Shown here: positions 1-64,000 of the stretch, one piece after another | Position numbering within the stretch: position 1 is the stretch's first letter | How the letters are laid out: the number at the start of each line of letters is the position of its first letter | Assembly: GCA_034439575.1 (NCBI GenBank) | Contig: JAWXAQ010000008.1 | Location: 160,001 to 224,000, forward strand | Direction of reading: 5' to 3' | DNA: 64,000 bases | Source of the DNA: Leptospira sp. | GTDB lineage: Bacteria; Spirochaetota; Leptospiria; Leptospirales; Leptospiraceae | Program-made: the position numbers and the translations under genes | Notes under the pieces: model-generated | The model's input: the letters and a program-made list of their open reading frames with translations, nothing else | Databases searched by the model: none | Told to the model about the DNA's origin: nothing

Positions 1-2268
1 TTCAATCATTTGTTGGATATCGATCACATTGATTCCAAATCTCGCCGCTGCTTCTCTATTAATTTTTATGGTCAATTGTGGGCTTTCGTTTTCTTGTTCG
101 ATCCCATACTCACTGGCACCCTTCATTTCTTTTACAATGTCTAATATTTCTGTGCCAATACCTCGCATAACACGTAGATCGTTGCCAGAAACGAATACGG
201 CCAAGTCAGCAATGGTTCCCATGATGGCTTCCGATAGGTTGTCCATGATGGGTTGAGAAAAACTGATCCTAGCTCCAGGTAAGGTAGCCTCTAAATCATT
301 TTTCATTCGGAGGAGTAATTCTTGTTTGGTAATTTTTTCTTGCCAATCATTATAGTCTTTTAGTCCTATTAGAACTTCTAGTCTGTTTGGTGGAAGTGGG
401 TCAGTACCATCATCATTTCGACCTAACTGAGATAATACGACATTTACCTGCTCGTTTTTGTAAATAATTTGCCTGATTTTTGGCATAAATTTTCTTGCTT
501 CAGGAAGTGAAATTCCTACAGGAAAGAAAATACGGATATTGAATCCACCCTCATCCATTTCAGGTAAAAATTCTGTTCCCAATGCATACATTCCAATGGC
601 TAACAAAGCGAATACGATACTAAATGTGGTTTTGACAATGACTCTAGATCTTTCTACTATGTATTCGATAAGGATTTCATATTTTTTCTCTAACCAATGG
701 TAGAATGGATTATGCCATTCAATGGGTCCCGGATTAGTCGATTCAAAATACTTTCTATAAATTATCGACATCAGCACAGGAATTACAGTCATAGCAAAAA
801 TTAGTGCACCTAATATGGCAAAGGAGATTGTGAATGCCATAGGCTTGAAGAGTCTTCCTTCAATTCGTTCAAAGGAAAAAATGGGAAGATATGCTAAAAT
901 GATAATGAGAATCGAAAATAAAATTTCAGTTCCGACTTCAGCTGATGCATCACGCGTAAAGGAGATGATCCCTTTCTGTTTATCAGCGGGACTTGCATCT
1001 CTGTACCTTCTCATGATGTTTTCAACCATGATCACAGCACCATCTACGATGATCCCAAAGTCGATGGCACCTAATGATAGTAAACTGGCTGGTATGCCCG
1101 TTAGGTTCATTAATAAAAAGGCAAAGAGCATGGCAAATGGAATCGTAGCGACAACTACTAGGGATGCTCGAACACTTCCAATAAAGAAAATCAATACAAG
1201 ACTGACAACGACAACGCCTTCTACTAAGGTCTTACCAATTGTTCTGAGTGTATAATTTACTAAGTCTGTCCTATCGTAAGTATTTCTAATTTGCACATCT
1301 TTAGGAAGGTAGTTTTCATTTATCTCTTGGACTTTATCACGTATCCGCACTCCCATTTCATTTGGATCGCCCCATCGTCGCATGGCAACCAAACCTTGCA
1401 CAGACGAATCTACATCCAATAATCCATCGATATCATTTTGAACCGTATAACCAAGAACTCCACTGGGGATAGGGTGGGACACTTCGACAGTACCTAAGTC
1501 TCGAATGAAAACGGGAACACCATTTACTGTTTTTACAACGATGTCTTCGATATGTTTTGGATCTCGGATAGCACCAAGGGAACGGATTGGAAATCCTTGT
1601 TCCCCTTGTAAAAGTAAGTTACCACCAGTGTTTAAGTTGTTTTCTTGAATGGCTGTGATCACATCGCGAATTGTCAATTTATAACGAATCAATTTATCTG
1701 GTGAAGTCACAACATGGTATTGTTTAGGAAGTCCACCAAAGGTGACTACATCGGCTATGCCTGGAATTTGTAACATCTTTGGCATAACAATCCAGTCTTG
1801 GATCGTACGTAATTCCATAGATGTATGATTAGCTTTTGATTCTAATACATATCTGTAAATTTCACCGACTGGTGAACTCATAGGACCAAGAGAAGGATGT
1901 ACATCTTCTGGCAAGTCCGCATCAGCAACTCTTTCCATTAGACGCATCCGAGCAAAATAGTCATCCGTTCCATCTTGAAATACGAATTGAAATACTACTA
2001 ATCCATTGATAGTTCGTGATCGTCTAACCGCAACATTTGGAATAGCATTTAATACTCGTTCAATTGGTAATGTGACTCTTTCTTCGACTTCAACTGCTGC
2101 TTTACCTGGAAATTTTGCAATAAGACGTACTTGGGTATCTGCAATATCAGAATATGCCTCTTTTCTAATATCAATCCATGCCCATGTTCCGAACAGTATT
2201 GATATTGCTGCAGCACATAATGTATAAATTCGATATTGGAGGGCCTTTTCTATAAAATCTTTGATCAT
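1..2268 (-). CDS. czcA: CusA/CzcA-family heavy-metal RND efflux permease (5' part; gene continues beyond window start)
   Basis: Absent from the ORF track because no stop falls inside the window. Manual translation from ATG 2268 gives [17 protein letters not shown]...[11 protein letters not shown]...[13 protein letters not shown], and it contains the HME-RND signature [18 protein letters not shown] (about 1020-1075) and [11 protein letters not shown]. The start overlaps the upstream stop (ATGA). Confidence 0.93.
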
Positions 2269-3005
2269 TGGTTTGACCTCGTATCAAATAAATACCCCAT
2301 TTGGAGTAATAACTGTGGATTGCGGTAATCGCCTTGGCCGATCCCTCCGCCTAACTGAATAAAAAAGTTGCCGAGTAGCAAATCATAAGTCAAGCCTAGA
2401 TATTGTTGCTTTAAGTAAACTTTTTGTGTATCACGACTCTGATATTCAAATAGTAAGGCTGCTGTTGGATCGGTTTCTGCAATATAAGAGCGGATCAACA
2501 AATCTTCGTAAGTTGGATTTCTGTTTTGATATCCTGGAAAATCAAATCCGGTCGGATAAGAATTTTGACCCCCGCGTCCCACTTCCGGTGAGTAAGGATC
2601 CACTTGATAAGCACCTGCGACTAAGGAAACACTATGGGTGATGACAGGTGTTTTCCAAAAAGTATAACCCAAATCAATCTGTCCACCATACCAATGAGGC
2701 CGCCATCTACCGCCTGACGCACGTATAACGAAGTCATTAAAATAATAACCTAAGTTCAAATTGATGCTTGCAGGCGATCCGATTGATGCCCCATACACAA
2801 AGAAATTTGTCGTTTTTGGAAGTTTCTTTGCCTTTAATGATTCTTCATTTATTTTTTCATCATCTGAAACAGCATTTTTTTTATCAGGATTCCATTCTGG
2901 TTGAATATCCTTTCCTTCTTTATCTTTCGGATAAGGAGATTCAGCACCTAAGTATGTGAAGCTGAAAATTAGGGAAATTAAAATTAAAAAACGGAATGTT
3001 TTCAT
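2265..3005 (-). CDS. Exported hypothetical protein inside the RND operon, possibly an outer-membrane beta-barrel
   Basis: ORF 2265..3017, with likely start MKTFRF at 3005. It has an N-terminal signal-like segment, amphipathic Gly/aromatic strands ([31 protein letters not shown]), and is coupled to both neighbours. Confidence 0.7.
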
Positions 3006-3006
3006 T

Positions 3007-4014
3007 TTAAAAACCAAAACTCAAGCCTTTCATAAGGATGGAGCCCTCAACTACAACTTTTTCTCCGATTCTTAATCCATCAATGATATTGACCTTTTCT
3101 TTCGTAGAAACACCTAACACAACTTCACGGCGATGAAAGTTTAAAGGTGTCTCTTCCACAAAGACATAGTTTTTTCCTTCTACAGTGACTATTGAGGAAT
3201 AAGGTAAAACTACAGAATCATTTTTGGTTTCTTCTGGAAACTTAACGGTACCAAACATCCCAGGTTTTAGTCTATAACCAGTATTTGTGATCGCTATTCT
3301 CATTTTTGCGGTTCTAGTTAATGGGTCAACGTTGTCTCCAACGGCTTCTGCCATCCCGATGAAATCCTCATCAGGAAAGGAAGCAAATACAACTTTTACT
3401 TTTTTTCCTCGTTTAAGGCTTGTCATCTGAGATTCAGGAATATCTGAGATGACCCATGATTTGTTCATTCCACCACCGGCAAGTTCATTTGGATTCAAAC
3501 CTTGTGCACGAAGTTTACCCTCGAATTCTGCAAGTTCTGCAGAATCATTGCCAAGCTCTGTTTCTACCTCTACTAAATCTTTCTCTGTTGCCACACGATG
3601 CTTAAACATATCTTGGATCCGATTCATGTTTTTTCTAGATCGATGTACTTTGTTTTTAGAATGCACATAACCTACATAAAGATCATTTAATTCTGCTGAT
3701 TCAAAAAGTATGATTCTTGTTCCACTACTAACAGAGGGAGACGCTGATGCAATGATTCGTGCAGGGGCTTCTAAACTTACGAATTCTCCACCACCACCGA
3801 TTACTGCTGATTTCACAATTTCTAAACCGGGGCTATTCGGTTTGAATTCGATGCGAAGTCCATTCTCATGTGCTACAGCTTTTTCTGGATGATGCGCTAC
3901 TTTTTTGGGAGATCTAGTGAGAGCGTAAATGGTAATTGATAGTATAATAATTGTTAATGAGGCAATTAATATAATCAATGATCGTTTATTCAGAGATTTA
4001 ATGGGATTTTTCAT
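3007..4014 (-). CDS. czcB: RND efflux periplasmic adaptor (membrane fusion protein), CzcB/CusB-like
   Basis: N-terminal TM anchor; MFP motifs [36 protein letters not shown] and [12 protein letters not shown]; lies between the TolC-like and RND genes. Confidence 0.9.
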
Positions 4015-5435
4015 TTCAGTTCCTCAGTTTTTGGTTGTGGATTTGTTTTTGAATTCGTTGGTAAAAAGATTCCGTAACCAACAGAGTAATTTACATTTTC
4101 AATAGCTTCCATTCGATCAGTTTGGAGTTTGAGCATTTCTACTACGCTCGTTCTATAAGTTTCAAAAAAGTCAGCAAACTCAAGTATGGTGATGTATTTT
4201 TTTTCGTAACTCATGATCATATCGAGTGATAAATTTGCATAATCTTTAAGATATGTATCTATAAATCTGCGATATAGTGCGTCCTTTACTCTTGCCGATT
4301 GAAACGCGATCGCTACTTCATTTTCTACTTCCAAAATTCGATTCTTTAATTCTTGTTTGCGCACAAGAATGGCTTTTTCGGCGGCTTGGATATTACCTTG
4401 ATTTCTATCAAAGAGAGGTACATTCAATTGAGCCGTGACCCCCCAATAATTTTGAAAGGCCGTTCCACCTCTGTTATACGTAGGTCCAAATGCAATGTCT
4501 GGAATCGCATTTGCATGTTGTAATTCTAAATTAGCTTCTTCATATTTGAGCGTTTGTAATGCTACTTTTAAATCAGGTCTGTAATCTCGTGCCTTTGCAA
4601 CGAGTTCTTCCAACTTTGCTTGATTAGGTTGGATCTGATCAAGTGTTGGTTCTTCCACTGCAGGGAAGAAGGCTACTTTCGGTTCTCTGTAACGATCATC
4701 ATTTAACAGAACCTTCAAATCAGATTCTTTTTCATAAACTTTAATGCTCATATCTTCTCTTTCTTTTTTTAGAAAGAAGAGGAGGGCTCTCAAACGAAGT
4801 AATTCCGCCTGCAAAATCGCCCTTCGTTTATAGGCTAGTTCTGAGGAAGATACTGTTTTTTCTATGGAGGCAATACTTTGGTCATAAAACACGAGAGCTT
4901 TGCGATAAAAATAGATAGTATAATAAGTGCGCCTAAGTTTAGTTAATAAGGCGCGTGCTAAATCAAAAAATTCTTGTTCACTGATTTTAGCATTTAATTC
5001 GGCGACCCGAACTCGTTTATCAATTTTTCCACCTAACAAAAATACTTGTTGGATTTGAACTACAGATTGGCCTGACCTTGTAGTATCAAAATACCTTTGT
5101 GTTGGTTCAGCAAAAATACTTTGATCGATAAAAATGTTTGGATTTGCGTATAGACCCGCTTGCATCACACCTGCTTTTTTAGCATCGATTTGAAACTTAG
5201 CGGCAATCAGAAGCAAATTGTTCTGCCAAAGCAATGTTTCTGCCGTTTCAATATCAATCTTTACATCCTTTCGTATGTCTTCTGGATAAAGTTCAGAACC
5301 AAAGGATGTCGGCGATTCATTTGAAAGCTGTCTGTCCAATGAGTTAACTGCTCTCTCACCTGGAGATTCTGATTGGCTTGTGAGATAAGCCGTCGGAAGC
5401 AGAATCAAGGATATGATCATTCTTTTAAAATTCAT
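4011..5435 (-). CDS. czcC: TolC/CzcC-family outer membrane efflux protein
   Basis: Signal peptide; OEP motifs [22 protein letters not shown] and [13 protein letters not shown]; first gene of the CBA operon. Confidence 0.9.
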
Positions 5436-5476
5436 CGTAAAGCCTGTGTTAAGTGTAAATATGTGATGTTAGACAT
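5432..5476 (-). CDS. Putative 14-codon leader [17 protein letters not shown] coupled to czcC
   Basis: Minus strand reads AAGGAGG-gtccg-ATG TCT AAC ATC ACA TAT TTA CAC TTA ACA CAG GCT TTA CGA TGA. The SD is perfect with 5-nt spacing, and the TGA overlaps the czcC ATG (ATGA). Confidence 0.55.
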
Positions 5477-5497
5477 CGGACCCTCCTTGTCGCGAAG

Positions 5498-5535
5498 CAA
5501 GATAACAATAAGGTAAGGTCAAGATATGATAAGGT
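5498..5535. promoter_or_regulatory. Direct-repeat array upstream of the efflux operon, candidate response-regulator binding site
   Basis: CAAGATAACAATAAGGT (5498-5514) and CAAGATATGATAAGGT (5520-5535) have a 22-bp period; AAG(A/G)T sub-units sit at 5499, 5510, 5521 and 5531. Confidence 0.45.
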
Positions 5536-5589
5536 TCTATATTCTAGAATTTATTATCAAAACTTTAGTTTTAACTTATTGTTTTGAAG

Positions 5590-5964
5590 CTATGTAAGGT
5601 TAGGTGGGGGTAAATTTAGTAATAGAAAGGAAAGTAAAAAGGTATGAGAACGATCGGATCTTAGCGAAAAGTGTGATGAAATAAATCCAAAATGAAAATG
5701 ATTTTCGCTAAAACCATCATAAACCAAATCCAAATAGTCACAGCGATTGCGCACAAAATTGGCAACCGTCTCTGAATCAAGATACTCAACTGCTTCTACG
5801 ACATCTTTAGTTTTATGATTATTTTTAGTATGGACTTTATTTGCTGTGGTAGAAGGTAAAAAAATCGAATCAAAACCGCCATCTTGTTCAGTCGGCAGTA
5901 GAATGAATGTTGTCAAAATGACAATCAGTAGATTCTGAATGATTTTTCTCAACATTTCCTCCAT
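5590..5964 (-). CDS. Small membrane-anchored protein with C-terminal LNLPPP motif (candidate arrest/leader peptide)
   Basis: N-terminal hydrophobic segment, His/Phe-rich stretch, ends LLLNLPPPNLT; lies directly upstream of the czcCBA operon. Confidence 0.7.
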   Translation of the reverse strand: MEEMLRKIIQNLLIVILTTFILLPTEQDGGFDSIFLPSTTANKVHTKNNHKTKDVVEAVEYLDSETVANFVRNRCDYLDLVYDGFSENHFHFGFISSHFSLRSDRSHTFLLSFLLLNLPPPNLT

Positions 5965-6087
5965 GATCTTTTTGACGTATTAGCAAGCAATAATCTTTCT
6001 AAATAAAGGAAATAAGCTAATTTCATTTAGCGGTATGTACTAAAATCATTGCACATAATGTTTACTTAATTGAGGCAAAAAGGAGAC

Positions 6088-6115
6088 CATCTTTGCATAT
6101 AATAATGCAAAGATG
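6088..6115 (-). terminator. Rho-independent terminator-like hairpin
   Basis: CATCTTTGCAT-N6-ATGCAAAGATG forms an 11-bp perfect stem, followed on the minus strand by GTCTCCTTTTT. Confidence 0.55.
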
Positions 6116-6173
6116 ATCACAAGGATGTTTGGCAAATGAGAAACCGCAGAATGTGAAATAAATATAAAAACAA

Positions 6174-6208
6174 CCTGTGTTCTAAACCATTTCGATTTAG
6201 AACACAGG
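6174..6208 (-). terminator. Rho-independent terminator
   Basis: CCTGTGTTCTAAA-N9-TTTAGAACACAGG forms a 13-bp perfect stem, followed on the minus strand by TTGTTTTT; it begins 18 nt after the stop of the 6227 ORF. Confidence 0.7.
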
Positions 6209-6226
6209 ATAAAAAGGGAGAGAGGT

Positions 6227-6568
6227 TTAAACGGGAGGGGGTAAACTCAAATATGAGTCTTGTAAAATATAAGAAAACGCGGAGTTGTTTTGAAAAATAG
6301 AAGTTAGGTGATGATTTTTGAAATCCAAATACTCGGAAATTTCACGAGCCTTGTTTTTATCATCCGAATCTTTGTCTTTTGATTCTTCTTGCTCAAATGT
6401 GCCATGAATTGTGACCGAAGATTCACTGACTAAGGTTCTTTTTTGTCCGACTCTATTTCCTTGGGAGCCTTTGAGCCGAACGGTCAACTTATCATTGCTG
6501 AGAAATGCGAAAGCAAGGCATAGCGATAGCACTGAAATCCCGAATGCTTTAACTATTTTCTTCCACAT
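6227..6568 (-). CDS. Small membrane-anchored protein with C-terminal LSLPPP motif (candidate arrest/leader peptide)
   Basis: ORF 6227..6607, with likely start MWKKIV at 6568. It has an N-terminal hydrophobic helix, a charged low-complexity linker, and ends YLSLPPPV. Confidence 0.7.
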   Translation of the reverse strand: MWKKIVKAFGISVLSLCLAFAFLSNDKLTVRLKGSQGNRVGQKRTLVSESSVTIHGTFEQEESKDKDSDDKNKAREISEYLDFKNHHLTSIFQNNSAFSYILQDSYLSLPPPV

Positions 6569-6642
6569 GCAGAACATTGTATCATGAATCGGATTAAAAT
6601 CTAGCATCTTCTATACAAAATGCTGAAAAATAAGTAAAATTT

Positions 6643-8214
6643 TTATAAAATCTTGCCCAACCACTCAATTCGGAATAAATCTAAGCGGCGATCTAGCATA
6701 TTTCGCACTGATCCTTGCTTTCGGACTTCTTTGAGTAAATCTAAATCCAAGTCGGCAATGAGCGTCATTTCTGTGTTGGGAGTGGCTTCTGCGGCGATAG
6801 CATCGGGCGGAAAGGAAAAATCTGAGGGGGTAAAGACGGCGGATTGAGAATATTGGATGTCCATATTTTCGATGTTCGGGAGGTTTCCGACGGAACCTGT
6901 CATCACAACATAAATTTGGTTTTCGATAGCGCGGGCTTCGGCACATTTACGAACTCTGAGGTATCCGTTTTTCGTATCTGTGTAATAAGGAACAAATAAG
7001 ATATCGATCCCCCTTTCGCGGAGGATACGCGCAAGTTCTGGAAATTCCACATCATAACAAATGAGAATCCCGATTCTACCTGCATCCGTTTCAAAAACGC
7101 GCAAAGTATCACCACCGATGACTCCCCAATACGAACGTTCGTCAGGTGTAGCATGAAGTTTGTATTGCACGTCATGGGTTCCGTCTCTGCGACAAAGAAA
7201 GGATACATTTCTCAATTCTTGGTCTTCATATTCAAACATAGACCCAGTGATGATATTTATATTATAAGAGACTGCGAGTTTGACCATTTCGTCTCGCATT
7301 TTTTCTGTATAGTCAGCTAATGCGCGTACGGCGTTTGATGCATTCATTTTATTGAATTGTGTGAGCAGTGGTGCATAAAAGAATTCAGGGAACAAAACAA
7401 AATCTGCATTGTAACTAGCGACAGTATCAACAAAAAATTCTACTTGGTCCCTGAGTTCTTCGAAAGATTTTACGGAACGCATCTGCCATTGAACAGCGCC
7501 CACACGTACAACGGTTTTTTTGCCTCCAATCAGTCGTTCTTTTTCTTGGTGATAGATATTGAGCCATTCAAGTAGGCAGGCATATGAACTATAACCTTTG
7601 TTTGCTGGGAAGTAATTTGTGACGATTCTTCGTACATGAAAGTCATTTGCTAATTGAAAGGATAAAACTGGATCAAAAAGTTCTTTTTGTTTGACTAGGT
7701 TTACATATTCTTGAGGACTCATTTCCCCTTCATGATTTTTGTAACCTGGTAACCACCCACCAACAATGATTCGGCGAAGATTGAGTTTTTCACAAACTTC
7801 TTTACGAGCATCATAGAGTCTACGTCCAAGACGTAATCCTTGGTACTTTGGATTTACAAAAACATCGACGCCATATAAAGTATCACCATCGGGATTGTGA
7901 TTCGGGAGACCGCCTCCACCTGTGATCGTGTCATATTTATGATTATCTCCATGTTCGCTGTATTTTACGATCATAGAAATAGCACCCGCGATAACTTTGC
8001 CTTTGTCTTCTATGGCAATTTGACCTTCAGGAAATATTGAAATTTGTCTTTCAAATTCTTCTTTGGTCCAAGCTCCATCAAATTGATTAGAAAAAACAGT
8101 ATCCATAATACTGCGGACATTTTCGTAATCTCCAGGGCGAAGGTATCTAAGCTCTAATTTGTGTTTTTCGGATTTTGTCGCTTTTTTATTTTTTGACTTT
8201 TTTTTTGCGACCAT
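6643..8214 (-). CDS. Bifunctional GNAT acetyltransferase / carbon-nitrogen hydrolase (nitrilase family)
   Basis: N-terminal GNAT motif VFVNPKYQGLRLGRRLY; C-terminal nitrilase triad FPEF, QYKLH, LICYDVEFPE; ARAIENQ. Confidence 0.9.
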   Translation of the reverse strand: MVAKKKSKNKKATKSEKHKLELRYLRPGDYENVRSIMDTVFSNQFDGAWTKEEFERQISIFPEGQIAIEDKGKVIAGAISMIVKYSEHGDNHKYDTITGGGGLPNHNPDGDTLYGVDVFVNPKYQGLRLGRRLYDARKEVCEKLNLRRIIVGGWLPGYKNHEGEMSPQEYVNLVKQKELFDPVLSFQLANDFHVRRIVTNYFPANKGYSSYACLLEWLNIYHQEKERLIGGKKTVVRVGAVQWQMRSVKSFEELRDQVEFFVDTVASYNADFVLFPEFFYAPLLTQFNKMNASNAVRALADYTEKMRDEMVKLAVSYNINIITGSMFEYEDQELRNVSFLCRRDGTHDVQYKLHATPDERSYWGVIGGDTLRVFETDAGRIGILICYDVEFPELARILRERGIDILFVPYYTDTKNGYLRVRKCAEARAIENQIYVVMTGSVGNLPNIENMDIQYSQSAVFTPSDFSFPPDAIAAEATPNTEMTLIADLDLDLLKEVRKQGSVRNMLDRRLDLFRIEWLGKIL

Positions 8215-8228
8215 TGTTTATCACCTAA

Positions 8229-9641
8229 CTATAACACTTTTCCAGGATTCATAATTCCTTTTGGATCAAAAACATTTTTGATCGCTTTCATAGCTTCTAT
8301 TTCTTCGGGCGATCTAGAAAAACCCAAATAATCTTTCTTAAGAAGTCCAATGCCATGTTCAGCCGAAATAGAACCTTTGTGTTTTTGTATCAGGGCAAAC
8401 ATCTCAGGATCAACTTCTTTGCATCTTTTAAAAAAATCAATATCAGTTAATTCTTTTGGTTTAACAATGTTCAAGTGCAAATTGCCATCGCCAATGTGTC
8501 CGAACAATGCTATTTCAAATCCAGAATACTTTGAAGAAAGTAGTGTTTCCATGTCACTGAGAAAGGCTTCCATATTCCGAAGGGGCAGAGAGATGTCATT
8601 TTTATGAACTGTATAGGCTAAGGATAATGATTCGGAAATGCCTTCTCTGTATTTCCAAAACGTTTGGTTCTGGCGCGAATTTTGGGCAATGGAGCCATCT
8701 GTAATTAATTCTTTTTCGGTGATGGATTCGAGAATTGTAAATAATTTTTCTTCATCAGTCTCTTCATTGATTTCATATTCCATTAGCACATAATATTTGC
8801 TAGGTTCTGGGAAGGGATCTGCAACACCAAGATGTTCTTTTACTTTTTCCAAACAATAATCAGTGAGGAATTCAAAGGCAAGGAGTGGCAAAGTGAAGTT
8901 ATGTGTTTCTTTAAATATCTCTAAGATGTTTTTGTATTCGGGCACAGCAAGAAAAACTACACGGATATCTTTTGGCGGTTTTGTGAGTTTGACGACTGTT
9001 TCGGTAATGATACCTAATGTACCTTCGGAACCAATAAACAGATGTTTGAGATCATAACCAGTATTGTTCTTTAGAATTTCCCCATTGAACTTCATGACCT
9101 CACCTTTTCCGGTAACAACAGTTAACCCTAATATCCAATCTCGAATGAGTCCATAACGCACAACTCTCACCCCACCAGCATTTGTGGCAATATTTCCCCC
9201 GATATGGCTAGAACCTGTGGCCGCAAAATCTACTGGAAAATAAAAACCTCTTTCTTCTGATTGCGTGTGTAATTCTTTTGTGATCATGCCAGCTTGCACA
9301 TGTAATGTGCCAAGAAAAGGATCAAAATCTATTACTTTGTTCATTTTGCTGAGTGAAATTACGATTTCCTCATTTTTCGCAACAGCCCCTCCCGCATAAC
9401 CTGTCCTGCCACCTGAAGGAACGATAGAAATATTGTTTTGATAGGCGTACTTTACAATTTTTGCGACTTCCTCAGTCGTTTCCGGAAATAGTAGTACATT
9501 GTAATTTGGTGAGTATACTTTTGTGCGATCAATGCCGTATGTGTTGAAAGTATTTGTATCAAATTTGCCATCGTTTTTGGAAAATACTTTTTCTGTTCCA
9601 ATTAGTGCTGAAAGATCCGAAATCATTTGAGAAGTAGTCAT
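8229..9641 (-). CDS. FAD-linked oxidoreductase (GlcD / D-2-hydroxyacid dehydrogenase family)
   Basis: PSGGRTGYAGG, IGGNIATNAGG, KNNTGYDL, GSEGTLGII, FGHIGDGNLH, ISAEHGIG, MNPGKVL. Confidence 0.9.
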   Translation of the reverse strand: MTTSQMISDLSALIGTEKVFSKNDGKFDTNTFNTYGIDRTKVYSPNYNVLLFPETTEEVAKIVKYAYQNNISIVPSGGRTGYAGGAVAKNEEIVISLSKMNKVIDFDPFLGTLHVQAGMITKELHTQSEERGFYFPVDFAATGSSHIGGNIATNAGGVRVVRYGLIRDWILGLTVVTGKGEVMKFNGEILKNNTGYDLKHLFIGSEGTLGIITETVVKLTKPPKDIRVVFLAVPEYKNILEIFKETHNFTLPLLAFEFLTDYCLEKVKEHLGVADPFPEPSKYYVLMEYEINEETDEEKLFTILESITEKELITDGSIAQNSRQNQTFWKYREGISESLSLAYTVHKNDISLPLRNMEAFLSDMETLLSSKYSGFEIALFGHIGDGNLHLNIVKPKELTDIDFFKRCKEVDPEMFALIQKHKGSISAEHGIGLLKKDYLGFSRSPEEIEAMKAIKNVFDPKGIMNPGKVL

Positions 9642-9655
9642 AAAATTTCCTTAAT

Positions 9656-11734
9656 CTAAATTTCAACCAAGTCAATTTGCGAATTGACGGCTGGGTCATC
9701 ATCTCCTGGCATTAGGCGAGTGTATGTTCCATCCGAATTGAGACTACGAGCTTGTGTATTGTCTCGCAAAAGCAGATCAAAAATTTTGTTGATTCGTTTT
9801 TTATGTTTTTCTGTTAAAATTGGAAACATAACTTCAATTCGGCGCTGGAAGTTTCTTGGCATACAATCCGCAGAGGCAAGATACACTTCGGATTTGCCTG
9901 CATTTTGAAATAAGTAAATACGGGAATGTTCCAGATAACGGCCAACAATGGAACGAACACTAATGTTATTGGAAACACCTGGAATGCCTGGACGAAGGCA
10001 ACAGATCCCACGAATGATCAGGTCAATTTTTACACCCGCTTGCGATGCTTCATACAATTTCATAATGATATCAGGGTCAACAAGCGAATTCATTTTAAAT
10101 ATGATACGAGCTTCTTTTTTTGCGAGCGCATTGTCTGCTTCTCTTTGTATAAGTCTCAGAAATTCTTCTTTGAGAAATGTGGGTGCCGCATGAATACGTG
10201 TTAGTCTAGGCATCTTGCCCGAACTAGTGATCGTATTAAAAAGTATGGCTACATCTTCTGTAATTTCTGGATTTGCTGTGAAAAGGCTGATGTCTGTATA
10301 AAATCTGGCTGTGGTGGAATTGTAATTTCCTGTGCCTAGATGCACATAACGATTTAGTTTGTCATCTTCTCTACGAACTATCAGTAACATTTTGCAATGG
10401 ATTTTTAAACCGACGACTCCATACACAACATGCACGCCTGAATCTTCCAGTTTTTTGGCCCATCGAATATTTCGTTCTTCATCAAAGCGTGCTTTTAATT
10501 CAACGAGAACAGTTACTTGTTTTCCATTCTCAGCCGCTTCACCTAAGTATTGTATAATGGGTGAGTCTCCAGAAGTCCTATATAATGTCATTTTGATCGC
10601 CAACACTTTCGGATCTTGGCTTGCGATCTTTAACATATCTTCTATAGATTTAAAACTTTCGTATGGATGGTGGAGAAGGTGGTCATTTTTTCTAATTTCT
10701 GAAAAAATGGATTCACTCTTTTTGATGGCAAATCCTGCTTTGGGAACGGGATAAGAAAATTTCAAATGACTAGTTTTTGGTAGTGATTGAAAAAACATCA
10801 AATCGTTTAAGTTGAGTAAGGTGGGAATCTCCATGACTTGGTAATCATCCAATTCTAATAAATCCCTCAAAATATCTCTGATGTGACCTGCTCCACTATG
10901 AACATCCAAACGAATGGCATCACCCCACATTCGATTTTTTAATTCATTTTTCATAGTTGTAAGTAAATCACCTATGTTTTGTTCTTCGTTGATGGAAATG
11001 TCTGCATCACGAACAATTTTAAATGTATGAATTTGTTTTACGTTCATACCATAGAAAAGATCACCTAAATGAAGTTTGATTATTTCTTCTAATGGGAAAT
11101 ATCGTCTTTCTTTACTATCTGATTTTTGGGGTAATTGTAAAAATCGAGGCAATACACTTGGAACTTGCACAATCGCAAAAAGTTCTTTTACTTTATTTTT
11201 ATCATCATCCGAATAAAGAGTGATTCCTAAATTGAGCGTTCGATTTAAAATATGAGGAAAAGGATGGGATGGATCTATCGCGAGTGGTGTGAGTATCGAT
11301 GATACTTCTCGTTTATAATAATCTTTTACAAATTGTATATCATCGCCCGCAAGGTCTGCTGGATCTTGGATCACTAAAATATTGTTTTCTTTAAGCTCTG
11401 TTAGGATGTCATCCAAACAAGTATACTGTTGTTCTACCATTGTGGATACTTTTTGGTAGAGTTCGGAAACGACTTCTGAGGTTCGTTTGCCATTTAGGCC
11501 CTTTTCTTCTATGCCTGCTTTTTTTAAATTGATAAGGCCTGCGACTCTCACCATGAAAAATTCATCCAGATTTGACTCTGTGATGCATAAAAATTTGAGT
11601 CGTTCTAAAATTGGATTTGTTTTGTCTAAGGCTTCGGCTAGGACTCGGAAATTGAAATCAACCCAAGAAAGTTCACGATCAAAGAAGATATTTGGGTTTC
11701 CAATTTCTATTTTTTCTGGCACACTAGCAGTCAT
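9656..11734 (-). CDS. ppk1: Polyphosphate kinase 1
   Basis: FDRELSWVDFNFRVL, NLDEFFMVRVAGL, LHHPYESF, KARFDEERNI, KIHCK, HLGTGNYN, GRYLEHSRI; likely start MTASV at 11734. Confidence 0.97.
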   Translation of the reverse strand: MTASVPEKIEIGNPNIFFDRELSWVDFNFRVLAEALDKTNPILERLKFLCITESNLDEFFMVRVAGLINLKKAGIEEKGLNGKRTSEVVSELYQKVSTMVEQQYTCLDDILTELKENNILVIQDPADLAGDDIQFVKDYYKREVSSILTPLAIDPSHPFPHILNRTLNLGITLYSDDDKNKVKELFAIVQVPSVLPRFLQLPQKSDSKERRYFPLEEIIKLHLGDLFYGMNVKQIHTFKIVRDADISINEEQNIGDLLTTMKNELKNRMWGDAIRLDVHSGAGHIRDILRDLLELDDYQVMEIPTLLNLNDLMFFQSLPKTSHLKFSYPVPKAGFAIKKSESIFSEIRKNDHLLHHPYESFKSIEDMLKIASQDPKVLAIKMTLYRTSGDSPIIQYLGEAAENGKQVTVLVELKARFDEERNIRWAKKLEDSGVHVVYGVVGLKIHCKMLLIVRREDDKLNRYVHLGTGNYNSTTARFYTDISLFTANPEITEDVAILFNTITSSGKMPRLTRIHAAPTFLKEEFLRLIQREADNALAKKEARIIFKMNSLVDPDIIMKLYEASQAGVKIDLIIRGICCLRPGIPGVSNNISVRSIVGRYLEHSRIYLFQNAGKSEVYLASADCMPRNFQRRIEVMFPILTEKHKKRINKIFDLLLRDNTQARSLNSDGTYTRLMPGDDDPAVNSQIDLVEI

Positions 11735-11825
11735 AATTCTAGAATTCGGGAAGGAAAAATTCTGTAAATTCCTAATCATTTAGAAGAATTCGACGACACT
11801 AGAATTGAGGGTTATAGGGAAACAG

Positions 11826-13748
11826 ATGCCAGCATACACAATGCCAGGTCTAATGACCGGCCAAAATACCAATGAAATCGTAAAAAAACTCGTCGAATTG
11901 GAACGAAGGCCCATTAAACGTTGGGAAACTGAGAACGAATATGCAAAAACCCAGGTGCAAGTTTGGAATGAAGTTAAAAATTTAACAGCAAACCTCCAAA
12001 CAAAAACGCGCGCCCTGACTTCTTTTACAGCACCTTTTGCCACAAAATCTATCACATCCTCCACAGAAGGAGTGATCACAGGGGAAGCTTCACGCGCTGC
12101 CAAATCTGGGGAAAGGCCAATTGAAATCGTTGAACTTGCCGCCAAACACCAAGTTTCTGGTGTGGAAGTCGACACAGATGTGAAATTACCTGCTGGAACA
12201 TTTACAATTATCTCAGGAAATCATTCAGAAAAAATTACATTTACAGGCGGGACTCTCTCTGACTTATCAGCTAGCATTCGTAATGTGGCAGGAAGTATCG
12301 CTCAATCTACAATTATCAAAATTGATAAAGACTCATCTCTCATGACTGTGATTGCAGTGAAGACAGGAAAATTGAATGCATTGCAATTTTCTGATCCAGA
12401 TGGCATCTTAAAATTGGCAGGTCTTGTCGGTGAAAATAAAGCTGGTGGAGAAACTGTCATCACACCCATCTCACTCGATATAACGAGCGCTATTCCCTAT
12501 GAAGAGACTAAATACAAAAATACGATTTTACCTGGAAACACTCCGAACAAAACTGAAACAGGTATCATTTTCAAACCAGATACTGCATTTTTGTTTTCCA
12601 ATGAGAAGAATGAAATCCCACCACGCGCCTATTTAGAGTTTAGTGTTGTAGGTGAGGCGCCGGCTGTTTGGGAAATGGGATTTATTTTTGAAAGAGAAGG
12701 AAATCTCAGAACCAAATTAATTCCTGTTGTCGCAAAAGATGGGAAATACCAATTGCAAATCGGTGATCTGGCAGAAGGGAAAAACCTAAAAAAAATAATC
12801 ATCACAAATACTTCTGCGGCTGATATACAACTCGGATCAGTTGCACTGATTGCACCACCAAAACCTGGTACGGCGGAACCTATGAAAGTTCTAGCCGAAG
12901 CAAAAGATGCCAAGTTTAAAATTGACGGAGTAGAAATTACACGTGAATCAAATGAAGCCATTGCGGATGTTTTGGAAGGAATATCATTTAACATTCATAA
13001 AGTTACTACAGAACCTGTCACTCTAAACATACATGTAGATCACCAAAAAGGTATGACACTTGTTAAAGAGTGGGTTCAGGCATATAATGATCTTATGAAA
13101 TTTTCTAAAGAAGTAACTTCTGTAGAAAAAAATTCAAAAATTTCAGATGCGAAACCTTCCGAAAATACAAAGGATTTAGATATTTCCAAAGAATTTTGGG
13201 ATAACAAAGTTAAGTCGGGAATTCTTGCAGGAGAGAATTCTGTTTTAAGACTAATTGCCAGTATGAAAACTGTGGCTAACTCGTATTATCCGGCAACGAA
13301 AGATGGTGGTTATCGAGTTTTAACAGATATTGGAATATCGACTGGTGCCGTCGGTTCAAATTGGGAAAAAATCCAGGAAGGATTACTTGTCGTAGACGAT
13401 GAAAAACTCGCATCAGCATTGGGTGATAATCCAGATGGTCTTCGTGAATTGTTCGCATCCGATACAAATAATGATGCCAAAATGGAAGATGGGGTTGGTA
13501 TCAGATTATTAGATACACTAAAACCTTACAATCAGTATGCGTCAGGAATTATCACGAGTAAGGTGAAGTTAATTGAAGAAAATGTTGCTGGAAATAATAA
13601 AAAGATCAAAGAACACGAATCCCATTTGGTCGGGTATGAAGCAAAATTAAAACAAAGATTTCTCTATATGGAACAAGGCGTAGGGAAAAACAAATCAGTC
13701 GGAAATTATTTGCAAAATAATATGTTTAGAGGAAACGGTCAGGAATAA
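11826..13748 (+). CDS. fliD: Flagellar filament capping protein FliD (HAP2)
   Basis: N-terminal PGLMTGQNTNEIVKKLVELERRP, DAKFKIDGVEITRESN, WVQAYNDL, LTDIGISTG and a C-terminal coiled coil; likely start MPAYTM at 11826. Confidence 0.93.
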   Translation: MPAYTMPGLMTGQNTNEIVKKLVELERRPIKRWETENEYAKTQVQVWNEVKNLTANLQTKTRALTSFTAPFATKSITSSTEGVITGEASRAAKSGERPIEIVELAAKHQVSGVEVDTDVKLPAGTFTIISGNHSEKITFTGGTLSDLSASIRNVAGSIAQSTIIKIDKDSSLMTVIAVKTGKLNALQFSDPDGILKLAGLVGENKAGGETVITPISLDITSAIPYEETKYKNTILPGNTPNKTETGIIFKPDTAFLFSNEKNEIPPRAYLEFSVVGEAPAVWEMGFIFEREGNLRTKLIPVVAKDGKYQLQIGDLAEGKNLKKIIITNTSAADIQLGSVALIAPPKPGTAEPMKVLAEAKDAKFKIDGVEITRESNEAIADVLEGISFNIHKVTTEPVTLNIHVDHQKGMTLVKEWVQAYNDLMKFSKEVTSVEKNSKISDAKPSENTKDLDISKEFWDNKVKSGILAGENSVLRLIASMKTVANSYYPATKDGGYRVLTDIGISTGAVGSNWEKIQEGLLVVDDEKLASALGDNPDGLRELFASDTNNDAKMEDGVGIRLLDTLKPYNQYASGIITSKVKLIEENVAGNNKKIKEHESHLVGYEAKLKQRFLYMEQGVGKNKSVGNYLQNNMFRGNGQE

Positions 13749-13749
13749 T

Positions 13750-14712
13750 ATGAATATTTTTATCAACGAACAAAAGTTAGAAACTACCTTGAATGGCGAA
13801 ACCAATCTTGGCCAAGTATTGGATGAAATTCAAAAATGGATTGAATCGAATGGCAAATATTTAAGACATTTTACTGTCAATGGTGCAGAAATTAACCGTT
13901 CCGAATTGCAGAAAGTAGAACTGAGTGAAGCTGAACGTTTGGATCTTTTTGTAGGAGAAGAGCTTGATATTATAGAAGATAGTTTGATCGAGTTAGATCT
14001 TTATGTTGATAAAGTCGGCTCTACTTTGGTCGGTCGGGATTCTTTAACCGAAAAAGAAACATTGGATTTACAGGAAGGTATACCGTGGGTTGAATCCATG
14101 TTAGTATCTACAAAAAATCTTCTACATCTTAACCTAACATCAATTCGCCCGATGGGCAAAGGTAAAAATGTAGAAGAAATTATCGCCTCACTAAAAGCAG
14201 GATCAACGAATTTAGATAGTTCAAATTCTATAGAATTGTTTTTAGAAGACCTACGCGATTTAAAACTTTTTCTAATGGATTTGAGTGCTCGTTTGGCAGT
14301 GATTCGTATGGATGACAGCGAATTACTCGCCATAGTATCTAAGTTTGTTGATGAGAAAGATAAAATCATAAAAGATTTTATGCTTGTGAATGAAAATTTT
14401 CAATCTGGTAAAGATTTTTTGGCTACAGAAATCATGACGGATGCTGTTGGTAGATTGAATGCACTGATTTCTGCTATGGTGTCTATTCAAGGTCGTCATT
14501 CTGAAATCAATTGGGCAGATTTTAAAGCAGGAGACAAAACACTTTCGGAAGTAACAATCGCCTTAAATGATTCACTGGGAAATGTTGCTACTGCAATGGA
14601 AAAAAATGATATCGTATATGCAGGTGATATTTTGGAATATGAGCTTCCTGAACTTCTTGAAAATATGATACCGCTACTTAAAGAAATGTTAGCAGTCGTT
14701 AGCGTTATGTAA
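13750..14712 (+). CDS. Conserved acidic hypothetical protein co-transcribed with fliD
   Basis: Starts 1 nt after the fliD stop; 320 aa helical protein with C-terminal DIVYAGDILEYEL, a motif seen in flagellar-locus hypotheticals. Confidence 0.75.
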   Translation: MNIFINEQKLETTLNGETNLGQVLDEIQKWIESNGKYLRHFTVNGAEINRSELQKVELSEAERLDLFVGEELDIIEDSLIELDLYVDKVGSTLVGRDSLTEKETLDLQEGIPWVESMLVSTKNLLHLNLTSIRPMGKGKNVEEIIASLKAGSTNLDSSNSIELFLEDLRDLKLFLMDLSARLAVIRMDDSELLAIVSKFVDEKDKIIKDFMLVNENFQSGKDFLATEIMTDAVGRLNALISAMVSIQGRHSEINWADFKAGDKTLSEVTIALNDSLGNVATAMEKNDIVYAGDILEYELPELLENMIPLLKEMLAVVSVM

Positions 14713-14722
14713 TAAGGTAATT

Positions 14723-14920
14723 TTAAGATTTCGAAATCAGACGGGAGCTGAGCCAAAAAATAAAGCCAGCTCCTAAAAGTACCATCCCCCAAATGAGATT
14801 GATATTTTGACCCAAAGATACAGAGTACATTGTATCACCATTGGTAAAAAACCCATAAACACAAAGAATCGAACCTAAAATCAGAAACAGATAGCCTAGA
14901 ATTTCAGAGAAATTTAACAT
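14723..14920 (-). CDS. Small two-TM membrane protein
   Basis: 65 aa with two hydrophobic helices around SLGQNINLIWG. Confidence 0.7.
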   Translation of the reverse strand: MLNFSEILGYLFLILGSILCVYGFFTNGDTMYSVSLGQNINLIWGMVLLGAGFIFWLSSRLISKS

Positions 14921-15044
14921 TCGTTCACCTTATGTTATATCCTTAATGACTTAGTATTATTATCATTGAAATATAAAATCAATTCATTTATTGAATCAAC
15001 AATTGCTTTCAAAACGATCACAACAAATAAAATAGTACAAAGTC

Positions 15045-15791
15045 ATGGCCATTTTTTTAGATCTTGATAATACCATCCTACCTTCCAAACCCGCTTATGA
15101 TTATGCTATCAAACAATTGGCATTTGATTGGGAAAATAAGGGAATCGGAAGTAATGAAGAATTTACGAATATATATTTATCTTCTCGTGAAATTGTTAAA
15201 AAACAATTATTGCACCACACTTCCAATCGATTGAGGTTACTTTGCTTTAAACATATGTTAGCCGAAAAAAACTCCGGTATCTCAACTCACGATATGGAAT
15301 TTTTATTGTGGCTCGAGGATCGTTATTATTTTCATTTTGAAACTTCATTACAAAATGCAAAATCAAATGATCCAAATTGGCAGAGTCTCATTTCCTACTT
15401 GGAAAAGTTATTCCAAAAACATTCTGTTTGGATTTTGACAAATGAAACTTTACGAACTCAGCTAATGAAATTAAAGGCATTTTTTCCACCTTCCATCAAA
15501 TGGAATTTGATTACTTCAGAAGAAATCGGTCTCGAAAAACCAGACTCAAATTACTTTAATTATGCGCTAAGAATTTCTGGTTCATTACCAAATAAAACAT
15601 TTATGGTCGGTGATAATTTAGAAGATGATATATTTGGAGCATCGAAGTGTGGTATTCATGCAATTCATTTATTATCGATCTTTGGTGAGGACAAACAAGT
15701 AAAAGAAGTGAATGGCAAAGGCAACACCCACTACCATTCCACTTCTAATATTTATTCTGCGATAGAATTCGGCTTAAATAGGTTTTCTTAG
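15045..15791 (+). CDS. HAD-superfamily hydrolase
   Basis: Motif I DLDNT, motif II LTN, motif III/IV EKPD...MVGDNLEDDIFGA. Confidence 0.9.
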   Translation: MAIFLDLDNTILPSKPAYDYAIKQLAFDWENKGIGSNEEFTNIYLSSREIVKKQLLHHTSNRLRLLCFKHMLAEKNSGISTHDMEFLLWLEDRYYFHFETSLQNAKSNDPNWQSLISYLEKLFQKHSVWILTNETLRTQLMKLKAFFPPSIKWNLITSEEIGLEKPDSNYFNYALRISGSLPNKTFMVGDNLEDDIFGASKCGIHAIHLLSIFGEDKQVKEVNGKGNTHYHSTSNIYSAIEFGLNRFS

Positions 15792-16649
15792 AGTTATAAA
15801 GAGGGTATTGTTCCAGTTAATTTTTCTGAAGCTGATGGCAAAAATAAACTTTGTGATCAAATAATAAGCTAACTTCGCATAGACTGCTATTTTGCTTTTT
15901 GAGCCAGATACGGAAAGGATTGGCATAAGGACTTTGTATCTCGGATTTTCAAAACCACATTGTTTGCCAAGTTCTGCAAGAGTAAACATTTTGTAATTGT
16001 TGACATGATCTTTTGCTTCCAGGTAATGTCCGTTTGGTTGCATGCCTTTGAGTTTTACTTTTAGATTTGCTTTGAAGAGTTGGATGGGAAAATTTGGAGT
16101 CTGTAAAAATAAAATGCCACCCGGTTTGAGCAGGGTAAATAAATAATTAAGTAGGGAATGAGGTTTAGGGATATGTTCTATGACATCCCAGAGTGTGATG
16201 ATATCAAAAGAATTTTCAGGTAGTTTTGAATTTTGCACTAAACCAGAGTGAACTGTCGTTAGACCATTGTTTTTTTTAGCAAATTCCACGGCTTGTGTAG
16301 AAATTTCATATCCGACTGCTTGCCAATTTGGCTTGGAAGTTAACACTGATTTTACGAAAAATCCGAGCCCACATCCTACATCTAATAAATTTCCCTGTTC
16401 GGATTTTAGATAAGTCGAGATAAAGTCTTTATAAACTGCCCTGTGAGCCGTATCCCACCATTCTAAATCGTAACTTTGGTTTTCGCCTTCCCAATAACCG
16501 TCGTAATGTTCTTCTTGTTCATATGAAGAAAATACATGACCACAATTATTACATTCTAGAATCGGGATTCCGTTTTCATTAAATACAGTTTTGGAATCGG
16601 TGGAAGAACATAGGATACAATGTTTCATATAGGATTTGTGCTTATACAC
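15774..16649 (-). CDS. Class I SAM-dependent methyltransferase with N-terminal Zn-finger-like Cys cluster
   Basis: CILC...CNNCG; LLDVGCGLG; FDIITLWDVIEHI; LKPGG. Confidence 0.88.
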   Translation of the reverse strand: MYKHKSYMKHCILCSSTDSKTVFNENGIPILECNNCGHVFSSYEQEEHYDGYWEGENQSYDLEWWDTAHRAVYKDFISTYLKSEQGNLLDVGCGLGFFVKSVLTSKPNWQAVGYEISTQAVEFAKKNNGLTTVHSGLVQNSKLPENSFDIITLWDVIEHIPKPHSLLNYLFTLLKPGGILFLQTPNFPIQLFKANLKVKLKGMQPNGHYLEAKDHVNNYKMFTLAELGKQCGFENPRYKVLMPILSVSGSKSKIAVYAKLAYYLITKFIFAISFRKINWNNTLFITLRKPI

Positions 16650-16745
16650 TGATTTTCCCTTGGCATCGGGTCAAACCAAAAAACCCTTCGATCTTGCTTG
16701 CCATCCCAGTCCAAATTAAAAGATTAGGTTAAAGAGTAAGGCATC

Positions 16746-17588
16746 ATGAAGATTCAATTCACAAAGATGGAAGGCATTGGCAACGATTATGTTTATATAG
16801 ATGCCACAAAAAATGACATTCGGCTCAGCCCAGAACAAATTCAAAAAGTTTCGGATCGCAACTTTGGAATTGGTAGTGATGGAGTCATTTTTATCCGAAA
16901 TTCCAATTCTGGCGAATTTCAAATGGATATGTACAACTCGGATGGTAGCTCCTCTGAAATGTGCGGTAATGGAGTGCGCTGTGTGGGAAAGTATGTTTTT
17001 GACCACGGCCTTACCAAAAACAAGCAACCAAAGATAGAAACGGGGAAGGGCGTTCTCACTTTAGATTTATCCACAGATAGCGCGGGACAAGTTAATATGG
17101 TTTCTGTCGATATGGGGGAACCTATTTTAAAACCTAGCCTAATACCGATTCAATGGAAGGGGGATGATCCTGTTATCAATCAATCGATTGAAGTAAATGG
17201 GAAGACATATCAATTTACGGCCGTTAGTATGGGGAATCCTCATTGTGTGATCTTTGTGGATGACGCGGATTCATTTCCCGTGCACGAGATTGGACCTATC
17301 ATCGAAAATCACCCTTTATTTCCCAAAAGAGTGAATGTAGAATTTGTATCCATCAAAGGTAAAGACCATTTGTACCAAAGAACATGGGAACGCGGTGCTG
17401 GTGAGACATTGGCTTGCGGTACAGGTGCTTGTGCTGTAATGGTTGCGGCAGTATTAAACAACAAAACTGGTAAAAAGGTAGAAATCGATTTAAAGGGCGG
17501 TCGTCTCCATATTGAATGGAAAGAAAATGGAAATGTGATTATGACTGGTCCCGCCAAAGAAGTGTTTAGCGGCACAATAGAAGTTTAA
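16746..17588 (+). CDS. dapF: Diaminopimelate epimerase
   Basis: [44 protein letters not shown]. Confidence 0.97.
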
Positions 17589-18314
17589 TTATTTTCTGAT
17601 AAAGTCCGCTTTTTGCAAATCAGCCATCCGACGTTTGGCTTCATCAGATACCGCTCTCATCCCTTGCTCGAGGGGAAGGTGTGAATAGTCTTGGTATTTA
17701 ATAACTTCGCCAAACACAAGATTGACTTTTTTATAAACAACTCTCTTTTTTATATCACAAACTTCCTTAGGCATCCCCATAAAAGAACGAACTAGAGGAG
17801 GGATCGGATAATCAGAAATTGTTTCTTCTTCGGGAATGATGACAGAAGGTAACACATCTACTTTGTTTCTGAGACTGAAGGCCGCAAATCCATGATGGAA
17901 ATTCGCCAAAGGCCCGTTAAAGTCGTTCTTGACCATATAATCATGACCTTCGGGAAAAATTCCCAAAACATCACCATTTTTAAATACTTGTTGTACTTTT
18001 TTGATACTGGCGATAGAAATGTTTCCGTCGATTGCCATTGGAATTGTGCCTGTTTTTTCGACTAAGTCTTTGAAAAGGGGAATCCGCGTTGTGTACTCAG
18101 CGGCTATCCAAGATATAAATCTGGGAAATGCTGATCCTATGACAAAGGGATCCATATCACTTCTATGATTACAAGTTAGGATTAACTTTCCTGTGGGAAC
18201 AATATTGTGATATCCGTAGACATTTGTCGTAACGGCCAAATTAAAAAATGGAGTTATAAATTTTTTAATATTCTCAACATTTTTCTTTGCCTGGTCAACG
18301 ATTGGGTTTTCCAT
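17589..18314 (-). CDS. Lysophospholipid (1-acyl-sn-glycerol-3-phosphate) acyltransferase family protein
   Basis: NHRSDMD (HX4D) and IFPEG motifs; likely start MENPIV at 18314. Confidence 0.85.
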   Translation of the reverse strand: MENPIVDQAKKNVENIKKFITPFFNLAVTTNVYGYHNIVPTGKLILTCNHRSDMDPFVIGSAFPRFISWIAAEYTTRIPLFKDLVEKTGTIPMAIDGNISIASIKKVQQVFKNGDVLGIFPEGHDYMVKNDFNGPLANFHHGFAAFSLRNKVDVLPSVIIPEEETISDYPIPPLVRSFMGMPKEVCDIKKRVVYKKVNLVFGEVIKYQDYSHLPLEQGMRAVSDEAKRRMADLQKADFIRK

Positions 18315-18316
18315 TC

Positions 18317-18613
18317 TTAATCTCCGATAATCTTTTTCCACCAAGATTTTGTTTGGTGGTCGGCATTTGAACCCGATGAAGATCTTGTCGAAGGATCAAT
18401 CTCACCTAATTCACCTGAATCATGTAAGGTGGGCGAGTCTTTTTTTCGTTTGCCCATGGAAGATTGAGTTGGCAGAGTTCGTTTGATCTCTTCCAACTCC
18501 CTTTGAGCGGCGGCACTTGACTTAAGATAGGCACGAATTTCATCCCACTGGGAATCATAATCATTACCATAAATAGCAAAATTCATTAGATCGATTCGAT
18601 CAAAATCGGGCAT
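18317..18613 (-). CDS. Hypothetical protein
   Basis: 98-aa ORF with ATG and upstream AAGGA; coupled to the acyltransferase; ends KSWWKKIIGD. Confidence 0.65.
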   Translation of the reverse strand: MPDFDRIDLMNFAIYGNDYDSQWDEIRAYLKSSAAAQRELEEIKRTLPTQSSMGKRKKDSPTLHDSGELGEIDPSTRSSSGSNADHQTKSWWKKIIGD

Positions 18614-18763
18614 TTGTTTCGGAATCCTTCCCTTATTTCCTTAGATTTCAGACTGAAATTTCATGGAATTCAATCCAATTTTTCCAAATAGAAGCGGTCT
18701 GACCACTAAAGAATTTTAATGGACGGCTTGAGATTCGGGGGTCGGATTCCCGATGATATAAAG

Positions 18764-18934
18764 GTGAGAGATAGAATCGAGTCGAAGAGACATAAGATCA
18801 AAAATTCAAACCAGAACCCATTTATCAATGCAAGCAACGTAATCCCGTTTCCGACAGGATTGCCAAATAAAGAGAAAATTTCTGACCTTTGTGAAGATTT
18901 GTTTTGCCCAAGCGAGAGCGAGCAGGAAGGCTAA
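18764..18934 (+). CDS. Small hypothetical protein (NVIPFP motif)
   Basis: ORF 18719..18934, with possible GTG start at 18764; ends 6 nt before the next gene. Confidence 0.4.
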   Translation: MRDRIESKRHKIKNSNQNPFINASNVIPFPTGLPNKEKISDLCEDLFCPSESEQEG

Positions 18935-18940
18935 TCTAGA

Positions 18941-19423
18941 ATGTTTTCCAAACTGCTAATTTTCTCTTTATTTTTCGTTTTTTTATCCAATTCCATGTGC
19001 CTTCGCTTGTGGATCGTTTCGGCGAAACATCGAACCGTGGAAGAAATTCGGGAAAACAAAAGTTACCAAAGGACACGTTCCTTTTTGAAAGCGAAACAAT
19101 GGTTAGAATACAAATTATCGCCGGAAATTTCAAAGATTGAAAAGGAAAACGCGGATGCAGGCACTATCCAGGGTGTAGGTCTTATACGATGTTATGTGCC
19201 GTATGGTGTCGGCGAAGTGGATGCCAACGAACATGAGTTTAACTATAGGATTAAGGTTCAGGATGGCAATGCTACCTTTGTCGTGGAAAAGATATTTTCC
19301 TTTATCAGAGATCCGAATGATATCATTTTAAATTATGGTCCGAAAGACGAAAAAGTAGCAAAAATAACGATTCGATCTTGTTTTAAACCTTTAATCGAAG
19401 ATTTTTTTGAATATATAAAATAG
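18941..19423 (+). CDS. Exported hypothetical protein, DUF4468-like (TBP-like fold)
   Basis: Signal-like N-terminus; pattern KAKQWL...ENADAGTIQGVG...YRIKVQDG resembles DUF4468. Confidence 0.55.
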   Translation: MFSKLLIFSLFFVFLSNSMCLRLWIVSAKHRTVEEIRENKSYQRTRSFLKAKQWLEYKLSPEISKIEKENADAGTIQGVGLIRCYVPYGVGEVDANEHEFNYRIKVQDGNATFVVEKIFSFIRDPNDIILNYGPKDEKVAKITIRSCFKPLIEDFFEYIK

Positions 19424-19440
19424 CTAGATAGATGTGTCGG

Positions 19441-19725
19441 CTAGCGACCGATAGGTGTGCCAGTCGCGGTTCCAGTGGAACCAGAAGTGTTTGTACCTGT
19501 GGACGAATTGGTCAAACCATAATAATCGAGATTTTGCGAATTTTGAATCGAAGTGGCATTTGGATCTGAGCTTGTGTTTTGGTTATTGTTTGCTGAAGAA
19601 CCAGATGAACCATTTTCATTCCCATCTCTAAGTAGATCCAAAATGTCTTGTTTGTTAATCAGACGATCACTACAATTCAAAATAAAAATTTGAAGTGCTA
19701 TGAGTCCCGCAATACGAAGTTTCAT
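19441..19725 (-). CDS. Small lipoprotein with Ser/Thr/Asn-rich disordered tail
   Basis: Spirochaetal lipobox ILNC; low-complexity C-terminus. Confidence 0.7.
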   Translation of the reverse strand: MKLRIAGLIALQIFILNCSDRLINKQDILDLLRDGNENGSSGSSANNNQNTSSDPNATSIQNSQNLDYYGLTNSSTGTNTSGSTGTATGTPIGR

Positions 19726-19765
19726 AATTCTATTCTAAGAGGATAACTATTATAAGGCAAGTAAT

Positions 19766-21319
19766 TTAAGAATAGATTTTTTCTTTGGAAAATCTTCCTT
19801 TCAATTCAAATTCACCCAAATAAGTGAAATTCTTTTTCTCTGCATCAAGAAGTCCCATATAACAGGCTTCTGTGATCAACAATTCTTTCCCGAGGCCTTT
19901 GCAAAGACCTTCCACGCGCGAGGCTGTGTTCACAGTGTCACCAATTACGGTAAATTCCATGCGACTTAAGGATCCAATATTTCCTGCCAAAACTTGGCCT
20001 GTATGGATGCCGATACCCATACGGAGTTCTGGTAAACTTTCCGTAGCAAATTCTAAGTTCAGTTTTTTCAAGTTTTCCATCATTGAATAGGCGGTCTGTA
20101 GAGCTGTAGACACTGGGGAATTCAGTGGGATCGGAGTACCAAAAACGGCAAGGATCGCATCACCAATAAATTTATTGATAAATCCACCGTGAGTTTCTAC
20201 CGCATTGCTCATTTCTTGGAAGTAACGATTTAATATGTGCAATACTTGCGTGGGTGTGCGATTTTCCGAAAGTTTTGTAAAATCTCGTAAATCTGAAAAA
20301 AGTATAGTCGCCTCTACCGTTTTTCCACCTAAGCTCTGTTCGTTGTTTAGCAAATAATCACGAATCCTTGGGTCTACAATTCGACCAAAGGTATCTTTGA
20401 TTCTTTCTTTTTCAGCAAGTCCTTTCGTCATTTCGTTAATCGCATCACCGAGTACTCCGAATTCGTCTGAACTATGTATGACGACCCTAGTATTAAAATC
20501 TTGGTCTTTGATACGATACGTCGCATCTTCCATTAGGCGAAGAGGTGTGTGCATACTTTTTGCAAGTACATAAGAAATCATAAACGAGAGAATTAGCAAT
20601 ACGGCCGCTAGTTGGAATAAAATATCTGATTGAAATATAGATAAAAGATCTAGGATTTCAAGTTTTGAACGATTCATAATTCCAAAGAGGAGTAACAAAA
20701 CAGGAAATAGAGAGATGGAAGTCCAGACAAGAATATGTTTAGAAACAATCGAAAATCGTCTTGTGTTGGTATATTTCCCAAGGCCACCATCAGGAAAAAA
20801 ACAAGGAATCAATAAGAGTCGATTTAAGTAATCAACAGTGAAAAAAGAAAATGAAAAAACAAAGTAGCCCCAAAAACCAAAAACGATGAATAATAAAAAT
20901 AAACTTTGGCGACTCACATCTGGTATCAGATAGATCGTTCTAATTAAAGATAAGCTCGTTGCCATTTCCCATCCAATAAGTCCAAGCAAACTGATTAGAA
21001 AGGGAGAATTGATAAGTCTCCTCTTTGATATTTCAATTCGTTCATTTGACAGATGTTTGCCGATAACTAATTGTAAAATCGGATAACTATAAAATGTGAT
21101 AATGCCACTGACAATAGGAAAAGGAGCCCAATTGATAATCGCCATCCAGAAATCTTTGGAGGTCAAAATCAGATTAAAGAGAAGCAAATCCTTTTCAGGC
21201 AAAAACTGTGTGGAAGTATAATTTCCAAATAAGAGTGCGAAAAAATTGGAAAAGACAGGAATGATAAAAAAGATAAGGATGAATCCGGTGATGGTGAGAA
21301 TTTTATCGCTTGTTTTCAT
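19766..21319 (-). CDS. Membrane adenylate/guanylate cyclase with HAMP domain
   Basis: Multiple TMs; HAMP (DEFGVLGDAINEM); class III motifs LFSDLRDFT, NKFIGDAI, GIGIHTG, FTVIGDTVNTASRVE. Confidence 0.92.
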   Translation of the reverse strand: MKTSDKILTITGFILIFFIIPVFSNFFALLFGNYTSTQFLPEKDLLLFNLILTSKDFWMAIINWAPFPIVSGIITFYSYPILQLVIGKHLSNERIEISKRRLINSPFLISLLGLIGWEMATSLSLIRTIYLIPDVSRQSLFLLFIVFGFWGYFVFSFSFFTVDYLNRLLLIPCFFPDGGLGKYTNTRRFSIVSKHILVWTSISLFPVLLLLFGIMNRSKLEILDLLSIFQSDILFQLAAVLLILSFMISYVLAKSMHTPLRLMEDATYRIKDQDFNTRVVIHSSDEFGVLGDAINEMTKGLAEKERIKDTFGRIVDPRIRDYLLNNEQSLGGKTVEATILFSDLRDFTKLSENRTPTQVLHILNRYFQEMSNAVETHGGFINKFIGDAILAVFGTPIPLNSPVSTALQTAYSMMENLKKLNLEFATESLPELRMGIGIHTGQVLAGNIGSLSRMEFTVIGDTVNTASRVEGLCKGLGKELLITEACYMGLLDAEKKNFTYLGEFELKGRFSKEKIYS

Positions 21320-21331
21320 ATTTACGAAGTT

Positions 21332-22723
21332 TTAATTCGAACCATTTTGTTTTGATTTTAAAAGAACTTTCTGAATCGCGATATGTTTTTTATCCGTAAG
21401 CGGATAAAACAAAAATACTAAAGAGCCTGCGATAAAGAAAAAGCCTACTAGCGGTCCGAAGATCAATGCCAATCGAAATCCTACTTCCGGGATTTGAGTC
21501 ACAGCATTCTGATCGAAACCTATAAAATCCAACATAAATCCGGTCAGTGCGATTCCAATGGCCTGTGAAAACTTGACTCCCATTTTCCAAAATCCAAAAT
21601 AAATCCCTTCTCTTTTTTGTTTGGTTTTCCATTCATCATAGTCGACTACATCTGTTAGGAGAGAATCCATAATTAAAATGGACCCAGCCAATATACCGCC
21701 AAAGAAAGCGACGATGAGTGGTGGTCTGATCTCTCCATAGGGGAACAATGGATAGGCGATAACAGTCAACAATCCAAGAAGAAAGACTCCAAGAAATGCT
21801 GGAATTTTTTTACCAATTTTTTTTGATAACCAAACCCAAAATGGAATTGAAATCATAAGCACAAGAAAAAATGGGAGTAGGATATTGATCACAACATCTG
21901 ATTCTTTGAGACCCAGTCGATATTGATAATAATAAAGTGCAATCGCCGAATTGAATGTCCTACCAATCGTTGCAATGATGAAAGCCAGAAGTAAAGGAAG
22001 AAAAACCCTATTGTTTAAGATGGAACCCAAAGATTCAAAAAAGGACATTTCTTTTTTGGTATTTAATGGTACTATGTCTCTGTCTTTTGTTACCAAAAAT
22101 GAAATCATGGCTGAAATTAAAATAACTCCAGCTACTATTTCACTCGCGAAGGAACGTGACGCTTGTATATTTACCTTTGATGATTCATCACCTAATGATT
22201 GCAGGATGGCGGCTGGAACAAGCATTCCTACGAGCATTCCTATATTACTAAAAAATAATCTCCAACCAAATATGGATGTTCTTTCATTTCTTTCGAATGC
22301 GAGTTCTCCACCCAAAGCAATATGTGGAACTGATATGATGGTCATTGCCGTATTTACAGTTAAGTAGGCGATAAGTAGATACAAAAATTTGCCCATCTGG
22401 GAATGTATGTCAGGTGGTGAAAAAAGTAACAATATAGCTAGAGATAATAAAATACCTCCAATAAGTATATATGGCCTTCTTCTACCAAAACGAGATTTTG
22501 TTTTATCAGAAATATTTCCCATTAGGGGATCACTCACGCCATCCCACAAAATAGAAATTCCTAGAGCAATGCCAGCTAAACTTGGCATAAGTCCAACAAT
22601 TTCTGTATAATACTTTAAAAGATAAATTTGAGTCAGGAGTTGAACGGCCGTTATGCCAGTTTCAGCCATTCCGTAACCAAGTTTGACGGTTATATTAAGT
22701 GGTTTTTGGCTTATTTTTGGCAC
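21332..22723 (-). CDS. MFS transporter, glycoside-pentoside-hexuronide (MelB/GPH) family
   Basis: WDGVSDPLMGNISDKTKSRFGRRRPY, DVVDYDEWKTKQKREGIY; about 12 TMs. Confidence 0.9.
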   Translation of the reverse strand: MPKISQKPLNITVKLGYGMAETGITAVQLLTQIYLLKYYTEIVGLMPSLAGIALGISILWDGVSDPLMGNISDKTKSRFGRRRPYILIGGILLSLAILLLFSPPDIHSQMGKFLYLLIAYLTVNTAMTIISVPHIALGGELAFERNERTSIFGWRLFFSNIGMLVGMLVPAAILQSLGDESSKVNIQASRSFASEIVAGVILISAMISFLVTKDRDIVPLNTKKEMSFFESLGSILNNRVFLPLLLAFIIATIGRTFNSAIALYYYQYRLGLKESDVVINILLPFFLVLMISIPFWVWLSKKIGKKIPAFLGVFLLGLLTVIAYPLFPYGEIRPPLIVAFFGGILAGSILIMDSLLTDVVDYDEWKTKQKREGIYFGFWKMGVKFSQAIGIALTGFMLDFIGFDQNAVTQIPEVGFRLALIFGPLVGFFFIAGSLVFLFYPLTDKKHIAIQKVLLKSKQNGSN

Positions 22724-22771
22724 AATGTTTACTTGCTTATTTGACTAAAAAAGTCTGGAATTAAATTAAAT

Positions 22772-25042
22772 TTATTTAATAAAGTTTGCTAAACGAGCGA
22801 GATCATTGCTTGGGAAATTAAGAATTTCTAAGTCACGTAATATTCCTTTTGCCAGAGATTCATTGGAAGTTTTGAGGTATAAGTGAAATAAGTGGACTAA
22901 ATATTTTGATTTTTTCGGTGATTTGTTTCGTATGCGCTCTGCAATTATGAGCGCATCCTTTATGTTTCCAGTTTTTTTGTACAACTTAGAAGTAAAATAT
23001 GTAAAGTCATCATCCTCTGGATGAGTTTTAAGATATAATTCTGCATGTTTTGTTGCCGATATAAAATCAGAATTTTGATAATACAATTTTGCTAAGTCTT
23101 TTTGTAAACGAGAAGAGGCTAATGGCTCTGAATTGATTATGTTTTGAAGTAGGTCTATAGATTCGGCCGCCTTACCTTTGAGATAAAGACGTTTCGCTTC
23201 TTTAAATTTATTTTTCCCTTCTAATGATAGTATGGTTTTTTTTCGAGAATTTCCCATGTACTCAATACGAATCACAGAGATGTCATCAATTATGATTCCA
23301 CTTTCACTTAACAATTGAAATATGTAATTTGGATCGCCTTTTGCATGTTCTACGATATTCAGATAAAACTTATCATCCAAGTTTACCTCAGGCTCATTCC
23401 CATTTTGCGAGATCATGATATCATCTTTTCCATCAGATCCAGCAAAGATCATATCACCTTGTGCGAGTTGGATTTGTTTTACTTGGATATCGGGTTGGCT
23501 TCCTAATGTGCCCAATTTGTGATAAACAAAATCCGGTGTGATATATGAAGCTTTTCCATCTCGGTATAAAACTGGCAGTGGGTGTTCTGCACTTAAAAAA
23601 TATAAAATTCCAGATTCTTCCTCGATGAGTCCTATCACCATGGAAACTAACATAGTACCATCAAAAGCTTCGAATATCCTTTGCATTTCTATAAATGAGG
23701 ATGCGAGCCATTGGTCTGGAGAAACGTTTTGAAAATTCAGATTTCCTTTTGTTCTTTGAACTAACGATTGGAAGACGGCTCCAAAAACAAGAGCACCGCC
23801 TGCTCCTTGCATAGATTTTCCCATAGCGTCTGCGTTTACAAACAGAACATATTTTTTATCAAGTAGCGTTATTGTATGTGCAACATTTAGATCGCCACCT
23901 ATATCATATTCTTTGCCTTTGAATTCAAAGGATTTTTTTTGTTTTAAGAGAAAATCAATTTGAATTTTGTTGCTTTTGACATCCAAGAACCCTAAAGGAT
24001 TTAAAAGTTGATATGTTAAAAAGTAATCTCCATCTTGTTGGAATTTTAATTTTCTAACTTCTTGCAATGATTTGTTTAATTCTTCTGTTCTTTGAACAAC
24101 TTTTTCTTCGAGACCCTCATTGAGCCCTCTAATTTCTGCGTACATCCCTCTGAGTTTTTGTATAACGCTGCTCAAAAAAAATGCCTGTTGACCAAAGTCA
24201 TCACCTGATGTTGGTGTGACGACAACATCAAAATTTCCTTTGGCCAATTCGTCCAAAGATTTACTAGTTTCTGTTAGGCCCTGACGAACTGTTTTCGCTA
24301 CAACATAAGAACAAACGATCAATGGAACGATAAAGATACTTGAAACAATGACAATGGGTATCAGAGGCTCTTCTACCATCGTTTCGCCTTTCGCCACAGA
24401 ATATAATAAGTAGGACAGTACCGAAACGGGCAATGCCGCCAAACTAAAAAAAGCGAGGACTATTCTTTTGAAATAATCAAATTTAGGAATTTCATCTGGT
24501 TTAATTTCTATATTCTTAATTTGAGGGAATTCGAATAAAGGTCTAAGTGCATTCTCTGTGATAAAATAATACGTCACAAAGGAAATAGGAGGGATCATAG
24601 CGATTGTAAAAATCCCTGATCGTATAACGGATGGAGTATATTCGACTAAATAAGTATATAACGAAACAATCGGTATAACACCAGCAAACCATCTTATAAC
24701 TATGATTATAGCTTCTATAAGTGGATATTTAAATATATATAATTTTACCGATTTAGCGTAGTCTTTGTCTTTGTAAGTATAATCAATGTTTGATTTTTCA
24801 TCGTACAGTTTAATTCTTTGAATTTTTTCAAATAAATTTTTTACAAGAAAGTAACGAATGATAGTTCCAAGAATACCGATACCAGTCGCAAAAAACAAAC
24901 ATAAGGATACAAAAATGATCCATTTCTCTGTTTCCATCTTTTGAGTGATGACAGCATAATAAACTGCAAACGGAACAGGGACTGTATGTGTAAATGCCTC
25001 AAGCCGAAGCGTGAGTTCCCAGAATAGGTTTTTTCTGTTCAC
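22772..25042 (-). CDS. Membrane SpoIIE/PP2C phosphatase with HAMP-like linker and C-terminal TPRs (paralog 2)
   Basis: TM sensor region, QQDGDYFLT, IGGDL, DAMGKSMQGAGGAL, AEHP, GSDGKDD, DDIS; helical TPR-like tail. Confidence 0.88.
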   Translation of the reverse strand: MNRKNLFWELTLRLEAFTHTVPVPFAVYYAVITQKMETEKWIIFVSLCLFFATGIGILGTIIRYFLVKNLFEKIQRIKLYDEKSNIDYTYKDKDYAKSVKLYIFKYPLIEAIIIVIRWFAGVIPIVSLYTYLVEYTPSVIRSGIFTIAMIPPISFVTYYFITENALRPLFEFPQIKNIEIKPDEIPKFDYFKRIVLAFFSLAALPVSVLSYLLYSVAKGETMVEEPLIPIVIVSSIFIVPLIVCSYVVAKTVRQGLTETSKSLDELAKGNFDVVVTPTSGDDFGQQAFFLSSVIQKLRGMYAEIRGLNEGLEEKVVQRTEELNKSLQEVRKLKFQQDGDYFLTYQLLNPLGFLDVKSNKIQIDFLLKQKKSFEFKGKEYDIGGDLNVAHTITLLDKKYVLFVNADAMGKSMQGAGGALVFGAVFQSLVQRTKGNLNFQNVSPDQWLASSFIEMQRIFEAFDGTMLVSMVIGLIEEESGILYFLSAEHPLPVLYRDGKASYITPDFVYHKLGTLGSQPDIQVKQIQLAQGDMIFAGSDGKDDIMISQNGNEPEVNLDDKFYLNIVEHAKGDPNYIFQLLSESGIIIDDISVIRIEYMGNSRKKTILSLEGKNKFKEAKRLYLKGKAAESIDLLQNIINSEPLASSRLQKDLAKLYYQNSDFISATKHAELYLKTHPEDDDFTYFTSKLYKKTGNIKDALIIAERIRNKSPKKSKYLVHLFHLYLKTSNESLAKGILRDLEILNFPSNDLARLANFIK

Positions 25043-25083
25043 ATTGCCACCACCTTTATTATCGGTGGTAAGCTAGGATTAAC

Positions 25084-27414
25084 TTAGGACACCGATTTTC
25101 TTATTAGAGCGAGTTTAAGTTTTTTCCATTTTTCATCTTGCTCGGGACTCATATTTTCTTTGCATTCATTCAGAATAGACTGAGCTCTTGGAATATTTCC
25201 ACTCATTAAATAAAGTCGAATCAAATGAAATTTATTTTTTATTTGATTTGGATCTCTGAGTCGTATTCGTTCTGCAATTTCTATGGCCTGGATCGTATTA
25301 CCTGCTTTTCGCCACAAATTGGAAGTAAGCTCCATAAAACTCAAGTCATTTGGGTGAGAATCCATATAGGCTTGCGCATGTTCTGCTGCCCTAGCAAAAT
25401 CTTTGCTTTTGAAAAGAAGTTTTGCCAGTAGTTTATGTAACTTTGAATGTGTGTGTGGATATTCGAATAATAATTGTTTTAAGGAATCTATGGCTTGGTT
25501 TATATTTCCTGCCTCGGCGATTCTTTTGGCATCGACATATGATTTTATAAATTTTTGTTCTACTTTCAAAGAAGGTTTTCCGAAAAATTCAATCCTGACT
25601 ATGGACAAATCATCTGTGATTTCACCAGCTTTTTTTAATTCATCGTATAAATATGTTAGATTAGCGTTGGATACTTCTATGTATTTCAGAATCAAATTTT
25701 CATCATGATTGATGATTCTTTCGGGACCAAATTGGTTCGATTCGTATAACACTAGATCATCTTTGCCATCGGAACCAGAAAATAATATATCGTTTGGTTG
25801 TAATTGATACGTTTTTATAAATACTCCAGATTTAATTCCTTTTGTTCCTAACTTCCTATAACTAAGTTCAGTTTCGATAAAGGATGCTCTTCCATCACGA
25901 TATAAGATGAGCCAAGGATGTTCTGCATTAATAAAATATAAAAAGCCAGTTTCCTCTTCGATAAGACCTATGATCAAAGAGACCAACATACTTCCATCGA
26001 ATCCTTCAAAGATTTTATGCATCTCAACAAAGGCATTTTTTAACCAGCGTTCGGGTGATTGCGAAAATGTAACCGATGACAATTGTGTTCTTTCTATAAT
26101 TGATTGGAATACAGCACCTAACACTAATGCACCACCAGCGCCTTGCATTGATTTTCCCATAGCATCGGAGTTTACGAAAACCGTATATTTTTTACCCTGC
26201 AAATGTATATTATGTGCTATATTTAAATCACCGCCTATTTCGTATTCTTTACCTTTGAATTCGAATTTCTTTTTCTGGCGAATTAAAAATTGTATATTAA
26301 TTCTTTCGCTTGATACTTGGTTTTTTCCCAAAGGTTTTAGTAATAAATGCGTTAAAAAATAATCTCCGTCTTGTTGGAATTTTAATGCGTTAACTTCGGA
26401 TAAAGTTTTTTCGAGTTCTACTGTGCGTTCTTTTACTTTTGATTCTAAACCTATGTTTAAAGTAAATATTTCAGTATACATCGTGTTCAATTGTTCTATA
26501 ACACGATTCATATGAAAAGATTGTTGTCCAAAATCATCGCCAGAAGATGGCATCGAAACAACAGTGAAATTTCCTTTTGCTAATTCATCTAACAATTTAC
26601 TCGTTTCACGAATGCCTGTGCGAACAGCCTTAGCGACTAAGTATGCTACAAAGACCAATGGGAGGACAAAAATTCCGCCAATAAGTGAGACCTGCAAAAG
26701 TGGATTTTTGACAAGCATATTTCCGTTTGCGACAGATATGAGCATATAACTTAAAACTGTTACAGGCATAGCAACTAAAGAGAAAAATGAAATTAAGATA
26801 CGTTTGAAATAGTCAAATTTCGGAATTTCTGATGGTTCAATCTTAATTGGTCGAATCACGCTCAGATTAAAGATATTTCGAAAAGAATTTTCAGTTATAA
26901 AATAATAAGCTACAAATGAAATCGGCGGGATCATGATTAGGAAAGATAAACATGTAGTCCATAATTCGGGTCGATATAGATTAAATAATGGAGTTAGAAC
27001 AAATATCAAACTAACACCGATAAACCAGCGCAAGATGATGACAATGCCTTCATGAAAAGGATATCGAAAAAGGAATAGTTTTATACTTTTTGCTTTATTA
27101 TAATATTCTTCTTTTTTGGTGGATAATTCTACTTCTCCAAGATTGTGATAATTTTCATTCAGTTCTTTTTCATTTTTTTTTAATGTATCTATTTCTAATG
27201 AAAGTTTATTTATGATTTTGTATCTCCATAGACATCCCCCTAAAACCATAAGTAAGCCACTGGAACAGCAAAGTAATATGAACTTTATCCACTCATCAAT
27301 GCTATATTTTTGAGTGATGGAAGCCATATAAATTGCGAAGGGGACTGGAACTAGATGAGTAAATGCCTCGAGCCGTAAAGAAAGAGGTAAAAAGGTAGTT
27401 TTAAACATAGACAA
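25084..27414 (-). CDS. Membrane SpoIIE/PP2C phosphatase with HAMP-like linker and C-terminal TPRs (paralog 1)
   Basis: Same motifs and order as 22772..25042 (LRLEAFTH, EIPKFDYFKRI, SGDDFGQQ, QQDGDYFLT, DAMGKSMQGAGGAL, DDLS). Confidence 0.88.
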   Translation of the reverse strand: MSMFKTTFLPLSLRLEAFTHLVPVPFAIYMASITQKYSIDEWIKFILLCCSSGLLMVLGGCLWRYKIINKLSLEIDTLKKNEKELNENYHNLGEVELSTKKEEYYNKAKSIKLFLFRYPFHEGIVIILRWFIGVSLIFVLTPLFNLYRPELWTTCLSFLIMIPPISFVAYYFITENSFRNIFNLSVIRPIKIEPSEIPKFDYFKRILISFFSLVAMPVTVLSYMLISVANGNMLVKNPLLQVSLIGGIFVLPLVFVAYLVAKAVRTGIRETSKLLDELAKGNFTVVSMPSSGDDFGQQSFHMNRVIEQLNTMYTEIFTLNIGLESKVKERTVELEKTLSEVNALKFQQDGDYFLTHLLLKPLGKNQVSSERINIQFLIRQKKKFEFKGKEYEIGGDLNIAHNIHLQGKKYTVFVNSDAMGKSMQGAGGALVLGAVFQSIIERTQLSSVTFSQSPERWLKNAFVEMHKIFEGFDGSMLVSLIIGLIEEETGFLYFINAEHPWLILYRDGRASFIETELSYRKLGTKGIKSGVFIKTYQLQPNDILFSGSDGKDDLVLYESNQFGPERIINHDENLILKYIEVSNANLTYLYDELKKAGEITDDLSIVRIEFFGKPSLKVEQKFIKSYVDAKRIAEAGNINQAIDSLKQLLFEYPHTHSKLHKLLAKLLFKSKDFARAAEHAQAYMDSHPNDLSFMELTSNLWRKAGNTIQAIEIAERIRLRDPNQIKNKFHLIRLYLMSGNIPRAQSILNECKENMSPEQDEKWKKLKLALIRKSVS

Positions 27415-27619
27415 TCTTGAATTATTGAAAAAATGCTACTTTAGGTCGAATATGTCAAGGTATTCATTACAACTTGCGTAGATATATTATATACCCTAAA
27501 TTGATTAAGTAAAAGGGAAAGTTCTAACTCGATAAGCAAATTGAAATGATGATATTTTTTATAAGAATTTTTGTCTTAAATTTTAGAAGTTTTCTATCTC
27601 CATTCTACTTTGGGATATA

Positions 27620-27647
27620 AATTAGCATAATGTATGTTATGTGAACA
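27620..27647 (+). other. dif-like (XerC/XerD) recombination site
   Basis: AATTAGCATAA-TGTATG-TTATGTGAACA versus E. coli dif GGTGCGCATAA-TGTATA-TTATGTTAAAT: 20/28 identical, with the inner 18 bp matching at 17 positions and an 11-6-11 layout. Confidence 0.55.
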
Positions 27648-27857
27648 TTGTATTATCGCATTCGTCGAAATAAATCATTTCGATTAGTAAATACATTTAT
27701 TCACCTGATAGCTTACCGGAAGGAATCTTGAAAAATTGATTCAAGTTTAAAATTTACAAATGTGAGGGCTAAGTATATTCCCTTCAGGATAGCTAGATAT
27801 CTTCAATCATGGTAACCTCATAGTTTAAATCATATTTAGTTGAAAATTATCAGCATC

Positions 27858-29117
27858 ATGAGATTCAAAGATTTGCCAATTCAGTTTATTTTTATATTCA
27901 TTTGCATTATTTTCTTCTTTCATTCTTGTTCACCTAGCAAAAGTTCATCTTCAGAAGATTATCTTAGCCCCCTTCTTGCGGGAAATATAACAAACGTCAA
28001 TCAAACTACCAATTCCAGTTCGAATGTCTTCAGTATCAATTCCATCTCACCTAATGATGGCGCTACAGATGTAGGAATACTTCCAACAATACAGATGTAT
28101 TTTTCTTCTTCACTAGATACATCAACGATTCGCACAACATCTACATTAGGTGAATGTAGTGGGAATATACATTTTGGTCAAATAGGTTTGTCCACTTGTC
28201 TACCTATAGAAATCATTTCCAATACTGGGATATCTGGTGAATTGAGATTGAAACCACTAGAACCCTTGGCTTATGGCACAACTTATGAATTGTATCTTAA
28301 AAATAAAATAAAGGACTCGGCGGGAAATTTCCTTTCGAGTGAAAAACGAATTAAATTTCGAACCACAGAAATAAATAGCATCAGCCCGACATATACTTTG
28401 GATACCACGAGTATCAAAGCAGGAATTGATTCTCCCTTAACATTTTCGATTTATCCAAATAGTGATACAAAATCCGTACGAAGTGTAACTGTCACTTTCG
28501 CGGCATCCCCGGGCCCTCGTCCAAAATACAATGGTTTAAATGATTATTCAATCGATTACCCTGTAGTAAGACTTGGCGAAAGACGACAATTTATTTTGAA
28601 TCCTGGTGGATTCACACCTTCACTGATTGATACTGCTACATACCAACCTGGTATGACTTGGGGCTTTGGTATCTCGGCCATATTTCATGATGGAAGTCGC
28701 AGTTCTGTTGGAATAAACGTTCCTGTTGTTAAAAATCTTCCGAATGTAACAGGCTCGATATATACGATAAAACTTATGGGATTTACGGACGATTGGGTTC
28801 CTGCGGCCAACGAATATCAAAGTATAGGCGATTGGAAAATTTGGTTAAGAATCAGGTATCCTGATTCTGGAATTGTATTTGAAACGCAAAAGCAATCCTT
28901 AGCTTATAGCACTCACGTTCTCATTCGACCCACACCTGGGGATACTAGAGAAGAGATTACGATTTACTTTGATAGTGATGGGGATGATGTTCCGAATTAC
29001 CAAAAAGTGATCCCATCCTCAATCTCTTTTACACAAGGAACCTATGGGGATCTTTCCCAGTTCTATGTTTTTTATGGTGAAGTCATAAATGGAAATATGA
29101 ATTTAATCGTAGAGTAG
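27858..29117 (+). CDS. Surface lipoprotein with bacterial Ig-like (Big_5-type) domain
   Basis: Lipobox FHSC; ISPNDGATDVG...IQMYFSSSLD...LKPLEPLAYGTTYEL...IKDSAGNFL is a typical Big_5 pattern; likely start MRFKDL at 27858. Confidence 0.8.
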   Translation: MRFKDLPIQFIFIFICIIFFFHSCSPSKSSSSEDYLSPLLAGNITNVNQTTNSSSNVFSINSISPNDGATDVGILPTIQMYFSSSLDTSTIRTTSTLGECSGNIHFGQIGLSTCLPIEIISNTGISGELRLKPLEPLAYGTTYELYLKNKIKDSAGNFLSSEKRIKFRTTEINSISPTYTLDTTSIKAGIDSPLTFSIYPNSDTKSVRSVTVTFAASPGPRPKYNGLNDYSIDYPVVRLGERRQFILNPGGFTPSLIDTATYQPGMTWGFGISAIFHDGSRSSVGINVPVVKNLPNVTGSIYTIKLMGFTDDWVPAANEYQSIGDWKIWLRIRYPDSGIVFETQKQSLAYSTHVLIRPTPGDTREEITIYFDSDGDDVPNYQKVIPSSISFTQGTYGDLSQFYVFYGEVINGNMNLIVE

Positions 29118-29173
29118 TCAGATGATTGAAGTTAAACGACGAAAGCGAGAACTTTTAAATAAGACAAAGAAGA

Positions 29174-29611
29174 TTAATCTTCTTCGTCCCATCCAATTGA
29201 AAATACAGAACCAGCAATGATGGCGTAAAGAGTTTGGAACCCAGCCCATACCCACCAAATAAGCGTTGGAGCAACATTTGTAAGGCTTGTTAGCACCAAA
29301 GTCACACCCATATTGGCTGTGATGGCATACACGATTCCAAAAAGAATTCCACCGACGAGACCATTCGGTAAACTAGGGCGCGCATACACATAGAGGATTG
29401 CCAAAAATAATGTCTGTATTAAATCACCGGCAATAGGGCCGATCCAATATACATCAGAGACGGGTACAAATATTCCACGCAAACTCGGGTCAAAATAAAA
29501 TTTAGAAAAGAATAACATGCGTAAGGGGATGCTGATTGCTTCCCAAAACGCGAATGCCAAAAGGAATCGGACGAGTATCCGATTCCATGTTTCTGTTTTT
29601 GGCGAATTCAT
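29174..29611 (-). CDS. Four-TM hypothetical membrane protein
   Basis: Likely start MNSPK at 29611, 1 nt after the thiolase stop; four hydrophobic helices. Confidence 0.75.
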   Translation of the reverse strand: MNSPKTETWNRILVRFLLAFAFWEAISIPLRMLFFSKFYFDPSLRGIFVPVSDVYWIGPIAGDLIQTLFLAILYVYARPSLPNGLVGGILFGIVYAITANMGVTLVLTSLTNVAPTLIWWVWAGFQTLYAIIAGSVFSIGWDEED

Positions 29612-29612
29612 C

Positions 29613-30878
29613 CTAGCGACCCAAGATGAAAACGTAGTTAGTCGTTGCCGAACCACCAATGTTTAACATCAGTCCGTTCTTTGCACCTTTCACTTGGTAA
29701 CCACCTGCATTGCCAGTCACTTGTCTGTGAAGGTCGAGCATCATACGAACCCCAGATGCACCCACGGGGTGGCCCACACCAATTAAACCTCCAGATGGAT
29801 TGACTGGTTTTTTTCCTTTCAGATCAATCGTTCCATCCGCAATCGCAATGTGTTCTTTTCCTGGTTCAGAAATTCCAAACGCAGAAATCGCCGCATATTC
29901 CGAAGACGTGAAACAATCGTGTGTTTCAAAAACATCAATGTCTTTCACATCCATTCCCGCACGTTTGTATGCATCTTTGACTGTCTGTCTTGTCCAAGGT
30001 AGAATGTATTTGTCACCGACGGATTCGTTTTTCTTAGCTTCAAATGTAATTGGTGCTACACGGTGTCCCCAACCTTTGACGCGAGGGATGTCACCAAATG
30101 ATTTTCCATGACGTTTTGCATATGACTTCGCATAACTTTTAGAAGCGAGGACAGTCACTGCGGCACCATCTGTTACTTGAGAACAATCAGTAATACAAAG
30201 CCTTCCACCGACTGCCATGTTATTGTCTCCACCACGTGCCATCGCATGTTCTTTGTTCATAAACCAAGAACGAGTTTGGGATTTTGGATTGAGTTTTGCA
30301 TTAGCATAATTGATTCGAGAAATTTCGGCAAGAGCATCCATAAAGGTCTCTTCTTTCAGCTTGTATCTCTCAAGTATAACGTCTGCTAATTTTCCGAAAA
30401 GTTTCGGGAATGGGAATTGGACACCTTTTGCTTCTTTTTCGTAATATGCGGCAGTTCCAAGAAAGTCGCCACCCACAGCCGAAGAAACAGTTTTCATCAC
30501 TTCGATGCCGAGTACGATCGCAAGATCATAATCTTCTGCTCGGATATGAGTGATCGCTGCATCGAGTGCCACAGAACCTGAGGCACAAGCCGCTTCATAA
30601 CGTGCACCAGGCACGCCAAAAAAAGCAGGATCTACTTCTGTAAGAAAGGCACCCAAGTGGCCTTGGTTTGTGTATTGTTCCGCATCAAAGTTTCCAACGA
30701 AAACCGCGACACGATTTTCTTTGTTTAGTTTTTTGATTTCATCATAATCAATGCCTGTTTTTTCCAAAGCATCTTGGATGACTTCACGCATCATGGACAT
30801 GAAGGATTTTCCTTCTTTGGACCAATTTCTTTGAAAGTCTGTTTGTTCTCCGCCGAGAACGTATACTTTTTCACTCAT
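29613..30878 (-). CDS. Acetyl-CoA acetyltransferase (SCP2-type thiolase)
   Basis: [38 protein letters not shown]-terminal NIGG in place of the second Cys. Confidence 0.92.
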
Positions 30879-30892
30879 AATAGTCTCCTTGA

Positions 30893-32203
30893 TTAACCTT
30901 TGAAAAGAGAGCGCGCATCTAATTTGTCGCCTAACTCATAAAACTTCTTGTTTGGTTTCGCATCGGCGAGAATTTTTGGAACGGGAAGTTTTGCCGCTTC
31001 GATTAATTTGATGGTATCTTTCGGGCCACCAAGGAAATCAACGAATGCAGATGCAGGTACCCAATTAAATCCAAATCCCATGGCACCATCAGTATTTTCT
31101 TTTGTTTCTACAACTTCACCTACAAGTGAAAGTGAATAACTGATATAACGACTGATAAAGTAGCGAGCCAGGTCAGCTTCAAATCCGCTAGCAGATTTTA
31201 CGATGTCCATAGCTCCTTTGTAATTTGATTCTTTAATATTTGCTCTTGCTTCTTTGATAAAAGGAATATCAAATTTTGGGTACGGATCGTACGATCCAGT
31301 TTTGATATTATAAACAAACTTCTCTCTTTTTCCATCGGCAGTTTTTGTGACTTTTGTCAATCCGCCACCAGATTTCATACCGAGTTTGCCTTCATCGATC
31401 AACTTTTGCATGTAAGATGGGAGTTTGAATGTTTCATGAGCTGCGTCTTTTGTATTATCGTAAATATTATCTACGATGGCTTTATGGACATCAAGTCCCA
31501 CAAAATCGGCAGTCGCAAGAGGGGACATCGCCCGACCTGTGTAACCAGACATGATTTCATCTAAAAGTGCAATGCCACCTTTGTCCGCATATTTTTCTGC
31601 GAATTGGCCACATTCGTTCATCAACTGAAATCCGATTCTGTTTCCAGCAAATGCTGGTGTGTCATTTGTATAAACGACAGCACGACCGAGGACTTTGTCC
31701 AAATATTCACCCAGTGTTGCTGTAACTTTTTTATCGTTACCTGCGTGAGTGACTAGTTCACACAAAATCATTTTATAAGGAGGATTAAAAAAGTGAGTTC
31801 CGTAATAATGTTTTTGGCCATCGGCATCAAACGCCTTGGCTAGACGAGCTATAGAAAGACCAGAAGAAACGGTGGAAACAATAGTTCCTGGTCGTCTAGC
31901 TTTCGCTATACGGGCATTAATCGGTTCTTTGACTTCGTAACTTTCTGCTACCAACTCAAAAACCCAATCAGAATCAGCGACAGCTTTTTCCAAATCGGCA
32001 TCATAAGAGCCTGGAACCATTCTGCCACGAATTGTATCTGTTTTTACCGAACCGACTGCGGCTTCGATCCCTTGTTTTGCCTTTTCTACATCGCGTGCGA
32101 GCATATGGACTTTAGCTCCACCGAAAGCGGCGATAACGCCTGCACTTCCGGCTCCCATCGCGCCATTGGCACCTAAAATCGTGACTGTTTTGATTTCTCT
32201 CAT
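30893..32203 (-). CDS. 3-hydroxyacyl-CoA dehydrogenase family protein
   Basis: [40 protein letters not shown]; operon with the thiolase. Confidence 0.9.
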
Positions 32204-32312
32204 GTGAGTTGGTTTCCGAATCTATTTTTACTTACCGTTTTAGAAAAGGAAGGGGCTAGGAAAATGATTTTTTTTGTCATTTTTGTTACAATGTGAGGAG
32301 CCAAAAGAAGAT

Positions 32313-32366
32313 CGCGATCTAGGTATCCCCGCCCTGCCTGTGTGGGGAACTAGACCCGCCGCCCAA
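32313..32366 (+). repeat. GC-rich structured intergenic repeat (REP/MITE-like), copy A
   Basis: Imperfect hairpin CTAGGTATCCCCGC...GTGGGGAACTAG (32319-32353) ending CGCCCAA; a GC island in an AT-rich spacer. Confidence 0.6.
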
Positions 32367-32559
32367 TGCTTTCTCCATATCACGGCAGGATATTTTTCTC
32401 GAGCAGGATTTTCAAAATTCAAAATTTTCTTCTTCTAAGTTCGGGATTTTTCCTAATCAGAATTTTGGTTCTTATGGGCCAGCTCTCTTCGGGAAACTAT
32501 AGAAATTTTATAACATTCCTCGAAAGTGAGAAAATTCTAAATTTCGAGGATTTCCACTT

Positions 32560-32955
32560 TCATTTCAGTCGGACCAAAACTCCTTTGCGTTTCACAATAT
32601 TCTTATAGTCCCATTGTATCTCTCTGGCTTTCGTTAACCAACGTTTTAGATCTTTGGTTTTGATTTGTTCAGCGTTCGTATATGTAATGGATGCATCTTT
32701 GAACTTCGCTTCTTTACTAGGAACTAGAAATTCTTCCTCAAAACTCGCGCCACTCCAAAACATTAATCTTAGACCTGCCTTCAATTTGCTATAACCCACG
32801 ATAGGATTTCCATCCAAGAACCAAACAGGATGTCCATGCCAAATTTTATTCTCTGCTTCTTTTAAATTTTTGCAGATCGCATCATATAACAGATCGCATA
32901 TGAGTATATCGTCAATAGATTGTTTGTCGTGATATTTTTTAATGTCTTTATTCAT
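32560..32955 (-). CDS. DUF1801 domain protein
   Basis: KIWHGHPVWFLDGNPIVGYS, LMFWSG, WDYKNIVKRKG. Confidence 0.85.
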   Translation of the reverse strand: MNKDIKKYHDKQSIDDILICDLLYDAICKNLKEAENKIWHGHPVWFLDGNPIVGYSKLKAGLRLMFWSGASFEEEFLVPSKEAKFKDASITYTNAEQIKTKDLKRWLTKAREIQWDYKNIVKRKGVLVRLK

Positions 32956-33017
32956 AGGATAAATGAAACCAAAATATAAAGCATAGAAATCGTTTTCCCA
33001 AAAGCAATCTTAAAAAT

Positions 33018-33103
33018 TTGGGCGTCCGGGCCGGCTCACTCCGGGGTGCGCTGTCGCTCCCGTCTGCCCTTGGCAGACCTAAGCCCTACGGATCCGTGAC
33101 GCA
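33018..33103 (-). repeat. GC-rich structured intergenic repeat (REP/MITE-like), copy B
   Basis: Minus strand reads TGCGTCACGGATCCGT...GTCTGCC-AAG-GGCAGAC-GGGAGCGACAGCGC...GGACGCCCAA; internal hairpin 33062-33078 and palindrome 33088-33097. Confidence 0.7.
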
Positions 33104-33123
33104 AAAAAATCATTTTATTTTCC

Positions 33124-33152
33124 TTGACAATAGTTTCTTAGGAAACTATATT
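33124..33152 (+). promoter_or_regulatory. Sigma70 promoter with overlapping palindromic MarR operator
   Basis: TTGACA (33124-29)-N17-TATATT (33147-52); inverted repeat ATAGTTTC-TTAG-GAAACTAT (33130-33149) lies between and over the boxes. Confidence 0.8.
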
Positions 33153-33169
33153 GGGTTTCGGTTTGATTT

Positions 33170-33643
33170 ATGAAAAAAAATTCGGCACTAAATAAAGTGA
33201 GCCATCTAAAATCTCATATTGGTTATCACCTAAGGGTCGTTTCAAATGCTGTCTCTCATTCATTTGCGAGAAAATTAGCTACGACAGATGTTACGGTAGC
33301 AGAATGGGTTATTCTTAGAGAGATGTTTTCCAATGATGAAAAAACTTCACCGAGTTTCATTGCTGAGATTACTGGCCTTAGTCGTGGGGCTGTTTCAAAA
33401 TTGATAGATAGATTGCTTCACAAAGATCTTGTTACACGGATTGAGTCCGATGGGGATCGCCGGTACCAAGAGATCAACTTAACTCCGAATGCTCGCAAAT
33501 TGATTCCAAAGTTAGCAATGATAGCTGATGAAAATGATGAAAATTATTTTTCAGTTCTTACGGAATCAGAGCGAAAAAATATAATAAAATTACTCATTAA
33601 ACTTACAGAAGTTCATAAACTTAAAACAAACCCTATAGAATAA
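33170..33643 (+). CDS. MarR-family transcriptional regulator
   Basis: VTVAEWVIL, SPSFIAEITGLSRGAVSKLIDRL, DGDRRYQEINLT. Confidence 0.92.
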   Translation: MKKNSALNKVSHLKSHIGYHLRVVSNAVSHSFARKLATTDVTVAEWVILREMFSNDEKTSPSFIAEITGLSRGAVSKLIDRLLHKDLVTRIESDGDRRYQEINLTPNARKLIPKLAMIADENDENYFSVLTESERKNIIKLLIKLTEVHKLKTNPIE

Positions 33644-33655
33644 GAGGAAATTCAA

Positions 33656-34072
33656 ATGAATCAGATCACGGAACAATTATTAAATGCACAAAAATTCGCC
33701 ATGTCCATACGCCCAAAAATTGGTGGGTTCCCTGTGCTCGCTGAAGTCCTTCGCCAAGCAGGCGTTCTAAGAAATGTGTGGTCATTGCCCTCTTGTCAGT
33801 CAGTATACGTTATGAAGGAAGGAAGCGTGGTACAACAAGGAAATCCACTTGTCACAGGAACCCATGAAATACCAAAATTCAGGCAAGAAGCTTTAATTAC
33901 TGCACTCAGAACTGACCAGGAAGGTGGAAGTACATTTCCAGAATTTTTACAATCCGCATGGAATGCTGGCGTCATTGGATACAATGCAGACTTTGTGAAT
34001 CGAATTGTGAATTACTACGGCGCCAATGGAGAAAGTTACTTAGAAGAATACCCGCTGGTAAAAGTGAATTGA
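33656..34072 (+). CDS. DUF1398 family protein
   Basis: GFPVLAEVLRQAGV, LRTDQEGGSTFPEFL, AGVIGY...VNYYG; SD GAGG. Confidence 0.8.
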   Translation: MNQITEQLLNAQKFAMSIRPKIGGFPVLAEVLRQAGVLRNVWSLPSCQSVYVMKEGSVVQQGNPLVTGTHEIPKFRQEALITALRTDQEGGSTFPEFLQSAWNAGVIGYNADFVNRIVNYYGANGESYLEEYPLVKVN

Positions 34073-34122
34073 AACATTCATTCTTTATAAAATTTGAAAA
34101 CTTTAAAAAAAATTATTTTGAT

Positions 34123-35172
34123 TTAAGGATCTTGCTTATCAAAAGCTTTTTGGAAAAAAAACGAAAATGATGACACTAATTTCGGAACTTCTAATAAAGT
34201 TTTTAAATTAAATCCAGTATCACCATGAGATATTAAAGTTGTTATACAAAGTTTACAATCAACACCATGTTCATTTAGTTTGTCATATAACTTAGATGAT
34301 TCGTTAGCTGGGACAACATCATCCTTTGTTCCATGAATTAGCAATATCGGGGTATTCAATTTATGGATATGATTCATTACCGATAAAGCTGACAGTAAAA
34401 TACGATTTTTTCCACCTTTACGTAAAATTGTATTCCAGTGTTTCATTCTAAATTCAGTATCATATTTTAATTTATTGAAAAAGTCCTTATCAGCTTTTTT
34501 CATTTTCGAATAATGGGGTTCAAGTAGATTGTCTTTGTATTTGAAATAATTATCCAAAATAGCTAGTTTTAATGCTTTGAATAAATTTTCATTTTTGCCT
34601 ATAGAAATAGGTAAAAAGTTGAGAAGTAATATCATTCTTCCGTACTCATCCATTTTTTGGTTAGAAAATAAATTTCCAATGATGTCTTCCACATTTCCAT
34701 AAGCGCCGATTGTACATATGGAATTGATTTTATTTGAAATATTATCATCACTGGCAGCAATAAGACTTAAAGATCCTGAAAACGATGGAGCGAAAATAGA
34801 AACTTTGCCAGATCGACTAAATTCTTTTTTGTTAGCGATGTACAGTATAGAGTTTTTAATATCGTCTACATTGCGAAGGGAAATTTTATAATCACAAATT
34901 TCATCATAATAAGGACTTATTACCGTATAACCAAGATTACAAAGACTTTTGTTAACAATTATAAATCTAGGATCACGATTACCTAATGGTGCAAGACCAT
35001 TGATCGTTACTATGGTACCTAGAGAATTTGTTTTTGGTGAATAATAATCTGCCCGAAGTGAGCGATTTTTGATCGGAATTTGAATTTCGCGAATTCCAAA
35101 TATTGAATCGTTCTTACTTTGAAGCCCGATTAAGAATTTTATGGATTTAATCCATGAGGTTACTGTATTCAT
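34123..35172 (-). CDS. Alpha/beta hydrolase
   Basis: Nucleophile elbow variant APSFSG, LLIHGTKDDVVP, ISHGD. Confidence 0.75.
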   Translation of the reverse strand: MNTVTSWIKSIKFLIGLQSKNDSIFGIREIQIPIKNRSLRADYYSPKTNSLGTIVTINGLAPLGNRDPRFIIVNKSLCNLGYTVISPYYDEICDYKISLRNVDDIKNSILYIANKKEFSRSGKVSIFAPSFSGSLSLIAASDDNISNKINSICTIGAYGNVEDIIGNLFSNQKMDEYGRMILLLNFLPISIGKNENLFKALKLAILDNYFKYKDNLLEPHYSKMKKADKDFFNKLKYDTEFRMKHWNTILRKGGKNRILLSALSVMNHIHKLNTPILLIHGTKDDVVPANESSKLYDKLNEHGVDCKLCITTLISHGDTGFNLKTLLEVPKLVSSFSFFFQKAFDKQDP

Positions 35173-35705
35173 TTATATAATCAGTTTATTTGGAAAAAAA
35201 TTATCCTAAGCAGTTGATGTAGCATTCAAAGAATTAAATATGTTATGTGAGATCTGAGCTATCGGCCTACTTTTAAAATAATTTGTAAACTATCTTTTTA
35301 TCTCAAATATATGATAAAATTTTTAGTAATATTACAATTTGATTCGAATTGCCTTGAGTGGTTTATGAATGATAATGTAACTAAGTTTCAGAAAATCAAA
35401 ATTATATGTTATGAGAACAATAGGTGTTCATTTTAACAGACTAAAAAAAAATTAAAAATTTGCTTCTTATCAATTTGGCACTAATAGTAAGATTCAAGTA
35501 TTTAATAGATTAAAGTAAAAAAGTATAGCAAGGGATTCGGAGCTAGTGAACATAAAAATAAAGAGGTTATACAAAATTAAAGCTCAAAAATACTTAAGTC
35601 TTAAAAAACTACGTTGAAGCAATCTGAACGATATTAAAATTAAATTAAAATTTCTAAATTATTTTATATTGAATTTTATTATTTGGTTTCGTTGTGTTTT
35701 GTCCA

Positions 35706-35843
35706 TGCGCCAGCGATCGAAGCGAAAATCCTTTGCCTACCTAAAACATGCAAACGATTTATAAAACATGGCAAAGATTGTAGCGGAGAGCGCGGTAGTT
35801 TTGATAATTAAATGTCCAAAATGTATCCAATGCTAGGCGCCAA
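35706..35843 (+). repeat. Structured intergenic repeat (REP/MITE-like), copy C
   Basis: TGCGCCAGCGATCG...AATCCTTTGCC-(loop)-GGCAAAGATT-GTAGCGGAGAGCGC...AATGCTAGGCGCCAA; same termini and AGCG-N-AGCGC core as copy B. Confidence 0.65.
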
Positions 35844-36197
35844 TCATAGTATCAGCTTTAGAAATCTAACCAGTTCAATTAAGATAAACTCAGATAAAAT
35901 TATACAAATCTAGGCAAAAATGTCCCCATTTTTGGATCTTCTGGATCTATAACAGAGGGATTGGGACTGGCATTTGATACAAACAATACTCTAAATGTAA
36001 ATTAAAGTTTAATGGGCATATAGGTGGTATGAAAAATCCTGTGAAACCAAATTTTGCTCATTCAATCGTTCGATTTGTAAAGTGAAGATTCGTAAAATTA
36101 TAATACCGTGAATTTATAAAACATGGTTCAATTTATTTCATGATTTAAATAAAAATTAATAGACTAAAATTGAAATCTTTAATAGATTAAGCGTCCT

Positions 36198-37728
36198 TTG
36201 TATAAGAACAAACCTGTTTATCTTCAGTTAGAATTCCAAACATTGGTTTATTTCTTGCGTAGATTCACTAGAAAATCTTCGGTTTTATTAGCTATTATCT
36301 TTTGTTTCCAATTTTGCCAGCAGAGTTTTGGCCGAGAGGAATTGGATCCAAACATACCAATTGGTATGACCTTGCATTTGTTGCCTTTTTTATTACCAGT
36401 TCCGACCGAAAGCAATACTAAAGAATTTCATTATTTTTATGTTCCTAATAGTGTTTCGTATGGTGTCATCGCGGGTCTCAATGTAAATGTCACAACTCCT
36501 TTTGGAACTAATCGTAGTGCGCTCATGCCACATTTTTTACATTCTGGGAAAGATATTTCCAAAAATGGAGTCACACAGATTTCTGGAGAAACGAAAAATG
36601 ATTTTACATCAACTAACGCATATTTAATAACAGCAGAAAATCAATCGACAAAAACCTACCAAGTAACAATCACAAACGGTCTTTCTACATCGAAAGCTTT
36701 GACAAATTTCCAATTTGACACTCTAGTTACTCGTGGAGTATTCATTGGAACAACTTTCGTTATGAACGTTCCCTATGGATCAGATCTATCAAACCTATCT
36801 CAATAAAGACGTTTCTTCTCTTTCACCGATTGTGTCCCATCTCGGTCGATCGGTTCGGATCAACAATCAAAATCATGTGAATGATGTGTCAATGTATGAT
36901 TTTAGAAACCAATTGGAATTGGTGATCGAATCCTATGATGGAAATACTAGAACGTATTCCGTACGTGCAGGCACTTGGTGTGTTGATACGATAATAGGTG
37001 GAGCATATTCTGGCAAACCTTACCGGACTTATTTTCCTATGGGAAATGGATCGGGACAATATAATTTTTACCATTGGACATCTTCACGGTTTGTAGTGGG
37101 CGCTACATTGGCTTACGCCATATGGGGAACCACCCCAAAACCATCTGAAAAACTATCGGATATAGAAGTCGAAAGTGTAAAAAATATACTATTGGAATTG
37201 GAACAAGAAGAAAAAGATTCACAAAACAAATCAGAAATGTTACATGACCTGACTTTTCCTGGATGGGGACATTTATAAAGAATGGAACCAGCGTTTGGTT
37301 ATATTTATGGAGGATTATTTCTGGGTTCTATTGCCGGCATAACACAGTGAACGCTACATTAAAATAGTATGAATTCCGAATATAAAGACACAGTCACTCT
37401 AATGACTCAATCAGCTTTCCTATTAAATCCTACATTAGATAGAAATATAAGTTTAAATCATTTGGTGTTATCTACATATTTAGTAGATCAAAAGTTTGAT
37501 GAAAAAAGAAATGCCGAGCGGCAACAAATAAACGCGATCTCGTTTGTTACGGCGATTTATTTGATTCAAATCCTTCACCTTTATTTTTTTCCTGGTAAAG
37601 AAGAAGCCTTAGAAAAAATTACTAGTGAAGGGTATAACAGACTTAATTTCTCCTTCCAAAGTGAGACTTTACGTACAACTCGGGAATTGAATTCACAGGC
37701 CGATATGAAATACGTCTTGGTTTTTTAA
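36198..37728 (+). pseudogene. Degraded mosaic surface-protein locus (Ig/cadherin-like repeats, DUF1566-like fragment, PGWG-type outer-membrane domain)
   Basis: A repeat unit (V..PFGT...NDFT...ITAENQSTKTYQVTI; VPYGSDLS; YDF...IESYDGNTRTYSV) is broken by a frame change near 36790-36810. Downstream, FPGWGHL*RMEPAFGYIYGGLFLGSIAGITQ*TLH*NSMNSEY continues in one frame through stops at 37276, 37348 and 37360. Confidence 0.75.
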
Positions 37729-37773
37729 TAAAATATTAAAACTCATTTTCTTTAAATTCTTTGGATGTTAAAT

Positions 37774-39054
37774 CTATTTGGATGTTTTACTTTCAAGAAA
37801 ATATGTCATCATAGGACCTTTGCCTTTAATTTCGATGCGTCCCCTTTCTGTAAAAATATAATTACCTTTTAACAAATTATATGTGATCTCTGAAACTTGA
37901 ATTTTCCCGGGTAGGCTATGTGATTCCATTCTGCTTGCTATGTTGACAGTGTTGCCCCATACATCATAACTAAATTTCGATATTCCGATAACGCCTGCTA
38001 TAGCAGGACCAGAATGAATTCCAATTCTCAGATCAAGTTTGTGAATATTATTTTCATTAAATTTGTGAATAGTTTGGATCATTTCAAGTGCAAAATTTGC
38101 AATCTTAATTGCATGGTCCTTAGTTGCAATTGGTAATCCTCCAGCTATCATATAAGCATCACCAATGGTTTTTATTTTTTCTAATTCGTACTTTTGAATG
38201 AGTAAATCAAATTCAGAGAAAATTTGATTTAAAAAAGTCACTAGTTCAACGGGATTCATTTTTTCTGAAAGTGGTGTGAAGCCAACTATATCAGCAAACA
38301 AAATAGTAATTTCAGAAAATCCATCAGCAATAGCATTTCTACTCAATTTAAGTCTATCAGCTATAGGCACTGGTAAAATATTGTGAAGTAGATTTTCGCT
38401 TTTCTTTTTCTCATCGTCTAACTTCTTCTTTTCGTCCTCAAGTGCCAGTTCGGCCTTTCTATAATTGGATGCGATATAATAAAAAAATCCTAAAATAAAA
38501 ATCATTAATCCAATGTTATTATTTAACCTGGATAGAAAATTAAACTCATCAGGAAACTTAACGAAGCCTGGGTGAACGGAAAACCAAAATTCGAAAAATA
38601 TGAAAGTAAGAGAAACTAAAATTTGGATGATATATTGATAGATTTTTTCATGAATATCAAAATAAAAATAACTAACGGCGATGATTGCTAATAAAAACAA
38701 ATGGAAATTTTGTTCTGTACCGAGAATTAATGAAGTTATCGAAATATTAAACCAAGCGGCTAGAAGCCCATACATTTTAGCAGTTAAGTATGATCTCTTA
38801 TAATTAAAATAAAATAATGGAAAATATAAAGTAAGACCCAGACTTAAGGTTACAAGTAATGGAAATGTTTGTGGTAAGTATAATATTATAATTGGATAAA
38901 AATTTAAACCGGTAAGGATAGTGATTAAATTTATTCCATTAGTTAGGCGAATTGTTTTGATTTGAAGAGTTTCGAGTTTTGCGTGAACTCCGATGTTTAT
39001 AATTTTATTCCAAAAATGGATCATTTTCGTAATCTCTAGATTTGAATTAACCAA
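37774..39054 (-). CDS. Membrane adenylate/guanylate cyclase
   Basis: About 6 TMs; SENLLHNILP, LFADIVGFT, EKIKTIGDAYM, RIGIHSG, YDVWGNTVNIASRMES. Confidence 0.93.
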   Translation of the reverse strand: MVNSNLEITKMIHFWNKIINIGVHAKLETLQIKTIRLTNGINLITILTGLNFYPIIILYLPQTFPLLVTLSLGLTLYFPLFYFNYKRSYLTAKMYGLLAAWFNISITSLILGTEQNFHLFLLAIIAVSYFYFDIHEKIYQYIIQILVSLTFIFFEFWFSVHPGFVKFPDEFNFLSRLNNNIGLMIFILGFFYYIASNYRKAELALEDEKKKLDDEKKKSENLLHNILPVPIADRLKLSRNAIADGFSEITILFADIVGFTPLSEKMNPVELVTFLNQIFSEFDLLIQKYELEKIKTIGDAYMIAGGLPIATKDHAIKIANFALEMIQTIHKFNENNIHKLDLRIGIHSGPAIAGVIGISKFSYDVWGNTVNIASRMESHSLPGKIQVSEITYNLLKGNYIFTERGRIEIKGKGPMMTYFLESKTSK

Positions 39055-39093
39055 GCAATAATTATTCTATTCAATTCCTTCCAATTTGAAATA

Positions 39094-39594
39094 TTGAAAC
39101 AAGTGAATGTCCAAGAATTAAAGAAAAATCTATATGATCGATTAGATCTCCATATTACCAAATATATCGAAGATTCAGAAAGCATGGATTATAAAGCCGT
39201 TTCTTTCCATTTGAATGAATTATCCATCATTTCGCGTAACTCTAAAATCACGCCGAAAAAAATCGGACAATTTGTGACTTTATGGAAGCGAAACTCGGAT
39301 GGTATTATCATTCCATTCGGCTATAACGATAAATTTGATATAGTTTTAATAAATACTAAGAAGGGAAATTCAATCGGGCAATTTGTATTTCCAAAAAGCA
39401 TTTTAATTAAACAAGGTATACTCTCTGATCAAAACCAAAAAGGAAAGCTTGGATTTAGAATTTATTTACCTTCAGATAAACCAACTAATAAACAAGCATT
39501 GAAAACGAGAAATTGGATGAGCGAATATTTCATCGAGATTGATCTTGAAGGGTTTACACACCTTGCGAGTATTCGGCGGTTATATGGTCTATGA
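39094..39594 (+). CDS. MepB family protein
   Basis: RNSKITPKKIGQFVTLWKR, GQFVFPK, KGKLGFRIY, NKQALKT. Confidence 0.85.
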   Translation: MKQVNVQELKKNLYDRLDLHITKYIEDSESMDYKAVSFHLNELSIISRNSKITPKKIGQFVTLWKRNSDGIIIPFGYNDKFDIVLINTKKGNSIGQFVFPKSILIKQGILSDQNQKGKLGFRIYLPSDKPTNKQALKTRNWMSEYFIEIDLEGFTHLASIRRLYGL

Positions 39595-39614
39595 ATTGGT
39601 TGAAACAAATTATC

Positions 39615-40301
39615 TTACGCAGAACATCTGTCTGGTGAATCGGAAAAATGATGCATAAATCCCTCGATTTCAAGGATTCTTTCAGTATGTTTACCTTTTA
39701 AAAATTGATTCGTTTTAATATCGATTGGACTTTGATTTTTAAATTTGATTTGGAAAGTATCAGTTGTTATCCATTTATAGGTTCCTTCATATTTTAAATG
39801 GATCAATTTTCCATCGTTATCATCGAATGATTTTTTTGTATAAACAAAGGTCCCTTTAGGATCAAAATTGAATTGGTCTATATGTCCGTATGCTCCAGGG
39901 CTTGGTCCATACCAAGTAATCCGAGTGAATATTGTTTTTTGATCGAAACCAGCGAGAATTCCAAATTGAAATGTATCTTTGATGATTTTAAGATCTTTGT
40001 CTTTTAGCATAGTTTCGCGGTAAGATGGTTTATTTTGAACCGCTGTTTGAAGCAATTTGTAGATGTTCGAATCTTCTTCCATATCTTCGCAAAGACTCAT
40101 TTGAACTGCATAAACACAGGCTAGATTATAATTTGCATATGGATCATTTGGATTTTGGTTTATAGATTTTTTAAAATACTCTATAGCTTTCGCATAATCT
40201 TTATTATAGAATGCATCTATTCCTTTTTTGTTAAATTCTGCATTTGTCTGAGCAAATATTGGAAAATATATTAGAAAGATGATCCAGAATCGAATTTTCA
40301 T
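39615..40301 (-). CDS. Exported TPR-containing protein
   Basis: Signal peptide; TPR FNKKGIDAFYNKDYAKAIEYFKKSI...ANYNLACVYA. Confidence 0.8.
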   Translation of the reverse strand: MKIRFWIIFLIYFPIFAQTNAEFNKKGIDAFYNKDYAKAIEYFKKSINQNPNDPYANYNLACVYAVQMSLCEDMEEDSNIYKLLQTAVQNKPSYRETMLKDKDLKIIKDTFQFGILAGFDQKTIFTRITWYGPSPGAYGHIDQFNFDPKGTFVYTKKSFDDNDGKLIHLKYEGTYKWITTDTFQIKFKNQSPIDIKTNQFLKGKHTERILEIEGFMHHFSDSPDRCSA

Positions 40302-40343
40302 TTTGTAGTCCTTTTCAGTAAAAATTTAACCTTTAAAGTGAGA

Positions 40344-41183
40344 TTATTTAATATTTTTAGAAACAAAAGATTTAGATATTTGATCCGCTTCACTTTGTGT
40401 TAACCATTCTTTTTCTTTAAAAATTTCTAGACATACATCTATTGTATCGCTCGGAATGTTTGTTGCAAAATGATAAAGTTCCACATAACTAAGTTTCCCA
40501 CCCTTTTTTGTCATAGATTTTTCAATTTCACTCACAAAGGAAGATGCGATTCGCAGTTTAACAAATACCATTGTATAACTTTCTAAAAAATTTAAAAATT
40601 CTGTATCGGATTTATCAACTGCTAGACTGAAAGCATAATCGTATAAGTTTACATCTTCAGAAAATACTTTTGTTAAATCATTGCCCAAAGATTTGAAGAG
40701 ATTTAAAATTTCATCTTGGTTTACTGCTCCACTTAGTGTTAGCATTTTAATATGTACTAAATCAATTCGAGATAACAAACCTTTTGCTGGCTCAAGGTTC
40801 CAAGTTCTCGAAATAGCATTTTTTAATAATACTGCATACTGTGGTTTCGATAAATATTTCCAATAGGAACTAAATAGTTCTGGAATCGGGCGATTTAATA
40901 ATTTTGCCTTGTGGATGGATGTGATTTGGCAGTAAAATAATTCAGAAAGTGCCTTTGAAGAAAATAAAGGATTTTGGAGGATTTTCTTTATTAAGGATTC
41001 ATCCATAAATCTTAAGTAATAATCCATCAAATAGGCAAATCCTACATCCTTTTCTATTTCATTAGATAATACGGCGGGATGAATATCAGAAAGTACATTT
41101 TCAATCAATTTCAATTTTGGGACATTGTCATATACAAGTGAAAATAGTTCTTTAAGTTTTTGGTTATGATCTTCTGAATTCAT
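40344..41183 (-). CDS. Hypothetical protein (helical)
   Basis: Long ORF 40344..41228, with probable ATG at 41183; no motif recognised. Confidence 0.65.
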   Translation of the reverse strand: MNSEDHNQKLKELFSLVYDNVPKLKLIENVLSDIHPAVLSNEIEKDVGFAYLMDYYLRFMDESLIKKILQNPLFSSKALSELFYCQITSIHKAKLLNRPIPELFSSYWKYLSKPQYAVLLKNAISRTWNLEPAKGLLSRIDLVHIKMLTLSGAVNQDEILNLFKSLGNDLTKVFSEDVNLYDYAFSLAVDKSDTEFLNFLESYTMVFVKLRIASSFVSEIEKSMTKKGGKLSYVELYHFATNIPSDTIDVCLEIFKEKEWLTQSEADQISKSFVSKNIK

Positions 41184-41289
41184 GTTTTCGTAGTAACTAT
41201 ATTTAGATAGGGGAATGTAGTTTGGCAAGTAATTGTAGCTTGCTTATGGTCATAAACACTAAAAAAATATCTTTTAAGAAGAAATTTGT

Positions 41290-42072
41290 ATGATAAAAAA
41301 AATTTCCTATTTTCTAATATTTTTGATAATAACACAACAATTATTCGGCATGGATATTAAACCTAAATTTAAATGGTATGAGAAAATATTACTTTATCCC
41401 TTGTTAGTTCCGTATTTTGCGAGTAAAGAATTATTTAAATATGTAACTGAAACCAGAACTATAACACCTTTACATAAAGCTGTTACGGGTAAGAATCATC
41501 AGGATGAAGTGATTAGATTAATCAAAAGTGGTGAAAATATAAATGCAAAAGATCACTCAGGTAGAACACCTTTGCATTATGCGGCTTTGAATCATAGAGA
41601 GGAAATGATTCTATTACTATTAGCAAATGGAGCTGATATAAATATCCAAGATGATGAAAAGTCTACGGTCATGAGTTATATTTCTTTTATAAACGATCTT
41701 TCCGTTTTGAAAGCGATTATAAAATTTGGTGGCAATATTCATGAGACCACCGATTTAACAGAGGATACGGTTCTTCATAATTTTTGTGCCTCAGGGAAAC
41801 CTAACATTGTAAAATTTCTTTTGGATATAGGTGCCAAAAAGGATTTACAGAAATTAAATTTTAGAAAAGAATCGGTTTTGCATAAAGCTGTTTTATCTAA
41901 GTCAAAAGAAAAATTAGATGTACTTAAAATTCTAATTGAAAATGGTGCAGATAAGAATGTTAAAAATGAAAAAGGAGAATCTCCATTAGAACTTGCTGAA
42001 AAACTAATGAATGATCCATTTGTAGATCAAAGGTTAACAAAATTACAAATAAAATATCTAAGACAAAAATGA
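41290..42072 (+). CDS. Exported ankyrin-repeat protein
   Basis: TPLHKAV, GRTPLHYAA, GADINIQD, TVLHNFC, ESVLHKAV, GESPLELA. Confidence 0.9.
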   Translation: MIKKISYFLIFLIITQQLFGMDIKPKFKWYEKILLYPLLVPYFASKELFKYVTETRTITPLHKAVTGKNHQDEVIRLIKSGENINAKDHSGRTPLHYAALNHREEMILLLLANGADINIQDDEKSTVMSYISFINDLSVLKAIIKFGGNIHETTDLTEDTVLHNFCASGKPNIVKFLLDIGAKKDLQKLNFRKESVLHKAVLSKSKEKLDVLKILIENGADKNVKNEKGESPLELAEKLMNDPFVDQRLTKLQIKYLRQK

Positions 42073-42614
42073 ATTCAAATTATATAAATTGGATATTAAG
42101 TTTAATCTTAGCTTTTCTATGCGTATATATTGTTGGTTATGTGAATTGGGAAAATCAAAAAAAGGGGATTGAAATAATACCATTAAATGATTTTGAAGAA
42201 ATAAAAAATAAAATTTTACCGATTGCTGAATATTCAATGCAAATAGGTGACTTTCGGACTTTGGATTTAGAATTTAATCCTTATAAAAATAGATTATACC
42301 TCATCATTGTCGCAGTAAATTCATCTAAATCTTATGAAAGTCATGCGAACAATAGAATCATAATTCCTAGAAAAGAACTTTTTTCTAAGTCCTATTCTTA
42401 TAATTTCAAATTGTATGATTTGTATTTTAATTCAATAGAATTCCGATCTTGGAACGGAGAGTATAAAAGTTGGGTAAAATATCTATTTGATACACTGACT
42501 AGAAAAAACCATTATCGTTTTTACCTGACAAAATGGCTTTTAATTTCCTTTGGGATATGGCTTGGGTTATTTTATTCTATTAGTCATTATGGAAAAACAA
42601 GAAATCGTCATTAA
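42069..42614 (+). CDS. Hypothetical membrane protein (N- and C-terminal TM)
   Basis: ATGA overlap with the ankyrin gene; two hydrophobic ends. Confidence 0.65.
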   Translation: MNSNYINWILSLILAFLCVYIVGYVNWENQKKGIEIIPLNDFEEIKNKILPIAEYSMQIGDFRTLDLEFNPYKNRLYLIIVAVNSSKSYESHANNRIIIPRKELFSKSYSYNFKLYDLYFNSIEFRSWNGEYKSWVKYLFDTLTRKNHYRFYLTKWLLISFGIWLGLFYSISHYGKTRNRH

Positions 42615-42754
42615 ATCTACGTTAACTTAATTCGAGAATTCTTTATCATTTTAAAAATCTATCCATAAACCCATAAGAAAACTTATGCCATCAATACTAA
42701 ATAAATTAATTATGTTTCCATAGATGCTTTAATTATATTAAAAACTAACATAGT

Positions 42755-43711
42755 TTATTTGATTTCGATTCCTATATTTCCTTTTTTATGACCAGTATCT
42801 GCATACCTATGAGCCTCTACCATGTTATCCAATGGATAAACTTTATCTATAACTGGCTTGAAACTTCCATCCGTTAAAAGTTTGGTTAAAGATTTTAATA
42901 ATTCGATTGATTCAGAGGATAAACCAAATTTCATTTTATATTTACTGAATATAGATTTCCAAAACGCCCATAAAAATTGATAGAAATTAGCATCACATAA
43001 AATAAGAGTTCCCCCTATTTTTAAAGATTTTAGTAAACTTGGAAGATTTGATTTTCCAACGACTTCAAAAATAATATCATATTTTTTTAATTCTAATTTA
43101 TATCCTGGTTCATCGTAACCTAAGACTTCATCAGCACCGAGAGATTTGAGTAAATTTTTATTTGACTGGCTAGAAACTGCAGTTATGTGGAGATTCATTT
43201 TTTTTGCCAATTGCACAGCCGCTGTTCCAACTGATCCAGAGGCCCCATAGATTAAAATTTTTTCTTGGGGTTTGACATTTGATACATTCAGAAAGTGTAA
43301 AGCAGTTAGTCCTCCAAAGGGAACACAGGCCGCTTGTAAATCTGTGATACCATCAGGTATAAAATCAAGTGAAGACTCTTCCGAAAGGCATTTGTATTCC
43401 GCATATGTGCCAAAATTCATACCAGTCATCCCATAAATTCGATCACCTACCTTAAATTTGGTGATATTTTTTCCAATTTCAACAACTTCGCCGGCTAAAG
43501 CGATACCTATTACTGGATTCCTTGGTTTAGATAGACCTAAGAATAATCTCACTAATTGTGGGTCTGGTCTTCTGATTCTACATTCTCCTGAATTAACAGA
43601 AGTAGCTTTAATACGTATGAGAATTTCATTTGGTTTCGGCTTAGGTGTAGGAATATCTCCAATTTGAAACATTTCCGGTGGGCCATAATTTGTAAGAAGG
43701 GCTGCTTTCAT
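42755..43711 (-). CDS. NAD(P)-dependent medium-chain (MDR) oxidoreductase / alcohol dehydrogenase
   Basis: GEVVEIGKNITKFKVGDRIYG, ILIYGASGSVGTAAVQLAK, PVIDKVYPL, GHKKGNI. Confidence 0.9.
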   Translation of the reverse strand: MKAALLTNYGPPEMFQIGDIPTPKPKPNEILIRIKATSVNSGECRIRRPDPQLVRLFLGLSKPRNPVIGIALAGEVVEIGKNITKFKVGDRIYGMTGMNFGTYAEYKCLSEESSLDFIPDGITDLQAACVPFGGLTALHFLNVSNVKPQEKILIYGASGSVGTAAVQLAKKMNLHITAVSSQSNKNLLKSLGADEVLGYDEPGYKLELKKYDIIFEVVGKSNLPSLLKSLKIGGTLILCDANFYQFLWAFWKSIFSKYKMKFGLSSESIELLKSLTKLLTDGSFKPVIDKVYPLDNMVEAHRYADTGHKKGNIGIEIK

Positions 43712-43738
43712 ATTTTACTCGACTTTTTTCATTAAAAA

Positions 43739-43753
43739 ACTTACACTGTAAGT
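43739..43753. promoter_or_regulatory. Palindromic TetR-type operator
   Basis: ACTTACA-C-TGTAAGT is a perfect inverted repeat between the divergent MDR and tetR genes. Confidence 0.75.
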
Positions 43754-43796
43754 GAGTCTATCAAAATATTCATTTCAGAAAAATAATTTTTACACC

Positions 43797-44465
43797 ATGC
43801 CTACTTTAAAAAAATCAAAACGTGGAACTTTAACAAAAATAAGGATCATACATGCAGCAATTGAATTAGCAGATGAAAATGGTATAGAAAATCTTTCTAT
43901 GCGAAATCTAGCCCAAATACTGGGAGTTGAGGCAATGTCTTTGTATAATCACATAACAAATAAAGATGATTTACTTTCTGAAATGGTAGACACATTGATT
44001 TCAAAAATTAATTCACCTTTGATTAATAAAGATTGGAGAAGAGAAATGATAAATAGAGCAAAATCAATGAGAAAACAATTGTTAATTCATCCTTGGCTTA
44101 CTCAACTTATTATCTCGAGGCCAAATGTGGGACCGGAAATGTTATCATTTTTTAATGCTACGCTAGGCTGTTTGGTGAAAGCAGGATTTTCCTTAGAAAG
44201 GGCTGATCATGCTGTAAATGTGATGGATAGTCATATTTATGGTTACACATCGCAAGAGTTAAATTTTCCATTTAAACCGAAAGAATATCCAATCATGGCT
44301 AGAAAATTTTTGCCTATGTTGTCTAAGGAAAAATATCCTTATATGTATGATTTGACGATGTTAGTCATTGAAAAGAAGTATAGTGGACTACATTCATTTG
44401 ATTTTGGGATGGAGTTATTGCTTGATGGCTTGGAGAAAGAATTAGAAATTTATTTGCAATCATAA
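43797..44465 (+). CDS. TetR/AcrR family regulator (TetR_C type)
   Basis: IIHAAIELADENGIENLSMRNLAQILGVEAMSLYNH; HPW; FDFGMELLLDGLE; likely start MPTLKK at 43797. Confidence 0.92.
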   Translation: MPTLKKSKRGTLTKIRIIHAAIELADENGIENLSMRNLAQILGVEAMSLYNHITNKDDLLSEMVDTLISKINSPLINKDWRREMINRAKSMRKQLLIHPWLTQLIISRPNVGPEMLSFFNATLGCLVKAGFSLERADHAVNVMDSHIYGYTSQELNFPFKPKEYPIMARKFLPMLSKEKYPYMYDLTMLVIEKKYSGLHSFDFGMELLLDGLEKELEIYLQS

Positions 44466-45775
44466 CTTTGATCAGTAATAGTAAATTCAAAATAAAACCT
44501 AACATTATACCCATCCGTGCCGTCTGGATAGATAGGTATACTTACTTTTTTGGGACATCCTGTTTCGATAGCTTGCTCTGCGATTTTAGAAGCTTGAAAC
44601 CAATTTTCTTTTCCATAAGCGGGGATCAGAAAGCGATATCGATTTAAAAACATAGTTAGGATAAAGAAAATAATAAAAAAATATGTTTTCCATGATTCTT
44701 TAACAATTTGCGATATTGTTAAGCTTAAAAATAATATCCCCCATGGCGCTAGAATAAAGCCATATCGTAACTTCCAAACTATATTTAAATTTAAGAATGT
44801 AGTAAATGAATATGGACGAACTATAAAAGTTAATAATGGAATAAAACAAATCATCAAGATTAAAAGAAATAAAATTACTGAGGAAATGTTTTTTTTACAG
44901 ATTCGGTAAAAATATAAACCACATAACAATAAAGAGATACCAATACCACCATAATAATATATATGCCAATGTTCGCGGTATAGTTTAAGAAGGTATTTAT
45001 CTCCTACTAAGGGTTGCCATATCAATGAATTTTGTACAACATAATGCCAACCAACTAACAAATCTTTGATAGATAAACTTGGGCCTGATGGAAGTTTATC
45101 TTTTTGAAGAATATTTAGTATCACAGAAAATAAAATAGCGATAAAAAGTAAAAGAGTCCTTTTCGAAACTTGGCTTTCGAATTTATAAAAATAAACTAAT
45201 TGAATGAATAAAACGGGAAGTAGAATTACCGGCTCCCCTGTACTAAAAATTGCTAAGAGTATGAAAAAACATTCATACAGGCTGAGATTGGTCTTGTTAT
45301 TTTTTAATACGAGTAAGGATAAGTATAAAAAAAGAATCCAATGCAGATTGGCTAAATTTCCAAGAACTTCATGTAGGCCTGGAACAAAACAGAAAGTTAA
45401 ACAGAGAATAAAACGATGTATTTTATTTTTTAATAGGGAAGAAAAATCTTCAGTTACAAAAACTGAAATTATAATAGCATAGATAAGCAAACAAATGCTA
45501 AATATTATTTGAGGAAATAAGAATACAGGAAAAAAATGTATTAAATAGGAAATTACTCTAGGAAGAGTATGGTAATAGCCTGCATAAGGTAAAAATAAAC
45601 TTTTCCAACCGTATTGGATCGCTTCACTTAAAAAAAGTGAGCCATCTTCTGCCCATAGATGAGGAAATATAAACCTTTCATGGGATCGTAGAATAAGTAA
45701 TAATAGACAAATAGCTAGTGTTATGCGGAAAGTATATTTTTCAAAAAATCCTGAAATTTGTTTCAAATAACTCAC
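44450..45775 (-). CDS. Polytopic membrane protein, putative GT-C fold glycosyltransferase
   Basis: About 11-12 TMs; first periplasmic loop LWAEDG...PYAGYYHTLPR has an acidic motif typical of GT-C-like proteins. Confidence 0.55.
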   Translation of the reverse strand: MSYLKQISGFFEKYTFRITLAICLLLLILRSHERFIFPHLWAEDGSLFLSEAIQYGWKSLFLPYAGYYHTLPRVISYLIHFFPVFLFPQIIFSICLLIYAIIISVFVTEDFSSLLKNKIHRFILCLTFCFVPGLHEVLGNLANLHWILFLYLSLLVLKNNKTNLSLYECFFILLAIFSTGEPVILLPVLFIQLVYFYKFESQVSKRTLLLFIAILFSVILNILQKDKLPSGPSLSIKDLLVGWHYVVQNSLIWQPLVGDKYLLKLYREHWHIYYYGGIGISLLLCGLYFYRICKKNISSVILFLLILMICFIPLLTFIVRPYSFTTFLNLNIVWKLRYGFILAPWGILFLSLTISQIVKESWKTYFFIIFFILTMFLNRYRFLIPAYGKENWFQASKIAEQAIETGCPKKVSIPIYPDGTDGYNVRFYFEFTITDQSYDCK

Positions 45776-45877
45776 AGAAGTATCAGAAAACTGACGATCA
45801 AAAGGTCAAGTTTTTTAGTTCATATGCTATAAATCCTTATTGCCTTACGATAATATTATTTTAATGATCATATTTGT

Positions 45878-46984
45878 ATGACCGCCCTTAAGGATATTTA
45901 TTCTCCAAAATTTATTGGGGATCTTGCAAATTCGTTAAAAAAAGTTTATCCATCTCTGGATCGCGATATTTTTGTTAAAGATATTTTCAAAAAATCATGG
46001 ATACAATTTGAATTGAAAGAGCGTATGAGTCACATCTCAGATGTAATGATCGTACATACTCCGATTTCTTTTTCTAAAAGAGTGATAGTTCTTAAAAAAT
46101 TAATTAACAACTTACGCGGAATTGGTGAAGAAAATTTTAATTTTCCTTATATGTTTTTACCAGAAATCATACAGAAAACAGGAAATGATAACTTTGAAGA
46201 GAGTATGAATGCTATAGAATTTATCACTGTTTTTACGAGTGCTGAATTTGTGATTCGTCATTTTTATCTTTCTGATTTTACAAATACTTTGAATCAAATG
46301 AAAGTTTGGTCAAAACACAAAGATCCGATGGTAAGAAGGCTCGCCAGTGAAGGGAGCCGACCTTTGTTACCTTGGGGAATTGGGGTACCCAAAATAAAAA
46401 GTAATCCAGAATATCATTTACCAATATTGGAAAATTTATGGAATGATCGCAATGAAACGGTTAGACGAAGTGTTGCCAATCACTTAAATGATATTTCTAA
46501 AATAAATCCAGAATTGAGTTGGAATTTCGCAAAGGACAAATTTGGCCATTCAAATGAGACGGATAAATCTCTAAGACATTCATTAAGAACGCTTTTAAAA
46601 CGTGGTCATACGGAAATATTAAATTCCTTTGATTATGATACAAAATGGAAACCAAAAATATTTCACTTAAAATTAGAAAAAGATAAAATCAAAATGGGAG
46701 ATAAAATCAAATTTTCCATCAGAATCGTAAACCAAAGTAACAAACCAGTTAAGTTAAGATTGGAATATATCATATCATTTTATCTTGCAAATAAAAAATA
46801 TGGAAAGAAAGTATTTCAGTTAGGTGAAAAGCTTTTGAATCCAAAAGAAGATTTTATAAAGCTAAAATCACATTCCTTCGCACCAATTACCACTCGAACT
46901 TATTATCCTGGGATTCATCATATAGCGCTTGTTATTAATGGAAATGAAATAGTGATCCAGAGTTTCGAATTAAAAGAAAAATAA
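45878..46984 (+). CDS. alkC: AlkC-type DNA alkylation repair glycosylase (HEAT repeats plus C-terminal Ig-like domain)
   Basis: FTSAEFVIR, VRRLASEGSRPLLPW, VRRSVANHLNDISK, LRTLLK, ITTRTYYPG. Confidence 0.85.
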   Translation: MTALKDIYSPKFIGDLANSLKKVYPSLDRDIFVKDIFKKSWIQFELKERMSHISDVMIVHTPISFSKRVIVLKKLINNLRGIGEENFNFPYMFLPEIIQKTGNDNFEESMNAIEFITVFTSAEFVIRHFYLSDFTNTLNQMKVWSKHKDPMVRRLASEGSRPLLPWGIGVPKIKSNPEYHLPILENLWNDRNETVRRSVANHLNDISKINPELSWNFAKDKFGHSNETDKSLRHSLRTLLKRGHTEILNSFDYDTKWKPKIFHLKLEKDKIKMGDKIKFSIRIVNQSNKPVKLRLEYIISFYLANKKYGKKVFQLGEKLLNPKEDFIKLKSHSFAPITTRTYYPGIHHIALVINGNEIVIQSFELKEK

Positions 46985-46988
46985 ATTT

Positions 46989-47588
46989 ATGCGAATTATA
47001 TTGATTTTCATTTTGTTCTTTAATTCTTGTTCCAGATACTATTTGGGAGAAAATTACAATTTTCATAACATAGAAATAGAAAAAAAAATAGATCTCTCAT
47101 ATGAACTGATCGGTTGGGATCTAAACGATTATAGGGAAGATAGTTCCGAAATTCTAAAAACTTTACATTTATCAAATAAATTTACAGGCCTTACTTCTCA
47201 TATCAAATCAAATAAAAAGTATCGTTTACAAATTATACATACCTCTCTCCCTAAAATTCTTCCTTTGATGGGAGAACATACCCAACCTGTTTCTTGGATG
47301 CCAGAAAAAAAACCAATACTGCTTATTATAACGCTCATTAATAGGATGTTGTCCTTTAGAACCCTATTTTTAATTCCTCTTGTCCAACAAAACGAAGAAA
47401 ATATTTGTTTTCGTTTGTGGTATGAAAATAATTTGGAAAGTGAATATAATTATCCGATAAAGACCATTTCAGTTTTTGGTTGGGTTGCATTGGGATTGCG
47501 GTCTTTTGACGATCATTTTTTGATTAAAGAAATATATCGAACTATAACCAAACAATGGATATATGATATGGGATTACTTAAAAAATGA
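46989..47588 (+). CDS. Putative lipoprotein
   Basis: Lipobox FNSC; TLFLIP and VFGW segments. Confidence 0.7.
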   Translation: MRIILIFILFFNSCSRYYLGENYNFHNIEIEKKIDLSYELIGWDLNDYREDSSEILKTLHLSNKFTGLTSHIKSNKKYRLQIIHTSLPKILPLMGEHTQPVSWMPEKKPILLIITLINRMLSFRTLFLIPLVQQNEENICFRLWYENNLESEYNYPIKTISVFGWVALGLRSFDDHFLIKEIYRTITKQWIYDMGLLKK

Positions 47589-48103
47589 AAATTTGTATTT
47601 TATTGATAAGTATATTGAGTTTCCATTGTATCGCATTTAAAGGAAATACCAAAGAAGATATAGAAATAAAAAAACTAAATTTAAAAAAAATAAATTTAGT
47701 TTTTACTGGTTTTCATTATTATCTCGAACAACAAACACTTATAGAATCTAAATTATTGTCAAATGGATATGTTTTGGATAAAGAAAGTAACTTGTTAATA
47801 GAAATTATTTTAGAAGATATATCGCCAATTTATAGTTATCCGAAATTACATTTTTTGAACTTAATTGGATCTATCTTAACTGCAACTATGTTACCTTATC
47901 ACAATATTTCTAATCATAAGTTAAAAGTGCGCATTAGGGACTTGGGTGAAATAGTATATGAAAATAATAGGATTATTTCATTACACCAATATAGAGGTAT
48001 TTTATTAATTCCATTGACTCCCTTTTATTGGCCGAGTTTCGTATTCAATGATTCACTTTTAATGGAGTTTGATAAACTGCTAAGGTCACTTAATGAAGTT
48101 TAA
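47585..48103 (+). CDS. Putative lipoprotein
   Basis: Lipobox SFHC; ATGA overlap with the previous gene; SILTATMLPY segment. Confidence 0.7.
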   Translation: MKICILLISILSFHCIAFKGNTKEDIEIKKLNLKKINLVFTGFHYYLEQQTLIESKLLSNGYVLDKESNLLIEIILEDISPIYSYPKLHFLNLIGSILTATMLPYHNISNHKLKVRIRDLGEIVYENNRIISLHQYRGILLIPLTPFYWPSFVFNDSLLMEFDKLLRSLNEV

Positions 48104-49022
48104 ATTATATATCTTTTTCCTGATAATTTCAATCGCAATTGGTACATGTAAGTCTCTTGGACTTAATAAAGCTATGATCCAAAAAGATGTTGCGAGCAGG
48201 GAAATAACAATTGGAGGAACCAAGAGATCGTATTTGCTCTACAATCCAAAAGCAAAAGGGGATTCCCCACAAAAAAAAGCACTACTCTTTCTGTTACATG
48301 GTCGTTTCGGTACGGGACAACAAATTATGGAACAATCAAATATGAATTCTATCGCTGATAGAGAGGGATTTGTAGTCGTATATCCAAATGGTTATGATAG
48401 AAGTTGGGCTGACGGAAGAGGGAAGACACCTGCCGATAAACAAGACATTGATGATGTATTGTTTATAAAGTCAATATTTGAAGACGTAACAAAAGATAGT
48501 TTGATTGATAAAAATAGAATTTTTGTGGCAGGTCATTCAAATGGTGGATTTATGACTCAGAAACTACTTTTATCTTTATCTACTATTTTTAAGGCTGGAG
48601 TAAGTATCGCCGCTCAATTGAGTGCGAATGTGGTAAAACAATATTCCTTTGCGAATCCGGTATCGGTGTCTTTTATTTCTGGAACAGATGACCCACTTGT
48701 GCCATATTACGGAGGCTATGTGAAAGATGGAGGTGAAATTTTAAGTGTCGAAGATTCTGTGGAGAGGTGGCGAATTTGGAATCAATGTTCAAATTTTTAT
48801 ACACGAGAATCACAAGATAACAAGCCGGATAAAACTTCAATAGAGCGTATCACATATTTAGATTGCAAACAACAGACAAAAGTTATGTTGGTTAATGTTA
48901 TCGGCGGTGGTCATTCATACCCTGGCAAAGATCAAAAAATCCCTCTTGTAAAAATGGGAAATCCAACGGAAGAAATAGATGCATCAGAAGAAATTTGGAA
49001 TTTTTTTAAAGATATTAAATAA
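48093..49022 (+). CDS. PHB depolymerase / LpqC-family esterase
   Basis: LLHG, GFVVVYPNG, DDVLFI, GHSNGG, GTDDPLVPY, GGGHSYPG, IDASEEIWNFF. Confidence 0.88.
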   Translation: MKFKLYIFFLIISIAIGTCKSLGLNKAMIQKDVASREITIGGTKRSYLLYNPKAKGDSPQKKALLFLLHGRFGTGQQIMEQSNMNSIADREGFVVVYPNGYDRSWADGRGKTPADKQDIDDVLFIKSIFEDVTKDSLIDKNRIFVAGHSNGGFMTQKLLLSLSTIFKAGVSIAAQLSANVVKQYSFANPVSVSFISGTDDPLVPYYGGYVKDGGEILSVEDSVERWRIWNQCSNFYTRESQDNKPDKTSIERITYLDCKQQTKVMLVNVIGGGHSYPGKDQKIPLVKMGNPTEEIDASEEIWNFFKDIK

Positions 49023-49765
49023 TGGAATTGGGAATGGATAAAAATGCCAAAATAGCAATTGTGACAGGTGCTTCTAGAGGTATCGGCTTAGCTATTTCTA
49101 AAATACTAATACAGCATCATTATATAGTTTATGGTTGTTCTAAGAATCCAGAGAATTGTAATTTTACTCATGCAAATTTTAAATTAGACAAGGTCGATCT
49201 ATGCAATCCTGTTCAAATTCAAAATTGGATTGCCGATTTAAAAAAATTAGATCAAATTCATATATTAATTCATAATGCAGGAATAGGTTTTTTTAAACCT
49301 ATGGAGGAACTGTTTCCATCAGAAATTATTTCTATGGTTAACCTTCATTTAACGGCTCCGATGTTACTCGTGAATTCTCTTTTAAGAAATTTAAAACAAC
49401 AAGAAGGACGAATTATATTTATAGGATCCATTGCTGGGACAAAAGTTTCGCCATGGGGTTCAGTTTATGGAGCGACGAAAGCAGGCCTCATCCATTTTGG
49501 GAGAGAGTTATTTGGAGAGCTTCGCAAATCGGGTGTTAAGGTGACGAATATCATACCTGATTTAACAAATACAGATTTTTATAAAGATCTTAATTTCAGA
49601 ACGGATGATGACCCGAGAAGTTTTATTTTAGCTGAATGCATTGCAAATTCTGTAATCAATGTTATAAATCAACGGGAAGGTACTGTAATTTCTGAAGTTA
49701 TTATTCAACCTGAACGATTCAAAATCAAAAAGAAAAATAATAATTTGAATCAGAAATTGGAATGA
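49022..49765 (+). CDS. SDR family oxidoreductase
   Basis: TGASRGIG, HNAGIG, catalytic YGATK. Confidence 0.92.
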   Translation: MELGMDKNAKIAIVTGASRGIGLAISKILIQHHYIVYGCSKNPENCNFTHANFKLDKVDLCNPVQIQNWIADLKKLDQIHILIHNAGIGFFKPMEELFPSEIISMVNLHLTAPMLLVNSLLRNLKQQEGRIIFIGSIAGTKVSPWGSVYGATKAGLIHFGRELFGELRKSGVKVTNIIPDLTNTDFYKDLNFRTDDDPRSFILAECIANSVINVINQREGTVISEVIIQPERFKIKKKNNNLNQKLE

Positions 49766-49781
49766 AAGATAGTCTGAAACG

Positions 49782-50282
49782 TCAAACGTCGGGTATTATA
49801 TCTCCAATAGGTATCATTGGGATAGAATCAGGATCGACAGCTGGTGTCTCTTTTTCTGGTTTTTCGGATTTTACTCCATTTGCTTCGTCGTCTAAAGATC
49901 GTTTGATGGAACGAATTTTTGAGTCTGTTTCATAAAGACGCTCAATCACTCGTTTTAATAGTAAAAATAAAAATTCAGGACTTTCTTGGCTCATCTTGAC
50001 AAATGAATTTCTATTAATAATCCCTAGTTTTGCTGTATCCGAAACGGTAACAATGGATGCTGCCCTTGGACTATTATTTATAATTGCCATTTCGCCAAAA
50101 AATTCGCCCGGTAAAATGCTTCTAAGTTTGGAATGTTTGCCTTCGATATGTTTATAAATATCCAATTGTCCTTCAAAAAGAAAAAACATCGCTCCATTTG
50201 ACGGAACCCCTTCTTTAAAAAGAACTTCCCCCCTTTTGAGAGTCACCATTGAAAGTTTTGATAATGATTCTTTAAGTCCCAT
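49782..50282 (-). CDS. Stand-alone cyclic nucleotide-binding domain protein
   Basis: GEVLFKEG, GEFFGEMAIINNSPRAASI; no HTH; disordered acidic tail. Confidence 0.88.
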   Translation of the reverse strand: MGLKESLSKLSMVTLKRGEVLFKEGVPSNGAMFFLFEGQLDIYKHIEGKHSKLRSILPGEFFGEMAIINNSPRAASIVTVSDTAKLGIINRNSFVKMSQESPEFLFLLLKRVIERLYETDSKIRSIKRSLDDEANGVKSEKPEKETPAVDPDSIPMIPIGDIIPDV

Positions 50283-50694
50283 CTACTAATTCTTTTAATT
50301 TTTGTTCTGCTTCGAGTAATCTTTCAACATAAGTTTGTAATAAAGCATAAACAAACATTGGATTGGTGGTGGCTATTTTGATTAAATTTTGTTTGTCTAA
50401 TATTCCGAGCTGAGCTCTATCAGATTCTATATAAACAGTCATTGATCTGGGATGTGCAGAAATAAGTGCAATTTCTCCAAAAAATTCGCCCGTTGTGAGT
50501 TTGCGGACTTCATGAAAATTGTTTTGATCAGGTGATCCCATTCCTACAGACAAGGTGCCATTTAAAATGAAATACATCTTTTCATTTGATGCCTCTCCCT
50601 CGCGCACTATGACTTCACCACGTTTATAAAGTTTTGTCGGTACAGTATTAACAAAATCGAATATATTGATCGTATTTTCTTTTTTTATCGACAT
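50272..50694 (-). CDS. Stand-alone cyclic nucleotide-binding domain protein
   Basis: GEVIVREG, GEFFGEIALISAHPRSMTV; no HTH. Confidence 0.88.
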   Translation of the reverse strand: MSIKKENTINIFDFVNTVPTKLYKRGEVIVREGEASNEKMYFILNGTLSVGMGSPDQNNFHEVRKLTTGEFFGEIALISAHPRSMTVYIESDRAQLGILDKQNLIKIATTNPMFVYALLQTYVERLLEAEQKLKELVDGT

Positions 50695-52646
50695 TAGTTT
50701 CCGCGATATATATCAGATAGTTCGTTTATGTTTTTATCTTCTGCATATTTCAATGGTGACTTTCCATTGTTATCTTCTAACTTTGGATCTCCACCATTCA
50801 ACACAAAGATTCTTGCCACTTCTAACACCAAATCTTTTTTACCAGGATCAAATTGAATTGCTAGTTCGGAAAGAATAGTTTTACCAGATTTATCTTTGAG
50901 ATTCAGATTGGCTCTACGTTCCATTAGGAATAGTACTAGTTTCTTATATTGTTCAGCGATTGCAATTTCCTTTGATTGTAAAAATTTAATAACTGCCTTT
51001 CGCAGAACAGTCATTCCATTGTTATCAATCGAATCGACCTCTGCTCCTAAGTTTACAAGCACTTGAATCAGTTCATTATTGTTTCTATTGAAGGCTAAAT
51101 GAAGGGCAGATAATCCTCGTTTGTTTTTTGTATTTAGATTTAATCCTTTTGATAACAAAAGTTTGATGATTTCTTGAGTGAATTTTTGGTCTTTTTTGTC
51201 CAATTCTTGTTTGCAGACTATCATCACGAGAGTTTCATCTTCCGAATTTTTTTCATTGGCATCGGCACCAAATGACAATAAAAGTTTAACTGATTCTAAG
51301 TCTTTTCTTTCGATTGATTCTGCTAATAAAGATTTACCATTTTTTGAAATATGATTTGGGTTGGCTTTTCTGCTTAACAGATGTTTGGCGGCCAAAATTT
51401 GTTTTGATTCCAGAGCGAGAGCCAATGGAGTTTCAGAATTTTGAATCGTCAGTGTATCAATAGGAACATTTTTTTTAAGTAATTCTTCGATCGTTTGAGC
51501 ACTTCCCTTTTTCGCAGCCAAATGGATCATTTGATATCCACCTTCGGTGAGAATTTGAAGGGAAGCATCATTTTGAATCAGCACATTGGCAATAGCAAAT
51601 TTGTTTTTATCGATTGATTCTTCGAGAGGATACTTTTTTGTCGTTAAACGGTTGTTTAGATTTGATTTAAATTCTATAAGTAATTTGGTAAGTGCTATAT
51701 CATTCTTTTCGATAGCTATTTCCAATAAAGTTTTGTTTTGTTTGCCAACTAAATCTGGGCTTAATCCTTTTTGAAATAGAAGTTTTAGAATAGCTAAATT
51801 TTTCTTATTATAAGCAGAAAAACTCAAAGGCAAGTCATCCCCATCCAGAATATCCCATTTGGCTCCCCTGTTTAACAGAAGTTCGGTTCCGGCTTGAAAT
51901 GATTTATCAATAGTTAGTAATAGAGGAGAGACTGCTTTCGCATCTTTGGCATTTGGGTCCGCTCCTGCATCTAAAAGTGTCGTCATTAACTTTAAATTCT
52001 TAGTATCTATGCATACAAATAAGGGTGTACGTCCAGTTAATTCAGGAAGGTTGGGATTGGCACCGTTTTGCAATAGATAGGTGATTGAGTCCGTTTTTCC
52101 TTTTTCTACAGCAAGAAATAAAGGTGATTTTCTTGGATTATTTCGTAAATTTACATCTACTTTACTTTCTACAATAAGTTTTTGGACGCTTAAACTTGAT
52201 TTAAGTATCGCTAGGTGAAGAGGGGTATTTCCTTCTGCATCATAGGCATTTGGGTCCGCTCCTTTTTCTACAAGAACCTTAAATTGATTTGTTAGTTTAG
52301 ATGTTACTACATAATGTAATAACGTTTTTCCTTTTAAGTCACGTCGATTTAAATCGATACCAGCACTCAGCAGACTTTCAAATTGTTTTGTTTTGTTTTT
52401 TTCTGTTGCGATCATGATGAGTGATTTACCGTCAGCGTCAGTAACGGAAATATCACCACCGTCTTTAATCCCTTTGTCAAAATCCTTAGGTGAACCTTTC
52501 AAGAGAAGTTGCAACAAATCAGGAACCACTACTTCTGGTGTAACAGGAGTTTCAGTGATTGGTTGTTCGTTTTCTTGCGAGTAACTGTTGTTTGATAAGA
52601 ACAGCAAAGAAATTAAAAGTATTTGTATTAGAATTTGTTTTTTCAT
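50694..52646 (-). CDS. Large exported ankyrin-repeat protein
   Basis: Signal peptide; many ankyrin units (GKTLLHYVV, GNTPLHLAI, KSPLFLAV, GRTPLFVC, GLSALHLA, GKSPLKYA). Confidence 0.92.
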   Translation of the reverse strand: MKKQILIQILLISLLFLSNNSYSQENEQPITETPVTPEVVVPDLLQLLLKGSPKDFDKGIKDGGDISVTDADGKSLIMIATEKNKTKQFESLLSAGIDLNRRDLKGKTLLHYVVTSKLTNQFKVLVEKGADPNAYDAEGNTPLHLAILKSSLSVQKLIVESKVDVNLRNNPRKSPLFLAVEKGKTDSITYLLQNGANPNLPELTGRTPLFVCIDTKNLKLMTTLLDAGADPNAKDAKAVSPLLLTIDKSFQAGTELLLNRGAKWDILDGDDLPLSFSAYNKKNLAILKLLFQKGLSPDLVGKQNKTLLEIAIEKNDIALTKLLIEFKSNLNNRLTTKKYPLEESIDKNKFAIANVLIQNDASLQILTEGGYQMIHLAAKKGSAQTIEELLKKNVPIDTLTIQNSETPLALALESKQILAAKHLLSRKANPNHISKNGKSLLAESIERKDLESVKLLLSFGADANEKNSEDETLVMIVCKQELDKKDQKFTQEIIKLLLSKGLNLNTKNKRGLSALHLAFNRNNNELIQVLVNLGAEVDSIDNNGMTVLRKAVIKFLQSKEIAIAEQYKKLVLFLMERRANLNLKDKSGKTILSELAIQFDPGKKDLVLEVARIFVLNGGDPKLEDNNGKSPLKYAEDKNINELSDIYRGN

Positions 52647-52655
52647 ATAATTATT

Positions 52656-54284
52656 TTATTTGGGAAGATAGGCTCCTGGATCTAAGGCTTGTTGTGAAGG
52701 GCCCTTTCTAACTTCAAAATGTAGGTGTGGTCCAGTTGACTTTCCTGTATTGCCAACTTCGCCTATGATATCGCCCGATTTTACGACTTCACCTTCAGCG
52801 ACTTTTCTCTCATTCTGATGGGCATAATAAGTATAAATATTGTTTTTATGACTAAGAATTGTCAATACACCATAACCACCGCTAGTTGTTATGGTTCTCC
52901 AAACTTTACCATCACTAACTGCTCGAATGGGGGTCCCGACACTCGCAGGTAAATCAACTCCAGAATGAAAGGCTCCCACTTTTCCAGTCACAGGATCTAC
53001 ACGAGTGCCGTAAGCAGAAGAAACATAACGATCATTATCTACTGGCAATTGAAAATACTTTGAGATATCATCATTGTCTACTAATTGGCCTTTATCTTTT
53101 GAAACAAAACCACCAAATACCCAACCTTCCCAAGTATCATCCCAGCTAACATAAATCCATCTTGACCTTACTCCACCGATAGTTTCTAATTCCGGTTTCG
53201 CATCTATGATTTTTACTTTTTCATCTCCAGGAATGGAAGTCACGACTGTTCCATAATCATTTGGTTCATCCCGAAGCCTTAGACTAATTGACCTAACATA
53301 TCTTTTTTCGCCTGATTTTAATTCTTCAGGGTTTTCTTGTGGGAATGCCGGGCCATTGTTATGATCTCCGTAGTCAGCGGCAATTTCACTTTGACTTAAG
53401 TATCCACCGAAAACCCAACCTTTTTGGTAACCACTTTGAATCTGGTGCCATACATCCGAAATTCCATCAATAGTTTCTTCATTGTTAGTTGATAATATGA
53501 CTTTTACTTTTTCGCCTTTGGCAATACGATCAATAATATATGAATTGATATCAGGATTTTCGCGAATATTTAAGCTACTGGCACTTACCCAAAAGTCCTT
53601 ATCTTTGAATTTATCATCAGTTTTTTGATTTCCTTCTTCATCTTTTAAAATATCAGATTCTAAGTTCCTAGATTTTTTATTGGAATTTACTTCTGTTGGA
53701 AAAGCAAATGCACGAGTAGTTGGAGGTTTTACAGAAGCTAGGCGACGTTCTTGCGTATCATTTTTATTGATAATTGAAGGAGAAAGATATTCCGATGGGA
53801 TATAACCCTCTTGTTTGGAAGATAATCGAATCAAACACCAGTTTGGTTTTTCTTTTTTGACTTCTTCATCGTTTTTTAAAACAAGAACAACCTCCACTTT
53901 TTCGCCTCTCTTCGTTTTGAAGGGAAGGTTGAATTTTGGTAATAAATTCGGTTCTGATTTTAATATGAAACTTTCGGAAGCATAACCAAATATTTGTTTG
54001 GTTTTTTTTGCATCTGCTCCGGGAGCATCATTGTGATCTATAACATCTTTTGCTAAGCTTGGATCCACTGGTAATTCCTCAAAATTTAAACCTGGATATC
54101 TATCCTTCAATTTTGAATAAAACTGGGCATATTTAGCTAAAATCTTTTCTTGGCTCGCTTTGTTTTTTTCCAAAAGAGCATCTTGTTTTTGTTTTGCTCT
54201 TTCATCTAATTTAGTTTGCGAAGATAAGGGAGAGAATAACAGAAGTGTGATGGTTGATATAAAAATAATACTATAAATTTTCAT
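52656..54284 (-). CDS. M23-family peptidoglycan endopeptidase with SH3 domains
   Basis: SH3b repeats (SLNIRENP...GWVFGGYL; SLRLRDEP...GWVFGGFV); FHSGVD, YYAHQ, GNTGKSTGPHLHFEVR. Confidence 0.93.
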   Translation of the reverse strand: MKIYSIIFISTITLLLFSPLSSQTKLDERAKQKQDALLEKNKASQEKILAKYAQFYSKLKDRYPGLNFEELPVDPSLAKDVIDHNDAPGADAKKTKQIFGYASESFILKSEPNLLPKFNLPFKTKRGEKVEVVLVLKNDEEVKKEKPNWCLIRLSSKQEGYIPSEYLSPSIINKNDTQERRLASVKPPTTRAFAFPTEVNSNKKSRNLESDILKDEEGNQKTDDKFKDKDFWVSASSLNIRENPDINSYIIDRIAKGEKVKVILSTNNEETIDGISDVWHQIQSGYQKGWVFGGYLSQSEIAADYGDHNNGPAFPQENPEELKSGEKRYVRSISLRLRDEPNDYGTVVTSIPGDEKVKIIDAKPELETIGGVRSRWIYVSWDDTWEGWVFGGFVSKDKGQLVDNDDISKYFQLPVDNDRYVSSAYGTRVDPVTGKVGAFHSGVDLPASVGTPIRAVSDGKVWRTITTSGGYGVLTILSHKNNIYTYYAHQNERKVAEGEVVKSGDIIGEVGNTGKSTGPHLHFEVRKGPSQQALDPGAYLPK

Positions 54285-54347
54285 TAATTCCTATGTTCCA
54301 GTGAATGAGTATAGGAGAGTTTTTAAACATGGTCAAGGTTTTTTGAT

Positions 54348-54875
54348 TCACTCTCCTTCTTCCTCATCAGGCAAAAGTGGCGTAAGGAAAAAGGATATAA
54401 ATTCAAGTTTTCCTCTCATAGAAGACTTTTCATAGATAGAGGCTGTTTGATTTTCGATCGTTCTGAGACTCTTTTTACGCACACCCGCGATTTGTTGGTG
54501 AGAAAATCCCCTTAAAATCAGAATTGCGATTTCTTTTTCTGCATCGGTCAGCTTCCAAGAATTCATCTGGGATTTCACTTCTATCCAAAAGCTAGATTCT
54601 GGGTTATTTAGAATGCGATTCGTTCTTTTTAAATCTTTAATTACCGCTTGTGCCAGGAAGTTTTCCTCCGCCTCCGTTTTCATTTCACGATAAAGGATCG
54701 AAATGGCAAGAAAGGAAGAGAGGGCAATAAAGGATTCAAATGTTGCGATCAATAATCGAAAACGATCAAAGATCTCTGGGGGATTAGTGAGAGTGTAAAT
54801 TTCTTCAATGATCCAAAGAACCAGGGAAATTACATAAAACCAAAGAAAAATAATACGGTATTTGCGTTTGTCCAT
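54348..54875 (-). CDS. Membrane-anchored LuxR-type HTH regulator
   Basis: Two N-terminal TMs; C-terminal LTDAEKEIAILILRGFSHQQIAGVRKKSLRTIENQ; AGGAGG SD before MDKRKY at 54875. Confidence 0.85.
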   Translation of the reverse strand: MDKRKYRIIFLWFYVISLVLWIIEEIYTLTNPPEIFDRFRLLIATFESFIALSSFLAISILYREMKTEAEENFLAQAVIKDLKRTNRILNNPESSFWIEVKSQMNSWKLTDAEKEIAILILRGFSHQQIAGVRKKSLRTIENQTASIYEKSSMRGKLEFISFFLTPLLPDEEEGE

Positions 54876-54992
54876 CCTGATACCTCCTAAGTTTTTGGTT
54901 TCCCTCCTAAATTTCAAGGAGAATATAGTAGGTTTCCGCAATTGTGGTCATCCTCCATAGCCAACACTCTGGTTTTATGCGAAACTTTGTGT

Positions 54993-55457
54993 ATGAAACT
55001 TCGAATCTTAGCTTTGGTGATCCTTTCTTTCTTTCTGACACAATGCGCTGGCAATAATGTAAGAATTCATGATCGTTCAGAGAATTTGTTTTTCCAAGTG
55101 GCAATCGGTGATTTGGAAAAGGTGAGAAAACTACTTCGAGCAGGTTATAATGTGAACCAGCCTGAAGACACCTTTGATAGGCTCACACCTCTGATGATCG
55201 CGGCCAAAGAAGGTCATGCAGAAATGGTAGAATTACTTTTGTCATTTCGAGCTAATACAAATGCAGTGTCACATAACGGACATACTGCGCTAATGTTGGC
55301 ATCATACCATCGTTATCCCAAGGTTGTAAAAATATTATTGGATGCCGGTGCCGATCCAAATATAAAATCAAATGCAGGTCATACAGCTCTTTCTGAAATT
55401 ACGCAATCTGATAAAGAAGAAATCATACGTTTGTTAACGGAAAAAGGGGCAAAATAA
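54993..55457 (+). CDS. Ankyrin-repeat lipoprotein
   Basis: Lipobox LTQC; TPLMIAAKEGH, GHTALMLAS, GADPN; likely start MKLRIL at 54993. Confidence 0.88.
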   Translation: MKLRILALVILSFFLTQCAGNNVRIHDRSENLFFQVAIGDLEKVRKLLRAGYNVNQPEDTFDRLTPLMIAAKEGHAEMVELLLSFRANTNAVSHNGHTALMLASYHRYPKVVKILLDAGADPNIKSNAGHTALSEITQSDKEEIIRLLTEKGAK

Positions 55458-55840
55458 TGTTAATTCATTTTAATATCAAAAAGATTATATTCTGTATTAT
55501 ACTATTGTTTTTTATTGGATGTTCCAATAGTAGTACCAAGTCAAGTGGTATGCAATGCAGAAACCAATGTCTCGTAGAGCAAACATTATGCATTGCCGTT
55601 ACGAGTAACCAATCTCAATCAAATGGAGCGATCACTTATTCACCAATTTGCCAAATTATAATGTTCACTTGTTTGAATTCATGTGACACCACTTCATCTT
55701 CGAGTACGCGTACAAGAACTTCAAGTGGGGGAAGCCGAAGCAGTGGCGGTTCTGGTGGTGGTAGTAGTAGCGGAGGCGGAAGTTCCGGCGGAGGGAGTAG
55801 CAGTGGTGGGGGCGGTGGCCATAGTGGTGGAGGACATTGA
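55457..55840 (+). CDS. Small Cys-rich lipoprotein with Gly/Ser-rich tail
   Basis: Lipobox FIGC; CX3CX6C...CX6CX3C; (GGGSSS)-like repeats ending GHSGGGH; TAATG overlap with the ankyrin gene. Confidence 0.8.
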   Translation: MLIHFNIKKIIFCIILLFFIGCSNSSTKSSGMQCRNQCLVEQTLCIAVTSNQSQSNGAITYSPICQIIMFTCLNSCDTTSSSSTRTRTSSGGSRSSGGSGGGSSSGGGSSGGGSSSGGGGGHSGGGH

Positions 55841-55920
55841 TGGCGTTGGTATTTCCGAAACAGATAGGAAAACACTAAGAAGTTTAAATCAGGAATGAAT
55901 ACATTCTCTTATCCTGGTGC

Positions 55921-55996
55921 GGAAAGATTTGTAGAGTGGCTTTATCGATTTGAAAATTTTATCTTTGGTTATACCAAGCTTAATGCTAGGCGGCCA
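55921..55996 (+). repeat. Degenerate copy (D) of the structured intergenic repeat
   Basis: AAAGATTTGTAG (55923) and AATGCTAGGCG (55982) match copy C (35773, 35829) with near-identical spacing. Confidence 0.45.
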
Positions 55997-56023
55997 TGTT
56001 ATCTTTGTGAAATTCATCTAAAA

Positions 56024-58108
56024 TTAGGCGGAATGTTTATATATAATTTTAGCTCCAATTTGTAAATTTTTATACAATCTTAAAAAAGTATCATTGGGAC
56101 TTATGCCTTCTTTATCGGATGAAAACTCTGGTTTTAATCTTCGTAAAAAATACATACCCATTTCACCTTTATTTTTTGCCGCCAATTTCCCTCGGTATTC
56201 ACATTCAAAAAAAGATTTCACTTTATCATAAGTTGTTTCTGAAAGATTGACCTCCCCTGCAAGTGATGAACTTTCCATACGACTTGCCACATTGACCGTA
56301 TCTCCCCAGACATCATAAGCAAACTTTGTTTTGCCGACCACACCTGCGACTATTGGACCTGTGTGTATGCCAATTCGTATCTCCCAGAATTTTTTTCCTA
56401 ACATTTGTTTACTTAATTTTATAAAATTCATAAATGCCCTGATTTCAAGTGCAAATAAACAAGCATCTACTGGGTGAGTAAAATTACCTTGCGGTATGCC
56501 ACCAGCTGCCATGTAGGAATCACCAATGGTTTTTAGTTTTTCGAATGTATGACGTAAGGCGATATCATCAAACTGAGAGAATACGGTATCTAATTGGGAA
56601 ATTAAATCTTCGGGTGACATTTGTTCTGCTGAGTGAGTGAAATCTTTAAAATCAGTAAACAAAATTGTAGCGGATTCATATTCCATAGGAACAACTTCGC
56701 CAGTTTCCATCAATTCTTGTGCCAATTCATCGGGTAAAATATTTTTTAACATCTTAATAGATTTTTCACGTTCTAGTTCCAAATCTTTCATTAGATTGGC
56801 ATTGTGTATAGCACCTGCTACTTGTTCTGCGAAAGAGCACATCTCAATGAATTCACTTTTTGACCAATCCAAATTTCGTGAAAGTCTAGTTAGACACAGA
56901 ATTCCGATACAATTGTTTTGAACTACGAGAGGTATTTGTGCAATAGATTCTAATTTGAATTCCTCAGTAATTTTTTGATCATAACCTGATAGTCGGCTCC
57001 TTATGGCAGAAGTTTTAATATATAAGGGTTTTCTCTTGTAAAATGTTCTATGTAAAGATCCTTCTTTTGCATTGAGAGAAACTTTAAAATTTCTAAAAAA
57101 ATTACTTATTAATAAACCTTTATTAAAGACTTCTTGGTTGGTTAAAAAAGGTTTGAGTACATTTTGTTTTTCATCATAAAGAAGAAGGAATGCGAGTTCG
57201 ACACGATGGAATGATTTTAAATATATTAATACTTCGTTAACGATATCATCTATCTTATTGTATGAGTTTAATTTTCTCATTAATCGATTCGCAAATTCTA
57301 GTTTTTCTCGATGAAGCTCTATTTGATTTTTTTCTAATTGGATTTTTTCATTTTTAAATTGCAATTCATCCATCAAAAATCCTGTCTCGATTGAACCTGC
57401 GATATAATCCCCGACGATTTTTATCTGATTGATTTCTTGTTCGGTAAGTTTTAGATTACCAGAATAATCAAACAAATCTAAGGTGCCAATAAATTTTTGT
57501 CTTTGAAATAATGGAACGATTAGAAGTGATTTTAAATTAACGGATATTTGGTTTTCATATTCGACACCGATAGTTTTATATTTTGTTAAATCAGGAATAA
57601 AAAAACTGCGTTTACGTTTCCAGGAATATGCATGAGCATACTTTGTTGTTGTTTCGGAATTGATAGGAATTTTTCGAGAAATGATTTCATTTTTGGAAAC
57701 TTCAGACAATTCTTTTGGGAAATTACTAGCATAAAACTCTAATTCCGATTCCATTTTTTTGAATGTATATAAAACATAATGCGGTATATTGTATCTTTCT
57801 TTTACATATTTTGCCAATATCTCTAATATTTCTTTAAGGTCTTTCGAGGAATTAATTTCTCTTAGCAATGAATCAAGGTCTGTTAGTTGAGAATAAGAAT
57901 TGTATAATTTATCAGAAAAATCATTGGCCTTTTCGATTGATTGTTTTAATTCGCTTTCTTTTTCTGCAATAACTTGTTTTGTAATTATAAGTTCATTATT
58001 CTTAGCGATTAATTCCATCTTATGAAAATTATTTTCTCTAAAAAATTTAATCATAAAATAAAATAATATGAGACAAAGAAAAATTAGAATCAAAACAAGG
58101 ACTAACAT
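56024..58108 (-). CDS. GAF-containing class III adenylate cyclase (catalytic residues intact)
   Basis: N-terminal TM, two GAF-like domains; LFTDFKDFT, EKLKTIGDSYM, RIGIHTG, YDVWGDTVNVASRMES. Confidence 0.93.
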   Translation of the reverse strand: MLVLVLILIFLCLILFYFMIKFFRENNFHKMELIAKNNELIITKQVIAEKESELKQSIEKANDFSDKLYNSYSQLTDLDSLLREINSSKDLKEILEILAKYVKERYNIPHYVLYTFKKMESELEFYASNFPKELSEVSKNEIISRKIPINSETTTKYAHAYSWKRKRSFFIPDLTKYKTIGVEYENQISVNLKSLLIVPLFQRQKFIGTLDLFDYSGNLKLTEQEINQIKIVGDYIAGSIETGFLMDELQFKNEKIQLEKNQIELHREKLEFANRLMRKLNSYNKIDDIVNEVLIYLKSFHRVELAFLLLYDEKQNVLKPFLTNQEVFNKGLLISNFFRNFKVSLNAKEGSLHRTFYKRKPLYIKTSAIRSRLSGYDQKITEEFKLESIAQIPLVVQNNCIGILCLTRLSRNLDWSKSEFIEMCSFAEQVAGAIHNANLMKDLELEREKSIKMLKNILPDELAQELMETGEVVPMEYESATILFTDFKDFTHSAEQMSPEDLISQLDTVFSQFDDIALRHTFEKLKTIGDSYMAAGGIPQGNFTHPVDACLFALEIRAFMNFIKLSKQMLGKKFWEIRIGIHTGPIVAGVVGKTKFAYDVWGDTVNVASRMESSSLAGEVNLSETTYDKVKSFFECEYRGKLAAKNKGEMGMYFLRRLKPEFSSDKEGISPNDTFLRLYKNLQIGAKIIYKHSA

Positions 58109-61100
58109 TTATTTAATGAGAATCCTAGCGCCACGCTTTTGTTGTGTATATAATCTATCAAATTTTTCATTTGGATGCAGTCCAGATATGTCACCTAAAT
58201 CATGTTTTAAGGCCATTAACTCTTGCACTAGAAGTGATTCACCCTCATACGTTACGATATCTTTTTGCTTTTCAAAATCGAAAAATGATTTTGCTTTTTC
58301 TATAGTTTCTTGTGAAACGTGAATGATGCCTTCTTGGGTCGCTCGTCTGATCGCTTGTGTTTGTGTAACTGTTTTGCCCCAAATATCATAACTGAATTTC
58401 GATTTTCCTATGACGCCAGCGACTACAGGTCCCGAATGCACAGCGATCGTAATACCGCTTGGCTTAAATGCGAGGTTTGAAAATTGTTCATTGAGTAAAC
58501 TTACTTCCTGTTTTATCGATAACGCCGCTAAACACGCGTCAATCGGATGAGTGAAATTTCCTATCGGGAGTCCTCCTGCTGCAATAAACATATCTCCCGT
58601 CATTTTTAATTTTTCCAAATTCCATTTTTTAATGATTTCATCAAATCTTGAAAAATATAAATCTAATCCTTCAATTAATTCTTCAGGTGTGAGTTTCGCT
58701 GTCATTTGCGAAAAACCAGAGAAACCAGTAATCAATATTGTCACATTTTCGAATTCAACTGGATTCACTCTTCCTTTCAATTGAAGCTCTTCAGCCACAT
58801 TCTTAGGTAATATATTTAAAAGTAAGGCGTCCGATTTTTTCTTTTCTTCTTCAATTTTATGTAAAAGGAAATTGTTGTTAATCGCGCTTGCTATGTGTTC
58901 AGAAACACCTATAATCGATGATCTTTCTTCTTTATTTAAACTTTTGTTTTCATCCGTAATTCCAAAAACGGCCATTGCCACCACTTCATCATTGTTAATC
59001 ATTGGTGACACAAGTAAGGATTTAGATTTTGATCGCTGGATTATTTCCCTATCAATCTCATACGGAATATGTTTTGGAATTCGTTTCATATAAAAATATT
59101 TTTTTCTCATATAACATTGATATACGAAACCTCCTTTTTCATTTAGAGGAAATTTTAAGTTCTTAAAATAATTAACTGTCTCATCATCGATTAGATTGAA
59201 ACCAGAATGGTTTAAATATCTAAATTCTTTATATTCTTTATCTAAATAAAACAAAACGCAATTTTCTATTTCATAATTGCTTTTGATAAAGGCAAAAATT
59301 TCTGCGAGTATACCTTCTAAATTCGTTAAAGAGTTAATTCTTTTTGCAAATTCATTTAATTTTTGAATCTCTGCTCTCGCGAGTTCAGAGCGTTTTTTTT
59401 CTTCTTCTGCCAGTTGAAGCAAAAGTGAATTTTGAACGGCGCCAGCAATTTGATCACAGAATCCACTGATCCTTCGTAAGTTTTCATGTTTTAACTTCAA
59501 TGAGTTGTTATATGAAGTAAAATACGCCATACCTATTACTTGGTTTTGAACAATGAGTGGAACAACGACAAAGGAAGAAAGTTTGAAATTTGTGATTATT
59601 TCTTTATCAATTTTGTTTAATGATTTTGGAATATTTGATACATAAAAGGATTTTTTGCGGAGATAAGTTTGGTATACAAAACCACCCGATTCGTTTAAGG
59701 GTATTCTTAAATTTTTTGCATAATCAATTTGAGATTTCGAAACATTTTCTGGAGTTGTGGTATTGTAAGTATAAAATTCGTTTTTGTTATAGTCTAGTAG
59801 TTGTAATATGATCGCTTCAATCTTAAATGTTTTTTGAATGTAATCAAACATTTCATCTATAATTTTAGAAAGTAAAGATTCCGAATTAATGCGTTTGGTG
59901 AACTCATTTAATTTTACTACTTCATTTTTAGCATCCTCCATTTGAATTTTGGTAATTTCTGCGATATTTCTCTCAGTATTTAAATTATCGATCAGTATTG
60001 AATTTGTTACAGAAGTGGCGATGGCTTCGCCGGTTCTTCCTGCCAATTGTAAATCTTGTTTTGTAAAAGGAACTTCATTGTTATCTTTAAATAATGTTAG
60101 TAGACCGACAACTTTTCCTTGAGAGGCAAGGGGAATGATCATTCCTGGTCTATTTCCAATTAGTCTAACAAAGGTATTATTTGATTTTGTAAGGTTTCTT
60201 TCTCTGACTTTTGAAAATGAAAATGATCTATTTCTTTTATATACTAAATAGAAGATTCCAGCATTTGGATTCAATTCAAAATTCATCTCCCTGAATTTTG
60301 CTTCTACTTCTTGGTCATAATGATCAGCAAAAACCCCTTTATGAAATACAACCATTTCCTTTTTTTCATCAATTAAAAATAAAATTAGAGAATCACAATT
60401 AAGGTCCTTCTTTAAGTATTGATATGCTTTTTCTAATATGATTTCCAATCTGATAGTGGAATTGATTGCGCGAGCAAATTCGTTTAACTGCTGTATGTTG
60501 ATTTTACTTTCTTCTAATTCTTTGGTTCTTGCAACGATCAAATCTTCTAGGCCTTCTTTCAGATTGCTTAATTGACCGTTTGATATTTCTAAGTTTTCTT
60601 TTAGTTTTGCAATATCAGAATAAGCACGCGTAAATCCATAGGAAAGGATATAACCTTGAAATAAAATAAAACCTAAAAATCCAAAAGGAATCAGGTTAGT
60701 AGTATTTATGATATTGTTTTGATAAAGTGTATCATTTAACACGGTCAAAAAAATAAAAATAAATCCGACAAGTGATAAAACGGATTTTGTTTTGCCATAT
60801 TTAAAAGCTTTAAGTATAGCGAATATTATGCGAATACAAATGAAAATTAATAATACCTGATAATAAATGGCCAATTGAGAGAATTCGGCGACAGAAAAAA
60901 ATAAAGAGATAATAAATGGTGAGAGGGCAAGAAATACAAATGTGATGGAATGTTTTCCCAAAGTTTCTGGAAAAACGAGTCTATAAAAGTAAGCAAAAAC
61001 ACCAGCGGCAATGTATGCTGTAGAGAATTCAAGACGGATAAGGTTATCCATAGAAATTTCAGGAAATATAACGCCTATTAATCGCTCACCTGTGGTTAAA

Positions 61101-61855
61101 ATCCGAAGGACAAGAAAGAAGCTAAATAGGGAAATAAACAAACTCGCTTTATCTTCCCTTCTCATAAAATACAGACCAAGATGGTATAGAGCCCATAAAA
61201 ATATGCTACCAGCAATAAACGATGTCACCTGGTAACGGTGGTTAAGTTTATTTAATATTTGGTCTCTTTCGCCAATTTCTGAACTTTCCCAAAAGCCACC
61301 TTTTCCATAATGATAGTTTGAAATTTCATAAACAAATTCAGTTTCTTCTGACAACTCTGGTAAATCTTTTGTAAGAGGTCGGTATGATGGTTCTGCATTC
61401 CTCGGATCTGAAGAAAATCTACCTTGTTCATGGAAAAGCTCTCCGTTGATGGAAAACCGATAGGACGAAGAAAGATCAAAATTGTGAATTGTTAACGTAG
61501 GAATGTGTTTTGGTAAAAGTATTTTTAATTTATATGTCGCATAACCAAAGCCTGGTAGTGGTTTCCCTTTCCATATTTCCCCTTTCCAGGAAGAGGGAAC
61601 AGAAATTGGGATGAATTCGGAGGCAAGACCATTTTTTTCATTAAATTTAATGCCGGTTAGTGATTCCCCCCAATAAAATTTCCATTCTCCATCCAAGGGT
61701 ATAGTTCCATCTTTTTTGAAATCCCAATTACGAAGATCGATGACTCCATTTATGGCTGTGGGAGCTGGTTTTTTTTTGTCAAAGATGCCACATTGAAGGT
61801 AAAATATTATAGAAAATAGAATCAGAATTCGCATTACGTTCTGCATGGGTCGCAC
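58109..61855 (-). CDS. 7TM-DISM / multi-GAF class III cyclase-like protein with degenerate catalytic domain
   Basis: 7TMR-DISM extracellular region (GVIDLRNWDF, LDGEWKFYW, GYATY) plus 7 TMs and three GAF-like repeats; cyclase motifs altered to LITGFSGFS, KLKMTGDMF and YDIWGKTVTQTQAI. Confidence 0.88.
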   Translation of the reverse strand: MRPMQNVMRILILFSIIFYLQCGIFDKKKPAPTAINGVIDLRNWDFKKDGTIPLDGEWKFYWGESLTGIKFNEKNGLASEFIPISVPSSWKGEIWKGKPLPGFGYATYKLKILLPKHIPTLTIHNFDLSSSYRFSINGELFHEQGRFSSDPRNAEPSYRPLTKDLPELSEETEFVYEISNYHYGKGGFWESSEIGERDQILNKLNHRYQVTSFIAGSIFLWALYHLGLYFMRREDKASLFISLFSFFLVLRILTTGERLIGVIFPEISMDNLIRLEFSTAYIAAGVFAYFYRLVFPETLGKHSITFVFLALSPFIISLFFSVAEFSQLAIYYQVLLIFICIRIIFAILKAFKYGKTKSVLSLVGFIFIFLTVLNDTLYQNNIINTTNLIPFGFLGFILFQGYILSYGFTRAYSDIAKLKENLEISNGQLSNLKEGLEDLIVARTKELEESKINIQQLNEFARAINSTIRLEIILEKAYQYLKKDLNCDSLILFLIDEKKEMVVFHKGVFADHYDQEVEAKFREMNFELNPNAGIFYLVYKRNRSFSFSKVRERNLTKSNNTFVRLIGNRPGMIIPLASQGKVVGLLTLFKDNNEVPFTKQDLQLAGRTGEAIATSVTNSILIDNLNTERNIAEITKIQMEDAKNEVVKLNEFTKRINSESLLSKIIDEMFDYIQKTFKIEAIILQLLDYNKNEFYTYNTTTPENVSKSQIDYAKNLRIPLNESGGFVYQTYLRKKSFYVSNIPKSLNKIDKEIITNFKLSSFVVVPLIVQNQVIGMAYFTSYNNSLKLKHENLRRISGFCDQIAGAVQNSLLLQLAEEEKKRSELARAEIQKLNEFAKRINSLTNLEGILAEIFAFIKSNYEIENCVLFYLDKEYKEFRYLNHSGFNLIDDETVNYFKNLKFPLNEKGGFVYQCYMRKKYFYMKRIPKHIPYEIDREIIQRSKSKSLLVSPMINNDEVVAMAVFGITDENKSLNKEERSSIIGVSEHIASAINNNFLLHKIEEEKKKSDALLLNILPKNVAEELQLKGRVNPVEFENVTILITGFSGFSQMTAKLTPEELIEGLDLYFSRFDEIIKKWNLEKLKMTGDMFIAAGGLPIGNFTHPIDACLAALSIKQEVSLLNEQFSNLAFKPSGITIAVHSGPVVAGVIGKSKFSYDIWGKTVTQTQAIRRATQEGIIHVSQETIEKAKSFFDFEKQKDIVTYEGESLLVQELMALKHDLGDISGLHPNEKFDRLYTQQKRGARILIK

Positions 61856-61950
61856 TATTTTCGTTAGGTAGGTAAAAATTCAAAGCGGAAAATTTTTAAA
61901 TTAGAGAAACAATTTTATGCAAAGAGCAATTTATTTACACTGATAATCTT

Positions 61951-62946
61951 CTAAAAACTAACTTTGATTTTATCTATTTCCACAAGCGGTTTTAATAATA
62001 AAGTTAAGTAATCCAACATTTCATCGTTTTCTGATTTGGAATAATTTACGATTCCATTTTTTCTTTCGAAAGGATAATATAGTAGTGCCGTATCATTTCT
62101 AATTTCTTGAATTTTTCCGAAAAAGTCAGAATTCATTCTGAACGTACCTATACTGATATCATAAACTTTATTTATGGATATTTGACTTTCTAATCTTGAA
62201 ATTAATGTTCTATATTCTTCTTTCCAATTCGGCTCACGTAACATTGGATCTATGCAGATTCGAACTTTCCAACCAAGATCCAAAGCGGACTGAATGGATT
62301 GTAACCGTGAACTTAATGAAGGAGTTTTTTTTTCGATTTTGGTTATGATATTTTCAGGAGAAAGGGTCCATGCCAGTATCACATTTGGGATTGGTGTTAG
62401 ATGGGAAATACTTGGAAAATTATTTGACTTGGTTCTGATTTCTAATAATAAATTAGGTCTCGTTTCTGCGAATTCAATCCAAGCTTTTGTGGCTGGAAAA
62501 AATGACTCTGTGGCAAGTAGGTCTGTATCATAGGAAAGAGCTAAATATAAGGATTGATATAGGTTTAAAAATGCATCAGTCGCATTAAAATAATCTTCCC
62601 AATTGACAAATAACACTAAATTGGCGGAAGAAAACATTCCTTGCAAATAACAATAGGCACAATCATAAATACAATTTAAAGCAAGAGTGTTGTAATAGAA
62701 GTGAGGCGAATCAAAGTTTGGTGAAAAATGACTCCCTTCGTATAAAAATTGTTCATTTCTTTTTGCTAAAATTAATTTTGGCGATTTTTTCTGTAAAATG
62801 AAATCTTGACCGCGCCGATTGAAGACATCCTTATAATGTTTAATAGGAACTATGACACTGCTTTTAAATTTTTGCAATATGAGTTTTGTTCTAGGATGTT
62901 CGATAATCGCATCTTCTATATATATATGAGAGAATGACTTAAACAT
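61951..62946 (-). CDS. Spore photoproduct lyase-like (SPL family) radical SAM protein
   Basis: NCIYDCAYCYLQ (CX3CX2C), LEIRTKS, LAWTLSP, EKKTPSLSSRL, IDPM. Confidence 0.85.
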   Translation of the reverse strand: MFKSFSHIYIEDAIIEHPRTKLILQKFKSSVIVPIKHYKDVFNRRGQDFILQKKSPKLILAKRNEQFLYEGSHFSPNFDSPHFYYNTLALNCIYDCAYCYLQGMFSSANLVLFVNWEDYFNATDAFLNLYQSLYLALSYDTDLLATESFFPATKAWIEFAETRPNLLLEIRTKSNNFPSISHLTPIPNVILAWTLSPENIITKIEKKTPSLSSRLQSIQSALDLGWKVRICIDPMLREPNWKEEYRTLISRLESQISINKVYDISIGTFRMNSDFFGKIQEIRNDTALLYYPFERKNGIVNYSKSENDEMLDYLTLLLKPLVEIDKIKVSF

Positions 62947-63814
62947 GCAGAAGTTGTCTCCATTGCAAAAAATATTCTTTCACATCACGTTTTTCGAAAT
63001 TTCGTGTGAGTTTGGGTATCTGTGGCTTTGGGATATCTTCGTTCGGATATTTTAAAATAAAATAAATAATCGACTTTTTTAATTCAACTAACATCGATTC
63101 TGTAAAATTTAACGAAAGCGCATGTTCTTTATAGTGTATCCAAACTTCATCTGCTAATGGGGATTTGTCGGCATCTTCTTTTTCAGAAATAAAATCGGGC
63201 AATAAGGTAGGAATATGTTTTTTTAAAAGTTGGGAAACAGTATTTGCAGAACACAAATTTCCTTCCAGATGATCTGAAATCACTTTCCCAATATGAATTT
63301 GACTTAAATCAAAATAAATCGAAGCGGCTTCAAAAAAAGCAGAGGATTCCATATCAACGAGGCTAATGTTAGATGACTCAATAGGATTTAATTTTTTGAA
63401 AATTTGATTTTTTGGATCAGGATTTTTTGTCACCGGCTTATCAAATGTTGTGATAAAAGTCTCAGGAAAATCTGCGATTTTTTCCAGTCGATCCGGAAAG
63501 TATTCTCGTCCCGTGGAATCATCAATGATCTTATGAATCCAAAAAAAATCACCAATCAAGTATTCATTGTTAGCTGAACCACAAATCCCTAAATTCCAAA
63601 TTTGAAAATTTCTTTGATTGCATAAATTTTTAAATTTTTGGGCAAATTCCGTGACTGCCATTGCCATTGCGATTTTTCCAACTCCTGAAATGATGATGGA
63701 GTGGTTTTCTGAATGATAATAGCGAAAATGACCTTGTTTTTTTTCTGGTTTTGCCTCTAAAGCCTCAATCCAAGGTTTTGCTTCTGCGGGAAGCGCAAAA
63801 AATAGGGCAGACAT
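62939..63814 (-). CDS. Nucleoside phosphorylase / MTA-SAH nucleosidase-like protein
   Basis: ALPAEAKP, ISGVGK, WNLGICGS, VDMESSAF, KVISDH; overlaps the SPL-like gene by 8 nt. Confidence 0.78.
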   Translation of the reverse strand: MSALFFALPAEAKPWIEALEAKPEKKQGHFRYYHSENHSIIISGVGKIAMAMAVTEFAQKFKNLCNQRNFQIWNLGICGSANNEYLIGDFFWIHKIIDDSTGREYFPDRLEKIADFPETFITTFDKPVTKNPDPKNQIFKKLNPIESSNISLVDMESSAFFEAASIYFDLSQIHIGKVISDHLEGNLCSANTVSQLLKKHIPTLLPDFISEKEDADKSPLADEVWIHYKEHALSLNFTESMLVELKKSIIYFILKYPNEDIPKPQIPKLTRNFEKRDVKEYFLQWRQLLHV

Positions 63815-63841
63815 AGTCTAATGATTTGGATGGTACCTTTG

Positions 63842-64000
63842 ATGCAAAGAAAACTTTTGCTGGCATTTACTTTCTTATTTGTTATACCTATACTCTCAGG
63901 AGAAAAAAAAATGTCATTTCACAATTTGAATTCGCATACAATCCAAGGCAAAGAACAATCCCTTTCTGTTTATAAGGGAAAGGTGGCTCTGGTAGTCAAT
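63842..64000 (+). CDS. Glutathione peroxidase family protein (5' part; truncated by window end)
   Basis: Manual translation MQRKLLLAFTFLFVIPILSGEKK-MSFHNLNSHTIQGKEQSLSVYKGKVALVVN; the 'G....L..YKGKV.LVVN' pattern is the GPx N-terminus. Confidence 0.78.
   Translation, partial: MQRKLLLAFTFLFVIPILSGEKKMSFHNLNSHTIQGKEQSLSVYKGKVALVVN

Follow-up and report, generated by a model that had tools for sequence, protein, structure and literature searches.

The window, a stretch of 64,000 nucleotides from a Leptospira sp. genome, begins within a heavy-metal efflux operon encoded on the minus strand, and two small open reading frames, termed here ORF-A and ORF-B, precede this operon (Table 1). The czcA-type pump gene leaves the window at its left edge; within the contig it is intact (open frame of 1121 aa). 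The occurrence of two co-oriented ORFs before a heavy-metal RND operon had been noted in a preliminary description of the region, and we found both to be real, conserved minus-strand genes. Read from the first ATG, ORF-B would occupy positions 5590-5964 (124 aa) and ORF-A positions 6227-6607 (126 aa). Alignments of the orthologues place the likely starts at 5955 (ORF-B) and 6568 (ORF-A), and the in-frame ATG located further upstream in ORF-A, at 6607, is probably not used.

Table 1. Coordinates of the small ORFs, their conserved motifs, the RNA features and the pump genes
Feature	Position	Strand	Description
ORF-A	6227..6568	-	113 aa + stop; tail ...YLSLPPPV after a hydrophobic N-terminal helix and a disordered linker
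D67-D70 of ORF-A (DSDD)	6359..6370	-	D-x-x-D word 43 residues before PPP; D70 nearly invariant
PPP codons of ORF-A (CCC CCT CCC)	6233..6241	-	followed by one Val codon and TAA
Predicted intrinsic terminator T1	6174..6208	-	18 nt past ORF-A stop; 16-pair stem and T-run; kept in 33/33 loci
Single-stranded element between T1 and T2	6128..6143	-	alignment columns 101-113 invariant or nearly so
Predicted intrinsic terminator T2	6085..6118	-	14-pair stem and T-run; kept in 33 loci
ORF-B	5590..5955	-	121 aa + stop; N-terminal hydrophobic helix, R-x-R-x-D-Y-L-D, tail ...LLSFLLLNLPPPNLT
R69-D76 of ORF-B	5728..5751	-	R69, R71, D73, L75 and D76 invariant; first Asp 43 residues before PPP
PPP codons of ORF-B (CCC CCA CCT)	5602..5610	-	predicted pairing with downstream Shine-Dalgarno run
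Mini-ORF, 14 codons	5432..5476	-	strong SD AAGGAGGG at 5481-5488; TGA overlaps czcC ATG (ATGA)
czcC-type outer-membrane factor (OEP/TolC-type)	4011..5435	-	Pfam OEP 2.8e-28; 154 nt past ORF-B stop
RND periplasmic adaptor, czcB type	3007..4014	-	
czcA-type HME-RND pump	1..2268	-	TIGR00914 862 bits, over cut-off

The layout that had been proposed for both ORFs (a hydrophobic N-terminus, an unfolded spacer and a Pro-rich tail near the stop codon) is conserved throughout the family. An N-terminal hydrophobic segment was chosen by hydropathy in all 115 family sequences, and in each of them the distance from the end of this segment to PPP is 74-99 residues. The AF2 models contain an N-terminal helix (residues 2-19 of ORF-B and 2-33 of ORF-A), to which the confidence of the ORF-A model is confined, and low-confidence helices near the D-x-x-D word and ahead of PPP. 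No globular fold was predicted with confidence for either protein (pLDDT 55.6 and pTM 0.19 for ORF-B; pLDDT 59.2 and pTM 0.25 for ORF-A). Neither ORF matched any Pfam family at E<=1, and every public homologue is labelled 'hypothetical protein'. In a BLASTP comparison of ORF-A with ORF-B the alignment covers the last 20 residues only (E 0.028), and hhalign aligned 24 columns of the two families with a probability of 76%.

An orthologue of czcC was found in 100 of the 114 family genomes. An ORF of the B type lies directly ahead of it in 32 of 34 genus loci and in all 20 loci examined in seven further genus-level groups; the immediately upstream position is thus held in every ORF-B-type locus with a pump (52/52). 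Similarity falls with distance: group g12 retains the conserved words, and the farthest groups retain the hydrophobic N-terminus and the tail only. The L-PPP family is Leptospiraceae-wide, and ORF-B would represent the ancestral type, always directly before czcC.

Conservation of the tail and of the acidic word

PPP occurs within the last 8 residues of 16 of the 12,540 genome ORFs of at least 50 aa, and three of these 16 are ORF-A (...YLSLPPPV-stop), ORF-B (...LLLNLPPPNLT-stop) and a third paralogue located before another czcA-type pump. The tails of ORF-A and ORF-B are not explained by chance. In the genus, a tail of the form hydrophobic-x-[L/I]-P-P-P is present in all 34 loci of the ORF-A type and in 32 of 34 of the ORF-B type, and 33 of the 34 ORF-A orthologues end in PPP-V-TAA, their Pro and Leu codons differing synonymously. 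What follows PPP is variable in both length and composition, with one to four residues in 114 of the 115 sequences. Within the genus, the tail itself is invariant.

Ahead of PPP, the pattern L-L-x-x-x-L-x-L is conserved as amino acids, and within PPP the codons change freely at the third position. The combination of an invariant tail with synonymously varying Leu and Pro codons demonstrates selection on the peptide. The frames are open, and of near-constant length, in 34, 32 and 30 genomes. The same architecture was found in 38 representative clusters among 1.84 billion proteins; the L-PPP family is small and lineage-restricted.

A second conserved element is an acidic word, which takes the form DYLD in ORF-B and DSDD in ORF-A. 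D-x-x-[DE] is present at offset -43 from PPP, without gaps, in all 32 genus ORF-B sequences, in all six of group g12 and in 27 of the 34 ORF-A sequences, and this offset of 43 residues is held across unrelated linker sequence. The EYLD word to which attention had been drawn as common to both ORFs does exist in this sequence, but the orthologues conserve D-x-x-D instead. The His-containing stretches are likewise real here but not conserved: neither the alignment of 34 ORF-A nor that of 32 ORF-B sequences contains an invariant or nearly invariant column of Cys or His, which leaves the suggestion of a metal sensor made of His without support.

ORF-A, paralogue C and the region ahead of czcC

ORF-A is present in 40 of 41 genus genomes and in none of 73 genomes from 13 other genera. 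The two predicted terminators downstream of it are supported by covariation (33/33 loci), since 9 of the 20 predicted pairs show changes on both sides. The conserved element between them is possibly an sRNA seed or an operator; an Rfam search over positions 5200-6800 returned nothing credible (one miRNA model at E 0.61). Two assemblies (G031 and G035) keep ORF-A with no ORF-B-type ORF within about 1.5 kb and no czcC found. Being genus-specific, followed by two conserved terminators and kept without ORF-B and czcC, ORF-A looks like a free-standing gene with its own transcription unit rather than a cis leader of czcC, and the notion of the tandem pair as a unit is not supported. It is a genus-specific paralogue or duplicate that keeps the 45-residue C-terminal module. 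Given its retention in the two assemblies and the two terminators that follow it, this module persists in a gene for which no cis target is apparent, and a free-standing ORF-A counts against the cis-leader reading of the L-PPP module.

Contigs assembled from wastewater RNA libraries cover ORF-A in all four runs and parts of ORF-B in two, with the reservation that two of these runs probably represent DNA and that DNA carry-over is possible. Among these contigs none bridges ORF-A and ORF-B (the uncovered parts are uninformative), and one of 157 nt takes in the final 17 nt of ORF-B and reaches the start of the mini-ORF.

The preliminary description had called for a genome scan for further signal-plus-LPPP ORFs, and such a motif scan revealed the third paralogue (paralogue C, or ORF-C), with a second czcA-type pump downstream; whole-protein searches of the same genome with ORF-A or ORF-B recovered no paralogue. 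Paralogue C lies 64-80 nt ahead of the second czcA gene (czcA-2) in all 30 loci, and in 29 of 29 loci its stop codon is placed inside a conserved sigma-54-type -24/-12 element (TTGG[CT]-N7-TTGC), which overlaps the last two codons as well as the stop. Sigma-54 promoters have the consensus GG-N10-GC (-24/-12). The genome carries rpoN (Sigma54 DNA-binding domain match at 2e-62) and contains 73 matches to the sigma-54-type pattern, versus 29 expected from composition. From this predicted promoter, the main czcA-2 transcript would probably start after ORF-C, and the position of the element on the ORF-C stop counts against the cis-leader reading for this paralogue. In the alignment consensus, the juxtamembrane stretches of ORF-A and paralogue C are strongly conserved, and these motifs suggest a role at the protein level.

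Two more HME-RND operons of the genome are headed by Cys/His-rich signal ORFs; one of these closes with an R-P-P word (...FRPPRENIT), and the other carries S-P-P some 20 residues before its end (...RYSPPSH). By sequence, these ORFs follow the classical CutF-like pattern, and a proline-motif leader accompanies four of the five HME pumps of the genome. A Cys-rich family (the 'D' family), considered as a relative of the L-PPP ORFs, was rejected (hhalign probability 0.8%) and gave no PF11162 match. Cys-rich Leptospira ORFs might already figure in a published list (PMC9973294). ORF-A, as an apparently free-standing gene, and paralogue C, whose stop codon lies in a predicted promoter, are a caution that not every proline-tailed small ORF need be a cis leader.

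Between the ORF-B stop and czcC of the window, no terminator or sigma-70-like promoter was called. This gap measures about 97-174 nt within the genus and 44-158 nt in the other groups, and its RNA features differ from clade to clade. A mini-ORF overlapping the czcC ATG was rejected as a universal feature (18 of 32 genus loci). In a thermodynamic model, the PPP codons of ORF-B pair with the SD run of the mini-ORF at 5481-5487 (summed probability 0.39-0.80 for the six paired bases), and an SD-like G-run is the best predicted partner of these codons in 13 of 52 ORF-B-type loci, that of the window included; for the main clade of 19 species no such pairing is predicted. The fold of positions 5420-5612 was not significantly more stable than that of shuffled sequences (z = -1.79; 8 of 200 shuffles as good), and RNAalifold gave no consensus structure for the main-clade ORF-B/czcC leader (four pairs predicted, none covarying). 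Hairpins in this main-clade leader were seen by eye only. A C>G bias of the Rho type is absent past the ORF-B stop (median C/G 1.06 in the genus and 0.90 elsewhere), and this ratio of about 1 lends no support to a CruR-like rut site. The long gap with its clade-specific RNA features, the non-universal mini-ORF, the lack of PPP:SD pairing in the main clade and the unremarkable fold count against the cis-leader reading.

Relation to known leader peptides

The closest known kind is that of the CutF/CruR (DUF2946) stalling leaders, of which the Leptospira ORFs are not members detectable by sequence. PF11162 (DUF2946) gave no match at E<=10 in the whole genome translated in six frames, and none of the 32 ORF-B members matched it at this threshold. 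In the family, matches occurred in two of 114 genomes, and the single one above the cut-off lies on a high-GC, foreign-looking contig. In a language-model feature search, the named cluster closest to ORF-B was one of DUF2946/CzcI (score 0.93, with 116 features in common), which is a weak lead; the other neighbours were unnamed Bacteroidota clusters only. Among the papers listed for Leptospira in combination with DUF2946, arrest peptides or czcA/heavy-metal efflux, we found nothing on these ORFs.

The proposal that the ORFs form an undescribed regulatory system is not supported. A survey of CutF-like proteins (PMC9973294) already recognises ORFs that combine a signal with a PP motif and precede OEP/CzcA/CusB genes as a large class (5,334 proteins; Spirochaetota called 'scarce'), whose commonest downstream neighbours are OEP/CzcC-, CzcA- and CusB-type genes. 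The L-PPP family carries a PP motif in the last 15 residues, a criterion by which the survey delimits the class, and ORF-B and paralogue C have a same-strand metal-homeostasis gene within 1000 nt downstream; ORF-A precedes ORF-B, with the two terminators intervening.

Like CutF, the leader of cutFOG in Rhodobacter capsulatus (PMC9973294; bioRxiv 10.1101/2025.02.05.636593), the Leptospira ORFs encode a small protein for export and stand at the head of a metal-homeostasis operon; PPP is located a few residues before the C-terminus, another conserved motif lies some 40 residues ahead of it, and a stable product would not be required. CutF has a mature protein of 90 residues with C41xxxC45 and with PPP in the last 10 residues, and according to the published model a stem-loop hiding the SD of the next gene is opened when the ribosome stalls. 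The Leptospira ORFs differ from CutF and DUF2946 in having the acidic R-x-R-x-D-Phi-x-D word in place of a Cys/His motif. They differ from CutF also in (i) the conserved hydrophobic residues ahead of PPP, (ii) the long gap to the pump gene (100-160 nt) with clade-specific RNA features, and (iii) the existence of a free-standing paralogue (ORF-A) and of one located upstream of a sigma-54-type promoter (paralogue C).

CruR (Bp2923) of Bordetella pertussis is similarly located upstream of the genes it controls and has to be translated in cis; it has two conserved motifs, the spacing between the sensor motif and the stall motif matters, and the intergenic region is long (162 nt, versus 154 nt here) (PMC9426467). 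In contrast to the Leptospira ORFs, CruR carries CXXC and RAPP and acts by Rho-dependent termination in a C>G region (PMC9426467); here, C/G is about 1 past the ORF-B stop and the motif is L-PPP instead of RAPP. CzcI of Cupriavidus metallidurans, a suggested metal-sensing regulator, is also a small exported protein encoded directly before czcCBA, but is described as having no C-terminal proline motif (PMC9973294). Like SecM, MifM, VemP and the Apd/Apc peptides, the Leptospira ORFs begin with a segment for export or anchoring and continue through a variable spacer to a conserved, Pro-containing C-terminal segment, which in those peptides causes arrest. The Sec/YidC-monitoring peptides precede sec or yidC and monitor export, whereas metal pumps lie downstream here, and the Leptospira tail is L-PPP, not RAPP or a related motif. 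Directly downstream of the Leptospira ORFs we found OEP, adaptor and HME-RND genes and no sec or yidC gene; in groups g12 and g13 a secA-like gene is located two genes upstream of the ORF-B-type locus, with none directly downstream.

Proposed function of the ORFs and alternatives

From the established anatomy, conservation, spacing and synteny we infer stalling, a sensed signal and an RNA switch, and the interpretation given in the preliminary description is, overall, partly supported. We tentatively propose that the L-PPP ORFs could be a Leptospiraceae-specific, cysteine-free counterpart of the CutF/CruR regulatory nascent peptides, with ORF-B acting in cis, an assignment that we hold to be quite possible though short of probable. 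A role of ORF-B as a cis-acting stalling leader is plausible. Also in favour of this reading are the missing globular fold, the proline-motif leaders at other HME pumps of the genome, the lack of a called terminator or sigma-70-like promoter between the ORF-B stop and czcC of the window, the predicted PPP:SD pairing and the presence of efp. Its hydrophobic N-terminus would bring the nascent chain to the membrane, and the ribosome would slow at PPP with help from the conserved hydrophobic residues, which would by then occupy the upper exit tunnel. At this pause the R-x-R-x-D-Phi-x-D word, 43 residues behind PPP, would lie just outside the ribosome, and the length of the pause would be set by what the emerged word meets (metal, the translocon or a partner). 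The paused ribosome would hold the leader RNA open, which would make a masked mini-ORF/czcC start region usable; in the window, the Pro codons themselves may provide the masking by the predicted pairing with the Shine-Dalgarno run of the mini-ORF. ORF-A would be a duplicate with the same C-terminal module, transcribed alone. Pauses at PPP are normally relieved by EF-P, and this relief, together with the lack of conserved metal-binding Cys or His, counts against the reading of these ORFs as stalling metal sensors.

A more far-reaching version, which we regard as speculative and rather unlikely, is that of thiol-free 'transmembrane stalling' sensors throughout the Leptospiraceae. The L-x-L-PPP stall would here present the acidic word, which would read a non-thiophilic signal (Zn/Co/Cd, the pump or the translocon), the Pro codons would double as an anti-Shine-Dalgarno strand masking the start of the pump operon, and ORF-A, the free-standing duplicate of one genus with its conserved element between two terminators, would represent the first module of the arrest type whose output is in trans or linked to RNA.

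The products might instead act in trans, as small membrane-anchored (N-in, C-out) periplasmic proteins serving as accessory subunits of the pump or as a sensor-modulating 'connector', in which L-x-L-PPP would be a docking motif and the spacing would reflect a helical hairpin; we consider this possible, if somewhat doubtful. ORF-A is monocistronic by its sequence signals and is retained without ORF-B or czcC, a sigma-54-type promoter separates ORF-C from czcA-2, and the juxtamembrane conservation of ORF-A and paralogue C is not needed by an arrest peptide. The low-confidence AF2 helices at D-x-x-D and before PPP would also suit a trans-acting protein, as would, weakly given the possible DNA carry-over, the RNA-library contigs on ORF-A alone. 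It would, however, be unusual for a subunit with a binding surface to keep only its hydrophobic N-terminus and tail between distant genera, and the variable residues after PPP do not resemble a classical C-terminal docking peptide. This explanation also comes without a confident fold or an identified partner, and the strict position of the ORF-B type before the pump operon is typical of cis-acting leaders.

It is improbable that PPP is a mere throttle (an EF-P-dependent brake on the copy number of a small membrane protein) or part of an anti-Shine-Dalgarno RNA device for coupling, with no signal-dependent stalling. Polyproline motifs tune the levels of some membrane regulators via EF-P, efp is present in the genome, and the pairing of Pro codons with an SD is predicted in the window and in a minority of the other loci. 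A role of the RNA only would nevertheless leave the drifting third positions of the Pro codons and the amino-acid-level conservation of L-L-x-x-x-L-x-L unexplained; moreover, the main clade lacks the pairing, ORF-A is not followed by a cistron that could be coupled to it, and a plain brake needs no fixed 43-residue spacing to a second motif. Chance open frames, or conservation of the DNA (a promoter or operator) instead of the peptide, would agree with the missing family annotation, the 'hypothetical protein' labels and the DNA element on the end of paralogue C, but this explanation is already contradicted by the near-constant frame lengths, the invariant residues with synonymous variation and the architecture shared by the 38 clusters, and is extremely improbable.

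If ORF-B works as proposed, the CutF/CruR principle, in which a nascent exported peptide tells its own ribosome about the metal status outside, would reach the spirochaetes and the czc-type pumps. The sensor would then be one without cysteine or histidine, and membership of the class would rest on geometry (a targeting segment, a sensor word, a spacer of fixed length and a Pro stall) instead of homology. With its exact length of 43 residues, the spacer would offer a handle on the distance of the sensor from the peptidyl-transferase centre, and as saprophytic Leptospira are genetically tractable, the locus would provide a compact test case.

Conserved LPPP-tailed genes upstream of czcCBA

The minus-strand genes leading into the czcCBA operon are listed in the table, together with related genes elsewhere in the genome. 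The two small genes located upstream of czcC encode proteins terminating in ...YLSLPPPV (ORF-A) and ...LLLNLPPPNLT (ORF-B), whose likeness is confined to the last 20–24 residues.

Coordinates of the LPPP-tailed genes, their neighbours and associated elements (window positions, unless a contig of the same genome, G000, or a fetched locus, L, is indicated)
Feature	Coordinates	Strand	Remarks
GNAT/nitrilase gene	6643-8214	minus	first in the row
ORF-A	6227-6607; likely start 6568	minus	113 aa; no Pfam or NCBIfam model matched
Region with both terminators	6075-6226	minus	no Rfam family
Intrinsic terminator T1	6208-6174	minus	begins 18 nt past the ORF-A stop
16-nt single-stranded element	6128-6143	minus	between T1 and T2
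Intrinsic terminator T2	6118-6085	minus
ORF-B	5590-5964; likely start 5955	minus	121 aa; no Pfam or NCBIfam model matched
Mini-ORF	5432-5488	minus	14 codons; strong Shine-Dalgarno (SD) sequence
czcC-type outer-membrane factor	4011-5435	minus
RND adaptor	3007-4014	minus
250-aa ORF	2265-3017	minus	inside the operon, between adaptor gene and czcA; signal-like N-terminal segment; no family (best Pfam E 0.08)
czcA-type HME-RND pump	crosses left edge of window	minus
Paralogue C	G000:C12:121078-121404 (L079 5079-5405)		108 aa; ends ...YISLPPPSLV
'D' family ORF	G000:C36:54624-55004 (L132 228-605)		ends ...FRPPRENIT
Cys/His-rich ORF	G000:C15:239269-239700 (L133 173-601)		...RYSPPSH... about 20 residues before stop

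Of the 41 genomes of the genus, 40 contain ORF-A, whereas ORF-B reached E≤1e-3 in just 14. When one locus per genome was scanned for the motif, all 34 loci proved to have an ORF-A-type ORF, closely followed downstream by one of ORF-B type in 32 cases. The ORF-A tail reads Y-[L/I]-[S/N]-L-P-P-P-V-TAA in 33 of the 34 sequences; in the sole exception to PPP-V-stop (L021 of genome G033) the stop after PPP is lost and 11 extra residues run into the frame region of the next ORF. ORF-B ends in L-L-S-x-[L/F]-L-L-N-[L/I]-P-P-P, followed by 2–4 variable residues. The Leu and Pro codons of both tails show free synonymous variation while the residues stay invariant, which indicates that selection acts on the peptide rather than on the DNA. 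Among the 12,540 ORFs of the genome (at least 50 aa), 16 carry PPP within the last 8 residues, including ORF-A, ORF-B and a third copy, paralogue C; the possibility that these ORFs are chance frames is excluded.

The preliminary description had emphasized an EYLD word and His stretches common to both proteins. These were found only in this species and are not conserved across orthologues, and the ORF-A and ORF-B alignments contain no conserved Cys or His. Conservation lies in the tail and in the geometry. The hydrophobic segment ends 74–99 residues before PPP in all 115 sequences. AlphaFold2 models obtained with family alignments showed no globular fold, with confidence restricted to the N-terminal helix (pLDDT 55.6 and pTM 0.19 for ORF-B; 59.2 and 0.25 for ORF-A).

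An ungapped profile anchored on PPP revealed a D-x-x-[D/E] word exactly 43 residues before PPP in 32/32 ORF-B sequences, where it is part of an invariant R-x-R-x-D-Phi-L-D, in 6/6 sequences of g12 (another genus-level group of the Leptospiraceae) and in 27/34 ORF-A sequences; the linker separating word and PPP is completely different among sequences sharing this spacing. In two further groups the distance is 44 residues (g14, 3/3 sequences) or a separate basic-acidic word stands two residues out of register (g13). In this profile the word is absent from paralogue C and from the four most distant groups.

ORF-A terminators and the gap preceding czcC

Both terminators located 3′ of ORF-A are conserved in 33/33 loci, with compensatory changes at 9 of 20 pairs. 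The same 33 loci share an invariant pyrimidine run, CTCCTCTCT, directly after the ORF-A stop, and the nearly invariant 16-nt element. The region could represent a small RNA (3′-UTR-derived or independent) or an attenuator. ORF-A and both terminators are also present in L027 (genome G031) and L044 (G035), in which no ORF-B-type or long same-strand ORF was found within approx. 1.5 kb downstream, and no czcC orthologue was found in either genome (completeness is 67% for G031; the G035 assembly is complete, though fragmented and 4% contaminated). Since it has twin conserved terminators and occurs in these genomes apparently without ORF-B or czcC, ORF-A appears to behave as a gene of its own.

ORF-B is separated from czcC by 154 nt, and neither a terminator nor a sigma-70-like promoter was called within this gap in the window. 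The mini-ORF and czcC share an ATGA, in which the TGA of the former overlaps the ATG of the latter, suggestive of translational coupling. Of 32 genus loci, only 18 have an overlapping mini-ORF; some g12 and g13 loci have one too, with uncertain starts. For the window, base pairing is predicted between the Pro codons of ORF-B and the mini-ORF SD (six paired bases, summed probability 0.39–0.80), and an SD-like G-run is the best predicted partner of these codons in 13 of 52 ORF-B-type loci. Such pairing was not predicted in the main clade of 19 species, and the whole leader of the window folded no better than shuffled sequences (z = −1.79). The pairing is put forward as a hypothesis, and would be predicted for any C-run and G-run in AT-rich RNA.

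Paralogue C and the ancestry of the family

The genome scan for further PPP-tailed ORFs proposed in the preliminary description was productive, as it placed paralogue C before a second czcA-type pump, which starts 66 nt downstream in this genome. Paralogue C was present in 40 of the 41 genus genomes, and its distance to czcA was 64–80 nt in 30/30 loci. In this second operon, czcA and the OEP gene are separated by an inorganic pyrophosphatase gene, and the adaptor gene is followed by one that is LexA-like. The last two codons and the stop of paralogue C are covered by TTGG[CT]-N7-TTGC in 29/29 loci and in our genome, a spacing that we take to be that of sigma-54 −24/−12 promoters; rpoN is present in the genome. 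The main mRNA of the second czcA probably starts after the paralogue.

A czcC orthologue was identified in 100 of 114 family genomes. At all 20 czcC loci sampled from seven other genus-level groups, the gene directly upstream is a same-strand ORF of 105–125 aa that starts with a hydrophobic segment and ends in [L/I]PPP plus 1–4 residues. Outside these features, g12 still shares the ORF-B words, whereas the most distant groups retain hardly any similarity. In g12 and g13 (L112–L123) the gene order is a secA-like gene, a conserved gene of approx. 160 aa, the LPPP ORF and czcC. The other groups have a single such ORF, and the ORF-A profile gave zero matches among 73 genomes representing 13 genera outside this one. 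This distribution indicates that the pump-linked ORF-B is the ancestral type, and that ORF-A is a duplicate restricted to the genus. With a profile built from 27 diverse members, only 38 representative clusters were recovered from 1.84 billion proteins, and the tail is kept in 21 of the 22 inspected; all named public homologues are 'hypothetical proteins' of Leptospira or Leptospiraceae. One g12-type public homologue (P0037) carries a frameshift and has no tail.

Relation to known leader peptides and possible roles

CutF of R. capsulatus and CruR of B. pertussis are DUF2946 (PF11162) proteins that combine a signal peptide with a Cys motif and, at the C-terminus, a Pro motif (PMC9973294, PMC9426467). 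The motif is PPP in CutF and RAPP in CruR, and both control the next gene by metal-dependent ribosome stalling, which opens an SD-covering stem-loop (CutF) or blocks Rho (CruR) (PMC9973294, PMC9426467, bioRxiv 10.1101/2025.02.05.636593). In a survey of 5,334 'CutF-like' proteins, the genes seen most often downstream include those for OEP (CusC/CzcC), CzcA and CusB, and Spirochaetota are called 'scarce' (PMC9973294). Exported proline-tailed leaders ahead of metal RND pumps are therefore already known, and the preliminary claim of an undescribed regulatory system is not supported in this respect. In the full-text literature searched, we found nothing relevant on arrest peptides in Leptospira, nor any paper linking the genus with DUF2946.

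PF11162 had zero matches in the genome at E≤10 and was matched by 0/32 ORF-B members; by sequence, the Leptospira LPPP ORFs are not detectable members of DUF2946 and, unlike CutF and CruR, lack the Cys/His feature. In two further HME-RND operons of this genome, a Cys/His-rich signal ORF stands directly before the OEP gene, with R-P-P or S-P-P near its end. Both display the classical CutF-like anatomy, yet neither matches PF11162. One of them belongs to the 'D' family (38 of 41 genus genomes), with many invariant Cys and His and D-H-V-C-x-S-C-P-C approx. 40 residues before the C-terminal F-R-P-P; hhalign found it unrelated to the LPPP family. A proline-motif leader thus accompanies four of the five HME pumps of the genome, thiol-rich at some and thiol-free (LPPP) at the others. 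A true DUF2946 gene (HCPGC motif, ending ...RAPPLHS) occurs on a high-GC contig of another genome (L110, G035:C49), which is probably assembly contamination because its composition looks foreign to the AT-rich genus.

As the best explanation we tentatively favour a role of the ORF-B-type ORFs as stalling leaders that act on czcCBA in cis, in the manner of CutF and CruR. In this reading the acidic word, at a distance of 43 residues from the stall site, would act as sensor; stalling, the sensed signal and an RNA switch are each inferred. Somewhat less probable, and the main rival, is that the ORFs encode trans-acting small membrane-anchored proteins with the tail as a docking motif, to which the ORF-A terminators, the survival of ORF-A without the pump, the promoter element on the paralogue C stop and the juxtamembrane motifs conserved in ORF-A and paralogue C all point. 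Both readings could hold together. It is improbable that the ORFs serve purely as a throttle or anti-SD device, as this leaves both the peptide-level conservation before PPP and the fixed spacing unexplained. Four features would set putative stalling leaders of this type apart: a sensor word without thiols, its exact spacing of 43 residues from PPP, the association with czcC throughout the family and the free-standing duplicate.
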